Origin: Nitrospirota bacterium
Lineage (GTDB): Bacteria > Nitrospirota > Thermodesulfovibrionia > Thermodesulfovibrionales > SM23-35
NCBI GenBank assembly: GCA_013388435.1
Contig: JACAFE010000079.1
Span: 1 to 62,615, forward strand
DNA length: 62,615 nucleotides
Direction: 5' to 3'
Under the pieces are notes generated by a model. It was not told the origin of the DNA, made no database searches, and saw only the letters and a list, made by a program, of their open reading frames with translations. Below, piece after piece: positions 1 through 62,615 of the stretch (positions are counted from its first letter, which is position 1; each line of letters starts with the position of its first letter). The position numbers and the translations under genes were made by a program.

Positions 1-49
1 AATGTAATTTAAATAATGGAGATGTTAGAGAAAATTTATTTTTTATACA

Positions 50-108
50 ACCCCCTTTATCCCCCTTTTTTAAGGGGGAATTTCAGGGAGAGACCCTTTT
101 CCAAGGGG
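50..108. repeat. REP-like GC-stem palindrome TCCCCCTT-TTTT-AAGGGGGA with a degenerate second copy
   Basis: Perfect 8-bp stem at 60-67/72-79, preceded by ACCCCCTTTA; weaker copy CCCTTTTCCAAGGGG at 94-108. Confidence 0.6.
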
Positions 109-133
109 CTATAAAAACAAAAAATAGTTTTAT

Positions 134-228
134 AAATTCCAGTCGCCACAGCGACTAACTTCCAGTGCCGTTTTTCGGCACTCAATTCCAGACCCGCAAA
201 GCGGGTCTCACTTCCAATGCGAAGCATT
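134..228. repeat. Tandem array of four different hairpins, each preceded by a [AC]A[AC]TTCC linker
   Basis: AAATTCC-AGTCGC(caca)GCGACT-AACTTCC-AGTGCCG(ttttt)CGGCACT-CAATTCC-AGACCCGC(aaa)GCGGGTCT-CACTTCC-AATGC(gaa)GCATT, read directly from the sequence. Confidence 0.85.
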
Positions 229-236
229 AAATTTGT

Positions 237-263
237 TAAACGCAATAAACGCAACAAACGCTA
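237..263. repeat. 9-bp tandem repeat (TAAACGCAA x3, imperfect)
   Basis: TAAACGCAA TAAACGCAA CAAACGCTA. Confidence 0.75.
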
Positions 264-429
264 TTCGCTCTTTGCCTTCAGCATTTTTTATTAACTATGA
301 GCAATATCAGTATTATTAGGGATTAAAAGAAGAATGTTTTTTTGCTAAATAATGTAGAAATATTTGATAATATAAACATTATAATTTTACCCGGTTAAAT
401 TAAGAATAAAGCTATTAAGGAAGGTTTAA

Positions 430-2913
430 ATGAAAAACAAATATGAAAACGTTCCGCATTTGGGTGATAAACATAGAGAGAATATTAATGAAAAGGCTGA
501 TGTACAGTCAATTAAGCAGGCAATTCTTAATAACCTTTTCTATAATCTTGCAAGGCTTCCTCATTCAGCCACTGTTAATGACTGGTATCTTGCTATCTCT
601 TATACAATCAGGGACATGATGATTAAAAAATGGGTTAATTCTGTTCAGGAAATTACTGAAGATATAAAGGTTGTTGCTTTTTTGTCCGATGAATTTCTCT
701 CAGGCCCTCAACTCGAAATGAACATCATAAATCTTGATGTTTATTCTGAAGTGTCTCAAGCTGTTCAGGAATTAGGACTCAATCTGAATGAAATTAAAAC
801 GGCAGAAAACGAGCCGGGGCTTGGATATGGGAGAGCTGGAAGTTTTGCAGCTTCCTCTCTTGATTCACTTACTACACTCGGGATTCCTGCTATAGGATAC
901 GGAATCAGATATGAATTCGGACAATTTAAACAGGATTTTCAGGATGGATGGCAGATTGAAAAAACAGACAAATGGCTTAGTTCTGGAAATCCATGGGAAA
1001 TTTTAAGAGGCGATATTTCTTATACAGTAAATCTCGGTGGTACTACACAATCATACTATGATGAACATAATAATTTTAAAGTTAAGTGGACTCCGAAATT
1101 TGCTATAAAAGGAATTGCTTATGATATTCCTGTTACAGGTTACAAAACCAATAAAATAAATCTTGTTCGTCTCTGGAAGACAGAAGCTATTGAGTCTTTT
1201 GATTATGATGCATTTAACATGGGAGATTACCTCAGCCGTTTAAATGAAAAAATTGCCTCTGAATCAATAGGAAAGATTCTTTATCCTGATGATGAGCCAT
1301 ATCTTGGAAAACACCTCAGACTATCCCAGCAGTACTTTTTTGTTTCATGTGCTCTTCAGGATTTAATACGTCTTCATCTTTTAAGATGGAAAAATATACA
1401 TTCATTTTCTGATTCCTTTGCAATTCAATTAAATAGCGCAAATCCAGCTATCGCAGTTGCAGAATTGATGAGACTCTTGATTGACGAGCATCAGGTTGAT
1501 TGGGATAGAGCATGGTATATTACTCAGAATAGTTTCTCATATACCAATTATGCTGTTGTTCAAGAAGCTCTTAAAAAATGGCCTCTGCCCATATTTGCAA
1601 GCATTCTTCCAAGACATATTGAAATCATATACGAAATAAACAAAAGATTTTTAGACGAGATATGGCTGAAATATCCGAATAACAATGAAAAACTATCTCG
1701 CCTTTCCATAATTGATGAAAATGACCAGAAATATGTAAGAATGGCGCATCTCGCTTCACTCGGCAGTCATATTATTAATGGCATCTCGGAACGTCATACT
1801 GAATTACTTAAGGAAAACCTTATTCCTGATATTTTCGAACTCTATCCCGAGAGGTTTCGCAACATTACAGGTGGTGTGTCACACAGGAGATGGCTGCTGT
1901 TGAGCAATCCCGAACTTGCCGAGCTTATTTCCGGGACAATTGGGGATAAATGGATAAAAAGTTTTAACGGGATAAAACAACTTGAAGCCTTCTCAAATGA
2001 CCCGGGGCTTATCAAAAAATGGCAGGAAGTAAAATTTAAGAATAAGAATAAACTTGCTGACTTTATTAAACGATACAATGGTGATTCAATTGATACTTCA
2101 GCAATTTTTGATGTACAGGCAGGCAGGATACATGAGCAAAAAAGACAGCATCTGAATTTATTGCATATAATAACTCTATTCAATCGCGTAAAAAAAGAGC
2201 CTTCATTAAATATAAATCCGCGAGTTTTTATATTCAGCGGAAAAGCAGCACCCGGATATTTCATCGCAAATCTTATTGTTAAACTTATTAATTCTGTTGC
2301 TGAAATAATCAACAAGGACCCTGATGTTGCCGGTAGAATTAAAGTTATTTTCTTGCCGGATTTTAATGTAGAAAAAGCACAGATAATTTTTCCTGCGACT
2401 GATATTGCAGAGCAGATCTCAACCGCAGGCAAGGAATCTTTTTCTTCGAGTCATATTAAATTTTTAATGAATGGAGCGCTTTCTATTTGCACTATTAATG
2501 GCGGGATAGATGAAATTTGCAGGGAAATCGGAGATGATAATTACTTCAGGTTCGGGTTAAGTCCGCAACAGATAAGTGAAAAGAAAACCAATGGATATAA
2601 TCCAATGGAATATTATAATTCTAATTCTGAACTCAAAGACGCAATAAATCTAATAAGTTCAGGATTCTTCCACAAAAAAGACCCGGCACTTTTTAAACCA
2701 TTAATTGACTCCTTGTTATGTAGAGATGAGCAGATGGTGCTTGCGGATTATCAATCATATATTGAATGTCAGACAAATGCTGAGAAACTATTCAGGGATA
2801 AAAAAACATGGACAAAAAGGTCAATATTGACAGTGGCTGGAATGGGTTATTTTTCATCCGACCGAATGATTTCAGAATACAATAATCTAATCTGGTACGC
2901 ATCAACTTCCTAA
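430..2913 (+). CDS. glgP: Glycogen/starch phosphorylase family protein (GT35) with degenerate active-site motifs
   Basis: 827 aa; GYGIRYEFG, LYPDD, RMAHL, RRWL, RIHEQKRQHLN, FSGKAAPGY, EQISTAGKE and FSSDR motifs; AAGGAAGG RBS. Confidence 0.9.
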   Translation: MKNKYENVPHLGDKHRENINEKADVQSIKQAILNNLFYNLARLPHSATVNDWYLAISYTIRDMMIKKWVNSVQEITEDIKVVAFLSDEFLSGPQLEMNIINLDVYSEVSQAVQELGLNLNEIKTAENEPGLGYGRAGSFAASSLDSLTTLGIPAIGYGIRYEFGQFKQDFQDGWQIEKTDKWLSSGNPWEILRGDISYTVNLGGTTQSYYDEHNNFKVKWTPKFAIKGIAYDIPVTGYKTNKINLVRLWKTEAIESFDYDAFNMGDYLSRLNEKIASESIGKILYPDDEPYLGKHLRLSQQYFFVSCALQDLIRLHLLRWKNIHSFSDSFAIQLNSANPAIAVAELMRLLIDEHQVDWDRAWYITQNSFSYTNYAVVQEALKKWPLPIFASILPRHIEIIYEINKRFLDEIWLKYPNNNEKLSRLSIIDENDQKYVRMAHLASLGSHIINGISERHTELLKENLIPDIFELYPERFRNITGGVSHRRWLLLSNPELAELISGTIGDKWIKSFNGIKQLEAFSNDPGLIKKWQEVKFKNKNKLADFIKRYNGDSIDTSAIFDVQAGRIHEQKRQHLNLLHIITLFNRVKKEPSLNINPRVFIFSGKAAPGYFIANLIVKLINSVAEIINKDPDVAGRIKVIFLPDFNVEKAQIIFPATDIAEQISTAGKESFSSSHIKFLMNGALSICTINGGIDEICREIGDDNYFRFGLSPQQISEKKTNGYNPMEYYNSNSELKDAINLISSGFFHKKDPALFKPLIDSLLCRDEQMVLADYQSYIECQTNAEKLFRDKKTWTKRSILTVAGMGYFSSDRMISEYNNLIWYASTS

Positions 2914-2964
2914 TAGAATTTGCATTATTTCAATCTCATTTTTTTGATTTATAATGAGGTGGGG

Positions 2965-2993
2965 GAGGGGCCTTTTAGGGGGAAAGGCCCCTC
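2965..2993. terminator. GC-rich hairpin between the convergent glgP and ftsZ genes
   Basis: GAGGGGCCTTT (2965-2975) pairs with AAAGGCCCCTC (2983-2993); no clear U-tract. Confidence 0.5.
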
Positions 2994-3005
2994 TCTGGAG
3001 GGAAA

Positions 3006-4184
3006 TTATGCTTCCTGTTGGGGTTGGGGAGATTTTCGCAAAAATGTGGGGACATCTATATGATCGTCATACGACATTATGTCAGACGTTTTTAAATCAA
3101 TACCATATTTTGTTTTGAGATCCTTGGATAAAACTCTTTCAGAACCTCTTAAACTAACAGTCTGTTTTACATGCTGAGGCGCGGGGCTCCATTTCTTAAC
3201 CTGAGGCAGTTCAACTTTTTCTTTTTGGTCATTGAATCCTGTCGCTATAACTGTTACCCTTACTTCATCTGTAATATCAGGATCAATAACCGCACCAAAT
3301 ATTAAGTGGACTTCTTCATGTGCAGAATCATAAATGTAAGAAACAGCATCCTGTACATCATTAAGAGCGAGTTCCATCCCTCCTGTTATATTAACCAGAA
3401 TTCCTTTTGCGCCTTCGATTGAAGATTCTTCAAGCAATGGATTTAATATAGCTTTTTTAGCTGCATCGAGTGCTCCTGTGTCACCTCTTCCTACACCTGT
3501 TCCCATTACTCCTCTGCCCTGATTCTGAATGATAGTTTTCACATCCGCAAAGTCCACATTGATTAGACCCGGGATAAGAATAATATCAGAAATTCCCTGT
3601 ACTGCTTGTTTTAAAACATCGTTTGCTACAGCAAATGATTTAAGCAGCGGAGTCCCCTTTTCTACTACGAGCCCTATTTTATCGTTTGGTATTACTATTA
3701 ACGTATCAACATATTTTCGAAGTTCCTTGATGCCTTCTTCTGCGTTGTTATATCTGATTTTACCCTCATAGAAAAATGGTCTGGTAATTACTGCAATAGT
3801 AATTGCGCCAAGATCTCTTGCGATGCTTGCAATAACAGGACCTGCTCCTGTTCCTGTGCCGCCTCCCATTCCAGCAGTAATGAAGACCATGTCAGAACCT
3901 TCGAGATATTCTGCAATCAGACTGCTGTCTTCAAGAGCAGCTTCCCTTCCAATCTGGGGATTTGAGCCTGCGCCGAGACCTCTTGTAAGGTTTGCTCCAA
4001 TCTGAACTTTTAATGGAGCAAGAGAGGTTTCAAGAGCCTGCATATCAGTGTTTACAGCTATAAATTCAACTCCATGCAGGTTGCCTGCTATCATGTTGTT
4101 AATAGCATTGCCCCCTGCTCCTCCAACACCTACTACTTTAATTTTTGCTGCCTGTCCTTTTGTTTCTTCAATCTCAAAGATCAT
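3006..4184 (-). CDS. ftsZ: Cell division protein FtsZ
   Basis: GVGGAGGNA, tubulin signature GMGGGTGTG, NVDFAD, C-terminal DVPTFLRK. Confidence 0.99.
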   Translation of the reverse strand: MIFEIEETKGQAAKIKVVGVGGAGGNAINNMIAGNLHGVEFIAVNTDMQALETSLAPLKVQIGANLTRGLGAGSNPQIGREAALEDSSLIAEYLEGSDMVFITAGMGGGTGTGAGPVIASIARDLGAITIAVITRPFFYEGKIRYNNAEEGIKELRKYVDTLIVIPNDKIGLVVEKGTPLLKSFAVANDVLKQAVQGISDIILIPGLINVDFADVKTIIQNQGRGVMGTGVGRGDTGALDAAKKAILNPLLEESSIEGAKGILVNITGGMELALNDVQDAVSYIYDSAHEEVHLIFGAVIDPDITDEVRVTVIATGFNDQKEKVELPQVKKWSPAPQHVKQTVSLRGSERVLSKDLKTKYGIDLKTSDIMSYDDHIDVPTFLRKSPQPQQEA

Positions 4185-4212
4185 CTCTTCCCTCCTTCTT
4201 TAATTTTTATTT

Positions 4213-5436
4213 TCATCTGAAAATTCCTTTGACCCATTCTTTCATCTTTCCGAATATTCCTGTAAATGTTGCAGGATATATTTCCATCTCTCTTTCAACA
4301 TTGTAGCCATATAGAACCAGCCCTATTCCTGTTGAATACATAGGATTGCCGGTAATTTCTTTTTGACCATAAATTTTTGACGGCATTCCTATTCTTACAG
4401 GAAGCTTGAATATATCCGCTGCAAGCACATCAATGCCTGAAAGCAAAGAACCTCCTCCTGTCAGAACAACTCCTGATGAAGCTATCTCATATCCTGAACA
4501 TGCTTTTAATTCATTGTTTATAATGTCTATCAATTCTTCTGTACGTGGATAAATAATTTCACATAGTTGTAATCTTGGTATCATGACAATTTCACCAGAA
4601 CGCAAAATCTTTATTTCTTCGTATTCATCAATTGCTGTTAAAACAGCATGACCGTATTTTTTCTTTATTTTTTCTGCTTCGTTAATTGATATTCCGAGTC
4701 CTACAGCTATATCGTTTGTAAAATGATTTCCTCCAACAGCAAGAACCGATGTATGCCTGAGCCATCCATCCCTGTAAAGTATTACATCTGTAGTGCCTCC
4801 ACCTATATCCACAACAGCAACTCCGAGTTCTTTTTCTTCTTCGGTCAATATAGCTTCGGCTGAAGCAAGCGGCTCAAAAACAATATCTATTACTTCGAGA
4901 CCTGCTTTTTCGCAGCATTTAAGTAAGTTCTGCACAGATGTAATTGCGCCTGTAAGAATATATACTTTTGCCTCAAGTCTTGTGCCAATCATCCCAACAG
5001 GGTCTTTTATACCGTTCAATCCATCAATACTGTATCCGGTTGGAATTACATGTAAGACTTCTCTATCAAGTGGAACATATACAGCTTTTGCTGAATCTAT
5101 AACTCTTTCAACATCATCATTTGTGACTTCTTTGCCGCGCACACCCGAAACGCCAATGCTGTTAATACCCTTAATATGACCTCCTGATATGCCGACATAG
5201 ACAGAGTTTATTTCAACTCCTGAAACACTTTCCGCGGTCTCTACTGCTTTGCGAATAGAGTTAACAGTTGCCTCGATATTTACAACAACTCCTTTTCTGA
5301 GTCCTGTTGATGGTGATGAGCTAACACCGAGTATTTCGATCTTATTATTTATTACTTCACCAACAACAACGCAAATTTTTGTTGTTCCGACATCAAGTCC
5401 AACAATTATGTTTCCATGTGTAGTGCCGCCAGCCAT
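4213..5436 (-). CDS. ftsA: Cell division protein FtsA
   Basis: GLDVGTTK, VDIGGGTTD, VLTGGG, C-terminal amphipathic helix; upstream of ftsZ. Confidence 0.98.
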   Translation of the reverse strand: MAGGTTHGNIIVGLDVGTTKICVVVGEVINNKIEILGVSSSPSTGLRKGVVVNIEATVNSIRKAVETAESVSGVEINSVYVGISGGHIKGINSIGVSGVRGKEVTNDDVERVIDSAKAVYVPLDREVLHVIPTGYSIDGLNGIKDPVGMIGTRLEAKVYILTGAITSVQNLLKCCEKAGLEVIDIVFEPLASAEAILTEEEKELGVAVVDIGGGTTDVILYRDGWLRHTSVLAVGGNHFTNDIAVGLGISINEAEKIKKKYGHAVLTAIDEYEEIKILRSGEIVMIPRLQLCEIIYPRTEELIDIINNELKACSGYEIASSGVVLTGGGSLLSGIDVLAADIFKLPVRIGMPSKIYGQKEITGNPMYSTGIGLVLYGYNVEREMEIYPATFTGIFGKMKEWVKGIFR

Positions 5437-6191
5437 TATTTAATCACCTTTTCAATTACAGGTTTTACAAAAGCTCTCCCTGAAAATCTGAGGTCAATAT
5501 AATCAACATGTATGCCCATATTTTTAATGTCTTCTTCGAGTTTGAGTAACTTGTCAAGTTTTTCTTCATATTGTCCTTCCCCTATTTTTACTTCAAGTCC
5601 GTCAATAACTGCTGTTATTTCATGAGGCTTATATGCTTTAATCTCGATGTGTTCTCTTTGCGTGGACAGGCCTTTTCGATTCATTGCATTCGCAAGATTA
5701 ATAGCTTCTTTGAGTCCCTGCTTATCCCTGAATGGATCCCCGGTTATCACTGGAAGAAAAGGAACAGATTTGTCTCTGATCTCTTCAAGAAGATTCCCCT
5801 GATCATCTATAAGAAAAAGATGTTCATTCATCTCGAGAAGAGCAAAAGGCTCTGCTTCTTTTATTGTTATTAATAGGGTGCTGGGAAATATTTTTTTGAT
5901 ATTCACTGATTTTATCCATGGGGATTTCAACATCCTTTTGCAAATATCTTCGTTTGAGAATGAAAGAAGACTCTCTCCTTTTTTAATGCATGAAAATGCT
6001 TTTAGTTCGTCATCAGTAAGATGTCTGTTTCCTGAAAAAAGGAAGTGTTTCACAGGAAATACAAATTTAAAAGGATTTGAATAAATTAAAAGATATAAAG
6101 AAACGGCAGCCAATATTATCAATATCATAGAAATTGCGTTTCTTAATATTATTAAAATATTCCTGTGTTTCCTGAATCTATTAATCTTCAT
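5436..6191 (-). CDS. ftsQ: Cell division protein FtsQ/DivIB
   Basis: One TM helix, POTRA-like region (GNRHL...PWIKSV..FPSTL), YIDLRF tail; position in dcw cluster. Confidence 0.92.
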
Positions 6192-7095
6192 CTTCGATAC
6201 TCTTCAAAATTTCTTCGACTAATTCTTGAAAATTCATTCCTGCTTGCATAGCTATTTTTGGAAGCAGGCTTGTTTCTGTCATTCCGGGTATTGTATTAAC
6301 TTCAAGAACAAATGGATTGCCTTTGTTGTCTATTCTTAAATCAACTCTTGTGGCTCCTCTGCAGCCGAGTGCAAGGTGTGCTTTCAGGGCTTCTTCTGCA
6401 GCTCTTTCATAAACAGACTGTTCAAGTTCAGGAGGAAGTATATACTGGGTAAGCCCTGATGTATATTTTGCTTCATAGCTGTAAAACTCGAGAGATGGTC
6501 TGACTTCTACCCCGCCAAGAATTTTATTTTTTAAAATGCCTATTTGAACTTCCTTGCCTTCTATATATTTTTCGACAATCACCCTGTTGCCGAAAGAAAA
6601 TGCATTTTCAAGAGCAGCACCGAGTTTTTCTTTCTCTTTTAAGATAGTAACCCCTATACTTGAGCCTTCTGTCGCTGGTTTAACAACCCATGGCATTCCA
6701 AAAGGCACATCATATTTAAGAGCAGGTTTTTTTATGACCACAAATTCAGGCACCTGTACCTTAAAATTCATGAAAATCTGTTTTGAGGCTTCCTTATCCA
6801 TTGCAAGCGCTGATGCAAGCACTCCCGAACCTGTATAAGGAATTCCCATAACTTCAAGCATTCCCTGAACAGCTCCGTTCTCACCCCAGCCGCCATGTAG
6901 AACAGGGAATGCTATTTCAATGCCTTCTTTAATTAATAATGAACATAAATCCTTCTGAGCATCTATTAAGACTGCATTATATCCAATGGCTTTCAATGCA
7001 TTAAAAACCGCTGCTCCACTTCTTAGAGATACTTCTCTTTCTGCTGAAACTCCTCCGAATAATACGCCTATTTTTTTATCCTTCAGCAATCTCAT
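6181..7095 (-). CDS. ddl: D-alanine--D-alanine ligase
   Basis: [34 protein letters not shown]. Confidence 0.97.
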
Positions 7096-8014
7096 CTCTC
7101 CCGATTATTTTGATTTCTGGTTCAAGAATGATGCCTGTCTTTCTTTTTACCCTGTATAAAACAATTTCCATGAGTTTTAAGAAATCATCGGCTTTTGCCC
7201 TACCTTTGTTTATAAAAAAGTTTGCATGCAAATTACTGACTTCGACATCTCCAACCCTCAACCCTTTACACCCGGCTTCTTCTATTAATCGCCCTGCGTA
7301 AAGTCCCGGAGGATTTTTAAAGACACATCCTGCTGATGGCTCCCAGATAGGTTGTTTTTCTTTTTTAATTTTCAAAAAATCCCCGATTTTTTCGGCAATC
7401 TCTTTTTTGTCGCCTTTTTTCAATTTAATTTCAGCGCCGATAATTATATTCCCAGAACTTATGCCTGAGGTTCTGTATCCAAAATTCAAAGAATCAGGAG
7501 TAAATCTTTTTATCAATCCTGCTTCATTCATGATGTCTATTGAATAAAGAACATCTTTTATTTCAAGTCCAAAAGAGCCTGCATTTCCATATATCGCTCC
7601 TCCAATTGTGCCCGGAATTCCAGCAAGTTCCTCAATTCCTTTATAACCATTTTCTTTGCAATAATTAACAAAACGTTGCAATAAAACTCCGGAGCCGGCA
7701 TAAATTATCACTGAATCACCATCTTCTTTTATCTTTGTTATATTCTTGAAAGACTTCAATGATATTACAGCTCCTTCAATCCCGTTATCTCTGACGAGAA
7801 TATTTGTTCCGCCACCTAAGGCAAAGAAAGGAATTCCATTATTTTTTAGATTAATTAAAATCCCTATCAGTGAAGGGATATCGGCTGGCAATGCATATAT
7901 ATCCGCATTGCCCCCTATTCTTAAAGAAGTGTGACTGCTCATTGGTTCCATGAACTTAATTTCACCTTCAAAAAGGCTGCCGGAAAATATTTCCCTTAAT
8001 TCAGGTTTAATCAT
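7076..8014 (-). CDS. murB: UDP-N-acetylenolpyruvoylglucosamine reductase
   Basis: [39 protein letters not shown]. Confidence 0.97.
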
Positions 8015-9435
8015 TATCTAAAATCTTTCTTGTTCAATATATAAAGAATTTCCTCGCCTATTTTCCAGACATCACCAGCGCCGAGTGTAAGAAGAACATC
8101 TCCTTCTTTTAATTCCAATGAAATTTGTTCAGCTGCTTTCTGTCTGTTCTGTAAATAAAGAACTTTGTTTTTCCCTTTATTTTTTATTTTTTCAACAAGT
8201 CTCTGTGAATTTATTCCTTCAACAGGCTTTTCTCCTGCAGGATATATATCAAGCACAAAAAGCATATCCGCATCATCAAAAGACTCAGAAAATTCATCCA
8301 GTAGATCTTTTGTTCTTGAATAACGGTGAGGCTGAAACAACACAAAAAGACTGCCGGATTTTTTATTTGATGGCAAATTCTCGAAAATACCTTCCTTTAT
8401 TGCTCTTAAGGTCGCTTTAATTTCAGCGGGATGATGTCCATAATCATCATAAATCATGATTCCGTTTTGTTCGCCTTTGAATTCAAGTCTTCTCTGTATT
8501 CCACTGAAATTTTCTAATGCGTTTCTGATTATGTCTACATCCATCTGTAAAGTTATACCACAACCTATTGCTGCAAGTCCGTTCAAGACATTATGAACAC
8601 CAGGCAAGCGCATCTTAAATTCACCGAGATATTTATTTTTATGAAGTACATCAAAATTTACAGACATAAAACCTTTTTTAATATTTACTGCACGCAATTC
8701 AGCTTCTTCAGAAAAGCCATATGTCATATACTTTCTGTGTATAAGAGGTAATATTTCTTTTATATGCTGATTTTCAATACAAACTATTGATGTCCCATAA
8801 AACGGCACTTTATTTATAAATTCGAGAAAAGCCTTTTTCAGGGAATCCATATTCTTGAAAAAATCCATATGTTCCCTGTCAATATTTGTAACGACCCCTA
8901 TGGTTGGCGAAAGCTTAAGAAAAGAGCCGTCACTTTCATCTGCTTCTGCTACAAGAAATTCACCTTTGCCCAATACAGCATTTTTGCCTGTAGCCTTAAG
9001 TCTTCCACCAATGACAACTGTTGGATCAAAATTTCCTTCTGTCAATAAAGTTGATATTAATGATGTTGTCGTTGTTTTTCCATGTGCTCCTGCAACAAGC
9101 ACTGAGTATTTTAAACGGGCTAATTCAGCTAACATTTCTGCTCTCGGTATAACAGGGATCGATTTTTTTCTTGCTTCAACAACTTCTGGATTGTCATCTT
9201 TAACAGCAGATGAAATAACAAGAACATGTGCATCATCAACATTTTTTTTATCATGTCCTATGTAAATTTTTATTCCGAGAGTTTGAAGTCTTTTTGTCGT
9301 TTGAGACTCGTTCAAATCAGAACCGGTTACTTCATACCCGAGATTGCGAAGGAGTTCAGCTATACCAGACATTCCAATGCCGCCTATACCAACAAAATGT
9401 ATTATTCTGTATCGTTCAAACACTCTTAACCCCAC
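8014..9435 (-). CDS. murC: UDP-N-acetylmuramate--L-alanine ligase (start may be GTG at 9423)
   Basis: GIGGIGMSG, GAHGKTTT, EADESD, DDYGHHP, FQPHRYSR. Confidence 0.98.
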   Translation of the reverse strand: MGLRVFERYRIIHFVGIGGIGMSGIAELLRNLGYEVTGSDLNESQTTKRLQTLGIKIYIGHDKKNVDDAHVLVISSAVKDDNPEVVEARKKSIPVIPRAEMLAELARLKYSVLVAGAHGKTTTTSLISTLLTEGNFDPTVVIGGRLKATGKNAVLGKGEFLVAEADESDGSFLKLSPTIGVVTNIDREHMDFFKNMDSLKKAFLEFINKVPFYGTSIVCIENQHIKEILPLIHRKYMTYGFSEEAELRAVNIKKGFMSVNFDVLHKNKYLGEFKMRLPGVHNVLNGLAAIGCGITLQMDVDIIRNALENFSGIQRRLEFKGEQNGIMIYDDYGHHPAEIKATLRAIKEGIFENLPSNKKSGSLFVLFQPHRYSRTKDLLDEFSESFDDADMLFVLDIYPAGEKPVEGINSQRLVEKIKNKGKNKVLYLQNRQKAAEQISLELKEGDVLLTLGAGDVWKIGEEILYILNKKDFR

Positions 9436-10555
9436 TCCTTGATTTTTGAACTTTGAGTTTTGAATTCTTTATTAAGCTGATTGCTATATCAACAACTTTT
9501 TCTGATGCATCCGGCTTGCTGACTGAAATGCAGCTTTTTTTCATTTCATTCCTGAGATTTTCATTAAAATACAGGTCCTTTATTTCTCCGGCGAGTTTCT
9601 CTCCGCTGAGGTCTTTATCAGTTATCATTTTTGCTGCTCCTATTTCCTGCAGTTTCCTCGCATTCAGCTCCTGATGATTGCCGGCAGCATACGGGTAAGG
9701 AATTAATATCGAAGGTTTTCCCAGAGATGTAATCTCAGCGAGTGTTGTAGCGCCTGCCCGTGAAATTACAATATCCGATACAACATAAGCTTCTCCCATT
9801 TGATAAATAAATGGCGCTATAATTCCCTTAAACTTTGCATTTCTGTATGCATCTCTTATATATTCATAATCAGAGGAGCCTGTCTGATGAATAAACTGGA
9901 TATCATCTTTGATGTCTTTTAGAAAATTGAATGCATCAATAATTGCAAGATTTATACTCCTTGCGCCTGAACTTCCGCCAAAAACTAAAATTGTAAAAAG
10001 ATTTCTTTCAATCGAGAAAATCTTATATGCCGATTCAACACTTCCTTTAAATACCTGAAGTCTTACAGGATTGCCTGTAAGAAAGGTATTGCCTTTCGGA
10101 AAATGCGAAATGCTCTCCTGATATGTTATGCATATTGCATCAACAAATTTCCCAAGTTGTTTATTAGTAAATCCGGGCTTTAGATTCTGTTCAAGTATCA
10201 TTGTAGGAAAAGACATAAGGTATGCGATCATCAGTATTACTCCCGATGCATATCCTCCGACTCCAATCACAATGTCCGGTTTTACAGAGGTCAATATATT
10301 GTATGAATCAAAGACCGCATAAACCATTTTAATTAAAGATTTAACCTTTCTTTTAATTGAAACTCCAACAAATCCTTCAGCTCTTAAAAACTTAATCGGG
10401 TATCCTTCTCTTGGCACAACCCTCGATTCTATCCCGTGCTCTGTGCCCACAAAAATAATTTCATTTGATTCATCCCTTTTTTTAAATTCTTCTGCAACTG
10501 CTATACCGGGGAACAAATGTCCTCCGGTTCCACCCCCGGCAATTATTATTCTCAT
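9416..10555 (-). CDS. murG: MurG N-acetylglucosaminyltransferase
   Basis: GGGTGGH, GGYAS, GNPVR, GGSSGA, SRAGA, HQELNA. Confidence 0.98.
   Translation of the reverse strand: MRIIIAGGGTGGHLFPGIAVAEEFKKRDESNEIIFVGTEHGIESRVVPREGYPIKFLRAEGFVGVSIKRKVKSLIKMVYAVFDSYNILTSVKPDIVIGVGGYASGVILMIAYLMSFPTMILEQNLKPGFTNKQLGKFVDAICITYQESISHFPKGNTFLTGNPVRLQVFKGSVESAYKIFSIERNLFTILVFGGSSGARSINLAIIDAFNFLKDIKDDIQFIHQTGSSDYEYIRDAYRNAKFKGIIAPFIYQMGEAYVVSDIVISRAGATTLAEITSLGKPSILIPYPYAAGNHQELNARKLQEIGAAKMITDKDLSGEKLAGEIKDLYFNENLRNEMKKSCISVSKPDASEKVVDIAISLIKNSKLKVQKSRSGVKSV
9439..9466. repeat. Heptamer tandem repeat (TTGANNT x4) inside the murG 3' end
   Basis: TTGATTT TTGAACT TTGAGTT TTGAATT; encodes the NSKLKVQKS tail. 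Confidence 0.6.
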
Positions 10556-11751
10556 CTTTCAAAAATTATCCTGTTGCCTTTATAATTTCTTTTAAAATTT
10601 CTTGACTCAACCTTTCTTTTTATTATCTTTTTCTTAATAATATTTTTATCTTCAGTTTCTTCATTTTCATCTTTCTTTGAAAGTCTTATAAGCATCCCGA
10701 TCGCAGCCATATTAACGAGCAAGGAAGACCCGCCATAACTAATAAAAGGAAGCGGAAGTCCTTTTGTAGGAACCATTCCTGTAACAACAGCAAAATTTAT
10801 CAAAGCCTGAAGAGCGATCATCAATGAAAGTCCTGTGACAAGGTAACCTATAAAAATATATTTTTTTGAAGCAGCAATCTTTATCCCTCTATAAAAAAGA
10901 ATTATAAAAAGAATAATAACGAAAATCGCTCCAATAAGTCCGAATTCCTCTCCAATTATTGAAAATATAAAATCTGTATGAGATTCAGGCAGGTAAGATA
11001 ATTTTTGTTTTGAACTCCCGAGCCCTACACCTGTTAACCCTCCGTTTCCCAGCGCAATAAAAGATTGAATAAGCTGGAAACCGGTTTTTTGAGGGTCTTC
11101 CCATGGGTTAATAAAAGAAGTTATTCTTCTGAACCTGTAAGGTTCCAGCGAAAGTTTTATTATCACAGGTATAGCCGCAAGAACAAGAATACCGATGTAT
11201 CTTATTCTTGTCCCTGAGAGAAAAAGCATGGCGATCGTAAGGAATGTCAAACTCATTACAGCTCCAAAATCAGGCTGCAAGATTATTATTAACTGGAATA
11301 TAAACATAACTCCTATTGGTTTTATAAAGGAGATAAAACTATCTGTTTTGTAATCAGGAGATGAAATATATTTTGCAAGAAATATGACCATTGCCATTTT
11401 CACGAGTTCTGATGGTTGAAATGTTGATGGCCAGAGTCTAATCCATCTTCTCGCGCCACCAGCTGATACTCCGATACCAGGCACAAAGACAAGTAAAAGA
11501 AGAATTAGAGAAATTATGAGCAAAGGTATTGCAAGTTTTTCGATTACAGAGGGTTTCAATCTATAAGCAATTGCCATAATAATAAAACCAACGACTATTG
11601 TGAAAAGATGCCTTTTGAAGAAGAAGAATTCAGTTGCTCCCTTTTTTATCAATACCGGAGTAAGAACAGACGTGGTGCTATAAATCATAAGGGCTCCAAA
11701 CCCTGTGAGTATCAAAGTAATAATAAGCAGACATTTATCCTGTCTTTCCAT
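10552..11751 (-). CDS. ftsW: SEDS peptidoglycan glycosyltransferase FtsW
   Basis: GARRW, FQPSE, QPDFG, LPESHTDFIF, ISYGGSS; multiple TM helices. Confidence 0.97.
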   Translation of the reverse strand: MERQDKCLLIITLILTGFGALMIYSTTSVLTPVLIKKGATEFFFFKRHLFTIVVGFIIMAIAYRLKPSVIEKLAIPLLIISLILLLLVFVPGIGVSAGGARRWIRLWPSTFQPSELVKMAMVIFLAKYISSPDYKTDSFISFIKPIGVMFIFQLIIILQPDFGAVMSLTFLTIAMLFLSGTRIRYIGILVLAAIPVIIKLSLEPYRFRRITSFINPWEDPQKTGFQLIQSFIALGNGGLTGVGLGSSKQKLSYLPESHTDFIFSIIGEEFGLIGAIFVIILFIILFYRGIKIAASKKYIFIGYLVTGLSLMIALQALINFAVVTGMVPTKGLPLPFISYGGSSLLVNMAAIGMLIRLSKKDENEETEDKNIIKKKIIKRKVESRNFKRNYKGNRIIFER

Positions 11752-13184
11752 TATTTGAGTCTCCTGACAATATCTTTGAATTGTCTCCCTCTGTCCTCAA
11801 AATCTCTGAACATATCAAAACTTGCGCATGCAGGTGATAGAAGAACAACATCTCCTTTTTTAGCTTCTCTTTGAGCAATTTCAATCGCGTCTTTAAGACT
11901 CGAAGCCGTGTAAGTATTAACAAGATCGCCAAGAGCTTTTTTAATTTTCACGGATGCTTCGCCAATTAATATCAGGGATTTTACTTTCTCTTTTACCAGT
12001 TCTCTCAGAGCAGTAAAATCTCCAGCCTTATCTCTTCCACCTGCTATTAAAATCACAGGAGATTCAAATCCTTCAAGTGACTTCATCACAGCTGCGACAT
12101 TTGTGCCTTTCGAATCATTGATATAACTCACACCATTTATCTCTCTTACAAATTCAAGCCTGTGTTCCAATCCTTCAAATTCTTTCAATGAATCTATAAT
12201 CGAATTTACAGGGCAACCTGCAAGGAGAGCCATGGCAGAAGCAGCCATGGCATTCTCCAGGTTATGTACTCCTTTAATTCTTATGTCATCAGCATTAATT
12301 AAAATAGAAGGATTTTTTTCTCCTGTAATATCAGGAATATTGCAGTAAATATATCCATCCTTTATATACATGCCTTTAACATCATGCTTTCTGCTGAAAA
12401 AATAAACCTGTGGTTTTATTGATTTTAATTCTGAATAGTACAATTTCCTTGTTTCATCGTCGTCATAATTAAGAACAAGATAATCTTCTTCTGTCTGATT
12501 CATGAATATCTTCGCTTTTGCATCTATATAATCTTTCATTGAATGGTATCTATCAAGATGGTCAGGGGTTATATTTAATAAGGAAGCTACTACTGGTTTA
12601 AATTTTTCGATTGCCTCGAGCTGAAAACTCGAGACTTCAACTACCACAAAATCAACTGTCTTTTTATCAGCCCGGACGCCGGCAGATTTTAATATTTCTT
12701 CTGTTAAAGCATTACCAATATTGCCTCCGAGCAGGGTTTTGAAACCACCTTTATTCATCATAAAATCAAGCAGGGATGTTGTTGTTGATTTTCCATTTGT
12801 GCCTGTTACAGCAAGAAATCCTTTATTGCAATTAATTATCCGCTCTTCTTCATTCAGTCCAGACACTGTTATTCTATAAGCTAATTCGAGTTCACCTATT
12901 ACAGGCACGCCATTTGACCTTGCAAGAGATAAAGGGCTTATATCAAGAGGAACGCCGGGACTTACGACCACGAGATCAGCTTCCTTGAATAAATATTCAG
13001 GATGTGAACCTAATACAAGCTTAACTTTTTTATTTATATTCTGAATATAAGATTTTAATTCGTCCTCTCGTTTAATGTCAGTTACAGTTACATCAGCGCC
13101 CATTAAAGAAAGCAGGTTGGCTGCGCCTGCTCCGCTTCGAGCAAGTCCCACTATTGTGACTTTTTTCCCTTTAACTTTTTTCAA
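11751..13184 (-). CDS. murD: UDP-N-acetylmuramoyl-L-alanine--D-glutamate ligase
   Basis: GLARSG, SPGVP, TGTNGKSTT, EVSSFQL, NDSKGTN, SPACASFD. Start placed at TTG 13184 after AAGGACAGGAG; the ORF-track extension to 13313 overlaps the upstream gene. Confidence 0.95.
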   Translation of the reverse strand: MKKVKGKKVTIVGLARSGAGAANLLSLMGADVTVTDIKREDELKSYIQNINKKVKLVLGSHPEYLFKEADLVVVSPGVPLDISPLSLARSNGVPVIGELELAYRITVSGLNEEERIINCNKGFLAVTGTNGKSTTTSLLDFMMNKGGFKTLLGGNIGNALTEEILKSAGVRADKKTVDFVVVEVSSFQLEAIEKFKPVVASLLNITPDHLDRYHSMKDYIDAKAKIFMNQTEEDYLVLNYDDDETRKLYYSELKSIKPQVYFFSRKHDVKGMYIKDGYIYCNIPDITGEKNPSILINADDIRIKGVHNLENAMAASAMALLAGCPVNSIIDSLKEFEGLEHRLEFVREINGVSYINDSKGTNVAAVMKSLEGFESPVILIAGGRDKAGDFTALRELVKEKVKSLILIGEASVKIKKALGDLVNTYTASSLKDAIEIAQREAKKGDVVLLSPACASFDMFRDFEDRGRQFKDIVRRLK

Positions 13185-14286
13185 CTCCTGTCCTTTTTGC
13201 AAATTTAAAAGATTTCTTGTTCTTTGTTTTTGATTTTGCGATTTTATATTTTTTAATTTTTCCCTTGGCGTATATCTTTTCTTTCGAGGATTTAATCTTT
13301 GATTTTTTGGCAAAAGAGATTTTCTTGCTGGATTTTTTTATTTTATGGATTCTTTTTGATGGTTTAACAATACTATAATCATCAATTTCTGTGTTTGTTA
13401 CATAAAATACAGGATTTTCTCTATTATTCAGGACATCAAATCCTTTTGTTATGAGTAATTCTGTCTCTCTCCATAACTCTTCTCTGCTCGGACTTCCGAG
13501 AACAGCAACAACTATAGTATCGTTTTTTCTTTCAGCAGCACAAACAAAGCAATGCCTTGCTTTGTTTGTATATCCTGTTTTGCCTCCAACAAGATCATCT
13601 TCAGACCATAAGAGTCTATTTGTATTTCTTATTAATTTAGAGCTGCCATTAGTTGCAGAAACCTGAGTTACTCTCGTGCCGATAATCTCGCGAATTTTCG
13701 GGTATTTAAGGGCATAGCTCATAATTCTTGAAAGGTCATTAGCAGTTATATACTGACCGCTACCCGGGAGTCCTGTTGCGTTTATGAAAAACGTGTTTGA
13801 AGCCCCAATTGAAATAGCTTTCATATTCATAAGTTCTACGAATTTCTCTTCTGAGCCGGCAACCGCTTCTGCAAGAGCTACTGCTGCATCATTTGCAGAA
13901 CCTATTAATGCTGCATTTAACAGCTCTTCAACTGTCATCCTATCACCTGCCCTGAACCCTGCTTTGTGGGGTGGAACACGGGCAGCATTTTTGCTTATTG
14001 TGACGACGTCATTCAGATTGGCTCTTTCAAGTGTTATTATTGCTGTCATGAGTTTTGTAGTGCTTGCAGGGGGACATCTAAGATCAGGATTTTTGGCGTA
14101 TAATAGCCTGCCTGTTGACGCATCCATTACAACTACTGCCCTTGAAAGTATCTCCTGAGAGTAAGAAAATACAGGCAGAAGAAAAACAAATACAAAGAAA
14201 ATTACTAAAGATAACATCTTATTTTTAAATGAATATATTATTTTTTTTCTGCCAGAAATCCACGAATTTTTAAGCATAATTGTCAC
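13171..14286 (-). CDS. D-alanyl-D-alanine carboxypeptidase/endopeptidase (peptidase S11) with a Lys-rich C-terminal tail
   Basis: Signal peptide; SxxK (ASTTK), SxN (SAN) and KTG (GKTGYT) motifs; GTGA overlap with the mraY stop. Confidence 0.92.
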   Translation of the reverse strand: MTIMLKNSWISGRKKIIYSFKNKMLSLVIFFVFVFLLPVFSYSQEILSRAVVVMDASTGRLLYAKNPDLRCPPASTTKLMTAIITLERANLNDVVTISKNAARVPPHKAGFRAGDRMTVEELLNAALIGSANDAAVALAEAVAGSEEKFVELMNMKAISIGASNTFFINATGLPGSGQYITANDLSRIMSYALKYPKIREIIGTRVTQVSATNGSSKLIRNTNRLLWSEDDLVGGKTGYTNKARHCFVCAAERKNDTIVVAVLGSPSREELWRETELLITKGFDVLNNRENPVFYVTNTEIDDYSIVKPSKRIHKIKKSSKKISFAKKSKIKSSKEKIYAKGKIKKYKIAKSKTKNKKSFKFAKRTGVEKS

Positions 14287-15365
14287 CTCACTTTTAAAGT
14301 TGCCAGACTCAATAAAGCAAGAACTATTCCAATAATCCAGAATCTAACAATAACCTTTGGTTCTGGCCAGCCTTTTAATTCAAAATGATGATGTATTGGA
14401 GCCATTTTAAAAACTCTTTTCCCTGTTAATTTAAAAGAAGATACCTGAATCATTACTGACAATGTTTCAATCACGAATATGCCTCCGACAACAGCAAGAA
14501 CAATTTCGTGTTTTGTTATTACTGCTAATGTTCCGAGCGCGCCTCCCAGACTGAGTGAACCTACATCGCCCATAAAAACATCTGCAGGGTAGGAATTAAA
14601 CCATAAAAAACCCAGGGCTGCTCCGAACATGGCTCCGCAAAAAACAGTTAGTTCTCCTGTGCCGGGCAGGTAAAGAACCTGTAGATATTGCGCCAATCCT
14701 TTATGTCCTGAAAGATAAACGAGAACTCCATTTGCCAGCGCCGCAACAGCTACAAGTCCTATTGCGAGGCCGTCAATGCCATCTGTAAGATTTACAGCAT
14801 TTGAAGAACCAACTATTACAATTATTGAAAAAGGTATATAAATCCAGCCAAGCTCAAAAAGCCATTTTTTGAAAAAAGGTACACTAAGAACATCTGAATA
14901 AGGATCCTTTGGATTTAAATAAAGAAAAACACCTATTGCGATTGCAAGTCCTATCTGAAGTCCAAATTTTTGATATGCTCTTAGACCTTTATGAGTTTGA
15001 CGATAAACTTTGAGATAATCATCAAGAAATCCGATAAACCCAAACCCTAAAAGAGATGCAATCATTACCCATATATAGATATTTTTTAAATCACCCCACA
15101 TCAACATTGAAAGCATTATACAAGTAATAATCAGAATTCCACCCATTGTCGGAGTGCCTGCTTTTCCGAGATGAGCTTTGGGGCCATCGTCTCTTATTTG
15201 TTGGGTAAGGCTTAATTTTCTTAATTTTTCTATCATCCATGGTCCCAATAACAAAGAAAGAAAAAGAGCTGTCAAAATAGCCAGAGATGTTCTGAAAGTA
15301 ATATATCTGAATACATTAAGAGGAGAAAACCAGTCATGAAGGCTATATATTAAACTGTACAACAT
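14283..15365 (-). CDS. mraY: Phospho-MurNAc-pentapeptide transferase
   Basis: TPTMGG, LDDY, NAVNLTDGIDGL, FMGDVGS, APIHHHFE. Confidence 0.99.
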   Translation of the reverse strand: MLYSLIYSLHDWFSPLNVFRYITFRTSLAILTALFLSLLLGPWMIEKLRKLSLTQQIRDDGPKAHLGKAGTPTMGGILIITCIMLSMLMWGDLKNIYIWVMIASLLGFGFIGFLDDYLKVYRQTHKGLRAYQKFGLQIGLAIAIGVFLYLNPKDPYSDVLSVPFFKKWLFELGWIYIPFSIIVIVGSSNAVNLTDGIDGLAIGLVAVAALANGVLVYLSGHKGLAQYLQVLYLPGTGELTVFCGAMFGAALGFLWFNSYPADVFMGDVGSLSLGGALGTLAVITKHEIVLAVVGGIFVIETLSVMIQVSSFKLTGKRVFKMAPIHHHFELKGWPEPKVIVRFWIIGIVLALLSLATLKVR

Positions 15366-16702
15366 AGTTCCTCCATAACTTTTTCCATTCCCATTCCCCT
15401 TGAACCTTTAATAAGAACCGAGTCTCCTTCTTTTAATATTTTGCTAAGTATCTTTCCTGCTTCAGAAGCTGTATCTGATGTGTAAACAGTTCCTTTGAAT
15501 TCATCAGAAGCTGTTTTCATTAAAGTTCCCACAGCTATAAAAATATCTATATTAAGTTTTGATAGTATTCTTCCGATATTTCTATGTGCTTCTTCAGCAT
15601 ATGAGCCAAGTTCAAGCATATCCCCTAAAACTGCTATGGCTCTTTTCTTTTTTGTTCTTGAAAGTTCTTCAAGAGCACCTTGAACAGAATCAGGATTTGC
15701 ATTATACATGTCCTTAATAAAAGTAACTCCATCAATATAAGAATATTCAAGCCTCATCGGAACACCTGTAAAAGATTTAACAGCTTTTTGAATGTTTTTT
15801 AGCGGAATTCCTATTTTGTAAGCGATAGAGGAAGCAGCAAGTATATTATAAATATTAAAAATTCCTGATATTGAAGATTCTATTCTTATACTTTCTTTTC
15901 CTTTGATATGCATCTCAAAATTTAGACCCTTTTCACGGAGTTTAATGTCTTTTGCATAAACATCAGAAATTTCTTTAGCAGAATAATAGATAAGCTCTCC
16001 ATTGAATTTTGAGCTGCTTATGCCTTCAACCATAAACTTATCATCAAAATTAACTGCTACAGTTTTTACAAATTCGAGCATCTCGAGTTTTGTTGAGCGT
16101 ATTGTTTCAATGTTCCCGAACCCCGAGATATGAGCATACCCTATATTAGTCAGTATCCCGTAATCAGGAAGAGCTATCTTACACAACTGTTTTATATCGC
16201 CACGACCACTTGCACCCATTTCAAGAACAATAGCTTCGTCTTCCTGTGTTAAATTCGTTAGACTTAGAGGAAGACCGATATGATTGTTAAGATTCCCTTC
16301 ATTTTTTAAAACTTTATATTCTGTTCCAAGAATTTCTGCTGTCAGTTCTTTGGTGGTTGTTTTACCATTCGTGCCTGTAATTGCAATAACAGGAATATTT
16401 CTTTTTAAGCGCATAAAACAAGCTAAGTCCTGCAAAGCTTTTAATGTGTCTTTTACAAATATAATGGTTTTATCTGTAATCTGTCTTTCTGGCTTTATAC
16501 TTACGAATGCACCATTTCCTGTTTTTATTGCATCGAGTAAGAATTCATGACCATCATTTTTTCTTCCTTTTAAAGGCACAAACAATTCTCCGTGTTTGAT
16601 CTTTCTTGAATCAATGCAGACCCTTGTAAATATATCCGCACCTTTACTGAGGATTTCTCCCCCGGTAGCTTTTAATATATCTTCTAATATTATAAGTCCC
16701 AT
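15350..16702 (-). CDS. murF: UDP-MurNAc-tripeptide--D-Ala-D-Ala ligase
   Basis: DSR, TGTNGKTTTK, NNHIGLP, YNANP, GDMLELG, KGSRG. Confidence 0.97.
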   Translation of the reverse strand: MGLIILEDILKATGGEILSKGADIFTRVCIDSRKIKHGELFVPLKGRKNDGHEFLLDAIKTGNGAFVSIKPERQITDKTIIFVKDTLKALQDLACFMRLKRNIPVIAITGTNGKTTTKELTAEILGTEYKVLKNEGNLNNHIGLPLSLTNLTQEDEAIVLEMGASGRGDIKQLCKIALPDYGILTNIGYAHISGFGNIETIRSTKLEMLEFVKTVAVNFDDKFMVEGISSSKFNGELIYYSAKEISDVYAKDIKLREKGLNFEMHIKGKESIRIESSISGIFNIYNILAASSIAYKIGIPLKNIQKAVKSFTGVPMRLEYSYIDGVTFIKDMYNANPDSVQGALEELSRTKKKRAIAVLGDMLELGSYAEEAHRNIGRILSKLNIDIFIAVGTLMKTASDEFKGTVYTSDTASEAGKILSKILKEGDSVLIKGSRGMGMEKVMEELCCTV

Positions 16703-16762
16703 GATTCAGATTAAACCTATCTTTTGAATCGTGTTAATAAATAAATTTTTATCATTATTTCT

Positions 16763-18322
16763 CTAAAATCTTTTTGTTATAGCTTCTTTTGCGATTTCTT
16801 TATCGCTAAAATGTTTTTTTATACCTTGAATTTCCTGATAATCTTCGTGCCCCTTTCCTGCTATTAAGACAATATCCCCTGTTTTTGCCATGTTTATAGC
16901 TTTGATAATAGCCTTTTCACGATCCGGCTCAATAATATAATTTTTGTTTACAACTCCTTTTTCTATATCATCTATAATCTCCAGAGGATCTTCTGTTCTT
17001 GGATTATCCGATGTAATAATAACGAAATCGCTGAGGGATGTTGCCGCTCTACCCATTGCCGGCCTTTTACCTTTGTCTCTGTCGCCGCCGCATCCAAATA
17101 CTGTAATTATTCCGCCCTTTTTTGATATAAGCAGGTTTTTAGAAGCATTGAAATCAAGGAGTTCTCTCGCTGTGATTATCAGTCTTTCAAGGGCATCTTC
17201 GGTGTGGGCATAATCTACGATACATAAAAAATCCTGGCCCATGTCAATTTTTTCAAACCTTCCAGGAACAATTTCAGTATTATTAATTCCCTCTGCAATT
17301 ATATTCAAAGGCACATTCATCGATTTCGCTGCTCCGGCAGCAGCCATGATATTGTAAACATTGAACATGCCGATTAAAGATGTATCTATCTCTATAGTTT
17401 CATCGTTAATTTGAAGCAGGAAATTCATCCCGTTATATGAAAAGTTGATTTTAGAAGCTGTAATATCAGAGCCGGGTTGAAGTCCAAAAGTAAGAATATT
17501 CAAAGTTGAAGAAAGCCATCTGACAGGAAGTAATTCAGAATAAAGCTGTTTGCCAAAAATATCATCTATGTTTATTATTGCAGCTCCATCTGAAGAAAGC
17601 AATTCAACAAATAATCTTCTTTTCGCGTGAAAATAATTTTCCATTGTTTTATGAAAATCCAGATGATCTCTCGTTAAATTTGTAAATACAGCGGCCTTAA
17701 ACTTTGCTCCATCAACCCTGTATTGAGCAAGTGCATGCGATGAAACTTCTGAGATAACATGTGTGCAACCTGCATCAAGCATGTCTTTTAAAAGATGCTG
17801 GAATTCAGGAGATTCAGGCGTTGTATGTATTGCAGGGAATATATCATCACCAATCATATACTGGATCGTTCCTATAAGGCCAACCTTACGTTCCCACAAT
17901 TCAAGAATTGATTTTAATATATATGTGATCGTAGTTTTTCCATTAGTTCCTGTTATTCCGATTAAATTTAATTTTTCAGAAGGTTTTCCATAAAAATTAT
18001 TTGATATGCAAGCGAGTTCTTTTCTGCTGTTTTCAACTCGAATAAATACAATAGGAATCTGCTCGCTATCTAAGGGATTAAATGACTTTATCTGTTCTTT
18101 ATTAAATTGTTTTTCATGCACAATCGCAACAGCACCTTTTTGTATGGCATCCCGAATAAAATTATGTCCGTCGAATTTTTCTCCACGAATCGCTACAAAA
18201 AGCCAGTCATGTTTAATCTGTCGTGAATTATAAGAAATACCTGAAATATCAACAGCATTCAGAATATTATTTTCCATGCTGTCAGTAATTTTACAGTTTT
18301 CAATTATTTTCCTTAAAATCAT
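16763..18322 (-). CDS. murE: UDP-MurNAc-dipeptide--meso-DAP ligase
   Basis: TGTNGKTT, EVSSH, DHLDFH, DYAHT, GCGGDRD, DNPR (DAP-type), GKGHE. Confidence 0.98.
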   Translation of the reverse strand: MILRKIIENCKITDSMENNILNAVDISGISYNSRQIKHDWLFVAIRGEKFDGHNFIRDAIQKGAVAIVHEKQFNKEQIKSFNPLDSEQIPIVFIRVENSRKELACISNNFYGKPSEKLNLIGITGTNGKTTITYILKSILELWERKVGLIGTIQYMIGDDIFPAIHTTPESPEFQHLLKDMLDAGCTHVISEVSSHALAQYRVDGAKFKAAVFTNLTRDHLDFHKTMENYFHAKRRLFVELLSSDGAAIINIDDIFGKQLYSELLPVRWLSSTLNILTFGLQPGSDITASKINFSYNGMNFLLQINDETIEIDTSLIGMFNVYNIMAAAGAAKSMNVPLNIIAEGINNTEIVPGRFEKIDMGQDFLCIVDYAHTEDALERLIITARELLDFNASKNLLISKKGGIITVFGCGGDRDKGKRPAMGRAATSLSDFVIITSDNPRTEDPLEIIDDIEKGVVNKNYIIEPDREKAIIKAINMAKTGDIVLIAGKGHEDYQEIQGIKKHFSDKEIAKEAITKRF

Positions 18323-20025
18323 CTCATTACCACAATATCAGGCTTATTTTGTTTTTCTTCAATCGGCACCTTTAAATAAGAAAGTGCCTGATTTGCTATA
18401 TCTCGAAAAACAGGGGCTGCAACCGCTCCACCATAAATCTGTCCCCTGGGCTCATAAATTACCACTATCATCGCAATTCGTGGATTATCCGCTGGAACGA
18501 ATCCTACAAAAGAACTTACATACTTTTCCTTTGAATATCTCTTTGTAGCAGGATTAATCATCTGCGCAGTTCCTGTTTTACCTGCAACATCATTGCCATC
18601 TATGGACGCAAGAGTTCCTGTGCCGCCTTCTTCAGTAACACTTTTAAGGATTTCCCTGAAAGTTTCTGCTGTCCTGCTTGAGATTATGCGTATTTTATCT
18701 CTGTCATTGAATGACGCAATTGTACGGCCATCAGGAGATATGATTTCTTTAACCACATGTGGTGTTACAAGATACCCGCCATTTGCAACAGCAGAGTAAG
18801 CGCGTAATATCTGCAAAGGTGTAACTGCAACTTCCTGTCCTATAGGTATAGCGCCTATGGAAGTCGCAGACCATTTTTCCGGTGGACGTATCCAGCCAGA
18901 AACTTCACCTGGCAGATCTATTCCTGTTTTTTCACCTATGCCCAACAATTTTGCGTATTTATACAATCTTTCTTTCCCCAATTTCATTCCAACCATTATC
19001 GAACCAACATTGGATGATTTCTGAATAACTTCTTTGAATGTCAGAACGCCGTATTTATGGACATCTCTGATTGTCTTGCCGCCAACTTCTATACCACCTC
19101 TGCTTACATCAAAGAGACTATTTGGTTTGAGAATTTTTTCTTCAAGAGCGCCAATGCCAATAACAATCTTAAATGTTGAGCCTGGTTCATAGCAATCTGT
19201 AATAGCCCTGTTGCGTCTTTCAGATGCATTTGCACTACTTCCCTTATTCAGGTCATAGTCAGGCAAATTTGCGAGCGCAAGAATTTCGCCGGTGAATGGA
19301 TCCATCATTATCACAGAACCAGCAGCAGCCTTCCATTTAGACATGGCTTTATCGAGTTCTTTTTCAATAATCTGTTGAAGAACTTCATCTATTGTTAATA
19401 CTATATTATTGCCCTTTATTTCTGTGATAACACCTGAAGAAAGAATTCTGCCGCCAGCATCCCTTTCCACGATTACTTTTCCGCCATTTGCCTTCAGATA
19501 TTTATCATATTTAAGTTCTATTCCTTCGAGAGACTGATTGTCGACACCGACAAAACCGATAATATGGGATGCGAGATTGGATTTTGGATAATATCTTTTT
19601 GCCTCGGTTAAAAAACCAAGCCCGTTTATTTTCAATGACTTTATTTTTTCTGCTTTTTCAGGTTCCATTTTCCTTCCAAGCCAGACAAACCTTCCCTGTT
19701 CCGGTATTTTTGCCAATATAGCCTCGGGTTTTTGACCCATTAAAGAAGCAAGAGTTCCTAATTTTTCATTTTCACGTGTAAAATTCTGTGGATCACAATA
19801 AACCGAATCAAGCTCTAAATTAAGAGCAAGTTCTCTTCCACGACGATCCACGATAATTCCTCTTCTTGCCTGTATGTCCTCGACCTTTATATATTGTTTT
19901 CTTGCGCTGTTAGCAAGAATTTTATGGTTGAAAATCATCAAATCAACAAGACGAAATATAACTATGAAAAAACTAAAAATTATAACAGTGTTGAGGATTA
20001 CAGCCCTTTTTTTATTCAACCCCAC
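18319..20025 (-). CDS. ftsI: Class B penicillin-binding protein FtsI
   Basis: RGIIVDR, EPGSTFK, SSN and KTGTAQ; position in dcw cluster. Confidence 0.95.
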   Translation of the reverse strand: MGLNKKRAVILNTVIIFSFFIVIFRLVDLMIFNHKILANSARKQYIKVEDIQARRGIIVDRRGRELALNLELDSVYCDPQNFTRENEKLGTLASLMGQKPEAILAKIPEQGRFVWLGRKMEPEKAEKIKSLKINGLGFLTEAKRYYPKSNLASHIIGFVGVDNQSLEGIELKYDKYLKANGGKVIVERDAGGRILSSGVITEIKGNNIVLTIDEVLQQIIEKELDKAMSKWKAAAGSVIMMDPFTGEILALANLPDYDLNKGSSANASERRNRAITDCYEPGSTFKIVIGIGALEEKILKPNSLFDVSRGGIEVGGKTIRDVHKYGVLTFKEVIQKSSNVGSIMVGMKLGKERLYKYAKLLGIGEKTGIDLPGEVSGWIRPPEKWSATSIGAIPIGQEVAVTPLQILRAYSAVANGGYLVTPHVVKEIISPDGRTIASFNDRDKIRIISSRTAETFREILKSVTEEGGTGTLASIDGNDVAGKTGTAQMINPATKRYSKEKYVSSFVGFVPADNPRIAMIVVIYEPRGQIYGGAVAAPVFRDIANQALSYLKVPIEEKQNKPDIVVMR

Positions 20026-20034
20026 CTCGTAATT

Positions 20035-20382
20035 TTAGGGCTCGTCTAAATTTCTTTTCTCCAGAGAAGCCCTGTAAGGCATATATTTTTTATTCTTATC
20101 AATGCTAATTACCTTAACTCTATCCGGTATTATAAAGCCTTCTTGAGAAGGTTGAGCTGTAGTAATTTTTGCAAAAGATAAAATACTCGTTCTTTCTGCG
20201 AGGAGAAGTTTTCTTTCTCTTAATGCATTCGTTTTTTTGTTTTCTAATTCTCCAATGCTATATTCAAGTTTAAGAAAATCAGAGCGCAGTTTAACTATGC
20301 CAAATACACATGCTATTAGTAAAATTACAAGAAAACTTTTAAGCGTCAAAGATAAAAATCCGGGTCTTTTCCTTCGCATCAT
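20035..20382 (-). CDS. ftsL: Putative FtsL-like cell division protein
   Basis: Basic N-terminus, one TM helix, coiled-coil; lies between rsmH and ftsI (call is mainly positional). Confidence 0.65.
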   Translation of the reverse strand: MMRRKRPGFLSLTLKSFLVILLIACVFGIVKLRSDFLKLEYSIGELENKKTNALRERKLLLAERTSILSFAKITTAQPSQEGFIIPDRVKVISIDKNKKYMPYRASLEKRNLDEP

Positions 20383-21254
20383 ATTTTCTCCGCAACCCTT
20401 AATTTTGCACTTCTTGAAGCTGGATTTATTTTGATTTCTTCTAAAGAAGCTGTCATGGGTTTTCTGGTTATTTTTCTAAAAACGCCTTCTCTCACTTTAT
20501 TGGCTATAAATTGTTTTACAATTCTGTCTTCGAGTGAATGATAGGAAATTACACATAATCTTCCGGATTCTTTCAGAAGATTCTCCGAAGCGTATAGCCC
20601 GGCATTTAGATTTTCGAGTTCTTTGTTTACCTCAATTCTTAAAGCCTGAAAAGTTCTGGTAGCAGGATGTATTTTTCCCCTTTTTCTATAAATACTTTCA
20701 ACGATTTTAGATAGTTCAGAACATGTATTAATCGGGCTTCTTTCTCTGTTTTTTACTATTAAACGAGCAATTTTACGCGAATTTCTTTCCTCTCCATATT
20801 CCCGGAGAATCCTGTTTAATTCTTTTTCAGAATAATTATTAACTATATCCCAAGCAGATAGCGCCTGTGTTATATCCATCCTCATATCCAATCTTTTATC
20901 AGATGAAAAACTGAACCCCCTTTCAGCATCTTTCATCTGAATCATTGAGATACCAAGGTCGAATAATATTCCATCAACTTCAGAGATACCTTCTTCAAGA
21001 AGGATATTCCCCATATCTTTAAAACTCCCCCTTCTCAAAATAACTCTACTGTCAGAAAATCTTTTAGCTGCAAATTCAATGGCTTTAATATCTTTGTCTA
21101 TGCCTATTATTTTCCCTCTGCTATCAAGTTTTCTTAAAATTAGTTCTGAATGTCCTCCCGGTCCTAATGTAGCATCAACATAAACTCCATCTTTTTTAAT
21201 TTTTAAAGCATCTAAAACTTCTCTGTGCAAAACAGGAAAATGCACTTTGTCCAC
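20379..21254 (-). CDS. rsmH: 16S rRNA m4C1402 methyltransferase
   Basis: HFPVL, DATLGPGGHS, DLGISM, LDMRMD, FQALRIEVN, SRSAKLR. Confidence 0.98.
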   Translation of the reverse strand: MDKVHFPVLHREVLDALKIKKDGVYVDATLGPGGHSELILRKLDSRGKIIGIDKDIKAIEFAAKRFSDSRVILRRGSFKDMGNILLEEGISEVDGILFDLGISMIQMKDAERGFSFSSDKRLDMRMDITQALSAWDIVNNYSEKELNRILREYGEERNSRKIARLIVKNRERSPINTCSELSKIVESIYRKRGKIHPATRTFQALRIEVNKELENLNAGLYASENLLKESGRLCVISYHSLEDRIVKQFIANKVREGVFRKITRKPMTASLEEIKINPASRSAKLRVAEKI

Positions 21255-21273
21255 ATTAATTCAAAAATAATCT

Positions 21274-21726
21274 CTATATTTCATACGATGACAGCCTTTC
21301 TGCATATGCTTTCCAGTCAATTTTTGCAGGATCAAATGAATTATTCCATGAATCTCTATCCCATAATTCTATTTTTTCTATTTGACCAGCAAGAACTACA
21401 TCAGAATTAAGTCCAGCGTCTTCACGTAAAGACGCTGGAACCAGGATTCTTCCTTGTTTATCCATTTCTGTTTCAACCGCTGATGCAACAACTCTTCTTA
21501 AATAGTAACGTACTGCTTCATCAGAACGTGGTTTGGAGCGAATATTTTCGAGGTGTTTGTTCCATTCCTCGAGTGGATAAATTAATAAACAGGCATCAAA
21601 TGGAGCATTTGTAATATATAATTTAGTGCTATAATTACTTGTAATAATTTCCCTGAAAGGAGCTGGTATAATTAATCTGCCCTTCTGGTCTAATGTGTAA
21701 TAATATTTTCCAGAGAAAGATGGCAC
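21274..21726 (-). CDS. mraZ: Transcriptional regulator MraZ
   Basis: Two DxxGR motifs (DQKGR, DKQGR) and IELW; likely GTG start at 21726 after a GGAGGG RBS. Confidence 0.97.
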   Translation of the reverse strand: MPSFSGKYYYTLDQKGRLIIPAPFREIITSNYSTKLYITNAPFDACLLIYPLEEWNKHLENIRSKPRSDEAVRYYLRRVVASAVETEMDKQGRILVPASLREDAGLNSDVVLAGQIEKIELWDRDSWNNSFDPAKIDWKAYAERLSSYEI

Positions 21727-21734
21727 TTTTCCCT

Positions 21735-21758
21735 CCACTTTTTACCACTTTCTACCAC
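21735..21758 (-). promoter_or_regulatory. MraZ binding repeats (three GTGG units at 10-bp period)
   Basis: Minus strand reads GTGGTAGAAA GTGGTAAAAA GTGGAGGG, between the -10 box and the mraZ start; matches the known MraZ operator architecture. Confidence 0.8.
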
Positions 21759-21761
21759 TAA

Positions 21762-21790
21762 ATAATAATTTGATATGAAAATATTGTCAA
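21762..21790 (-). promoter_or_regulatory. Sigma70 promoter of the dcw cluster
   Basis: TTGACA (21790-21785), 17-nt spacer, TATTAT (21767-21762). Confidence 0.75.
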
Positions 21791-21953
21791 GTAAAAAAAT
21801 AATATTTCTATATTATGTATATAATTATTTCTATAACTACAATATATTGGATATATATAAATAATTTTAAGCATTAATTTTTTGTATTATCTGATTCTAA
21901 GAAATACAGCTACCTAACATAATTTTTCTATTTTTATGGATATTATTTTTGTC

Positions 21954-21983
21954 TTGACAAAAAGATTTCTTACTTGATACTGT
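21954..21983 (+). promoter_or_regulatory. Putative sigma70 promoter of hup
   Basis: TTGACA, 18-nt spacer, TACTGT with an extended -10 TGn. Confidence 0.5.
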
Positions 21984-22047
21984 TATTTCAGGTTTTATTT
22001 TCTATTTATTTACTAAAATTCAAAAAATCAAAGAGGGGGGTGATTAA

Positions 22048-22320
22048 ATGACAAAGACCGAGCTAATCGACAAAATTGCAACAAGTACAGGTCTAACTAA
22101 AGCCGTTGCATCAAGAGCACTTGAAGCTACTCTAAATTCAATTAGGACTGCACTCAAAAAAGGACAAAAAGTTACTCTTATAGGTTTTGGCACTTTTTCA
22201 GTCTCAAAAAGAAAATCCAGGAAAGGCCGCAATCCTCGTACAGGCGATACAATTACAATTCCTGCTGCTAAGATACCAAAGTTTACAGCAGGCAAATCTT
22301 TTAAAGACGCAATTAAATAA
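22048..22320 (+). CDS. hup: DNA-binding protein HU
   Basis: 90 aa; MTKTELI, GFGTF, GRNPRTG. Confidence 0.97.
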   Translation: MTKTELIDKIATSTGLTKAVASRALEATLNSIRTALKKGQKVTLIGFGTFSVSKRKSRKGRNPRTGDTITIPAAKIPKFTAGKSFKDAIK

Positions 22321-22337
22321 TAAGATTTTCATTTATA

Positions 22338-22374
22338 TTTGATTAAGGTGCAATTAAATTGCACCTTAATCAAA
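22338..22374. terminator. Long perfect inverted repeat after hup (intrinsic terminator)
   Basis: TTTGATTAAGGTGCAAT-TAA-ATTGCACCTTAATCAAA (17-bp arms) followed by a T-rich tract. Confidence 0.75.
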
Positions 22375-22416
22375 ATTTCTTTTTTATTAATATTGTTATT
22401 TTGTAAGGAGGTATAT

Positions 22417-22722
22417 ATGCTGGCGGAATTCAGTATAGTTCCAATAGGTTCGGGGAGTAGCATTGGGTCGAGACTTGCTGAAGTTCTTGATATTGTTGAT
22501 TCAAGCGGATTGCCGTATAAAATTAATCCTATGGGCACTGTAGTGGAAGGTGAATGGGATGATATTATGAGACTTATAAAGAAATGTCACAAAACTGTAA
22601 TGAAGTCTGAAGAAAGAGCAGTAACAACTATTACAATCGATGATCGCAAAGGAAAACCAAACAGGATAGAAGAAAAAGTAAAATCCATTGAAAAGAGACT
22701 CGGTAAAACTCTTAAGAAGTAA
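22417..22722 (+). CDS. MTH1187/YqgV family thiamine-binding protein
   Basis: AEFSIVPIG, PMGTVVEG, IDDR, KVKSI; ATG 22417 after AAGGAGG. Confidence 0.9.
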   Translation: MLAEFSIVPIGSGSSIGSRLAEVLDIVDSSGLPYKINPMGTVVEGEWDDIMRLIKKCHKTVMKSEERAVTTITIDDRKGKPNRIEEKVKSIEKRLGKTLKK

Positions 22723-22731
22723 GGAGGTCTC

Positions 22732-23829
22732 ATGTCTTCAAAAGTAACTCTTTCAGTAATCAAAGCCGATGTTGGTGGTTATGTAGGTCATTCGAGCATT
22801 CACAATGATATAATCCAAACTGCTAAGGAGAAATTAAATAATGCAACAGAGCAGGGAATTCTTATAGATTTTCATGTAACACGCTGCGGAGATGACCTTG
22901 AGTTAATAATGACTCATAAATATGGGACAGATGCTGAGGATATTCATCAACTTGCATGGAATACTTTTGTTGCATGTACTGAAGTTGCCAAAGAATTAAA
23001 ATTATATGGTGCAGGACAGGACCTTCTTTCAGACGCTTTTACAGGAACAGTAAAAGGCATGGGACCTGGAGTTGCAGAAATGGAATTTGAAGAGAGAAAA
23101 AGCGAGCCAATAATTATTTTTATGGCAGACAAAACATCTCCAGGAGCATGGAATCTTCCCTTATATAAAATATTTGCAGACCCTTTTAATACAGCAGGGC
23201 TTGTAATAGACACTACAATGCATGAAGGTTTTGTATTTGAAGTTCTTGATGTTTATAAGCGCAGGAAAATAACTTTTAGTTGCCCCGAGGAATTATACAA
23301 TCTGTTGATGTTCATAGGTGCTTTGCGAAGATTTATGATAAGAAATGTTTATAGAAAAGATGGCATGATTGCAGCAACTGCATCCACACAGAAGCTTAGT
23401 CTTATTGCAGGAAAATATGTTGGTAAAGATGACCCTGTTCTGATTGTGCGTTGTCAATCAGGACTTCCAGCGATTGGTGAGGTACTCGAACCTTTTGCAT
23501 TCCCACATACAGTCGAGGGCTGGATGCGCGGTTCACACAGAGGACCTTTAATGCCCGTTGCTTTTTATGAAGCGAATCCTTCAAGATTTGATGGACCGCC
23601 AAGAGTTATTGCTGCAGGTTTTCAATTATGCAAAGGAAAGCTCATTGGACCGAGAGATCTTTTTGATGACCCTGCTTTTGATGAAGCAAGAAGAAAAGCA
23701 AATGAGATTGCAAATTATTACAGACAGCATGGATCATTTGAACCACACAGACTCGGGCTCGAAGATCTTGAATACACTACAATGGACAAATTGATGAAAA
23801 ATCTTGAAAGCAGGTTTATTCCTGAATAA
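22732..23829 (+). CDS. fbp: Bifunctional fructose-1,6-bisphosphate aldolase/phosphatase (class V FBPase)
   Basis: KADVGG..GH, GDD, YGAGQDLL, ADKT, YVGKDDP, GWMRGSH, HGSFEPHRL. Confidence 0.95.
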   Translation: MSSKVTLSVIKADVGGYVGHSSIHNDIIQTAKEKLNNATEQGILIDFHVTRCGDDLELIMTHKYGTDAEDIHQLAWNTFVACTEVAKELKLYGAGQDLLSDAFTGTVKGMGPGVAEMEFEERKSEPIIIFMADKTSPGAWNLPLYKIFADPFNTAGLVIDTTMHEGFVFEVLDVYKRRKITFSCPEELYNLLMFIGALRRFMIRNVYRKDGMIAATASTQKLSLIAGKYVGKDDPVLIVRCQSGLPAIGEVLEPFAFPHTVEGWMRGSHRGPLMPVAFYEANPSRFDGPPRVIAAGFQLCKGKLIGPRDLFDDPAFDEARRKANEIANYYRQHGSFEPHRLGLEDLEYTTMDKLMKNLESRFIPE

Positions 23830-26422
23830 TTCTTTTTACAAATTTTTCTTCATCTGAACGTGTTTCCAGTCTGCCTTTGAGTTTTTCTTCTAACAACTGA
23901 TTCAATATTATTGAATATATAGGGCCTGGTTTTACTCCCATATTTTTAAGGTCATTTCCATTCAGAATTGTTTTAATATTTCTTAATTCTGTGAGGTATC
24001 TTGAAATGATTTTCTGCTTTTTTCTATCTCTGCACACTGCCATAATAAATAATATAATCTCCAGACTTAAATGTCTGAAGCAATTATAAATTTCAACAGG
24101 ATCATCAGATGGAAATTTCTTCATTATTTCTTTTGAACGGTTGATACCTTTGATTATTAGTTCTTTTATTTTTGAAGGCGGGGAAAGTCTTTCTATAGCT
24201 GCTTCTAATTCTTCATTCGAAAGTTTTGAAAGCAAAACCATTAAATAAAGTAAACTGCTATCCGGTTTTTCCTCAAGGAAAAGAAGCTTGAACCATGCTA
24301 AAGTTTCCTGAAGGGATTTTAGTAGATTTTCAAGTTCTTCGTTGAATATTAGACGATTATGTATAACTCTTAAAAGTCCGTAGTCGGAAAGTTTCTTTAA
24401 TGTATTGACAGGCTCGGTTTCTTTAAAAGAAAGCAATAGTTCTTCATAAATTCTCGGACCTGAAAGCATATTGAAAAGGTTCATCTCAAGAGCTGACTTG
24501 ATCAGGTTTTCGGTGTGTTTGCTGATTTTAAAACCAAACCGTTGCGCAAACCTGACTGCTCTAAAAGCCCTTGTTGGGTCCTCAATAAAACTCAGGTTAT
24601 GGAGCACTCTTATAGTTTTTTCTCTTAAATCTCTCTGGCCGCCAAAAAAATCTATTAATATCCCGAAATCCTTTGGATTAAGTTTAATGGCAAGCGTGTT
24701 GATAGTAAAATCTCTTCTGTACAGGTCTTTTTTTATTGATGATGTTTCGACTTTTGGAAGTGCTGCGGGTGATTCATAATACTCGGTTCTTGCAGTTGCT
24801 ACATCAAGTTTAAGCGCACTCGTGAAAATTTGTGCGGTTCCAAATTTTTCATGAGTTCTGACTTTTGCTTTGAGGATTTCACCGAGTTTTTTTGCGAAAG
24901 TTATACCATCACCTTCAACAACAATATCAATATCAAGATTTTCTTCTCCCCTGAGAAGGTCTCTAACAGAGCCTCCAACAAGGTAAGCATTATATCGCAA
25001 TTCATCAGCAACCTGTCCTGATAGTTTTAATAAATCATATATCTCAGATGGAAATTTCTCTTTTAACCATGAAGATAAATTCCTTCCCATTGTTGGTTTC
25101 TCTTTGGTAATCGTTTCCTCTATTTTTCTGCGTCTCAGGAATTCTTCATAAAGAGTGCGAAGCAGATCAGTTCTTGTTATAGCACCCACAATTTTATCTT
25201 TTTCTATAACTGGCATAAATCTCTGGTTCTGCTCGATCATTAGTGTTTCAATTTCTCTGATGGGAGTTCCTGGCTCTACAGTCATTGCGTCTGTTGTTGA
25301 AAAATCAATGGCTTTGCTTTTCCCAAAACCATGAAATAATGCTTTTTCGACTATTTCACGTGCAATAAGGCCGATATACTTGCCTTCTTTGAGTATAGGG
25401 AGAACATTGACTCCGTATCTTGTCATTACAGATTCAGCTTCTTTGATAGTCATATCGTATGGGATTGTAATAACAGGTCTTGTCATTATATCAGACGCTA
25501 CTTTCCCGGGTTGAACAGAAGAATTAAGAATATCTAAGATACGTTCCTCTATTATCTCAATAGATGCTTCTTTAATGGTTGCGGATGCAGCAGTCGGGTG
25601 TCCTCCTCCGCCAAACTCTGTCATAATGGAAGCCACATTCAGTTCCGGAACCCTGCTTCTTCCCACAACAAGAATTTTACCTTCCATGCCAAGCAATACA
25701 ATTACAGCATCAATATCTTCCATATCCATAATTCTATGAGCAAGATGTGCTGCATCACCCACATAAAATTCTCTCGCTGCTTTTGCTATTTTTATTCTTA
25801 TTCCTTTAATAACTATATCCTTTGAGGTCTGTAGGAGTTCATTCAATATTTCGAGTTCTTCGGTGCTTAATTCCATCTTTAGAAAATTTGCCGCTATATT
25901 TAAATTTGCACCTCTTTTGAGCAGATAAGCTGCAGCAAGCATGTCGCGCTCTGTGGTTGAAGGAAACAACATACAGCCTGTTTCTTCATAAATACCTAAG
26001 GCAAGTATAGTTGCTTCCATAGGCGTAGGATGAAGCTTTTTGTTTTTCAGTATTTCCGTAAAAATTGTTGCAGTCGCTCCAACATGTTCAATTTTTTCGA
26101 GTTCTCCTCTTATGTCCCCTGTAGTAAATGGATGATGGTCATAAATATGTATTTTTATCTTTTTATTTTGAATTAATTCAGCAAAAGGACCTATTCTTGA
26201 AGGCGTCTTTGTATCAACAAGTATAAGACGGGTTATTTTTGAAATGTCAATATCTTTTATCCTTTTTATCTTAACAGGCTGGAAAGCTTCGAGAAAATCC
26301 CTGAGTTTTTTTTCCTGAGAACCAGGGAAAACAATCTCGGCCTCGGGATAAATTTTCTTTGCCGCAACCATTGATGCGAGAGCATCAAAGTCAGCATTCA
26401 TATGTGAAGTTATAATGTCCAA
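23816..26422 (-). CDS. cca: DHH-CBS-domain tRNA nucleotidyltransferase (CCA- or A-adding)
   Basis: N-terminal HMNADFD/DHH/GGGGH, tandem CBS domains, LVGGSVRD..DIDI, RRDFTIN, EDPTR. Confidence 0.9.
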   Translation of the reverse strand: MDIITSHMNADFDALASMVAAKKIYPEAEIVFPGSQEKKLRDFLEAFQPVKIKRIKDIDISKITRLILVDTKTPSRIGPFAELIQNKKIKIHIYDHHPFTTGDIRGELEKIEHVGATATIFTEILKNKKLHPTPMEATILALGIYEETGCMLFPSTTERDMLAAAYLLKRGANLNIAANFLKMELSTEELEILNELLQTSKDIVIKGIRIKIAKAAREFYVGDAAHLAHRIMDMEDIDAVIVLLGMEGKILVVGRSRVPELNVASIMTEFGGGGHPTAASATIKEASIEIIEERILDILNSSVQPGKVASDIMTRPVITIPYDMTIKEAESVMTRYGVNVLPILKEGKYIGLIAREIVEKALFHGFGKSKAIDFSTTDAMTVEPGTPIREIETLMIEQNQRFMPVIEKDKIVGAITRTDLLRTLYEEFLRRRKIEETITKEKPTMGRNLSSWLKEKFPSEIYDLLKLSGQVADELRYNAYLVGGSVRDLLRGEENLDIDIVVEGDGITFAKKLGEILKAKVRTHEKFGTAQIFTSALKLDVATARTEYYESPAALPKVETSSIKKDLYRRDFTINTLAIKLNPKDFGILIDFFGGQRDLREKTIRVLHNLSFIEDPTRAFRAVRFAQRFGFKISKHTENLIKSALEMNLFNMLSGPRIYEELLLSFKETEPVNTLKKLSDYGLLRVIHNRLIFNEELENLLKSLQETLAWFKLLFLEEKPDSSLLYLMVLLSKLSNEELEAAIERLSPPSKIKELIIKGINRSKEIMKKFPSDDPVEIYNCFRHLSLEIILFIMAVCRDRKKQKIISRYLTELRNIKTILNGNDLKNMGVKPGPIYSIILNQLLEEKLKGRLETRSDEEKFVKRIIQE

Positions 26423-26423
26423 T

Positions 26424-27833
26424 TCAGGAAGGGTTTATAACTACTCTGTCCCTGCCTGCATGCTTGGCAGCAAACATTGCATTGTCAGCGATATTGATAA
26501 GATCATCGTAATTTCTTATTTTTTTGTTAGTGCTGCAGGCTACTCCTATGCTAACTGTAATATTTATCTTTTTCTTCAGGGCATCAAAATGATGATTTTT
26601 TATAATATTTCTGAGTCTTTCAGCCTCAACAAAGGCTCCTTTTTCATCTGTCTGTGGTAAAAGTAAAATAAATTCCTCACCGCCATATCTCGCAAATATA
26701 TCAGACCTTCTTGTATGCATTTTCACGAGCTGAGCAAATTCACGTAATATAATATCGCCTACTCTATGTCCGAAAGTATCATTTATTCTCTTAAAATAAT
26801 CTATATCAAACATCATGCAACTCAAAGGCAAACGGTACCTTTCGGATCTGCTGAATTCCTCTTCAATTCTATTGTAGAAATATCTGATATTGTATATTCC
26901 TGTTAAATAATCTGTAATCGCAAATTTTTCAAGTTTTGATTTTTCCAGATTGAGATTTTCATAAAGAAAGGCATTATAAAGGGAAGTTGCAGAAGCATTT
27001 GCGAGTGCAAGACACATTTTTATTTCTTTATCAGTGAAAGTATGTTTTTTCCTTGAAGTTCTTAAAAGAAGGGTTCCAATTATTTCATCATAGAAAATTA
27101 CAGGAATTACGACTATTGAGCGGATACCTACAGTTTTTATGATATCCTGTACCTCTTTCATCAAAGGGTCTTTCGAGGCATCTTTAACAACAATCATCTC
27201 CCTTGAATTAAGGACTTTTCTTATTTCAGGATATTTTCTTAAATCAATTCTTATGTTGGTGATTTTTGGATCTTCATAAGTTGAGATAACATTAGCATAC
27301 TGAGGATCAATAGAATTTATACTGAGAATTGAACATCTGTCAACTTTTATAATCTCGGCAAGTTTTCTTACGATTAGATATAAAACTTCATGCGGATCAA
27401 GTGTTGATGAAAACAAAGTGGCAAGTTCAACAACTGCATGATGATTATTGCCACATTCGTAAAGGGTTTCAATCCACTTTTTTCCTACAGATATTACCCC
27501 GAGTTTATTTTCCAGATCATCCTTATGAAAAGGACTTATAAGATAACATTCTACATCAGATTTAACTATAGTATGAATACCCTGAGTAATATTTTTAGAT
27601 ACTAAAGCAATAACAGGGTACTTTTGTTTAAGTTCCTGAATTTCTTCTAATCCATAAGGGCTATCCGTTAAAATAGCAACTATTTTCTTTTTAAAAGATA
27701 ACTCTTTTTTTAATGAGTTTGAGCTTCTAATAAACTTTGCATTATAATTCTGATTGTTCTTAAAGAAAGATTTCAAGAATGTATTTACTTCTTTATCATT
27801 GCTGTAAATTACAACTTCTTTTTTATTTCCCAT
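26424..27833 (-). CDS. Diguanylate cyclase (receiver-like, GAF and GGEEF domains)
   Basis: TDYLTG, DIDYFKRINDTFGH, RRSD I-site, RYGGEEF; central GAF domain. Confidence 0.93.
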   Translation of the reverse strand: MGNKKEVVIYSNDKEVNTFLKSFFKNNQNYNAKFIRSSNSLKKELSFKKKIVAILTDSPYGLEEIQELKQKYPVIALVSKNITQGIHTIVKSDVECYLISPFHKDDLENKLGVISVGKKWIETLYECGNNHHAVVELATLFSSTLDPHEVLYLIVRKLAEIIKVDRCSILSINSIDPQYANVISTYEDPKITNIRIDLRKYPEIRKVLNSREMIVVKDASKDPLMKEVQDIIKTVGIRSIVVIPVIFYDEIIGTLLLRTSRKKHTFTDKEIKMCLALANASATSLYNAFLYENLNLEKSKLEKFAITDYLTGIYNIRYFYNRIEEEFSRSERYRLPLSCMMFDIDYFKRINDTFGHRVGDIILREFAQLVKMHTRRSDIFARYGGEEFILLLPQTDEKGAFVEAERLRNIIKNHHFDALKKKINITVSIGVACSTNKKIRNYDDLINIADNAMFAAKHAGRDRVVINPS

Positions 27834-27876
27834 GTTTAAATTATTGCAAAAAATATGATTATTGTCTAATAAAAAA

Positions 27877-29601
27877 TTAGCTATTTTTTTTATTATTCAA
27901 AAATTTTATGAGATTTTTATAATTCATTGTGTTAATCACATGCTTTTTTTCGAGCCAGCCACGCCTTGCAATAGACACTCCATAAGCCATAAATTTAAAC
28001 TGACTTAACATATGGGTATCTGTGTTGATAACGATCGGCACACCCATTGATGCAGCTTTTTTTGCGTAAACATCATTAAGGTCGAGCCTGAGAGGATATG
28101 AATTAATTTCGAGTGCGGTATTAGTTTCGAAAGCTGTCTTTATTATTCTTTCCATATCAATATTATAAGGGTCTCTCTCTCCTATAAGCCTTCCTGTCGG
28201 ATGTGCGATAAAGGAAACATATGGATTTTTCATGGCAGAAACAATCCTCTGAGTAAGCTGTTCTCTGCTCTGTCTGAAACCCGAATGTATTGAAGCTATA
28301 ACTATATCAAGCTGTTTGAGAATATCATCGGAAAAATCCAGACAACCATCGCTTCTTATATCAACTTCTATGCCTGACAATAACCTGAATCCTTTAAGCC
28401 TCTTATTGAGAGCGTCAATCTCTTTCTTTTCCTCAATGACTTTTTCTTCGTTTAATCCTCTTGCGATTCCAAGTCCTTTTGAGTGGTCTGTTATTGCGAT
28501 ATATTCATAACCTGCTTCCCTGGCAGCGCTTATTAATTCATCGTAATCATGACTCCCATCGCTTCTCTTTGTATGAACATGCAGGTCACCTTTGATATCT
28601 TTAATTTCAATCAATACGGGGAGTTTCCCATCTATAGCTGCTTCAATTTCTCCTGTATCTTCCCGCATTTCCGGCGGTATATAGGGTAGTCCTAATATTT
28701 TATAAATATCCTCTTCTTTTTCACCTCCAAGCTTTTTATCATCTTTCTCCCTGAAAATCCCGTATTCATTTATCTTCAGGCCTGCTTTAACTGCCATTTC
28801 GCGAAGGCGAATATTATGTTCTTTGCTGCCTGTAAAATAAGCAAGCGCAGCGCCATAACTCTCTTCTTTAACCACTCTTAAATCAACCTGAATGTCTTCC
28901 TGAATTATTATGCTTGATTTTGTCGGACCATGCATTAACACTTCTTTAACATCAGGCAAATGGATAAAAGCATTCATGACAGATTTGGGGTCATTTGAGG
29001 TTGCAAGAATATCTATATCTTTAATGGTATCTTTCCATCGTCTTAGACTGCCAGCAAGGCTTATTTTATTGACAGAGCTGTGTTTTTTAATATAATCGAG
29101 AATTTCTTCAGCAACAGGAAGCACTTTACCCAATGGTTTTCTCTCTATGCCCCTTTTTAACATCTCTATCCCTTTTATTATATTTTCTTCGGTCTTTTCT
29201 TTTATTCCCGGAAGACCTGTCAATTTATGTTTGCGGGCATAATTTTCAAGGTCTTCCATATTTCTTACATTCAATTTTTCATAAAGCATTTTTGCGGTTT
29301 TTGGTCCGAGTCCCGGAACTTTCAATAAAGTGCTTAGACCTTCAGGGATTTCCTTCTTAATATCTTCATATGCCTGAATTTTGCCTGTTTTAATGTATTC
29401 TTCTATTTTTCCGGCAAGGTCCTGACCGATTCCTGGTATCCTGAGTAATTCTTCCTTTGAAGTTTCTGCTACATCTTTTGATAGACTTTCGAGCGCAAGA
29501 GCAGCCCTTTTGTATGCTCTTATTCTGAAAGGATTATCACCTTTAATTTCAAGAATATCAGCAATATCATTAAATATCGAAGCAATTTCTTTGTTCTTCA
29601 T
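27877..29601 (-). CDS. polX: DNA polymerase X with PHP domain
   Basis: NPFRIRAY, HhH motifs GIG/GLG, GSLRR, DIDI, VDLR, FTGSKEHN; PHP motifs HVHT, TDH, NTDTH. Confidence 0.97.
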   Translation of the reverse strand: MKNKEIASIFNDIADILEIKGDNPFRIRAYKRAALALESLSKDVAETSKEELLRIPGIGQDLAGKIEEYIKTGKIQAYEDIKKEIPEGLSTLLKVPGLGPKTAKMLYEKLNVRNMEDLENYARKHKLTGLPGIKEKTEENIIKGIEMLKRGIERKPLGKVLPVAEEILDYIKKHSSVNKISLAGSLRRWKDTIKDIDILATSNDPKSVMNAFIHLPDVKEVLMHGPTKSSIIIQEDIQVDLRVVKEESYGAALAYFTGSKEHNIRLREMAVKAGLKINEYGIFREKDDKKLGGEKEEDIYKILGLPYIPPEMREDTGEIEAAIDGKLPVLIEIKDIKGDLHVHTKRSDGSHDYDELISAAREAGYEYIAITDHSKGLGIARGLNEEKVIEEKKEIDALNKRLKGFRLLSGIEVDIRSDGCLDFSDDILKQLDIVIASIHSGFRQSREQLTQRIVSAMKNPYVSFIAHPTGRLIGERDPYNIDMERIIKTAFETNTALEINSYPLRLDLNDVYAKKAASMGVPIVINTDTHMLSQFKFMAYGVSIARRGWLEKKHVINTMNYKNLIKFLNNKKNS

Positions 29602-29609
29602 CTATTAGA

Positions 29610-31613
29610 TTATTTTTCGGTAAATCTTACAGCCTCGCTATCCCTGCATTCAATTAATATATTTGCTTCTTTTTCGACCAGAGGCCTGAGTTCATAAATC
29701 CCCACCGGCTTTTCCTTGCCTTTTACTATAACTTTTTCGAGCCCTTTTACTTCAACATGTCCGATTCTTTCGTTCTTAAGGGAATCTTTTATTAATTCGA
29801 AAGTATATTCTGTAATAAGTATATTAGCATTATATTTTCTTGTAAGTGCTTCAACTCTGGATGCAAGGTTTACATTATCTCCTATTACTGTATAATCCAT
29901 TTTTCTTCCTTCGGCTCCTATATTTCCTACAAGTACTTCTCCTGAATTAATTCCTATGCCTGCATCAAGCATTGGTTTCCCTTCTGATTTCCATCTTTCT
30001 TGAAGTTCGCGCAATTTATTAAGCATATTCAACGTGCATTTAACAGCGAGTTCCGCATGATTTTTCTGTTTTAATGGAGCTCCCCAGAAAGCCATTATCG
30101 CATCACCCATGAATTTATCAACGGTTCCCTCCCATTTGAATATTATATCTGTCATGGCACCGAGATATTCATTCAATATTGAGACAACCTCTTCAGGAGA
30201 ATGACTCTCCGAAAAAGAAGTAAAACCTCTCACATCAGAAAAAAGAATCGTAACTTCTTTTCTTTCTCCACCGAGTTTTGCCATGCCCGGATTTCTTATC
30301 AATTCTTTGACAACACGTTCTGTTACATAACTCGAAAACATTGCCCTCATTTTACGTGCGTATGTTTCTTCAACCGCATGACTATAAGCTGTTCCTGAAG
30401 CAAACATAAGCAAAGTGGCTATCGAAGGATAAACAACATAAATCCATATCCCTTCATATGAAAAAACAAGATACGCAAGAAACAAAAGGGAAAAAACTAT
30501 AAAAGTTGCTATTACAAAAGATGTAACAGCTTTAAGTCTTCCTACTATAAAAGATACAAGCATCACAGAAGCAAATAGAATGATAAGATTCGTAATTAAA
30601 GAACCTTTTACTAAATATCTGCCTTCAAGTAAGGATGAAATCACATTTGCGTGTTTTTCAACTCCGGGCATTGCAGGAGAAAACGGAGTGACTCTTAGAT
30701 CATAGATACCCATTGCTGTTGCGCCAACAAGGACGATCCTACCCTGCAACTCATTGGCCCCGATTTTTCCTTCAATAATGTCTGAGATCGAATAATGTTT
30801 GAAAGTAAAGGAAGGCCCGTAATAATAAATCAGGCTTCTGCCGTATTTATCAGTAGGAACATATCTTTTCTTGCTTAAATAAATGCCTTTTGTTGCTTCC
30901 ACAACAACTTTTTCATATGGTATCCCGAGATAGATTGAAGCTGTTAATAAGTCAAGTGAAGGGTAAAGATAACCTTTATGTTCTATGAGCATTGTTTCCC
31001 ATCTTAATGTTCCATCGTTTTTATCGGGTATCATATTAATATGACCTATTGCCATTGATTCTTTCATCAGAATAAGCACAGGCGCGAGTACTCCTGTTGA
31101 GCTGAGAGGTGCATATTTATTAAATTTCTCCGGATTCAGAATCGATTTAATGGCTGCATATGTTATATGTTCGTTTTCTCTTGATGTCTGGGTCCTGTCA
31201 AAAGAAAAAACAAGTGGAAGTAATACATTGCCAGCGCCTTTTACAGCCTTTGCGAGTACAGGGTCATTTTTTTCAGATTCTGGCATGAAAATATCGAACA
31301 CAATAAGCTCTGTTTCAGCTTCTGTAAGTTTATTAAGCAAAGATGCTATTTTATCTCTGCCCCATGGCCATCTTCCGAGTTTTTCTATGCTTCTTTCATC
31401 AATTGCAGCTATTACAATATTATCAGGAGCTTTTGTCCTGCCCATCAGGCGGAATCTTACATCATACATTTTATCTTCGAGTATCTCCAGAGGCGTGAAT
31501 TCTATTATCATCAAAGTCGAAAAAATTATGGTGATAAAAAACCCGATTATAAAAATGACCCTGTTTTTCTTAGATCTGTCAAGCTGTATAGCAGGCATAT
31601 AAATAAATCTCAA
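29610..31613 (-). CDS. CHASE2-domain class III adenylate cyclase (start possibly ATG 31598)
   Basis: CHASE2 (IDE.S...GRWPW, DG..R, PGVE.HA), three TM helices, FSDVRGFT, DKFMGDA, YTVIGDNVNLASR, VKGK. Confidence 0.93.
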   Translation of the reverse strand: MRFIYMPAIQLDRSKKNRVIFIIGFFITIIFSTLMIIEFTPLEILEDKMYDVRFRLMGRTKAPDNIVIAAIDERSIEKLGRWPWGRDKIASLLNKLTEAETELIVFDIFMPESEKNDPVLAKAVKGAGNVLLPLVFSFDRTQTSRENEHITYAAIKSILNPEKFNKYAPLSSTGVLAPVLILMKESMAIGHINMIPDKNDGTLRWETMLIEHKGYLYPSLDLLTASIYLGIPYEKVVVEATKGIYLSKKRYVPTDKYGRSLIYYYGPSFTFKHYSISDIIEGKIGANELQGRIVLVGATAMGIYDLRVTPFSPAMPGVEKHANVISSLLEGRYLVKGSLITNLIILFASVMLVSFIVGRLKAVTSFVIATFIVFSLLFLAYLVFSYEGIWIYVVYPSIATLLMFASGTAYSHAVEETYARKMRAMFSSYVTERVVKELIRNPGMAKLGGERKEVTILFSDVRGFTSFSESHSPEEVVSILNEYLGAMTDIIFKWEGTVDKFMGDAIMAFWGAPLKQKNHAELAVKCTLNMLNKLRELQERWKSEGKPMLDAGIGINSGEVLVGNIGAEGRKMDYTVIGDNVNLASRVEALTRKYNANILITEYTFELIKDSLKNERIGHVEVKGLEKVIVKGKEKPVGIYELRPLVEKEANILIECRDSEAVRFTEK

Positions 31614-31649
31614 TTAAAAATATATTCCTATCATAGCATTATTATAAAC

Positions 31650-32750
31650 ATGCTTGCATTTGTTAAAATAAAAATAATGATTAATGTTGAAAAAATATTA
31701 AGCCAGATTAAGCATAATTGCAATATTTCAGATGCCCGTTTCTGGGGCACTTATTCTCTTTGCGGCCTTCTATTGAGATTGCGTGAATTATACCGTATTG
31801 AAAATGGATTATTACCATGGGAAAAACCTTTAACCGAAGATGTTGGCAGATGGATTAATGAAAGGGAAGAATTATGGAGAAAACTCCAGAACTCTGATTT
31901 AACAGATATTAAAATAAATGGAGATAATTTTAATGCATTTGATGAAAGAAAAATCAATAATATTTTGAACCCATCGGGGCTTCTTTATGGAGCAGGTTAT
32001 GGACTATATATGAAGCCCGTATTTTTCATTGCGGAAATAATTTCTCATGAGAAGACCGATGGTTATGATATTTATATTGCTGGCAGGGAATATGCGAGAG
32101 ATCTATCTGATTATCCGGCAATGTTGCAGAATAAAACTATCATTTCAAGATTTGATATGGCAAGACTTCTTATCTGGAATAAGTTTGAGGAAATGAGATG
32201 CAAGAATATTCCATGCAGGCTATCTTATGCTTTTGGTCAATATGGATTAAATAGAGAGCAGGATATTACAAAAGAAACATATGAAAATATTAATCAAATT
32301 GCCCTATCAGAAGCAAAGGGGTATATTTATCATGAACTCGGTGAAGCATACGAAGGTAAAATCTTAGGAGAGGAATGGAAACAATTCCTTTTAAGTCTGC
32401 CTCATAGCAGTGCCGAAGTTTTTGTCCGCTCTGTAAAAGATGTGCTTTCTGATACTTCTGAAAAAGGAATGTTAAAACATATAATTGAAAATGAAAAATC
32501 AGGCTCGCTCGGTTTTTATAATGTCTTTTTAAGCGGATTCAGGAAGATTATATTCCCTGAAATGGCAGAAGCATTTGAAAAATTCAGGGAAAATAAGAAT
32601 TGGGACATTATAGAAAAAGCAAGGAAAACAGGTTATGAAAAAACTTCTATGTACTCCCGTAAATTGCTTGATATATACCACAACCATAAGTCTGATATAA
32701 ACATTCTTTGCAAACTCATTGAACAGGAAATAAACTCTTTTCAGAAATAA
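31650..32750 (+). CDS. Conserved hypothetical protein resembling the Sfum_1244 family (start possibly ATG 31677)
   Basis: HNCNISDA..G.YSLCGLLLRLR, YGAGY..KP.FF, EYARDL..PAM, HELGE; family recalled from memory, not searched. Confidence 0.65.
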   Translation: MLAFVKIKIMINVEKILSQIKHNCNISDARFWGTYSLCGLLLRLRELYRIENGLLPWEKPLTEDVGRWINEREELWRKLQNSDLTDIKINGDNFNAFDERKINNILNPSGLLYGAGYGLYMKPVFFIAEIISHEKTDGYDIYIAGREYARDLSDYPAMLQNKTIISRFDMARLLIWNKFEEMRCKNIPCRLSYAFGQYGLNREQDITKETYENINQIALSEAKGYIYHELGEAYEGKILGEEWKQFLLSLPHSSAEVFVRSVKDVLSDTSEKGMLKHIIENEKSGSLGFYNVFLSGFRKIIFPEMAEAFEKFRENKNWDIIEKARKTGYEKTSMYSRKLLDIYHNHKSDINILCKLIEQEINSFQK

Positions 32751-32809
32751 ATATTTATTGTGGGGCAGACAAATATATCTTTTCAGAAACCTTTGATATA
32801 ATATTGAAC

Positions 32810-34090
32810 ATGAGAATTATAAAAAATAAAAAAAGCCTTAGTGAATTTCTTCAAATTCTGAGAAAACGTTCAACAGGAGCAAGCTCTGAGATTGAACAAA
32901 GTGTCAGGGAGATAATTGAAGATATTCGGATTAATGGCGACGCTGCTGTTCAGAAATACACACAAAGATTTGACTCTCTTCAAAGAAAGAATTTTAGGCT
33001 CACTTTATATGAAATTGCAAAAGCTGCTTCGATGGTTGATAAGAAGACTATCAGAGCTCTAAAAATCTCAGCAAAAAGAATCAGAAAATTTCATAAAAAT
33101 CAAATAGAACGTTCATGGTCCTTTTCTGAAAAAGGCACTGTTCTCGGTCAAATTATCAGGCCACTTGAAAGGGTTGGAGTTTATGTGCCTGGTGGAAAAG
33201 CCTCATATCCTTCAACTGTTCTGATGAATGTTATACCTGCACAGGTAGCTGGAGTTAAAGAAATAGCTGTTTGTGTCCCGACTCCTAATGGACAGATAAA
33301 TGAAAATGTTATGGCTGCATTGAATTTGCTCGGGATAAAAGAAGTTTATTGTATTGGTGGTGCACAGGCAATTGCTGCGCTTGCATATGGTACGAATACG
33401 ATTAAAAAAGTTGACAAAATTGTGGGCCCCGGCAATATATTTGTTGCAACAGCAAAAAGAATGGTCTTTGGAATTGTTGATATTGATATGATTGCAGGCC
33501 CAAGTGAAATATTAATAATTGCTGATGATTCTGCAAATCCTTCTTTTGTAGCAGCAGATTTATTATCACAGGCTGAGCATGATGAATTTGCCTCTTCAAT
33601 ACTCATAACAGTATCAGAAAAATTAGCGGAAGATGTGGTCAAAGAGCTAAACAAACAACTTGATTTACTCAAAAGAAAAGACATCGCAAATAAATCATTA
33701 GAAAATTATGGTTCTATTATTATTACCAAAGACATAAAAGAAGCTGTTGAAATATCAAATCAAATAGCTCCAGAGCATCTTGAAATTATGACTGAAAGAC
33801 CAACAAAAGTTTTATCATTAATAGAAAATGCAGGTGCAATATTTCTCGGCAAATGGACTCCAGAAGCTCTGGGAGACTATGCAGCAGGTCCAAATCACAC
33901 ACTTCCGACAGGTGGAACAGCAAGGTTCTCATCTCCTCTCGGAGTTTATGATTTTATCAAGCGATCGAGTCTCTTATATTTTACAGAGAAAGGTTTTAAA
34001 TCTCTTTCAAATACAGTTACAACAATTGCAGAAGCAGAAGGATTAGAAGCTCACGCAAAAACAATAAGCATCAGGAAAACATATTTTTAA
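32810..34090 (+). CDS. hisD: Histidinol dehydrogenase
   Basis: GVYVPGG, GGAQA, GPGN, IDMIAGPSE, SQAEHD, APEHL, GPNHTLPT. Confidence 0.98.
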   Translation: MRIIKNKKSLSEFLQILRKRSTGASSEIEQSVREIIEDIRINGDAAVQKYTQRFDSLQRKNFRLTLYEIAKAASMVDKKTIRALKISAKRIRKFHKNQIERSWSFSEKGTVLGQIIRPLERVGVYVPGGKASYPSTVLMNVIPAQVAGVKEIAVCVPTPNGQINENVMAALNLLGIKEVYCIGGAQAIAALAYGTNTIKKVDKIVGPGNIFVATAKRMVFGIVDIDMIAGPSEILIIADDSANPSFVAADLLSQAEHDEFASSILITVSEKLAEDVVKELNKQLDLLKRKDIANKSLENYGSIIITKDIKEAVEISNQIAPEHLEIMTERPTKVLSLIENAGAIFLGKWTPEALGDYAAGPNHTLPTGGTARFSSPLGVYDFIKRSSLLYFTEKGFKSLSNTVTTIAEAEGLEAHAKTISIRKTYF

Positions 34091-34358
34091 GTTTTGTCCA
34101 CTAATTTTTCTGAATTGTATTTGTGATAAATATTATACATATTTTATCTCTGAGTCTTGCGCTAAGTCTTCAGCCCTTTTTCAATTTCATAACATCTGCA
34201 TTATTTAAAGTGCATTTTCAGGATTAAGATAACCTGTCATAAACTCAGTAATAACATATTGTATTTTTTAATATAGTAGATTTTAATACTGTGGATATGG
34301 TCAAATATAAAAATTAGTTTAAAATACTTATAATAAAAATAAATTCTGGAGGTTTTTG

Positions 34359-35660
34359 ATGCATATAGGAGTAATTGGTACTGGTTATGTAGGGCTTGTT
34401 ACAGGAGCATGTTTTGCAGAATTCGGTCTTTTTGTGACATGTGTTGATAAGGATGAAAAGAAGATTAAGTTACTTAAGAAAGGAATAATCCCTTTTTATG
34501 AGCCTGGTCTGGATGAACTTGTAAAGAGAAATATAGCGCAGGACAGGCTGAATTTTACAACAAAAATAGGTAAGGCGGTTGAGAATTCACTCGTTATTTT
34601 TATTGCTGTAGGTACTCCGAGAAGAGGTGATGGTTCTGCTGACATGAAATACGTCGAGGAGGTTGCAAAAGAAATTGCAATAAATATGAATGACTACAAA
34701 GTTATAGTAACAAAAAGCACTGTTCCAGTTGGAACAGGTGAAAAAATAAAAGAGATTATATCCAGCAATCTGAAGAAAAAGATTGACTTTGATATTGTTT
34801 CAAATCCCGAATTTTTAAGGGAGGGTTCTGCGATTGAAGATTTTATGAGGCCAAATAGAGTTGTGATTGGAGCAGACAGCGATCATGCAATCGCGATAAT
34901 GAAAGATCTTTATAAACCACTTTATCTTATTGAAACTCCTTTTGTAATTACAAATATAGAAACAGCAGAATTGATAAAATACGCATCAAATTCATTCCTT
35001 GCAACAAAGATTTCTTTCATAAATGAACTTTCTGCTCTCTGCGAAAAGGTTGGAGCAGATATTCATATGGTTGCAAAAGGAATGGGACTTGATCAGAGGA
35101 TAGGACAGAAATTCCTGCACCCTGGTCCTGGATTCGGAGGCTCGTGCCTTCCAAAAGATACAAGTGCTCTTCTGAAAATAGCTGAAGACAATAATGTTAC
35201 TCTCGGTATTGTTGATGCAGCAGTAAAAGCAAATGAGAGACAAAAGAATTTAATGGTGCAAAGAATTAATGATACTCTCGGGAACTTAAAAGGAAAAAAC
35301 ATAGCAGTGCTTGGAATATCTTTTAAACCAAACACTGATGATGTGCGTGATGCACCTTCGCTCTTTATTATTGAGAAGCTTATATCAAAAGGAGCCAAAA
35401 TAAAAGCTTATGACCCTGCGGTAAAGCATCTTAATACCGATTTAATGAAGAATATAAAGTTCTGTGATGACCCTTATACTACATTGAAGGGCGCAGATGC
35501 GATCATTATTCTTACTGAATGGAATCAGTTCAGAAATCTTGATCTTGAAAAAGTTAAAAGTCTTATGAGGGAATTAAACTTCTTTGATATGAGAAACATC
35601 TATGACCCTCAAAAAATAAGGGCAATGGGATTTAAATATTATTCTGTTGGAAGACCTTAA
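34359..35660 (+). CDS. ugd: UDP-glucose/GDP-mannose 6-dehydrogenase
   Basis: GTGYVG, AVGTP, KSTVPVG, NPEFLREG, GFGGSCLPKD, FKPNTDD. Confidence 0.95.
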   Translation: MHIGVIGTGYVGLVTGACFAEFGLFVTCVDKDEKKIKLLKKGIIPFYEPGLDELVKRNIAQDRLNFTTKIGKAVENSLVIFIAVGTPRRGDGSADMKYVEEVAKEIAINMNDYKVIVTKSTVPVGTGEKIKEIISSNLKKKIDFDIVSNPEFLREGSAIEDFMRPNRVVIGADSDHAIAIMKDLYKPLYLIETPFVITNIETAELIKYASNSFLATKISFINELSALCEKVGADIHMVAKGMGLDQRIGQKFLHPGPGFGGSCLPKDTSALLKIAEDNNVTLGIVDAAVKANERQKNLMVQRINDTLGNLKGKNIAVLGISFKPNTDDVRDAPSLFIIEKLISKGAKIKAYDPAVKHLNTDLMKNIKFCDDPYTTLKGADAIIILTEWNQFRNLDLEKVKSLMRELNFFDMRNIYDPQKIRAMGFKYYSVGRP

Positions 35661-35676
35661 AACATAAGAATAAAAA

Positions 35677-36120
35677 ATGAAGATAATATGTCAGAACAGG
35701 AAAGCATACCATGACTATCATATTGAAGATACCATTGAAGCGGGACTTCTCCTTCTCGGCACAGAAGTTAAATCCCTCAGAGAAGGTAGAGCAAATCTTA
35801 AAGACAGCTATGTAATCATTAAAGGTGGAGAAGCATTCCTTCTGAACTGTCACATAAGTCCCTATAGTCATGGAAATATAATGAACCATGACCCTTTACG
35901 CACAAGAAAATTGCTTTTACATAAAAAACAGATTAATTATTTAGCTGGAAAAGTCAATGTTAAGGGTTATACCCTGATTCCTTTGAAACTGTATTTCAAG
36001 AATTCTTTTGCAAAACTCGAGATAGGACTTGCAAAAGGAAAAAGACTATATGAAAAAAGGGAATCAATGAAAGAGAGAGAAGTTAGAAGAGAGATTGAAA
36101 AAGCTATTAAGAATAAGTGA
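35677..36120 (+). CDS. smpB: SsrA-binding protein
   Basis: NRKA, GTEVKSLR, RKLLLHK, KGKRLYEKR. Confidence 0.99.
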   Translation: MKIICQNRKAYHDYHIEDTIEAGLLLLGTEVKSLREGRANLKDSYVIIKGGEAFLLNCHISPYSHGNIMNHDPLRTRKLLLHKKQINYLAGKVNVKGYTLIPLKLYFKNSFAKLEIGLAKGKRLYEKRESMKEREVRREIEKAIKNK

Positions 36121-36180
36121 TAATATAAATATACAAGATCTAATAAATCTCCGTTACCTGTTTGCGAATTAATAAAAACA

Positions 36181-36531
36181 GGGGGCGAAAGGGCTCGACG
36201 GGGGTTACGAGGATCAGGTTGCATGTCGTGGCTCCGTAACCACGTAAAAATGCGGAAAACAAACACAAACGCCAATAACGAACTGGCACTCGCTGCTTAA
36301 TTAAGTAAGCAGCCGCTGCCCTGAAATTGTCTGTGTTTCAGGAGTCAGTGTCATTAAGCAGACTGGCTCAGGAGAATTTCTCCTGACTCTTGAGCAAGAC
36401 AAAAGGAGATTGGATTTCAAAAAGCCTTCCTGATGGCATTTTGAAATCTGAAACATAATAATCAGGATAAACATGTAGATGCCTGAGAGTAGTGCTTTCG
36501 GACGCGGGTTCAATTCCCGCCGCCTCCACCA
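36181..36531 (+). ncRNA. ssrA: tmRNA; tag peptide ANNELALAA* at 36271-36300
   Basis: 5' GGGGGCG acceptor stem pairs with CGCCTCC-ACCA with a G3.U wobble; T-arm GCGGGTTCAATTCCCGC; resume ORF ends in ALAA-stop; directly follows smpB. Confidence 0.97.
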
Positions 36532-36880
36532 TATAATCAATCTTAATAAAATCAAATGGTTGCGCCAGGTTATTTTATTTTTCAGGTTATTTTATTTTTA
36601 TTGTTATGAAAGAGGCAGGTATTTATTTTTGTATTTTAAAATATCATTCTGGTTATCATAAAATTATTGCGAAAAATCTTTATTCTGCTTACAAATAGAA
36701 AATCAAGATTCAAGTCCTGTTCTCTTTGTTACCCGGGTTGTTTTAATCATGAGCATAATTGAGAAATTTATTTATATATTTAAAAATTTGTTTTTCTATA
36801 CCTTGAGTACATTCAGATATGCTCTGCCATAAATATTATTATGAATACTAAATTTTTCCACGATATCCGTATTATTCGGG

Positions 36881-38224
36881 TTAAGGTATTTGTATATTGA
36901 ATCCTTTTATTTTGCGATGAAGATTGCTTCTTTCTACTTCAAGAACTTCTGCGGTCTTTGATATATTCCAGCTATTTTCCTCAAGTTTTCTAATAATAAA
37001 ATCTTTCTCAAAAGCTTCTTTTGCTTCTTTTAAAGTATTAAAAGAGAAATAATCCAGATGTATGTTTTCTTTCAAGAAAATATTTTTGGGCATAATGATT
37101 TCAGAAGGTGTCATAATTACAAGTCTTTCGATTACATTTCTCAATTCTCTGACATTACCCGGCCAGTCATATGTAGAGAGTAATTCTAACCCCTCATTTG
37201 TGATTTTCTTTGGCTTTTTACCGTATTCATCAGCAAAAAACTGAAGGAAATGTTCAACAAGTTCTGGAATATCTTCTTTCCTTTCCCTTAGCGGAGGCAC
37301 ATGAATAGGTATTACATTTAGTCTGAACAATAGGTCTTCTCTGAAAGTGCCCTTTTTTACTTCTTCAAAAAGATCTTTATTTGTGGCAGCTATAATCCTG
37401 ACGTCAACCTTGATATTTTTACTTCCACCAACTCTCTGGAATTCCTGTGTTTCGATAATACGCAGTACTTTTGACTGAGTTGATAGCGACATATCTCCAA
37501 CTTCGTCAAGAAATAATGTTCCTTCATCAGCAAGCTCAAATTTCCCTTTTTTACGTTCGAATGCTCCGGTAAAAGAACCTTTCTCATGACCGAATAATTC
37601 ACTTTCTATAAGTTCCTGAGGAATTGCAGCGCAATTCATTTCAATAAATGGCTTATCCACTCTCGGGCTGTTTTCATGCAGAAGATGTGCAACAAGCTCC
37701 TTTCCCGAACCGCTTTCTCCGAGTATTAATACTCTGCTGTTGCTTTTAGCTGCCATATCAATTTGCTCTTTTAAATTCTGGATTTTTTTAGAACTTCCGA
37801 CAAGTTTCCATTTTTTTGTAATGTCCTCTTTTAAAGCCCTGTTTTCAAGCTCTAATATTCTTTTTTCGAGAGCCAGTTTTGTTACCAGAAGAACTCTTTC
37901 GAGTGAAAGAGGTTTTTCGAGAAAATCATAGGCGCCCGAGCGTGTTGCTTTTACGGCGAGTTCAATGTTTGCATGCCCAGATATCATTACAACAGGCATG
38001 GTTGGATTCAGGGATTTTAGTTCTTTCATGGTTTCTATGCCATCAATCCCGGAGAGCCATACGTCAAGAAAAACAATATCAGGCGAATTTTCCTTCAAAA
38101 GTTTAATGGCTTCTTCTCCTGATGACGCTGTAATTACATCATAGCCTTCATCTTTGAATATATCCGAGAGTGTTTCCCTGATCCCTTCCTCATCATCTAC
38201 TATCAGTACAAGCTTATCTGTCAT
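36881..38224 (-). CDS. ntrX: Sigma54-interacting response regulator, NtrX-like
   Basis: REC (VDDE, LDVW, ISGH, KP), AAA+ (GESGSGKE, GSFTGA, LFLDE, WPGNVREL), Fis-type HTH. Confidence 0.88.
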   Translation of the reverse strand: MTDKLVLIVDDEEGIRETLSDIFKDEGYDVITASSGEEAIKLLKENSPDIVFLDVWLSGIDGIETMKELKSLNPTMPVVMISGHANIELAVKATRSGAYDFLEKPLSLERVLLVTKLALEKRILELENRALKEDITKKWKLVGSSKKIQNLKEQIDMAAKSNSRVLILGESGSGKELVAHLLHENSPRVDKPFIEMNCAAIPQELIESELFGHEKGSFTGAFERKKGKFELADEGTLFLDEVGDMSLSTQSKVLRIIETQEFQRVGGSKNIKVDVRIIAATNKDLFEEVKKGTFREDLLFRLNVIPIHVPPLRERKEDIPELVEHFLQFFADEYGKKPKKITNEGLELLSTYDWPGNVRELRNVIERLVIMTPSEIIMPKNIFLKENIHLDYFSFNTLKEAKEAFEKDFIIRKLEENSWNISKTAEVLEVERSNLHRKIKGFNIQIP

Positions 38225-40243
38225 CTATATCTCCTTTATTGGAATCTCTATTCTAAAAACTGAACCTTTTGGTATATTCTCTCTCACAGTTATTTTCCCG
38301 CCGTGTTCTTTAATAATTCTGTTTGCTATTGCAAGACCGAGCCCTGTGCCGCCTTTTCTTGTTGAAAAATTAGGTTGAAAAAGTCTTCCCATATCAGTTG
38401 TTTGAATTCCTGTTCCTGTATCTGCAATTTCAACAGAAAGATTATTCAATTCTGAATTGAAATCAATAACAACATCAATAACTCCGCTACCAGACATTGC
38501 CTGTATTGCGTTATCAAATATATTAATAAGAACCCTCTTGAATTGTTCTGTGTCAAGTTCAATAGGGGGAATATTATCAGGGATCGAAACATTTATCTTG
38601 ATATTCTTATAGCCATAGTACAGATGAATTACTTCGTCAATAATATTATATAGGATAACTTCCTTCTTTTTTATTTCCGGCATTTTCCCGTATTTTGAAA
38701 AATCGTCAACAAGTTTTTTTAAACTGTCAACCTGTTTGATAATTGTCTGGATAGATTGGGGGAAAGTTTTTTCAAAATCTTTATCTTTGTTAATCCATTT
38801 TTTCATCATACGTTCAGTTGCAAGTTTTATAGGCGTTAAAGGATTTTTGATTTCGTGAGCTATTTTTTTTGCAGCATCCTGCCATGTTAGAGCTTTTTGA
38901 GCTTCTATAGCTTCTGTAATATCATCAAATACAACAAGCATTCCGATATATTTTTCATTGTCTTTAAGACTTGTTATGAAAATGTTAAGAGATAGTTTTT
39001 TATCTCCAATCATTGTGCTAACCTGTTTTTTAACAGGCCTGAACTGTCTTCCCTCTATGCTTTTAACTATTTCTTTTATCTCCTGTGAATCAATTTTTGA
39101 TAAGAGTTCATTGTAATTTTTATTTATAACTTCATCATGTCTCAATCCGAGAATCATGCATGCTGCTCCATTTATCATGGAAATTTCCCCTTTAATATCA
39201 AGCATAATAACGCCGGAATTTATGTTATCAAGTATATTTTTAAGGTACAGGTACGCTGACTGAATGGATTCTTTGCCTGCCTTTAAATTTTTTACCATTT
39301 CATTAAAAGAATTTATGAGAATGCCCATTTCATCTTCTTTTTCTAAATTGATGTGTACATCGAGATTCCCGGAAGATACCTGCTGATTGGCAAAAACGAG
39401 CATCTGTATCGGATCGGTTATATTTCTTGAGATCCTTAAAGCAACCCAGAGCGCAAAGAATACAACTATTGTAGTGATAAAACCGAGTATCAGAAGATAA
39501 TTCGCTTTTACAGGAACTTTTAAGGATTCTAAAGTAAGGTAATTTTCATAAGCATCATTGATTTTCTCTGCGTTCTTTGTAATTTTTGAAGGCATATAAG
39601 TCTCTACAACCACTACTTTTACAACCCTGCCATTTTTATACTCTGGCACAGCAGCCCTTATAAGGTCTCTATTATCTCCTGAAACAACTTCAGCTCCTTC
39701 TTTGCCCTCGAATGCAGCTTTAATAGTTTCGGTTGCTTCTTCGGGAAGATGGTAAATATATTTTACTGTGTAGTTTTTCTGGAAATTTTTTTCATTATAT
39801 ATCTGTTCTCTGGCAAAAATAAGAGCATTTTGTTTTTCATTTTCATAGACTGTTTTTGCGATTTCAACCGAGCTTTCAATCGGAATCTTGATTTGAGGAA
39901 TAAACCAGCGATCTATATAATTTGTGATTAAACCGCTTGCTATAAAAAACAAAAGAGCAGAAGGAATCAAGGTTATAATTACAAATATTGTAACAAGTCT
40001 TGTTTTGAATTTATAACCCGGAACCTGATGTTTTCTCTCAAAAAAAAGTTTCACGAGACTTTTTGCTATGAAAAAAATCAGGACAAGTAGTGCTACAAAA
40101 GTGAGGTTAAAAAGAAGCAGAAGTATAATCTGTGTTGGGAAAGGGATTATTTCATGCCTGACATAGTGGATTTCCAGGGCAAATGATATGATTATAAAAA
40201 TCGCAGACAGAAAAAGAAAAATCTTAAATCTTAACTCTTTCAT
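38225..40243 (-). CDS. ntrY: NtrY-like sensor histidine kinase (TM, HAMP, PAS, HisKA, HATPase)
   Basis: AHEIKNPLTPI H-box, NIFDNA, DTGTG, FSTR, GTGLGL. Confidence 0.88.
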   Translation of the reverse strand: MKELRFKIFLFLSAIFIIISFALEIHYVRHEIIPFPTQIILLLLFNLTFVALLVLIFFIAKSLVKLFFERKHQVPGYKFKTRLVTIFVIITLIPSALLFFIASGLITNYIDRWFIPQIKIPIESSVEIAKTVYENEKQNALIFAREQIYNEKNFQKNYTVKYIYHLPEEATETIKAAFEGKEGAEVVSGDNRDLIRAAVPEYKNGRVVKVVVVETYMPSKITKNAEKINDAYENYLTLESLKVPVKANYLLILGFITTIVVFFALWVALRISRNITDPIQMLVFANQQVSSGNLDVHINLEKEDEMGILINSFNEMVKNLKAGKESIQSAYLYLKNILDNINSGVIMLDIKGEISMINGAACMILGLRHDEVINKNYNELLSKIDSQEIKEIVKSIEGRQFRPVKKQVSTMIGDKKLSLNIFITSLKDNEKYIGMLVVFDDITEAIEAQKALTWQDAAKKIAHEIKNPLTPIKLATERMMKKWINKDKDFEKTFPQSIQTIIKQVDSLKKLVDDFSKYGKMPEIKKKEVILYNIIDEVIHLYYGYKNIKINVSIPDNIPPIELDTEQFKRVLINIFDNAIQAMSGSGVIDVVIDFNSELNNLSVEIADTGTGIQTTDMGRLFQPNFSTRKGGTGLGLAIANRIIKEHGGKITVRENIPKGSVFRIEIPIKEI

Positions 40244-40848
40244 TTAAGTGAGCCGGCTGTGAAATATTTAGATTCTTTTTTTATTTTAAATGAATTTTCG
40301 GATACAAAAAACATAAAATAGCCGAGTATAGGAGGGAGTTTTCTGATTTTTGATTCAGCTGTCACCCTTACAAAATATACGCCATTTTCAATATCTTTAA
40401 TATTCGCAAGTTTTATATTTTCGAAATTTAATGCCCATTGAAGCATGGATTCAAATGATTTAAACCTTTTCCTCACCTGAGATGTTCCGTCATTTGAAGT
40501 TGCTATAAATTCAGTTTTCACAGGATCAACCTTAATTGTTCTTGTGAATGATTTGCCTGCAATAAATTCATCAGGCCACATTTCCCATACTCTGAAGAGA
40601 TCTATGTGAAAGACTAATTCTTTTTTTATTCCATTTTTTATTTCTTCAAGAAATTTGTCATCAAAGGTTATGGAAGTTGTGACATATATTTCATTTTCGT
40701 ATATTTTTACCTCAGGGCCTGAGATTTCGGCAGCTATTAAGCTCGATTGAGACGAAGAAAAAATAAAGATGAGAGCTATAAGAAACAAAATTATATCTTT
40801 CTTAAAACAGTCTATAAATATTTTTTTCATCATTATTCCTATGAACAA
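40240..40848 (-). CDS. DUF4390-like periplasmic protein
   Basis: Signal peptide; IKNGI...F.I.L.R...WPD pattern; overlaps the ntrY start, the usual position for this family. Confidence 0.7.
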   Translation of the reverse strand: MFIGIMMKKIFIDCFKKDIILFLIALIFIFSSSQSSLIAAEISGPEVKIYENEIYVTTSITFDDKFLEEIKNGIKKELVFHIDLFRVWEMWPDEFIAGKSFTRTIKVDPVKTEFIATSNDGTSQVRKRFKSFESMLQWALNFENIKLANIKDIENGVYFVRVTAESKIRKLPPILGYFMFFVSENSFKIKKESKYFTAGSLK

Positions 40849-40945
40849 AGGCTTGACTTATTTCAAAAATTGTATTTTCATTATAGCATAGTAGGTTAAA
40901 CCAGTACTAAAATAGTCAGTAAACTCAATTTGTAAGGAGGATGAT

Positions 40946-41428
40946 ATGGAGATAAAAACAGTTAAAATTAAAATACCCGAAGGTTGCAATATAATACTCG
41001 GACAGACTCATTTTATAAAAACTATCGAAGACCTTTATGAAATCATTGCAACCACAGTTCCCGGAGCAAAATTTGGGATAGCTTTTAACGAAGCATCAGG
41101 ACCATGTCTTATCAGAACAGAAGGGAATGATAACGACCTTATTAATACATGTGTTGATAATCTTAAAGAGACAGGCGCGGGTCATGTATTTTGTGTTTTA
41201 TTAAAAAATGCTTTCCCGATAAATGTTCTGAATCAAATTAAGAATTGTCCCGAGGTATGCCGCATTTTCTGCGCCACTGCCAATCCGCTTGAGGTTGTAA
41301 TATGTGCTACCGAGCAAGGCAATGGCATTATTGGAGTAATAGACGGTTTTTCACCAAAAGGAGTAGAGACTCCCGGGGATAAAGCTCACAGAAAAGAGTT
41401 TCTGAGAAAAATAGGATATAAACTTTAG
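40946..41428 (+). CDS. Adenosine-specific kinase family protein (PF04008-like)
   Basis: ILGQTHFIKT, FGIAFNEASG, GAGH, FPIN, CATANP, IDGFSP, IGYK. Confidence 0.88.
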   Translation: MEIKTVKIKIPEGCNIILGQTHFIKTIEDLYEIIATTVPGAKFGIAFNEASGPCLIRTEGNDNDLINTCVDNLKETGAGHVFCVLLKNAFPINVLNQIKNCPEVCRIFCATANPLEVVICATEQGNGIIGVIDGFSPKGVETPGDKAHRKEFLRKIGYKL

Positions 41429-41506
41429 TCAATGTTTCAATGAAGATTTTATTTGATATTGGAAAATAATCATTAATATACGTATAACAATTTGGAGGAA
41501 TAAATT

Positions 41507-41824
41507 ATGCTACCAGAACTTAAGTATGATGAAAAAGGGCTTATCCCGGCAATAATTCAGGATGTTAAAACAGGTGAAGTTTTAATGATGGCTTATATGA
41601 ATGAAAAGTCTTTGCAGATGACTGTAGAAACAGGATACACCCATTTCTGGTCTCGTTCGCGGCAAAAATACTGGAAAAAAGGAGAGACATCCGGGCATGT
41701 TCAGGAGGTAAAGGAGATATTATACGATTGTGACGCAGATACTTTGCTTGTCAAGGTAATACAACACGGCTCTGGTGCATGTCACACAGGCAACAGGACA
41801 TGCTTTTACAGAAATATTAAATAG
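41507..41824 (+). CDS. hisI: Phosphoribosyl-AMP cyclohydrolase
   Basis: [26 protein letters not shown]. Confidence 0.97.
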
Positions 41825-41843
41825 ACAGAGTCAGGAGAATGAA

Positions 41844-42005
41844 ATGAGTAAATACAAGTGTTCGGTATGTGGTTATATTTATAATCCCGAAGAAGGAGAC
41901 CCTGATTCAGGAATTTCTCCCGGAACACCTTTTGAAAATCTTCCGAATGATTGGAAATGTCCTGTATGCGGGGCAGAAAAATCAGCATTTGAAAAAATTG
42001 ATTGA
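41844..42005 (+). CDS. Rubredoxin
   Basis: 53 aa; CSVCGYIY...WKCPVCG; CAGGAG RBS before ATG 41844. Confidence 0.96.
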
Positions 42006-42057
42006 TTTTTATAATTGTTCTTAAAATTGTATAATTCGGGTCAGAGGGAGGATTTTT

Positions 42058-43473
42058 ATGTCAGGAAATAAAAGAAAGACATTAAAAAAGACACCAACCT
42101 ATATTATAGGACTTGATGAAATTTTAAATGGCGGATTGCCTCACGGGCGAACTTCGCTTATTTTTGGAACTCCAGGAAATGGTAAAACAGTGATGGGAGT
42201 AGAATTTCTTTATAGAGGGGCTATTAATGGTGAGCCTGGTATTTTTCTCGGTTTTGAAGAAACAGTGAAAACCCTATGCGAAAATGCGCTTACCATGGGT
42301 TTTGATCTTTCATATTTGAAGAAAAAGAATCTAATATTTCTTATGAATGGGCAGATTGAACCTGATGTAATTGTGAGCGGGAAGTTTTCGCTCAAACCAT
42401 TGCTTTCCATTATTTCAGGAAAAGCAAAAGAAATAGGCGCAAAGAGAATTGTTCTGGATGCTCTGGATGTGGTATTTGGTTTATTAGAAAATCCTATTCA
42501 GGTACGTTCGGAATTATATCAGTTAAATCTATGGCTTATGAAGCTCGGACTTACCACACTTATTACTTTAAAACCAAGAGAAGGTTATCCAGGAACTTTG
42601 TTTCAGGATTACTTCTATTCAATATCAGATTGTGTTATCCATCTCGATGTTAGACAATTAGATCAGGTCTCCACAAGAAGATGTCGTGTAGTCAAATATC
42701 GGGGTTCTGATTTTGGAAGAAATGAATATCCTTTTATTATTACAAATAAAGGTATCCGTTTAATTCCGATTACAAAGTTTGACTTGAGGCATAAACCTTT
42801 TGGAGAGAGAATTTCTTCAGGCATTAAAAGACTCGATGAGATGCTCGGAGGAGGCTATCAGAGAGCATCATGTATTCTTTTTGCAGGTGAACCAGGAACA
42901 GGGAAAACTATTCTCGCATCAACTTTTGTTACGCAGATGTGCAAACAAAATGAAAGAGTTCTGTATTTAAGTTTTGAGGAATCACCTGATGCAATTACTC
43001 ATAACGTAACAAGCGTTGGACTAAATCTCGAACGATTTTTAAACTCAGGGAAGCTTTTAATTTATGGAACAATGCCTGAGGCAACCGGTGTTGAAGAACA
43101 TTTAATGAGACTTTTTGACAAAGTTGAAAGCTTTAGCCCACAACATGTGATTATAGATGCCATTTCTGCTTGTGAAAGAATAGGTGGAAAGGAAGCTGCA
43201 TTTGATTATCTTATGCGTATTTTAAATTTCCTGAAGGAAAAAGGAATAACAGTAGTTCTTACAAACCAAACATCAGGGAGAAAATCACAGCTCGAAATAT
43301 CAGGAAATGGAATATCATCCATGGTGGATACCGTCATTTTTATAACATATGTGCATGGTGAGAAAGAGGTTAATAGAACTATTCAGATTCTCAAAGCAAG
43401 AGGATCGAGCCATTCAAATAAAATAAAAGGATTCAGGATAAATGATAGCGGGATAGAGATTTATGATATTTAA
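42058..43473 (+). CDS. kaiC: Circadian clock protein KaiC homolog (two-domain, C-terminally short)
   Basis: CI GTPGNGKT/FEE/KYRGS; CII GEPGTGKT/FEES/KARGS; ISSMVDT phosphosite region. Confidence 0.93.
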   Translation: MSGNKRKTLKKTPTYIIGLDEILNGGLPHGRTSLIFGTPGNGKTVMGVEFLYRGAINGEPGIFLGFEETVKTLCENALTMGFDLSYLKKKNLIFLMNGQIEPDVIVSGKFSLKPLLSIISGKAKEIGAKRIVLDALDVVFGLLENPIQVRSELYQLNLWLMKLGLTTLITLKPREGYPGTLFQDYFYSISDCVIHLDVRQLDQVSTRRCRVVKYRGSDFGRNEYPFIITNKGIRLIPITKFDLRHKPFGERISSGIKRLDEMLGGGYQRASCILFAGEPGTGKTILASTFVTQMCKQNERVLYLSFEESPDAITHNVTSVGLNLERFLNSGKLLIYGTMPEATGVEEHLMRLFDKVESFSPQHVIIDAISACERIGGKEAAFDYLMRILNFLKEKGITVVLTNQTSGRKSQLEISGNGISSMVDTVIFITYVHGEKEVNRTIQILKARGSSHSNKIKGFRINDSGIEIYDI

Positions 43474-43495
43474 ATATTAAGGATTCAGAGAAAAT

Positions 43496-43864
43496 ATGGG
43501 GAGGGATAAATTGGCTGATAGCAAACGGGCTAAAAAGAAAGAAAAATTAGCTAATAAAACTGAGAAAAACAAAAATCTGCTTCATTATAATTTAAGGTTA
43601 TTCATTGCAGGTGATGAACCAAATTCAAAAATGGCAGAAAAAACTTTGAAGGATATATGTGAAAAATACCTTCATGGCAGTTATAAACTCGAAATAATTG
43701 ATGTGACTAAGGATTTTAATATATCACTTGAGGAAAAGGTCTTTTTTGCCCCGACTTTGATTATCGAGACTCCTGAATTTAAATCAAGAATTGTCGGTTC
43801 TCTGAACGATGTTCAAAAGTTACTTGAACTTCTCGGCTTGTCTGAAACAGGAGGGAATAAGTGA
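43496..43864 (+). CDS. kaiB: KaiB-family protein
   Basis: YNLRLFIAG..PNS..A, LEIIDV, APTL, RIVGSL; Lys-rich N-terminal extension. Confidence 0.9.
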   Translation: MGRDKLADSKRAKKKEKLANKTEKNKNLLHYNLRLFIAGDEPNSKMAEKTLKDICEKYLHGSYKLEIIDVTKDFNISLEEKVFFAPTLIIETPEFKSRIVGSLNDVQKLLELLGLSETGGNK

Positions 43865-45672
43865 GCAAGAAGAAGCTAACTTACAAAGAACTACAGGAAA
43901 AGCTCACTCAGGCTGAAGAAGCTATAGAAGCATTACGTTCAGGAAGAGTAGATGTAATACTGGGTGAGAATTGCCCTCTTGTAATTAAGGCAAAACATTT
44001 TGAAGAAGAATCTAAAAAACTAAATGCTGCGATTGAACAGACATCTGATTGGGTTCTTATAACCGACAGGGATGGAACTATTGAATATGTAAATAAAGCT
44101 GTTGAAAGAATATCAGAATATGGCAGAGAAGAACTAATCGGCAAAAATCCAAGAATATTTAAATCAGGAAAACATAATAGAGAATTTTACAAAAATTTAT
44201 GGGACACGATATGTTCCGGTAATACATTTAACGCAATATTGATAAACAGGAAAAAAACAGGAGATTTATTCGAACTGCATTATACAATAACACCCTTAAA
44301 AGACGAAGAAGGTCAAATTCATCATTTTATAGCTACAGCAAAGGATTTAACAGAACAAAAGATTCTTAAAGAACAGATAGAATATATATCGAAATATGAT
44401 ATTTTAACCGGTCTTTATAACAGGAAATATTTTGCACATGAAATTGACGAGTTGGCAGAAGAAGCTCAGAAACAGACAGTTAAATTTGCCGTGGTTGTTG
44501 TTGATATTGATAGATTTACAGCTTTGAATGATACCTTTGGTTTTGAAGCCGGGGATGAAATATTAAAAAGAGCGGGCAGGAGAATTGTCAATAGTATCTG
44601 TGCAGAATGTAAAGTTGCGCGGTTTGAAGCTGACAAATATGGAATACTCCTTTCTGATATAGAAAACCCTGAGGATATAATTTTGGTGCTTGAAAAAATA
44701 AGAAGCAATTTTAATAACTCATTCAAAATTGACAATGAAGATGTATTCCTCTCACTAAGCATGGGCATTTCAATATTCCCTGAAAATGGCAATAGCGCAG
44801 AAAATCTGATAAAAAATGCTGAAGTTGCTCTCTCAAAAGCGAAGTCAGTAAGGTTGAATAACTACCAGTTTTTCGAAGAAGAAATCAATATTAAAACCTC
44901 TGAATTTGTACATATGCAGAGACATTTATTTCACGCGCTCGAGAAAAATGAATTTATTATGCATTATCAACCTTATTTTGATTGTCAGACCCGTGAATTA
45001 AAGGGTTTAGAAGCATTGATCCGCTGGAATAGTCCAAAATTCGGTCTTGTGCTTCCCGGTATGTTTATACCATTTCTTGAAGAAACAGGGATGATACTGG
45101 AAGTTGGAAAATGGATTATAAGAACAGTGTGTAAACAGATTAAGACATGGATAAATAAAGGTTATGAAAAAAATATTGTTCCTGTATATATAAATCTTTC
45201 CTCAACGCAGTTTGCTCAAAAAAATCTTATGGATTTTATAAATGAGACAATAGAACAGACTGGTATAAAACCTGAATATCTCGGATTTGAGATTACTGAA
45301 AGCACATTTATAGAAGATATTGAAAATACAAAAGCTGTTCTTGAAAGTTTCAAACAAAAAGGAATTTCAGTAAATATAGATGACTTTGGAACAGGATATT
45401 CATCACTTAGCAGTTTATGGAAGTTGCCCTTTAATAATTTAAAGATAGATTGTTCTTTTATCAAAGAATTAACAAGTAATCCTGATAATACTTTTATAGT
45501 AATAACAATAATCTCACTTGCCCATAACCTTAATATTAAGACAATCGCCGAAGGAGTTGAGAATGAACTCCAATGGCAGACTCTTCGCATTCTGAAATGC
45601 GATATGGTGCAGGGATACTATTTCAGTAAGCCTTTGTCAGCGGATGAAATTGAGAGATTCCTTAAGAGTTAA
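43861..45672 (+). CDS. PAS / degenerate GGDEF / EAL c-di-GMP phosphodiesterase
   Basis: PAS-PAC (ITDRDG.IEYVN..GKNP); GGDEF position reads EADKY; EAL, INLS, EITE, DDFGTGYSS, LKID, AEGVE and QGYY intact; GTGA overlap with kaiB. Confidence 0.92.
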   Translation: MSKKKLTYKELQEKLTQAEEAIEALRSGRVDVILGENCPLVIKAKHFEEESKKLNAAIEQTSDWVLITDRDGTIEYVNKAVERISEYGREELIGKNPRIFKSGKHNREFYKNLWDTICSGNTFNAILINRKKTGDLFELHYTITPLKDEEGQIHHFIATAKDLTEQKILKEQIEYISKYDILTGLYNRKYFAHEIDELAEEAQKQTVKFAVVVVDIDRFTALNDTFGFEAGDEILKRAGRRIVNSICAECKVARFEADKYGILLSDIENPEDIILVLEKIRSNFNNSFKIDNEDVFLSLSMGISIFPENGNSAENLIKNAEVALSKAKSVRLNNYQFFEEEINIKTSEFVHMQRHLFHALEKNEFIMHYQPYFDCQTRELKGLEALIRWNSPKFGLVLPGMFIPFLEETGMILEVGKWIIRTVCKQIKTWINKGYEKNIVPVYINLSSTQFAQKNLMDFINETIEQTGIKPEYLGFEITESTFIEDIENTKAVLESFKQKGISVNIDDFGTGYSSLSSLWKLPFNNLKIDCSFIKELTSNPDNTFIVITIISLAHNLNIKTIAEGVENELQWQTLRILKCDMVQGYYFSKPLSADEIERFLKS

Positions 45673-45703
45673 AACTCGTTGGAATAAGAAGGAGATTTTA
45701 TAT

Positions 45704-46372
45704 ATGGAAGATTTAAAGCATTCCGAGACATGGAGAGTATTCAGAATTCAATCAGAACTTGTTGAGGGTTTTGAGACTTTAAATGACCTTGGTCCTGCGG
45801 TGGCAATTTTTGGGAGTTCCCGCATGAAGCCAGGCTCACATTATTACAAAAAAGCTGTTGAACTTGGCAGATTTCTTTCGAATTCAGGTTTTTCAGTTAT
45901 AACAGGCGGAGGGCCCGGAATTATGGAAGGCGCCAATAGAGGAGCCAAGAAAGGCAAGGGAAAATCAGTTGGACTGAATATAGAAATTCCGGCAGAACAG
46001 CATCCCAATCCTTATCAGGATATAAATCTTTCTTTCAGATATTTTTTTATCAGAAAACTAATGTTTGTCAAATATTCGATGGCTTTTATTATATTTCCGG
46101 GCGGATTTGGCACAATGGATGAATTGTTCGAGGCATTGACCTTATCTCAAACAAAAAAGATAGGAGTATTCCCTATAATTCTATTTGGTAGCGAATACTG
46201 GTCTGGATTGGTTGAATGGTTCAGATCAACACTTATACCGCACAATACAATTGATGCAAAGGATCTCGGGTTATTCAGTGTTGTTGATGAAGTTCATGAA
46301 GTCTGTGGAATTTTGCAGGAATACAGAAAAGCATATAATCAGGAAATACCCGAATGCAAACAACTAAGATAA
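45704..46372 (+). CDS. LOG family (TIGR00730-like) nucleotide 5'-monophosphate phosphoribohydrolase
   Basis: FGSSR, TGGGPGIME, FFIRK, PGGFGTMDE; ATG 45704 after AAGGAG. Confidence 0.92.
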   Translation: MEDLKHSETWRVFRIQSELVEGFETLNDLGPAVAIFGSSRMKPGSHYYKKAVELGRFLSNSGFSVITGGGPGIMEGANRGAKKGKGKSVGLNIEIPAEQHPNPYQDINLSFRYFFIRKLMFVKYSMAFIIFPGGFGTMDELFEALTLSQTKKIGVFPIILFGSEYWSGLVEWFRSTLIPHNTIDAKDLGLFSVVDEVHEVCGILQEYRKAYNQEIPECKQLR

Positions 46373-46933
46373 TTATTTACGGGGATGTACCATGCGGTAA
46401 TCCACGGGTCTTTCTTTAAGACCTTTATCTGACCATATACCAAGCTTATTTTTACGCGCTGTTGATTGAGCTGCTGTTAATTCATTGACATACTTTACAT
46501 TGGGTGGAAAAGTAAAAAGCATTGCATAACCATTTTCAAGCATTTTTTGATTAATTAACTGCCCGTCAGCAGTTCTTAAATAAGCCAGTAATCTGCCATA
46601 TTTATCTCTTTTATCAATGTCGTATTCAATAGATACTTTCCAGCCCGAAGAACTTATTATAGATTGGAGAAATTCTTTTGATTTTTCGCCCCATGGTTTT
46701 TGTGCCAGTTCAGGTGCATCAATGCCAATTAGCCTTATCTTCTCCTCTTTTTTACCAATTCTCGCGGTAAGTGTATCTCCATCCGCTATTGATAAAACAG
46801 AAACTAAAGAATCTGTAGTCTTATCCTTTGTAGTGCTTATATTTTCATTTATCAGATAAAACACAGCGACAATAATAAAAATTATCGAAGTAAATAGATT
46901 TGCCTTCTTAAACTTTCTATTTTTTATATTCAT
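46373..46933 (-). CDS. Thermonuclease (SNase) family protein, membrane-anchored
   Basis: N-terminal TM helix, DGDT, IRLIGIDAPE, DKYGRLLAY, GIWS. Confidence 0.93.
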   Translation of the reverse strand: MNIKNRKFKKANLFTSIIFIIVAVFYLINENISTTKDKTTDSLVSVLSIADGDTLTARIGKKEEKIRLIGIDAPELAQKPWGEKSKEFLQSIISSSGWKVSIEYDIDKRDKYGRLLAYLRTADGQLINQKMLENGYAMLFTFPPNVKYVNELTAAQSTARKNKLGIWSDKGLKERPVDYRMVHPRK

Positions 46934-46964
46934 AATGCATATTATAAACTTTTGAGGTTATAAT

Positions 46965-48383
46965 ATGCATATGCAATTAATACCGGGACCCGGATATACA
47001 ATCACCATTAGACTTGAAATGCCAAAACAGGTAGGACTTTTTTCTTCTGTAGCTTCTGTTATAAACAAAGTGGGTGGTGATATATGCGCTTCTGATATTG
47101 TGAAAACCAGTAGCAGTTCTGTTTTCAGGGATTTTACTGTAAATGCACGCGATGACGAACATGAAAAGGAAATAATAGAGGCTGTAAAGAAAATTGAAGG
47201 AGTCAGAATAGTACATGTATCTGACAGAACATTTCTTTCCCATCAGGGTGGCAAAATTGAAATACACAACAAGCTCCCGATAAAAGACCGCAATGACCTT
47301 TCAAGAGTTTACACTCCGGGTGTAGCCCGAATATGCATGGCAATTTATAATGACAGACAGAAAGCTTACCGTTATACAATAAAAAGAAATTCTATTGCAA
47401 TCATAACTGATGGCACAGCAGTTCTCGGACTTGGAGACATAGGACCTGAAGCAGCATTGCCTGTTATGGAAGGCAAAGCAATGATATTTAAAGAGTTTGC
47501 AAATATTGATGCTTTTCCTTTGTGCCTTTCCACAAGTAAACCTGATGAAATAGTAAATACGATTATAAACATATCACCCTCATTTGGTGGCATTAATCTC
47601 GAAGATATTTCTGCTCCGAGATGTTTTGTAATTGAGGAGAAACTTAAAAAAGAACTTGATATTCCGGTATTCCATGACGACCAGCACGGCACCGCAGTTG
47701 TGGTGCTCGCTGCTCTATTGAACTCATTAAAAGTAGTTCACAAAAAGATGGAGGATTTAAAGGTTGTTATTTCCGGTGCAGGAGCAGCAGGTATTGCATG
47801 TTGCAAAATATTAATAGAAACAGGTGTGAAAAATATAATTGTCTGTGATACATCAGGCTCGATATATGAAGGCAGAACCAATAACATGAACCCTGCTAAA
47901 AAATGGGTTTCTGAAAATACAAATCAGGATAAATTTAAAGGAAGCCTCCCGGATGCTTTAAGTGGAGCCGATGTTTTTATAGGTGTCTCGACAGGAAATA
48001 TATTAACTGTAGAGGATATTAAGAAAATGGCTGGTGATTCTATTGTTTTTGCGCTTGCCAATCCTGTGCCTGAAATTTCACCTGATGAAGCTTTGCCTTT
48101 TGTAAGAATTATGGCAACAGGAAGGTCTGATTATCCAAATCAGATAAATAATATGCTCTGTTTCCCTGGACTTTTCAGGGGATTGCTTGATTCAAGGGCA
48201 AGAATGGTTAATGAAGAAATCAAACTTGCTGCAGCAAAAGCAATAGCTTCAGTAATAGATGAAAAAGACCTGAGCGAAGATTATATAATACCAAGTATCT
48301 TCAATAAGAGAGTTGTTCAAGCAGTTGCATCTGCGGTTGAAGAAGAAGCATATAGAACAGGAGTTGCAGGAAAAGAGAGATGA
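46965..48383 (+). CDS. NAD(P)-dependent malic enzyme with N-terminal ACT domain
   Basis: YTPGVA, GLGDIG, MEGKA, NLEDI, HDDQHGTA, GAGAAG, ANPVPE, GRSDYPNQINN. Confidence 0.95.
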   Translation: MHMQLIPGPGYTITIRLEMPKQVGLFSSVASVINKVGGDICASDIVKTSSSSVFRDFTVNARDDEHEKEIIEAVKKIEGVRIVHVSDRTFLSHQGGKIEIHNKLPIKDRNDLSRVYTPGVARICMAIYNDRQKAYRYTIKRNSIAIITDGTAVLGLGDIGPEAALPVMEGKAMIFKEFANIDAFPLCLSTSKPDEIVNTIINISPSFGGINLEDISAPRCFVIEEKLKKELDIPVFHDDQHGTAVVVLAALLNSLKVVHKKMEDLKVVISGAGAAGIACCKILIETGVKNIIVCDTSGSIYEGRTNNMNPAKKWVSENTNQDKFKGSLPDALSGADVFIGVSTGNILTVEDIKKMAGDSIVFALANPVPEISPDEALPFVRIMATGRSDYPNQINNMLCFPGLFRGLLDSRARMVNEEIKLAAAKAIASVIDEKDLSEDYIIPSIFNKRVVQAVASAVEEEAYRTGVAGKER

Positions 48384-49141
48384 ATTCTTATATTGAAAAG
48401 AAGATACTAAAATACAAAGACAACTCAGTTATAGAAACTATTGACTATATTGCTGTTGAAAAAAAATTACAGGTAGTAATTAATGGTAAAGAAATTGTTA
48501 GTTTTTTCTGCACACCTTTACAAGTTAGAGAACTTGTAATAGGTTTCTTGCTTACCGAAGGAATTCTCAAAGGTCATTTTTGCGCGGAATCCCTGTCAAT
48601 TAACTATGGCGATGAAATAACCGTAAATATAACTCTCGATGGTGAGATTGAGGAACGCCAGATGACAATAACATCCGGGTGTGTTGGTGGTGTTACTTTT
48701 TCTGCCAAAAAAGAATTAAACAGAATATCTGATAATTTTGTTTTAAATGCAGAAACATTAAAAAAGTTATTTATTGATTTTAACCAGAGAGCTGAACTCT
48801 TCAGAATGACAGGGTGTGTCCATGGCGCTGCGATCGCAGACAGGGATGGAATAATTTATTTTTCCGAAGATATTGGAAGACACAATGCGGTTGACAAAAT
48901 TATTGGATGCTGTATCCTTGAGAATATACCATTCCCGGAGAAAATTCTAATGGCGAGCGGCAGACTTTCGTCAGAAATTGTAACAAAAGCAGGGAAATGG
49001 GGAATACCTGTTATCTCGAGCAGAACCTCGCCAACCAGCCGCGCGGTTGAAATTGCTGAAAAAGCAGGGATTACACTCGTAGGTTTTGTAAGAGGGGACA
49101 GGTTCAATATCTATTCAAACTCCCATCGCATAAAAACTTAA
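48380..49141 (+). CDS. fdhD: Formate dehydrogenase accessory sulfurtransferase
   Basis: GFLLTEG, TSGC, GCVHGAA, EDIGRHNAVDK, SGR, TLVGFVR. Confidence 0.93.
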   Translation: MNSYIEKKILKYKDNSVIETIDYIAVEKKLQVVINGKEIVSFFCTPLQVRELVIGFLLTEGILKGHFCAESLSINYGDEITVNITLDGEIEERQMTITSGCVGGVTFSAKKELNRISDNFVLNAETLKKLFIDFNQRAELFRMTGCVHGAAIADRDGIIYFSEDIGRHNAVDKIIGCCILENIPFPEKILMASGRLSSEIVTKAGKWGIPVISSRTSPTSRAVEIAEKAGITLVGFVRGDRFNIYSNSHRIKT

Positions 49142-49177
49142 TTTATGCACAAACACTATTTATGATATAATTTTTTA

Positions 49178-50707
49178 ATGAACACCGTTAAAAACATTCC
49201 TTATATAAGCCCTGAAGATTTGCCGAAAGTGCCATTTGTGATAAACGGCATTTCTTCGAGATTTATCCGCGAGAATAAAATAGTGCCTCTTGAAATGAAA
49301 AACAACATTCTGAAAGTTGTCATGGCAAATCCGGATGATTCTTCTGTAATAGATGCTTTGAGGGTTGCGACATCTTATGATATTGTTGTTTATACTTCAG
49401 ACAAAAATATTCTTGAAGAATATATTTCCCGTTTCTTTGAACAGGAATCGCAAAATATAAACAGGATCATAGAAGACATTGGAGACAGGAGCATAGAATT
49501 TCTCAGGGATGAAGAAGAAGATATAGGCCATCTGAAAGACCTTGCATCAGAAGCGCCGATAATCCGGCTTGTTAATATGCTTATAACGAGAGCTGTTGAA
49601 AGCAGGGCGAGTGATATTCATATTGAACCTTTTGAAGATGAACTTAAGGTGCGTTATCGCATAGACGGAGTTTTGCATGATATTGAATCAACTCCAAAGA
49701 GACTGCAGGCTGCTATTGTATCGAGAATAAAGATTATGGCAAAACTTAATATAGCAGAGAGAAGGCTGCCACAGGACGGGCGCATAAGGCTTAAAATAGG
49801 CGAGAAAGAGCTTGATTTAAGAGTTTCGACAATTCCGGTGTTATACGGTGAAAGTGTTGTTATGAGACTCCTGCATAAAGAAGGAATTGTTATAGACCTG
49901 AACCTTCTCGGATTTCCTGCCCATACTCTTAGTCTGTTCAACCAGTTAATTCAGAAACCGAATGGAATAATTCTTGTGACAGGACCAACTGGAAGCGGGA
50001 AAACCACCACTCTTTATGGTGCGCTTGACAAAATCAATGCACCTGACAAAAAGATTATAACTGTTGAAGACCCTGTTGAATATCAATTAAAGGGAATAAA
50101 TCAAATTCAGGTAAAACCGCAAATAGGGCTTAATTTTGCAAATACTTTGAGGCATATTGTCAGGCAGGACCCTGATATTATCATGATAGGTGAAATCAGA
50201 GATCTTGAGACAGCGGAAATTGCGATTCAATCAGCCTTAACAGGCCATCTGGTATTTTCAACATTGCATACAAATGATGCACCGAGCGCTATTACAAGGC
50301 TGCTTGATATGGGGGTTGAAAATTTTCTTCTTTCATCTACCATAAGAGGAATACTTGCTCAGAGACTTGTCAGAGTTATCTGCCCTGTATGCAAAGAACC
50401 TGATGAATCCATTGCTGATAAAGAACAATTAAGTCTCTTTGGCATTAACAGCTCAGTTCAGATATATCATGGAAAAGGCTGCGAAAAATGTGCTTTTACA
50501 GGATATTATGGCAGGTCAGGAATATTTGAATTGCTTGTTATTGATGATGACATCCGGAAGCTGATTCTGAAAAATGCTGATTCAAATCAAATAAGAGACG
50601 CTGCAAGAAAAAATGGCATGAAAACTCTTCTTGAAGACGGCGGAGACAAAATCAAAGCAGGCGTTACAACCATCAGCGAAGTTCTTAGAGTTACACAGGA
50701 AGCCTGA
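49178..50707 (+). CDS. gspE: Type II secretion/type IV pilus assembly ATPase (GspE/PilB family)
   Basis: ASDIHIEP, RLPQDGR, GPTGSGKTT, EDPVE, GEIRD, STLHTN, CxxC..CxxC. Confidence 0.9.
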   Translation: MNTVKNIPYISPEDLPKVPFVINGISSRFIRENKIVPLEMKNNILKVVMANPDDSSVIDALRVATSYDIVVYTSDKNILEEYISRFFEQESQNINRIIEDIGDRSIEFLRDEEEDIGHLKDLASEAPIIRLVNMLITRAVESRASDIHIEPFEDELKVRYRIDGVLHDIESTPKRLQAAIVSRIKIMAKLNIAERRLPQDGRIRLKIGEKELDLRVSTIPVLYGESVVMRLLHKEGIVIDLNLLGFPAHTLSLFNQLIQKPNGIILVTGPTGSGKTTTLYGALDKINAPDKKIITVEDPVEYQLKGINQIQVKPQIGLNFANTLRHIVRQDPDIIMIGEIRDLETAEIAIQSALTGHLVFSTLHTNDAPSAITRLLDMGVENFLLSSTIRGILAQRLVRVICPVCKEPDESIADKEQLSLFGINSSVQIYHGKGCEKCAFTGYYGRSGIFELLVIDDDIRKLILKNADSNQIRDAARKNGMKTLLEDGGDKIKAGVTTISEVLRVTQEA

Positions 50708-50718
50708 AAAAGCTGTTA

Positions 50719-52851
50719 TTATCTGGATTGAACAATATCAAGAATTATCTCTTTCTCTTCCATATCAACTCTGTCTATTCTTACTTTGATTTCCTTCCCT
50801 ATCGTAAAAGTGCGTTTAGTATGCCTACCATAAAGAGTCATATTGTGCTCATTATAGTGGTAAAAATCATCTGTCATATAAGAGACATGAAGAAATCCTT
50901 CCACAAAAAAATCTTTTAGTCTCGCTCTCAGTCCGTAAGGTGTTATACCTGTAACTTTTGCATCAAATTCATCTCCAACCTTGTCTTTCATAAACCAGAC
51001 TCTCATTGCGTCCAGTACTTTACGTTCTGCTTTATCGGCAAGCCTTTCAGTGTAAGAAGAACTAAAAGCAATGTCAGGCAATATGCTATCTAACTCCTTA
51101 ATTCTCCTGTCCGAAAGATTTTTTTTGTATAAAACTTCTCTAAGAATTCTGTGCACCACAAGATCAGGATACCTTCTAATAGGAGAAGTAAAATGAGTGT
51201 AACATTCCGAGGCAAGTCCAAAATGTCCTACATTTTGATTTGAATAGCGCGCCTGTTTCAAACTCTTTAAAATTATTGAATGGATAATCTCTTCTTCGGG
51301 TCTTCCTTTTATTTTCTTGAGAATTCCGGAAATTTCAGAAGGTTTGATTATTTTAGTTTTATTTCTGTTTTGCCCTGATCTTTTTGAAGGAATTATTGCT
51401 TGAAGTAGTTTTGCGAGATTTTCCATTTTTACGGAGTCAGGTTCTTCATGAACTCTGTAAAGAGAAGGGATACCGAGTTTTTCAAGGTATGAGGCAACTG
51501 CCTCATTTGCGGAAATCATAAATTCTTCAATCAACATATGCGCTAAATTTCTTTCAGCAGTTAGAATAGTTTCAGGTCTTCCTGTTACGTCAAGAACAAT
51601 TTCAGGTTCTGGTAGGTCAAAATCAAGACTGCCTCTATTTAATCTTTTATTTCTCAGAAGACCGCATAATTCACTCATGAGTTCAATATCTTGAAGCAGA
51701 TAATCATATTTTTTGCGTTCTGTTGAATCATTATCAACCAGTATTTTTCTTACCGATGTATAAGTCATTCTTTCATTACTTTTTATTAAACTCGGATAAA
51801 AACTCGAAGATATAAGAGCTCCGTTTCTTTCGAAATCCATTTCCACAGTGAATGAAAACCTTTCAACATCTGGTTTCAGACTGCAAAGGTCTTCAGAGAG
51901 TTCTTTCGGAAGCATTGGAATTACTCTGTCGGGGAAATAAACACTCGTGCCCCTCTTGCGGGCTTCCAGATCTAAGGATGAGTTTTCTTTTATAAAATAT
52001 CCGACATCTGCAATGTGAACAAACAAAGTATAACCATATGGACTTAATTTAATAGAAACAGCATCATCAAAATCCTTTGCTCTTTCTCCATCAATGGTGA
52101 TTGTGTTAAGACTGCGAAGATCTTTTCTTCTTAATTGCTGAGGCAGATTGTCAGGAATTTTTTGATAAAGGAATTTTGCCTCTTCCTTAACAGCAGGAGG
52201 GAATCGTGATGGCAGATTAAATTCTTCTATGATCGCTTCAATCTCTGATAACGGATCTTCTGGCTTACTGAGAATTTTAACTATTTTACCAGAAGCGGGT
52301 TTTCTATTTTCAGGATGGCTTACAATTTCTGCAATTACAGTATCACCATTGCGTGCTCCTGCCCGATCTTTAGGAGGAATGATAAGGTCAAAGTTAATAG
52401 CCCTGTCTTTTGGTTTTACAAAAAAGCCGGTTTTTGAAGTTATGAATTTGCCTGAAATTCTTTGATGAACCCTGTGTAGAATTCTTATAATTCTTCCTTC
52501 TCTTTTTTGCCAGTTTTCTACTCTTACAAGTACTCTATCATTATTCATTGCACCGGCATTTGCCCATGAAGGAATGAAAATATCTCTTTCACCGGGTTTA
52601 TCCATTATCACAAAACCATATCCATCTTTATGGGCTTCATAAAAGCCGCTCACAAGATTCATATCTTCAGCAGGACCATATAATCCTTTTCTCGTCAGAA
52701 CTATTTCGCCCTGTTTTACCAGATTTCTTAGAGCTTTCTTGAGAGCGCGTGCTTCTTTATGGTTTAATCCTAAGAGGATTACAATTTCCTTGAAATTAAC
52801 AGGTTTCTTTATCTTTTCTCTGAAAAAACTCAGAATAGTTTCGTTGTCCAT
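50719..52851 (-). CDS. rnr: Ribonuclease R
   Basis: GYGF cold-shock domain, TIDGERAKDFDDA, HIADV, HFTSPIRRYPDL, C-terminal S1; ATG 52851. Confidence 0.96.
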   Translation of the reverse strand: MDNETILSFFREKIKKPVNFKEIVILLGLNHKEARALKKALRNLVKQGEIVLTRKGLYGPAEDMNLVSGFYEAHKDGYGFVIMDKPGERDIFIPSWANAGAMNNDRVLVRVENWQKREGRIIRILHRVHQRISGKFITSKTGFFVKPKDRAINFDLIIPPKDRAGARNGDTVIAEIVSHPENRKPASGKIVKILSKPEDPLSEIEAIIEEFNLPSRFPPAVKEEAKFLYQKIPDNLPQQLRRKDLRSLNTITIDGERAKDFDDAVSIKLSPYGYTLFVHIADVGYFIKENSSLDLEARKRGTSVYFPDRVIPMLPKELSEDLCSLKPDVERFSFTVEMDFERNGALISSSFYPSLIKSNERMTYTSVRKILVDNDSTERKKYDYLLQDIELMSELCGLLRNKRLNRGSLDFDLPEPEIVLDVTGRPETILTAERNLAHMLIEEFMISANEAVASYLEKLGIPSLYRVHEEPDSVKMENLAKLLQAIIPSKRSGQNRNKTKIIKPSEISGILKKIKGRPEEEIIHSIILKSLKQARYSNQNVGHFGLASECYTHFTSPIRRYPDLVVHRILREVLYKKNLSDRRIKELDSILPDIAFSSSYTERLADKAERKVLDAMRVWFMKDKVGDEFDAKVTGITPYGLRARLKDFFVEGFLHVSYMTDDFYHYNEHNMTLYGRHTKRTFTIGKEIKVRIDRVDMEEKEIILDIVQSR

Positions 52852-52987
52852 ATTAATTGTAAGTTTCGGCAAGAATAAGATTAGAAGCAAAAATAGATTT
52901 CTTTATAGCTTCAATTGTTTCAGGCATAATTGCCTCCTTGATATTTCTATTTTATCACAAGCTGCAGGATATATCTTAATGTATAAA

Positions 52988-53017
52988 TTGACAAAGATTT
53001 CATGTGTATTTTACAGT
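52988..53017 (+). promoter_or_regulatory. Putative sigma70 promoter of tig-clpP-clpX
   Basis: TTGACA, 18-nt spacer, TACAGT. Confidence 0.4.
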
Positions 53018-53106
53018 AAATAGATAACTTACCTTAGCTTATTTTTAAATATATGCCTTGAGATTATATAAAATGTGTATCAAAAATATTTAAGGAGGAC
53101 AAGAAT

Positions 53107-54462
53107 TTGCTTAAATCAATAGAAGATATAAGCCCGACAAAAAAGCGTATCAGCATAGAAATCCCTGTAGAAATAATAGAGAAAGAATTTAATTCTTCTC
53201 TTGAAATTTTAAGAAACAGGGTAAAAATTCCTGGTTTCAGGCCGGGCAAGGCTCCTGTTAATCTTATTGAAAAAAGGTTTGGTAAAGAAATAGAGGCAGA
53301 AGTTTTAGATAAATTAATTCCTGAACATTATAATATGGCTTTAAGGGAAGCTGATTTGCAGCCTGTTTCAATGCCTGAAATGCAGGAAAAATTTGAATTT
53401 AAAAGGCATAATCCTATTAACATGACTTTTGTAATCGAAGTTCTTCCAAAAATAGAAAATTTGAATTATGAAAATATCAAAGTTGAAGATATTCCTGTAA
53501 CAGTGGAAGATTCTGATGTTGATTCAATGCTCAAGCAATTGCAGGAACAGAAGGCTGTGCTTGAAGTTTCAGAAGAACCTGTCTCTATGGATGACCTTAT
53601 AAGTTTTGAACTCGCAGATTCTAAACTCGAAGGTGATGAAGAAGTTCCGGAACTAAAGGAAGCTCTCGAAACAATGGGAAACGAAATTTTTCCTCCTGAC
53701 ATTATGGAAAGAGCTCTGGGCAAAAAGAAAGATGACATTATTGAATTTACAAGAACATTCGAAGATAATTTTAAATATGAAAAATTAAGAGGCAAAACAG
53801 CGACAATAAGACTTGTATTGAAAGAAATAAAGAAAAAATCTCTGCCGTCTATCGATGATGAATTTGCCAAAGATCTTGGTTATAATGACATGAATGAGTT
53901 AAGAGAAAAGTTAAAGGAAAGAATTCATAGTTTTAAAAAACAACAGATTCAGAGAATACAAAAGGCTTCAATTATAAATAACCTGATTGAGTCAATAAAT
54001 CCTCCTGCCCCTGAATCTTTAGTCAACAGGGAGATAGAGGCACTAATAATGCAGAAGAGTGTATCAGAAGAAGAGCCCGCTGTTGAGACTGATTCAGTAA
54101 AGGAAGTTCTTGATATTGCTGCCGAAAAAAAACCTGAGGAGAATCCAATTAAACAGCAGAAAGCTATTAAGGAAGCAGAAGATGAAGAATTAAAACGCAG
54201 AGAAAAAGCAATTAAGAATGTCCAGGCTTCTATGATTATTGATGCCATAGGCAAAAAAGAAGCTATTTTTGTAACTGATGACGAAGTTGACAGGCGCATA
54301 GAATTGATTGCCAGGAGTTTGTCAGCTACTCCAGAAGCTCTGAGGAGTTTTTATATGTATAAAGAAGGTTCACTGGATAGTCTGAAACACTCGATATTCC
54401 AGGAAAAAGTACTCGATTTTCTTTTATCAAAAGCATCTATTGAGGCAAAGGAGAATAAATGA
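53107..54462 (+). CDS. tig: Trigger factor
   Basis: GFRPGKAP signature and DDEFAKD; upstream of clpP. Confidence 0.93.
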
Positions 54463-55061
54463 GCATCATACCTATTGTTATAGAACAAACAGGACGCTCT
54501 GAAAGAGCCTATGATATTTATTCAAGGCTGCTGAAAGACAGGATTATTTTTATCGGAAGTGGCATTGATGATAATGTGGCTAATATTGTTATTGCGCAAC
54601 TATTGTTTTTACAGACTGAAGACCCTGAAAAAGATATTCATCTTTATATTAATTCACCGGGAGGCATCGTATCCTCTGGTCTTGCAATTTATGACACCAT
54701 GCAATATGTCAAACCAGATATAGCAACTTACTGTATTGGTCAGGCTATGAGCATGGGAGCTTTACTTCTTTCTGCAGGAACCAAAGGCAAGAGATACGCA
54801 TTGCCGCATTCAAGAATTATGATACATCAGCTTATGGGAGGATTTCAGGGACAGGCAACCGATATAGAAATACATGCCCGTGAAATTCTTAAGATGAAGG
54901 ATGCCTTAAATAAAATACTTTCAATTCACACAGGACAATCCATCGAAAAAATACAGATAGATACTGATAGGGATTTCTTCATGTCCGGACAGGAAGCAAA
55001 AGAATATGGAATAGTCGATGAAGTAATTTCAAGCATAAAAGACAGGAGGCCAAATGGCTAA
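54459..55061 (+). CDS. clpP: Clp protease proteolytic subunit
   Basis: [29 protein letters not shown]. Confidence 0.99.
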
Positions 55062-56295
55062 AAAGGATGAGACCAGCCTTAAATGTTCCTTTTGCGGTAA
55101 AGGACATGCTGAAGTAAAAAAACTAATAGCCGGCCCTTCTGTATATATTTGCAATGAGTGTGTTGAACTATGCAATGAAATAATAGCTGATTCAATTCAA
55201 GATGAAATAAAGAGATCAACCTATTCAAATCTTCCTTCGCCGAAAGAGATACATAAATTCCTCAATGATTATGTCGTCGGACAGGAAAGAGCCAAGAAAA
55301 TATTATCAGTTGCGGTTCATAATCATTATAAGAGGATTAATAACCCTCCGGGTTCTGATATTGAATTACAGAAAAGCAATATCTTACTTTTAGGTCCTAC
55401 GGGCACTGGCAAGACATTATTTGCACAGACTCTCGCAAGAATTCTTGATGTTCCTTTTGCGATTGCGGATGCAACAACTCTGACTGAAGCAGGTTATGTG
55501 GGAGAAGATGTTGAAAATATTATTCTTAAGTTATTGCAGGCATCTGAATATGATGTAGAACGTGCTCAGAGAGGAATAATATATATTGATGAAATAGACA
55601 AAATAAGCAGGAAATCAGATAATCCCTCTATAACAAGAGATGTATCCGGAGAGGGTGTTCAGCAGGCTTTGCTTAAATTAATTGAAGGAACAATAGCAAA
55701 TATACCACCTCAGGGTGGCAGAAAACATCCCCAGCAGGAATACATTCAGGTTAATACTACAAATATTCTTTTTATATGTGGCGGTGCATTTGTGGGACTT
55801 GATGAAATAATAGAAAAACGCATAGGTCAGCGAACTGTGGGATTTGTTTCTGAAACAGTTATGAGAAAAGACAGAAAGATTGGAGAGATGCTCAGTCTTG
55901 TTGAACCAGAAGACCTTATTAAATATGGCATGATACCCGAATTTGTCGGCAGAATGCCTGTGGTTGCAGCACTCGATGAATTAGATGAGACTGCTTTAAT
56001 AAAAATATTGACCGAGCCCAAGAATGCTCTAATCAAACAATACCAGAAACTCTTATCATTCGAGAACGTAAAGCTGAAGTTTACTGAAGGAGCTCTGACA
56101 GCTATCGCTAAAAAAGCAATTCAACGTAAAACAGGTGCACGCGGACTCAGATCCATTCTCGAAGATATTATGCTTGATGTTATGTATGATATTCCGTCCC
56201 AAAAAGGTGTCAGAGAATGTCTTGTAACAGAGGAAACAATAAATAGAAAAGAAATGCCTTTATTGATATATGAAAAAAAAGCAGAATCAGCCTGA
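55054..56295 (+). CDS. clpX: Clp protease ATPase subunit ClpX
   Basis: CSFCGK Zn finger, [22 protein letters not shown] loop, GARGLR. Confidence 0.99.
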
Positions 56296-56311
56296 GTTAT
56301 ATACTGAATGA

Positions 56312-56761
56312 CTATATACGTGTTTTACCAGATGAAACAGCCTTTTCAATTGCTGTTCTGATTTTTTCTCTTAATTCTTTTTCTGTTATCTGGCTTATGG
56401 TATTTTCGATATAGATTATTTCTTCATCCGAAAGTTTTTTATTTTCTTTTTTGAATATTTTTGAATTTTTGTTGTATGTTGTAGCCTGAACTCTTCCTAT
56501 CCTGAATCGTATTGATTTAACACCGTAAGAATCGAGTTTAGAGATAATTTCATTCCTGAAAAATTTAAGTTCCTGCATCCACGCAGGCGAATCAACATTG
56601 ATTAGGAGTTCACCTTCTGAAAAGTTTAATGGATAAATATGTGATACTAATGGAGGGTGGAAAATATTGTACCAGTTTTTTTTTAATCTGGAAAGCCTTG
56701 CACCATCTTCTAAATCAAAGTTTTTTATCAGAGGTGCAAGGAGAATGTCCAGACGTTTCAC
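56312..56761 (-). CDS. dciA: DUF721/DciA family replicative helicase loader
   Basis: W..I...L..H.......L.I.VDSPAWMQEL......I..KL.......IRFRIG pattern. Confidence 0.75.
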   Translation of the reverse strand: MKRLDILLAPLIKNFDLEDGARLSRLKKNWYNIFHPPLVSHIYPLNFSEGELLINVDSPAWMQELKFFRNEIISKLDSYGVKSIRFRIGRVQATTYNKNSKIFKKENKKLSDEEIIYIENTISQITEKELREKIRTAIEKAVSSGKTRI

Positions 56762-56949
56762 TATAGTGCTTTTTTTACTGAACCTGAACGGAGACAGCGG
56801 GTGCAGACATAAACTTTCTTTGAGCCTGTTTCTGTAACAATGCGCAATCTCTGCAAGTTCGGCGTTAAAATTCTTTTGGTTTTATTGTTTGCGTGACTGA
56901 CATTATTACCGATAATTCTTTTCTTTCCGCATACAGAACAAATTGCCAT
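56761..56949 (-). CDS. rpmB: 50S ribosomal protein L28 (zinc-ribbon form)
   Basis: CSVCGK..GNNVSHA...KR...PNLQ...CTRC; ATG 56949 after AAGGAGG. Confidence 0.97.
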
Positions 56950-57092
56950 ATTTTGAAATTCCTCCTTTAATAATTGCATTCAGTAGGTCTATTATGATAA
57001 CATGTTAAAACCAATGTTACAAGAGTAGTTTTGCGGGATGGTGACCTCTTTTTTGTCCCGTCAAATTAAAATAAATTAATGGATTGATTAAA

Positions 57093-59525
57093 ATGCAGAA
57101 AATTAGAATATATGAGCTTGCAAGAAAATTAGGTGTTCCTAATAAAATTATAATCGTGGAACTTGCCAATCTCGGCATAGAAGGCAAGACCCATTCATCA
57201 AATATCGAACCAGATCTTGCGTCCAGAGTTGAACAAATAATAAGAAGAAAACGCGGGGAAACAGTTCTTGAAATTGTTCCTCAAGCTGAAACAAAAGAGA
57301 CAAAAGAAAAGGAAGTAGCGCCTCCTGTTGAAAAACCTGTTTCTGAAAAGAAAAAGGAAGCAAAACCACATATTCCCGAAGCAGAAAAAGCAATAGCAGT
57401 TGAGGAGACTAAAAAAGAAGAGAAGAAAAAACCTGAAATCGTCAGGCCAGAGCCAGAAACAACAAAGATTGAGAAAGCAAAACACGAGAAACATGAACAT
57501 ATAGCCAAGGAAGTAAAAGTTCATGAAATCAAAAAACCTGTCATACCCGAAGAAGAAGAAGAAACAAAAATCCCGGACAGATTTAAAAAAGAGATCGAAG
57601 TAGAAAAAATAGAAAAATTCAAGACAAAACCCGGGATGCAAAGAGCATTTCAGACTATCAGAAAAATAGAACCAAAAAAATGGCATGATCAGAGAATCGC
57701 CAGGCGCCCCGGAAAATTCAGACAGATGCCTGTTGAAGAGAAAAAAATACAGCCACCCCCTGTTATTCACAGGAAGAAAACCATTAAACTGCAGGAAGGT
57801 ACTACAGTTAAGGAATTTGCAGAGCTTATAAGTGTTAAGCTATCCGATGTTATAAAGAAATTTATGGAACTCGGCTACATGCCCACAATTAATCAGCCTG
57901 TGGATACAGATGCAGCTTTACTTATAGCCGATAGCTTTGGTGTAAAATTGGAACTCGCGGCTGTCGAAGAAGATGTTCTTGAGCAGGAAGTTCAGGAAGA
58001 AGCAAGTAACTTGATTCAGCGACCTCCGGTTGTAACTATCATGGGTCATGTTGATCATGGCAAAACATCACTTCTTGACGCTATCAGAGAGACAAAGGTT
58101 ACAGAATCAGAAGCAGGCGGGATTACCCAGCATATTGGTGCTTACAAGGTTAATCTTGGAGGAAAGGATATTGTATTTCTTGATACACCGGGGCATGAGG
58201 CATTTACTTCAATGAGAGCAAGGGGAGCAAGGGTTACAGATATTGTGGTTCTTGTTGTGGCTGCAGATGATGGTGTAATGCCGCAAACAGTAGAGGCAAT
58301 TAATCATGCCAAGGCTGCAAATGTACCTATTGTTGTTGCGATTAATAAAATTGACAAACCAGAAGCTAATATATCGAAGGTTAAAAATGAACTTGCAGAA
58401 CATGGAATAATTTCAGAGGAATGGGGAGGCCAGAATATTTTTGTTGAAGTTTCTGCGAAAAAAAGAATCGGGATAGAAAAGCTTCTCGAGATGATACTAC
58501 TTCAGGCTGAAATAATGGAATTAAAAGCCAATCCTGACAGACAGGCAAGAGGCACAATTATAGAAGCAAAACTTGACAGGGGCAGAGGACCTGTTGCTAC
58601 AGTTCTTGTACAATCAGGAACTTTAAGGGTTGGAGATGCTTTTCTTGCAGGGGTTCATTCGGGTAAAGTCAGGGCATTAATAGATGACACAGGAAGAAGA
58701 ATAGATGAAGCAGGACCCTCTACGCCGGTTGAAGTAATCGGTTTTTCGGAAGTTCCTTCATCAGGAGATATTTTTACTGTAGTGGATGATGAAAAAAGGG
58801 CGAGACAGATAGCTCTTGCAAGACAACAAAAACAAAAACTTGCAGAGATTGCAAAGGCAAAGAAACTGACTCTTGATGAAGTATATGCAAAGATTAAAGA
58901 AGGTGAGATTAAGGAATTAAACATAATAATCAAAGGTGATGTGCAGGGTTCGGTTGAAGCGATAAAAGATGCTTTTGAGAATATCACACATCCGCAGGTA
59001 AAAGTTAAGGTTATACATACATCTGTTGGTGGTATAAATGAATCAGATGTAATGCTTGCTACAGCATCAAGCGCTATAATAATAGGGTTTAATGTAAGAC
59101 CGGAAATCAAAGCCTCTCAAATTGCTGAAAAAGAAGGAGTTGATATAAGGCTTTACAATGTTATATATGAAGCTATTGAGGATGTTAAAAAAGCTCTTGA
59201 AGGTCTTCTTGAACCCACGCTTAAGGAAAAGATTCTTGGCAGGGCAGAAGTCAGACAGATATTCCCCATATCCAGAATCGGTACTGTTGCAGGATGTTAT
59301 GTTCTTGATGGTACTATAAGCAGGGCAAGTGACGGTGTAAGAATAATAAGAGATAATATTGTTGTTTATGAAGGTAAAATAGGTTCTTTAAAAAGAATCA
59401 AAGAAGATGTCAGAGAAGTACAAAGCGGTTATGAATGCGGCATTTTAATAGAGAATTTTAATGACATTAAAGTTGGGGATATAATAGAAAATTACATCAT
59501 AGAAAAAATCGCTGCAAAACTTTAA
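57093..59525 (+). CDS. infB: Translation initiation factor IF-2 (TTG 57084 is an alternative start)
   Basis: [34 protein letters not shown]. Confidence 0.99.
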
Positions 59526-59630
59526 ATTTAAATCTTCTGACAGATAAAAGAATTCAAACATGAAAATTCATTCCTTAATTCTGGCACATCAGAAATATTT
59601 AATAATCCATAAAATTAGAAAGAGGTAAAA

Positions 59631-59990
59631 ATGCTTCCATATAAACGTTCAAAAAGAGTAGGGGATCTTCTCAGAGAACAGATTGCAGAGATAATCCAGT
59701 ATAAACTCAAAGATCCAAGGATGGGTTTTATTACTGTTACAGGAGTTGATATGACTGATGATCTCAAGCTCGCATTTGTATATGTAAGTGTTTTAAAAGA
59801 AGAAGATAAACAGCTTTCTCTTGAGATACTCAATTCAGCCAAAAGCTTTATCAGAACAGAACTCGGTAGAAGGATTAGAATAAAAACTATACCTAGTCTG
59901 GAATTCAGGATAGACACATCTATAGCTTACGGAAGCAGGATAGAGGAACTTCTTGAGGAAATAAGGAGGAAGGGTGAGGGTTCCATCTGA
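59631..59990 (+). CDS. rbfA: Ribosome-binding factor A
   Basis: KDPR, VTGV..TDDL..A.VY, PSLEF..D.S. Confidence 0.96.
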   Translation: MLPYKRSKRVGDLLREQIAEIIQYKLKDPRMGFITVTGVDMTDDLKLAFVYVSVLKEEDKQLSLEILNSAKSFIRTELGRRIRIKTIPSLEFRIDTSIAYGSRIEELLEEIRRKGEGSI

Positions 59991-60927
59991 CCTTTTGTCA
60001 TTTATAAAACAGGAAGATAATTTTTTAATCGCAACACATATTAATCCAGATGGAGACGCTCTCGGTTCAGCGCTCGCACTTATGTTCGCCCTTGAATCAA
60101 CAGGCAAAAAAGTTATGGTTTTTGACCGTGACAAAGTTCCTGATTTTTACCGATTTCTTCCCGGGCAGGAAAGAATTATACACCTTCTAAATAAATCAGA
60201 AGTTAATTCCAAAAATATCATTCTTGTTGATTGCAACAATCTTGAAAGAACGGGTCTTGATAATTTTATATTTAGAAAAACATGTGTAATTGACCATCAT
60301 GAAACAGAGAAAAACTTTGGTGAGATAAAATGGATAGCGCCTGAAATTGCTGCTACTGGCATATTGATTTATCATCTTCTAAAACATTTAGAAATTAAAA
60401 TAACACCTGAAATTGCAACAAATCTTTATACAGCAATAGTAATAGATACAGGTGCGTTCAGATATGCAAATACAAATGCTGATGTTTTACGCATAAGCGC
60501 TCAATTGGTGGATGCCGGAGCAAACCCTGCTTATATTTCCAGCAATCTTTATGAAATGTGGTCGGATGGAAGGTTTAGACTCCTGATAAAAGTTTTAAAT
60601 ACACTCGAAATCCGGGATAAAATAGCTTTAGTCTTTGTCACAGAAAAAATGTTCGAGGAAACCGGAACATCGCATGACGATACAGAAAATTTTGCGAACT
60701 TTCCCAGAATGATGGCAAATATAAAAGTCTCAATTCTTTTAAGGCAACTCGATAATGAAACATGGAAAATAAGCCTTCGTTCCAAGGGCGATGTAAATGT
60801 AGCAAAGGTTGCATCTTTATTTGATGGCGGCGGACATAAAAACGCAGCGGGTTGCAGGATAAAAGGCTCAATTGATGATGTCAAGAATAAATTAGTGGAG
60901 ACACTTTACAGGACTTTAGAAATTTAA
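59974..60927 (+). CDS. nrnA: DHH/DHHA1 nanoRNase (oligoribonuclease/pAp phosphatase)
   Basis: HINPDGDALGS, DHH, DTG.F, SLRS, GGGHKNAAG. Confidence 0.92.
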   Translation: MRVPSDLLSFIKQEDNFLIATHINPDGDALGSALALMFALESTGKKVMVFDRDKVPDFYRFLPGQERIIHLLNKSEVNSKNIILVDCNNLERTGLDNFIFRKTCVIDHHETEKNFGEIKWIAPEIAATGILIYHLLKHLEIKITPEIATNLYTAIVIDTGAFRYANTNADVLRISAQLVDAGANPAYISSNLYEMWSDGRFRLLIKVLNTLEIRDKIALVFVTEKMFEETGTSHDDTENFANFPRMMANIKVSILLRQLDNETWKISLRSKGDVNVAKVASLFDGGGHKNAAGCRIKGSIDDVKNKLVETLYRTLEI

Positions 60928-60953
60928 ACCGAAAAATGCTGTTAGAATATGTA

Positions 60954-61934
60954 TTATTTCAAATGGTACTCCACAATATCTTTATCATGTAAGACATAGT
61001 CTTTTTGCACCCTTTGACCGCCAAACTTTGCAGATCCCCAGATACAAACATACTTGAAATTGCTAATAAAATCTTTGTGTATCATCTCGGCAAGGTCAAG
61101 AACAGTCGAACCTGATGGAAGTATAAAAGGTGTAGTCATGTCAGGCTCTTTACCGGGTTCTTTTGAATAAACCCTGATTATTCCGGAATTTTCAAATATT
61201 GTTCTTCGTAATTCTTCGAGACCCTCTTTTTTAATCGTAGAAACCTTAATAACAGGAAAAAGAGAATCAAAAGATTTTAAAAGCTTTTCAGTCCCTTCAA
61301 TAGTTTCGGGAATATCGATTTTGTTCGCAACTAATATTGCAGGTTTGGCTGGATAAGTATAATTCTTTAGTTCATTCTTTTTAATGAGCATAATCTTCCA
61401 TTTTTCTAATTGTTCAATTAAAAGTTCTGCCTGTATATCAGGGTCTTCTGATATATCAATAATCAGTAATAACATATCAGCCACCCTCAGGATGCCAGAG
61501 ACCCAACCATCTGTTGATTCATTACCAATAGGAGGGAGGTCAACGAGTTGGAATTGGATATCTTCATAAGACATCATCCCGGCTAAAGGTATAACAGTGG
61601 AAACTGGATAATCTGCGATAACAGGATTTGCATTTGTCAATGATTTTAAGACAGATGATTTACCGGAATTTGCAAAACCAACAAGGCAAACCTGTGCAGC
61701 ACCTTGATTTTCTACGGTATATATATCTCCCTTGCCTGTTTTTTTCTTTTTAATTGCCTCTTCCCTAAGCTGGGAGAGTTTTCTTCTCAGATCAGCCCTG
61801 AGCTTGTCAGTGCCTTTGTGTTTTGGTACTGTTGCTATAAGCTCCTCAAGAGCGAAAATCTTTTCCCCAGGGCTTACAGCCTCTCGAAACTTTTTTTCTG
61901 CTGAATAATATTCGGGCGGAAGATTTGCCGGCAT
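60954..61934 (-). CDS. OBG-family DRG-like GTPase with TGS domain
   Basis: MPANLPPEY, PKHKGT, GFANSGKS, DLPP, NKID, C-terminal TGS (RVYSK..G, IWG, GQRV..D..L.DKD). Confidence 0.88.
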   Translation of the reverse strand: MPANLPPEYYSAEKKFREAVSPGEKIFALEELIATVPKHKGTDKLRADLRRKLSQLREEAIKKKKTGKGDIYTVENQGAAQVCLVGFANSGKSSVLKSLTNANPVIADYPVSTVIPLAGMMSYEDIQFQLVDLPPIGNESTDGWVSGILRVADMLLLIIDISEDPDIQAELLIEQLEKWKIMLIKKNELKNYTYPAKPAILVANKIDIPETIEGTEKLLKSFDSLFPVIKVSTIKKEGLEELRRTIFENSGIIRVYSKEPGKEPDMTTPFILPSGSTVLDLAEMIHKDFISNFKYVCIWGSAKFGGQRVQKDYVLHDKDIVEYHLK

Positions 61935-62054
61935 AATAAAAATATAACACAAAATAATTTCTGAAAATATCCATTATCTTTAAGTTAAATAATGCAGACA
62001 TTGCGAAATTAAAAAAAAGGCAGAAGACTTTAGGCTGAAGCCGAAGAGTAAGCC

Positions 62055-62091
62055 TCAAGGGCAAAGGCGATTAAAATCGTCTCGCCCTTGA
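62055..62091. terminator. Hairpin downstream of the edge gene (terminator or REP-like element)
   Basis: TCAAGGGC-aa-AGGCGATT-aa-AATCGTCT-c-GCCCTTGA. Confidence 0.45.
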
Positions 62092-62115
62092 AACTTAAAT
62101 AATAAAGTTTTCAAT

Positions 62116-62615
62116 TTAATATAAAAGCTTTATTCCACCAACTCTTATCTCATCTCCTTGATTGCCAATCACCATTTTTAACTCTAAGGTAATATCTCCA
62201 CCTACTCTGGGTTTGGGCAATTTTACATAGCTTGTATAACAAACAGGGTCAGTTGAAGTAAGATTAGTAGGATCATCATGAATAACAAGAGCAGAATCAG
62301 GAGTCGTTGTTTGAGTTAATCTAACCTGAGAAATATATGTAGAGCCTGGTTGTTTTGTATTCACTTCATAGCAGACCTGCACTGCTCTGATGACCTTTTT
62401 TTCCTGGGCTACTAAACCAACAAGTACCCATTGAAAAGAATCTTCTGTTACAGGTTTTGAAGCAGTAACCTTTATTGCTGTGCTGGGACAACAATATGGA
62501 CTGACTATTAGATCTGATGGCGGACCAGCTGGACCAACCGCTACAGCAGTTAGCGGGCTGAAACATATATTTTCAGCCTCCACTGATGCAACCATTAAAA
62601 ATAATACTGAAACCA
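62116..62615 (-). CDS. Hypothetical secreted protein, 5' end outside the window
   Basis: Frame stays open to the window edge; ...VSVLFLMVASVEA|E resembles a signal peptide; beta-rich with five Cys. Confidence 0.7.
   Translation of the reverse strand, partial: VSVLFLMVASVEAENICFSPLTAVAVGPAGPPSDLIVSPYCCPSTAIKVTASKPVTEDSFQWVLVGLVAQEKKVIRAVQVCYEVNTKQPGSTYISQVRLTQTTTPDSALVIHDDPTNLTSTDPVCYTSYVKLPKPRVGGDITLELKMVIGNQGDEIRVGGIKLLY

Follow-up and report, generated by a model that had tools for sequence, protein, structure and literature searches.

A kaiC-kaiB-phosphodiesterase cassette of a hot-spring Nitrospirota bacterium suggests a Kai switch gating c-di-GMP breakdown

In operons of the KaiC2/KaiB2 type, the third gene normally codes for a sensor histidine kinase. 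What, then, is the role of such a Kai pair when the gene following kaiB codes for a protein of cyclic di-GMP turnover? The question is raised by a locus in the window, the 62,615-nt stretch of DNA analyzed here, which belongs to a metagenome-assembled genome of a hot-spring Nitrospirota bacterium (2.15 Mb, 98% complete). ORF calling and Pfam searches identified, all on the forward strand, kaiC (42058–43473, 471 aa), kaiB (43496–43864, 122 aa), a gene with a GTG start for a PAS-GGDEF*-EAL protein, termed PDE in the following (43861–45672), and a LOG gene (45704–46372), whose product contains the motif PGGFGTMDE and scores above the cut-offs for PF03641 and TIGR00730. kaiC and kaiB are 22 nt apart (43474–43495), while the GTG of the PDE gene, preceded at a distance of 5 nt by GGAGGG, overlaps the TGA of kaiB by 4 nt (GTGA). 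The longest LOG reading frame begins at 45644; taking the ATG at 45704, which has AAGGAG 9 nt upstream, as its start leaves a gap of 31 nt to the PDE gene. A preliminary description of the locus had arrived at the same layout and coordinates. The 52-nt spacer between a rubredoxin gene and kaiC contains the promoter-like sequence TTTATA-16-TATAAT (42008–42035, forward strand, 10 of 12 positions matching); since such sites are not more frequent in the region than in shuffled sequences (19 observed, 21.3 expected), its designation as a promoter is a weak suggestion based on position only.

KaiC comprises a CI domain (42094–42771) and a CII domain (42814–43467), both matching PF06745 (E 4e-102), and exceeds the NF006799 cut-off of 408 with 493.6 bits. 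Its closest relative of known structure is KaiC of Rhodobacter sphaeroides (8DB3/8DBA; E 1.5e-95, residues 10–468), with S413/S414 of the latter aligned to S420/S421. These serines, the Walker A residues K43/T44 and K283/T284, and the pairs E67/E68 and E307/E308 are invariant in 27 KaiC relatives. The protein stops at residue 471, just past the CII core, and lacks the C-terminal tail. In a quick KaiC tree, the four KaiCs linked to an EAL protein are monophyletic (SH-aLRT 99) and fall inside the kinase-linked KaiCs. The KaiB domain (43595–43834; PF07689, 53.8 bits, cut-off 27) is preceded by a lysine-rich tail of about 30 residues which is predicted to be disordered. PDB matches include cyanobacterial KaiB (4e-14), R. 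sphaeroides KaiB (8FWJ, 2.6e-11) and Lpp1115 of Legionella (4KUN, 7e-9). The AF2 model, with the element order b-a-b-a-b-b-a and core pLDDT values of 84–94, predicts a thioredoxin-like, binding-competent fold. The preliminary description had noted that kaiA is missing from the window; searching with PF07688 extended this absence to the entire 2.15-Mb, 98% complete genome. A single KaiB-type domain was found in the same genome, which leaves no kinase of the SasA kind headed by a KaiB-like domain. Neither of the other sources of output named in the preliminary description, a kaiA or a sasA elsewhere, was thus found. The cassette is of the KaiA-independent KaiC2/KaiB2 type.

The PDE protein starts with a module of 60 residues, here called NT (43861–44040), consisting of a helix (residues 8–26), a β-hairpin (32–41) and a second helix (44–60). 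It has no counterpart among the Pfam and NCBIfam models, and its pLDDT values in consecutive blocks across residues 1–50 are 79, 92, 79, 66 and 73. The adjoining NifL/LOV-like PAS domain (44020–44355; Pfam PAS/PAS_9) matches the NCBIfam NifL model (7e-21, residues 54–174); the FAD-binding PAS domain of NifL (2GJ3) is its best Foldseek match (rmsd 1.1 Å, 111 columns, 29% identity), and identity to MmoS (3EWK) is 38%, so the domain possibly binds a flavin. In the GGDEF domain (44392–44850; PF00990), EADKY stands where MorA (PDB 4RNH) reads GGDEF, consistent with the earlier designation of this domain as degenerate, and the RxxD site just upstream of the signature is absent. The stretch R254-F-E-A-D-K259 is invariant in ten members of the PDE clade. 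The EAL domain (44923–45633; PF00563, E 4.6e-73) shares with MorA the EAL, N, ExxE, DDFGTGYSS, KxD, EGVE and QGY positions, and its signature residues are fully kept across the PDE clade; an active c-di-GMP phosphodiesterase is therefore predicted. No other EAL domain is encoded in the genome, which also codes for 14 GGDEF and 13 PilZ domains. Since 10 HD-GYP-type domains are present as well, PDE is not the sole route to c-di-GMP breakdown.

The association of the three genes is not a matter of chance. A survey of gene neighborhoods, as proposed in the preliminary description, found kaiC-kaiB directly upstream of the PDE gene in all seven loci (L013, L164–L169) holding a PDE orthologue of at least 65% identity (65–100%). 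Across loci, 28 of the 51 scored junctions between kaiB and the NT-encoding gene show the 4-nt overlap.

NT, a module of 45–60 residues in operons of this type, turned out to be nearly specific to the position after kaiB. A phmmer search with residues 1–52 against 5,048 ORFs, drawn from the window and 80 KaiC loci, gave 64 matches, all of them N-terminal in the gene after kaiB, corresponding to 63 of the 73 evaluable loci. An NT profile detected the module in 70 of the 73; as this profile was built from 57 of these 70 loci, only the single-sequence count and the whole-genome scans are non-circular. In the genome of the window, NT is the single significant match. Among 401 Nitrospirota genomes, 18 of 26 NT matches follow a KaiB gene at a distance of at most 400 nt, and the same holds for six of seven matches in a second class (301 genomes), where KaiB is present in all six genomes with NT. 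The matches not adjoining kaiB (8/26 and 1/7, respectively) include six weak and partial ones (E >1e-5), an NT-PAS-GGDEF-EAL gene (genome G196) and a 1003-aa frame (G415) in kai-bearing genomes, and one match in a genome without a KaiB match (G314). A search of 1.84 billion representatives yielded 2,154 matches, the best 150 of which are all located at residues 1–64. The complete third genes scanned (n = 59) code for 47 kinases, four HD-GYP proteins, one GGDEF-EAL protein and seven PAS-only or other proteins; NT occurs with kinases of three HisKA classes as well as with HD-GYP, GGDEF-EAL and sigma-54 outputs, and kinases of 267–280 aa have no region other than NT in front of their core. Three sources yielded a natural fusion, KaiB::NT-kinase, with a length of 925 aa, next to unfused forms of 815 aa.

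PDE itself is a chimera of an NT head and the body of a receiver-type phosphodiesterase. Residues 3–59 share 49% identity with the N-terminal end of a histidine kinase encoded after kaiB in a related operon (locus L018), and residues 41–602 align without gaps, at 65% identity, to P0024, a receiver-controlled phosphodiesterase (REC-PAS-PAS-GGDEF*-EAL) without a Kai link. All 22 closest PDE clusters carry NT, and the next five examined carry REC instead, which means that NT occupies the place of the regulatory receiver of the nearest relatives.

Co-conservation, translational coupling to kaiB and the NT head together uphold the tie of PDE to KaiC and KaiB proposed in the preliminary description, and make gating of c-di-GMP breakdown by a Kai switch the best reading of the locus. 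We consider it reasonably probable that PDE is the Kai output, in which the usual kinase body has been swapped for c-di-GMP hydrolysis and NT serves as the coupling piece. Precedents are the binding of KaiB by KidA and that of a KaiC homologue to a neighboring kinase in Pseudomonas putida, both described below. KaiC would autophosphorylate at S420/S421 and hydrolyze ATP as dictated by the cellular ATP/ADP state, and we propose that it does so independently of KaiA, because the inhibitory C-terminal tail is missing. KaiB would bind KaiC in one phosphorylation or nucleotide state, and the resulting complex would engage NT of a dimeric PDE, with the helix joining NT to PAS transmitting the change to EAL activity. 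The NifL-like PAS domain may act as a second input, probably for redox or flavin signals. The output would be c-di-GMP hydrolysis in a cell with its 14 GGDEF and 13 PilZ domains but no other EAL enzyme. The binding partners, the sign of regulation and any time-keeping in this scheme are what we infer.

It is unlikely that PDE acts as an input to, or modulator of, the Kai switch, with NT and PAS binding KaiB and tuning KaiC cycling by redox, and with an ungated EAL activity running in parallel. The sensory NifL-like PAS domain would suit such a role, as would the NT-PAS-only proteins, devoid of an enzyme domain, which are encoded after kaiB in three Planctomycetota loci. Moreover, the enzyme domains of the PAS-GGDEF-EAL protein KidA are described as dispensable for the clock phenotype in Synechococcus (PMC9478674), so that a PDE-like protein may have the Kai proteins as its target instead of working downstream. 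However, NT heads a kinase in 47 of 59 third genes and is the only sensor-side region in the short ones, which fits a receiver of signals; the nearest PDE relatives have a phospho-receiver, i.e., an enzyme input, at the place of NT; and the conservation of the EAL signature across the PDE clade likewise argues for an enzymatic output.

Mere co-expression of the three genes, for instance as a stress operon, with NT as a coiled-coil dimerization cap inherited with the gene and no physical coupling, appears quite unlikely. NT is largely helical, and kaiB, kaiC and lpp1114 of Legionella are reportedly transcribed as one unit under RpoS control; this operon is said to make the cells stress-resistant, and two-hybrid tests reportedly gave no interaction between the KaiB and KaiC it encodes, suggesting that KaiC2B2 systems may depart from the textbook clock in how they work. 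But NT and the PDE body differ in their nearest relatives, indicating that NT came through a domain swap by retention or grafting and was not simply passed on together with the body. Its retention with such diverse outputs, its near confinement to the position after kaiB, and the existence of the KaiB::NT-kinase fusion also speak against a passive cap.

The functional unit consists of the three genes kaiC-kaiB-pde and excludes LOG, which was judged to be an adjacent neighbor from the flanking synteny block. LOG orthologues of 77–79% identity adjoin the same SNase gene in all four congeners without kai genes; FdhD and T2SS-E ATPase genes also follow in the three of these with longer flanks, and the block includes a malic enzyme gene in two of the four. 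As the rubredoxin gene is the last of the left-hand synteny block in the kai-less congeners G001 and G005, the cassette boundary falls between PDE and LOG. In L168, whose PDE is 65% identical, no LOG gene occurs within 2.3 kb downstream, and the LOG query matched only the window and L013 across the KaiC loci, and nothing after other third genes. The claim that LOG belongs to a four-gene module and tunes the nucleotide pools sensed by KaiC is thus very improbable, despite its co-orientation, the short gap of 31 nt with no terminator-like site, and the persistence of the PDE-LOG pair in L013, L164 and L165, which are close relatives.

In cyanobacterial KaiABC systems, the outputs SasA and CikA are histidine kinases/phosphatases which act on RpaA; docking to KaiC or the KaiB-KaiC complex, via a dedicated N-terminal or pseudo-receiver domain, determines their activity. 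By analogy, NT may be a dedicated Kai-docking domain of a signaling enzyme; SasA docks via a KaiB-like fold, whereas NT has no detectable similarity to that fold.

Linkage of kaiC-kaiB to c-di-GMP genes is already known from the clusters of De Luca 2011, the Legionella kai operon and KidA. According to De Luca 2011 (PLoS One, PMC3164672), almost all non-cyanobacterial kaiC-kaiB clusters have a kinase or GGDEF/EAL protein encoded immediately downstream; these clusters share with ours the order kaiC, kaiB, signaling gene, the lack of kaiA, and the SS sites of KaiC, although the parts of that study cited here concern gene context alone. The RtaNt domain described there is KaiB/SasA-like, occurs in a KaiB-less kaiC-kinase context, and is not NT. 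The Legionella pneumophila operon is of the same KaiA-less KaiC2B2 type, its Lpp1115 matching KaiB as mentioned above, and lpp1114 is treated as the counterpart of lpl1118, which has been termed a c-di-GMP phosphodiesterase (bioRxiv 10.1101/754762); its host, however, is a gammaproteobacterial pathogen.

The preliminary description, in its account of prior knowledge, left out KidA of Synechococcus elongatus PCC 7942, which uses its PAS domains to bind KaiB in the fold-switched form (Kim et al. 2022, PMC9478674). Like PDE, KidA has a PAS-GGDEF-EAL architecture, and its physical contact with the Kai system is made by the non-catalytic N-terminal part; the authors of that study note PAS genes in operons with kaiBC in kaiA-less bacteria. 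KidA differs in having four PAS domains, predicted-active GGDEF and EAL domains, and binding via PAS-ABC, as opposed to one PAS domain, a dead GGDEF domain and a distinct 60-residue head in PDE; furthermore, its gene lies outside the kai operon and it works with a KaiA-containing oscillator (PMC9478674).

The KaiBC hourglass of Rhodobacter (Cereibacter) sphaeroides (Pitsawong et al. 2023, PMC10076222; 8DBA, 8DB3, 8FWI/J), which provides the closest solved KaiC with aligned SS sites, is KaiA-free, and the action of its KaiB is described as following the ATP/ADP ratio (PMC11372060). Its KaiC of 568 aa has a C-terminal coiled-coil extension joining two hexamers; as the KaiC of the window stops at residue 471, that mechanism of KaiA-independence is not applicable as such. 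In Pseudomonas putida, two-hybrid and co-immunoprecipitation assays are reported to show binding of a KaiC homologue to the N-terminal PAS region of the kinase encoded next to it (bioRxiv 10.1101/2022.01.26.477890). That system differs in its lack of KaiB, the PAS contact, the kinase output and the KaiC group, but shares with the arrangement considered here a KaiC homologue and the product of an adjacent signaling gene, bound there through its N-terminal region.

The kaiC gene (42058-43473, + strand) codes for a protein of 471 aa with two KaiC domains and is followed, after a gap of 22 nt, by kaiB (43496-43864, +), whose stop codon is overlapped by the GTG start of a PAS-GGDEF-EAL gene (43861-45672, +; GTGA, 4 nt). 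A LOG-family gene on the same strand follows after another 31 nt, its likely start being ATG 45704 with an AAGGAG 9 nt upstream. The order, common orientation and spacing of the four genes, as laid out in the preliminary description, were borne out by ORF listing, Pfam matches and reading of the junctions. The absence of kaiA from the window was also confirmed and could be extended, as KaiA was not found in the whole surrounding genome of 2.15 Mb, which is 98% complete and contains the window as contig 31. The only KaiB-type domain of this genome is that of the KaiB encoded here, and there is therefore no SasA-like kinase. By KaiC, the closest record (90% identity) is in a MAG labelled Nitrospirota, and five public sequencing runs from four studies, all of them hot-spring metagenomes, contain at least half of the sampled words; no RNA run was found among the public runs listed as containing the stretch. 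Scans of 41400-47000 for promoter-like sites (19, as compared to 21.3 expected) and terminator-like sites (4, as compared to 2.9 expected) lent no support either way for a transcription unit.

KaiC matches PF06745 twice, corresponding to tandem KaiC/RecA-like domains. The GxxGxGKT motifs at K43/T44 and K283/T284 and the Glu pairs E67/E68 and E307/E308 are invariant in 27 relatives, as are S420/S421 of CII, two adjacent putative phosphorylation residues which align to S413/S414 of the R. sphaeroides protein KaiC-RS (8DB3 numbering). The NCBIfam model NF006799 scores 493.6 bits (cut-off 408), and among proteins of known structure the best match is KaiC-RS (E 1.5e-95), which works independently of KaiA. 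The protein terminates directly after the CII core and lacks both the C-terminal tail of cyanobacterial KaiC and the coiled-coil extension of KaiC-RS. A KaiA-dependent circadian KaiC1 of the cyanobacterial type is ruled out by the score against the equivalog TIGR02655 (302.5 bits, cut-off 546), by the missing A-loop tail (the chain ends 1-3 residues past the part aligned with residue 481 of the Synechococcus chains, which have 519 aa), and by the lack of KaiA in the genome. Likewise, a KaiC2 of the R. sphaeroides type, dodecameric via a C-terminal coiled coil, is ruled out, as the roughly 100 residues by which that type extends past CII are missing: KaiC has 471 aa versus 568 aa in KaiC-RS, and the alignment ends at residue 468 versus residue 463 of the respective chain. 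Relatives of 55-65% identity mostly have 545-600 aa, while the clade of the window and several others have 471-506 aa. By analogy with Synechococcus KaiC truncated before the A-loop, constitutive autokinase activity would be expected.

KaiB is recognized by Pfam PF07689 (53.8 bits, cut-off 27), stays below the NCBIfam cyanobacterial equivalogs (57 bits, cut-offs 110 and 145), and matches cyanobacterial KaiB, KaiB-RS of R. sphaeroides, and Lpp1115 of Legionella. Its AF2 model shows the topology b-a-b-a-b-b-a, the order of elements in the fold-switched, thioredoxin-like state. AF2 tends to favour this state of KaiB; the predicted thioredoxin-like fold is a lead, not proof.

The PAS-GGDEF-EAL protein, hereafter PDE, contains the motifs EAL, N, ExxE, DDFGTGYSS, KxD, EGVE and QGY when aligned to MorA (4RNH), and these signature residues are invariant in the alignment of the 10-member PDE clade. 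These motifs comprise the catalytic residues of EAL domains, which bind metal and substrate; PDE carries the signature of an EAL-type c-di-GMP phosphodiesterase and is a predicted enzyme. The GGDEF domain was rightly called degenerate, since EADKY aligns opposite the GGDEF motif of MorA (PDB 4RNH); the degenerate motif is invariant in the PDE clade, and the motif is degenerate as well in P0024, a REC-PAS-PAS-GGDEF-EAL relative. Upstream of it PDE reads AECK, so that the RxxD inhibitory site is missing, and PDE lacks the signature of a GGDEF diguanylate cyclase. The closest match to the PAS domain is that of NifL, which binds FAD (rmsd 1.1 Å by Foldseek; NCBIfam NifL model, 7e-21). Whereas 14 GGDEF, 13 PilZ and 10 HD-GYP-type matches above the cut-off were counted in the genome, there is exactly one EAL domain, that of PDE; any Kai-dependent effect on c-di-GMP should therefore be measurable. 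The window encodes a second GGDEF-domain protein 15 kb upstream (26445-26921, -; 490-aa frame, 158.7 bits). A T2SS/T4P-type ATPase with an N-terminal MshEN domain, encoded 3.5 kb from PDE (49178-50707, +), is a possible c-di-GMP receptor, MshEN being a c-di-GMP-binding domain; its gene lies in the conserved block to the right of the Kai genes, which is present in kai-less congeners as well.

Assignment of the LOG gene to the module did not survive comparison with the five congeners. The product is a LOG-family protein (PGGFGTMDE in the translation; TIGR00730, 144 bits, cut-off 96.35), but its orthologue occurs in all five congeners, KaiC in just one. All four kai-less congeners keep LOG next to the same SNase gene, and genes for FdhD and T2SS-E also follow in the three of them with longer flanks. 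The stop codons of LOG (46372) and of the convergent SNase-like gene (46373-46933, -) abut with zero spacer, leaving no room for a terminator between the two genes. Downstream of PDE in L168, the one divergent PDE locus with room there, no LOG was found. On the other side, a conserved block encoding a sigma-54 regulator, a kinase, DUF4390, adenosine kinase, PRA-CH and rubredoxin stops at the rubredoxin gene in two kai-less congeners, neither kai nor LOG being next. Given that LOG stays with the right-hand genes and the left-hand block ends at rubredoxin, the kaiC-kaiB-PDE trio sits exactly at the junction of two conserved blocks. Rubredoxin itself (53 aa; 41844-42005, +; NCBIfam 99.6 bits, cut-off 90) ends 52 nt before kaiC and, closing the block in kai-less congeners too, is a neighbour and not a member of the cassette. 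Further left, a tight operon on the minus strand (36881-40848), conserved in congeners, codes for a receiver-bearing sigma-54 activator, an NtrY-like HAMP-PAS histidine kinase, and DUF4390. The trio itself is constant, kaiC-kaiB being located directly upstream of the PDE orthologue in 7/7 loci (six metagenome loci of 65-100% identity, and L013, the congener locus).

The N-terminal module of PDE (NT, residues 1-60) recurs in kai operons. The domains encoded in the window were used as single queries against 80 genome loci encoding KaiC relatives (5,048 ORFs), 73 of which were evaluable, six ending before kaiB and one right after it. Residues 1-52 of PDE matched 64 ORFs, each of them directly following kaiB and matched at its N-terminal end, and NT was found after kaiB in 63 of the 73 evaluable loci. 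A profile of 58 sequences revealed the order kaiC-kaiB-NT-headed third gene in 70 of 73 evaluable loci; since 57 of these had themselves been used in building the profile, new information comes from the other 13 only. The head of PDE matches the profile with 89.3 bits (E 2.9e-25) and is the single match in its own genome. Genome scans provided independent checks. Among 401 Nitrospirota genomes, the profile gave 26 matches, 18 of which follow a KaiB gene of the same strand at a distance of up to 400 nt, and a second class, represented by 301 genomes, gave seven matches in six genomes, all six having KaiB, with six of the seven matches directly after the KaiB gene. A search against 1.84 billion representatives yielded 2,154 matches (E ≤0.001), the best 150 of which all lie at residues 1-64; a word-index search with the profile, a mode that provides weak evidence, found 33 proteins, among them an NT protein of the cultured Desulfosoma caldarium. 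Weak partial matches, covering profile positions 17-40 (E 7e-5 to 0.06), were observed at G000:C53:38613-38672 and in frames of about 1045-1125 aa in five other genomes (G033, G029, G305, G371 and G363); they belong to a large-protein family in genomes without a KaiB match, and probably represent an unrelated helix with a similar motif.

NT lies outside all Pfam and NCBIfam models. AF2 predicts, with moderate confidence, a helix (8-26), a hairpin (32-41), and a second helix (44-60) running into the PAS domain; when the NT-PAS model was compared to the PDB by Foldseek, only PAS/LOV domains came up, and nothing matched the NT part. A description of NT was not found by full-text search of the literature, which is blind to sequence motifs.

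The enzyme behind NT varies. In a scan of 59 of 61 complete third genes (two near-duplicates were dropped, and nine genes cut by contig ends were excluded), 47 code for histidine kinases (HATPase_c), four for HD-GYP-type proteins (HD_5), one, that of L013, for GGDEF-EAL, and seven for PAS-only proteins or none of these outputs. The short set accounts for twelve of the 47 kinases, and where these have 267-280 aa, NT alone precedes the kinase core. The cassette of the window fits this layout, being on one strand with 22-nt and 4-nt-overlap junctions and an NT-headed third gene, but PDE departs from the majority kinase form in that it has a degenerate GGDEF and an EAL domain and neither HisKA nor HATPase_c (Pfam). 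Similarly, 107 NT proteins of at least 250 aa from the global search include 80 with HATPase_c, two with HD_5, two sigma-54 activators, and one GGDEF-EAL protein. Proteins of the form NT-PAS-PAS-GGDEF-EAL, 760 and 766 aa long, are encoded in two other Nitrospirota genomes (L179, G227:C12; L180, G196:C180), one gene being located after kaiC-kaiB-kaiB and the other separate from the kai cluster that its genome also has. Tandem kaiB pairs recur in Nitrospirota. NT-PAS-(GAF)-HD-GYP proteins are encoded after kaiB in L037, L047 and two loci of the long set, from Chloroflexota and other MAGs, and P0402 and P0403 are further NT-HD-GYP proteins; NT-HD-GYP after kaiB links Kai to predicted c-di-GMP breakdown by a second and independent route. 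In three Planctomycetota loci (L073, L074 and L083), the gene after kaiB codes for NT and one PAS (185-256 aa) without an enzyme domain. An in-frame fusion of KaiB (residues 22-101) to NT-PAS-PAS-kinase-receiver, 925 aa in length, was found in three sources (P0398, P0419 and P0420), and the unfused forms P0413 and P0417 of 815 aa share its 90% cluster.

PDE is a chimera. Its residues 3-59 share 49% identity with the head of the NT-headed kinase of L018, with just generic PAS similarity further on, and residues 41-602 align without gaps to residues 252-813 of P0024 (65% identity), which has no Kai link. Among the best 120 PDE relatives, the 22 closest clusters, and no others, have NT, and the next five examined start with a receiver. 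NT thus occupies the place of the receiver in the nearest relatives of PDE, which argues that it is a regulatory input. In a quick KaiC tree, for which support is given by SH-aLRT only, a single clade (SH-aLRT 99) unites the four EAL-linked KaiCs and is nested with the kinase-linked KaiCs of L015, L018 and L014; the two HD-GYP-linked KaiCs stand apart from each other. Vertical inheritance of the cassette in Nitrospirota is rejected, as KaiC occurs in 1/5 congeners and 2/24 family members searched. The KaiC of the window shares 65-68% identity with KaiCs from MAGs labelled Deltaproteobacteria or Anaerolineae, and only 47-48% with two KaiCs labelled Nitrospirae, which fall in a distant clade of the tree. 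The chimeric PDE, the nested EAL-linked clade, and the distant Nitrospirae KaiCs together point to horizontal acquisition of the cassette, followed by a single output swap.

In the most economical reading, NT would carry the state of KaiB-KaiC to the enzyme behind it, and this lineage would have swapped phosphotransfer for c-di-GMP hydrolysis behind NT. For the direction of control (output versus modulator), the sign of regulation, and time-keeping, we infer rather than observe. Tentatively, and with slightly more reservation than assent, NT can be generalized to a universal plug, a helix/beta-hairpin module of about 50 residues that reads the KaiB-KaiC state and has a swappable enzyme behind it (three histidine kinase classes, HD-GYP, GGDEF-EAL, and sigma-54 activators). 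In that case, Kai switches that lack KaiA would all use the same kind of output interface, one not described so far. The only EAL phosphodiesterase, and hence a large share of c-di-GMP turnover, would here be under Kai control, exerted by an ATP/ADP- or time-dependent KaiC cycle together with a redox-sensing PAS domain.

The gene layout is already known; the additions are clear limits for the cassette, from which LOG is excluded, the evidence for a chimera, and the sole-EAL context, so that the value lies in a handle on mechanism and not in gene order. In Legionella, lpp1114 is reportedly co-transcribed with kaiBC. This gene adjoins kaiB (Lpp1115), and its counterpart in the Lens strain is called a phosphodiesterase (bioRxiv 10.1101/754762); that kaiC-kaiB is followed by a kinase or a GGDEF/EAL gene was published in 2011 (PMC3164672). 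KidA binds fold-switched KaiB via its N-terminal PAS domains (PMC9478674), and P. putida KaiC binds to the N-terminal PAS region of the adjoining kinase (bioRxiv 10.1101/2022.01.26.477890). These two interactions and the fusion of KaiB to an NT-kinase support NT as the candidate coupling piece. KidA has four PAS domains, and PDE one PAS domain and NT. The locus bears on the way in which the state of KaiB/KaiC is relayed to the cell in bacteria other than cyanobacteria. The well-studied purple-bacterial hourglass represents a mechanism without a defined output, and the Legionella operon a phenotype without a mechanism. NT, nearly confined to the gene after kaiB and surviving enzyme swaps, is a concrete candidate for the output interface.
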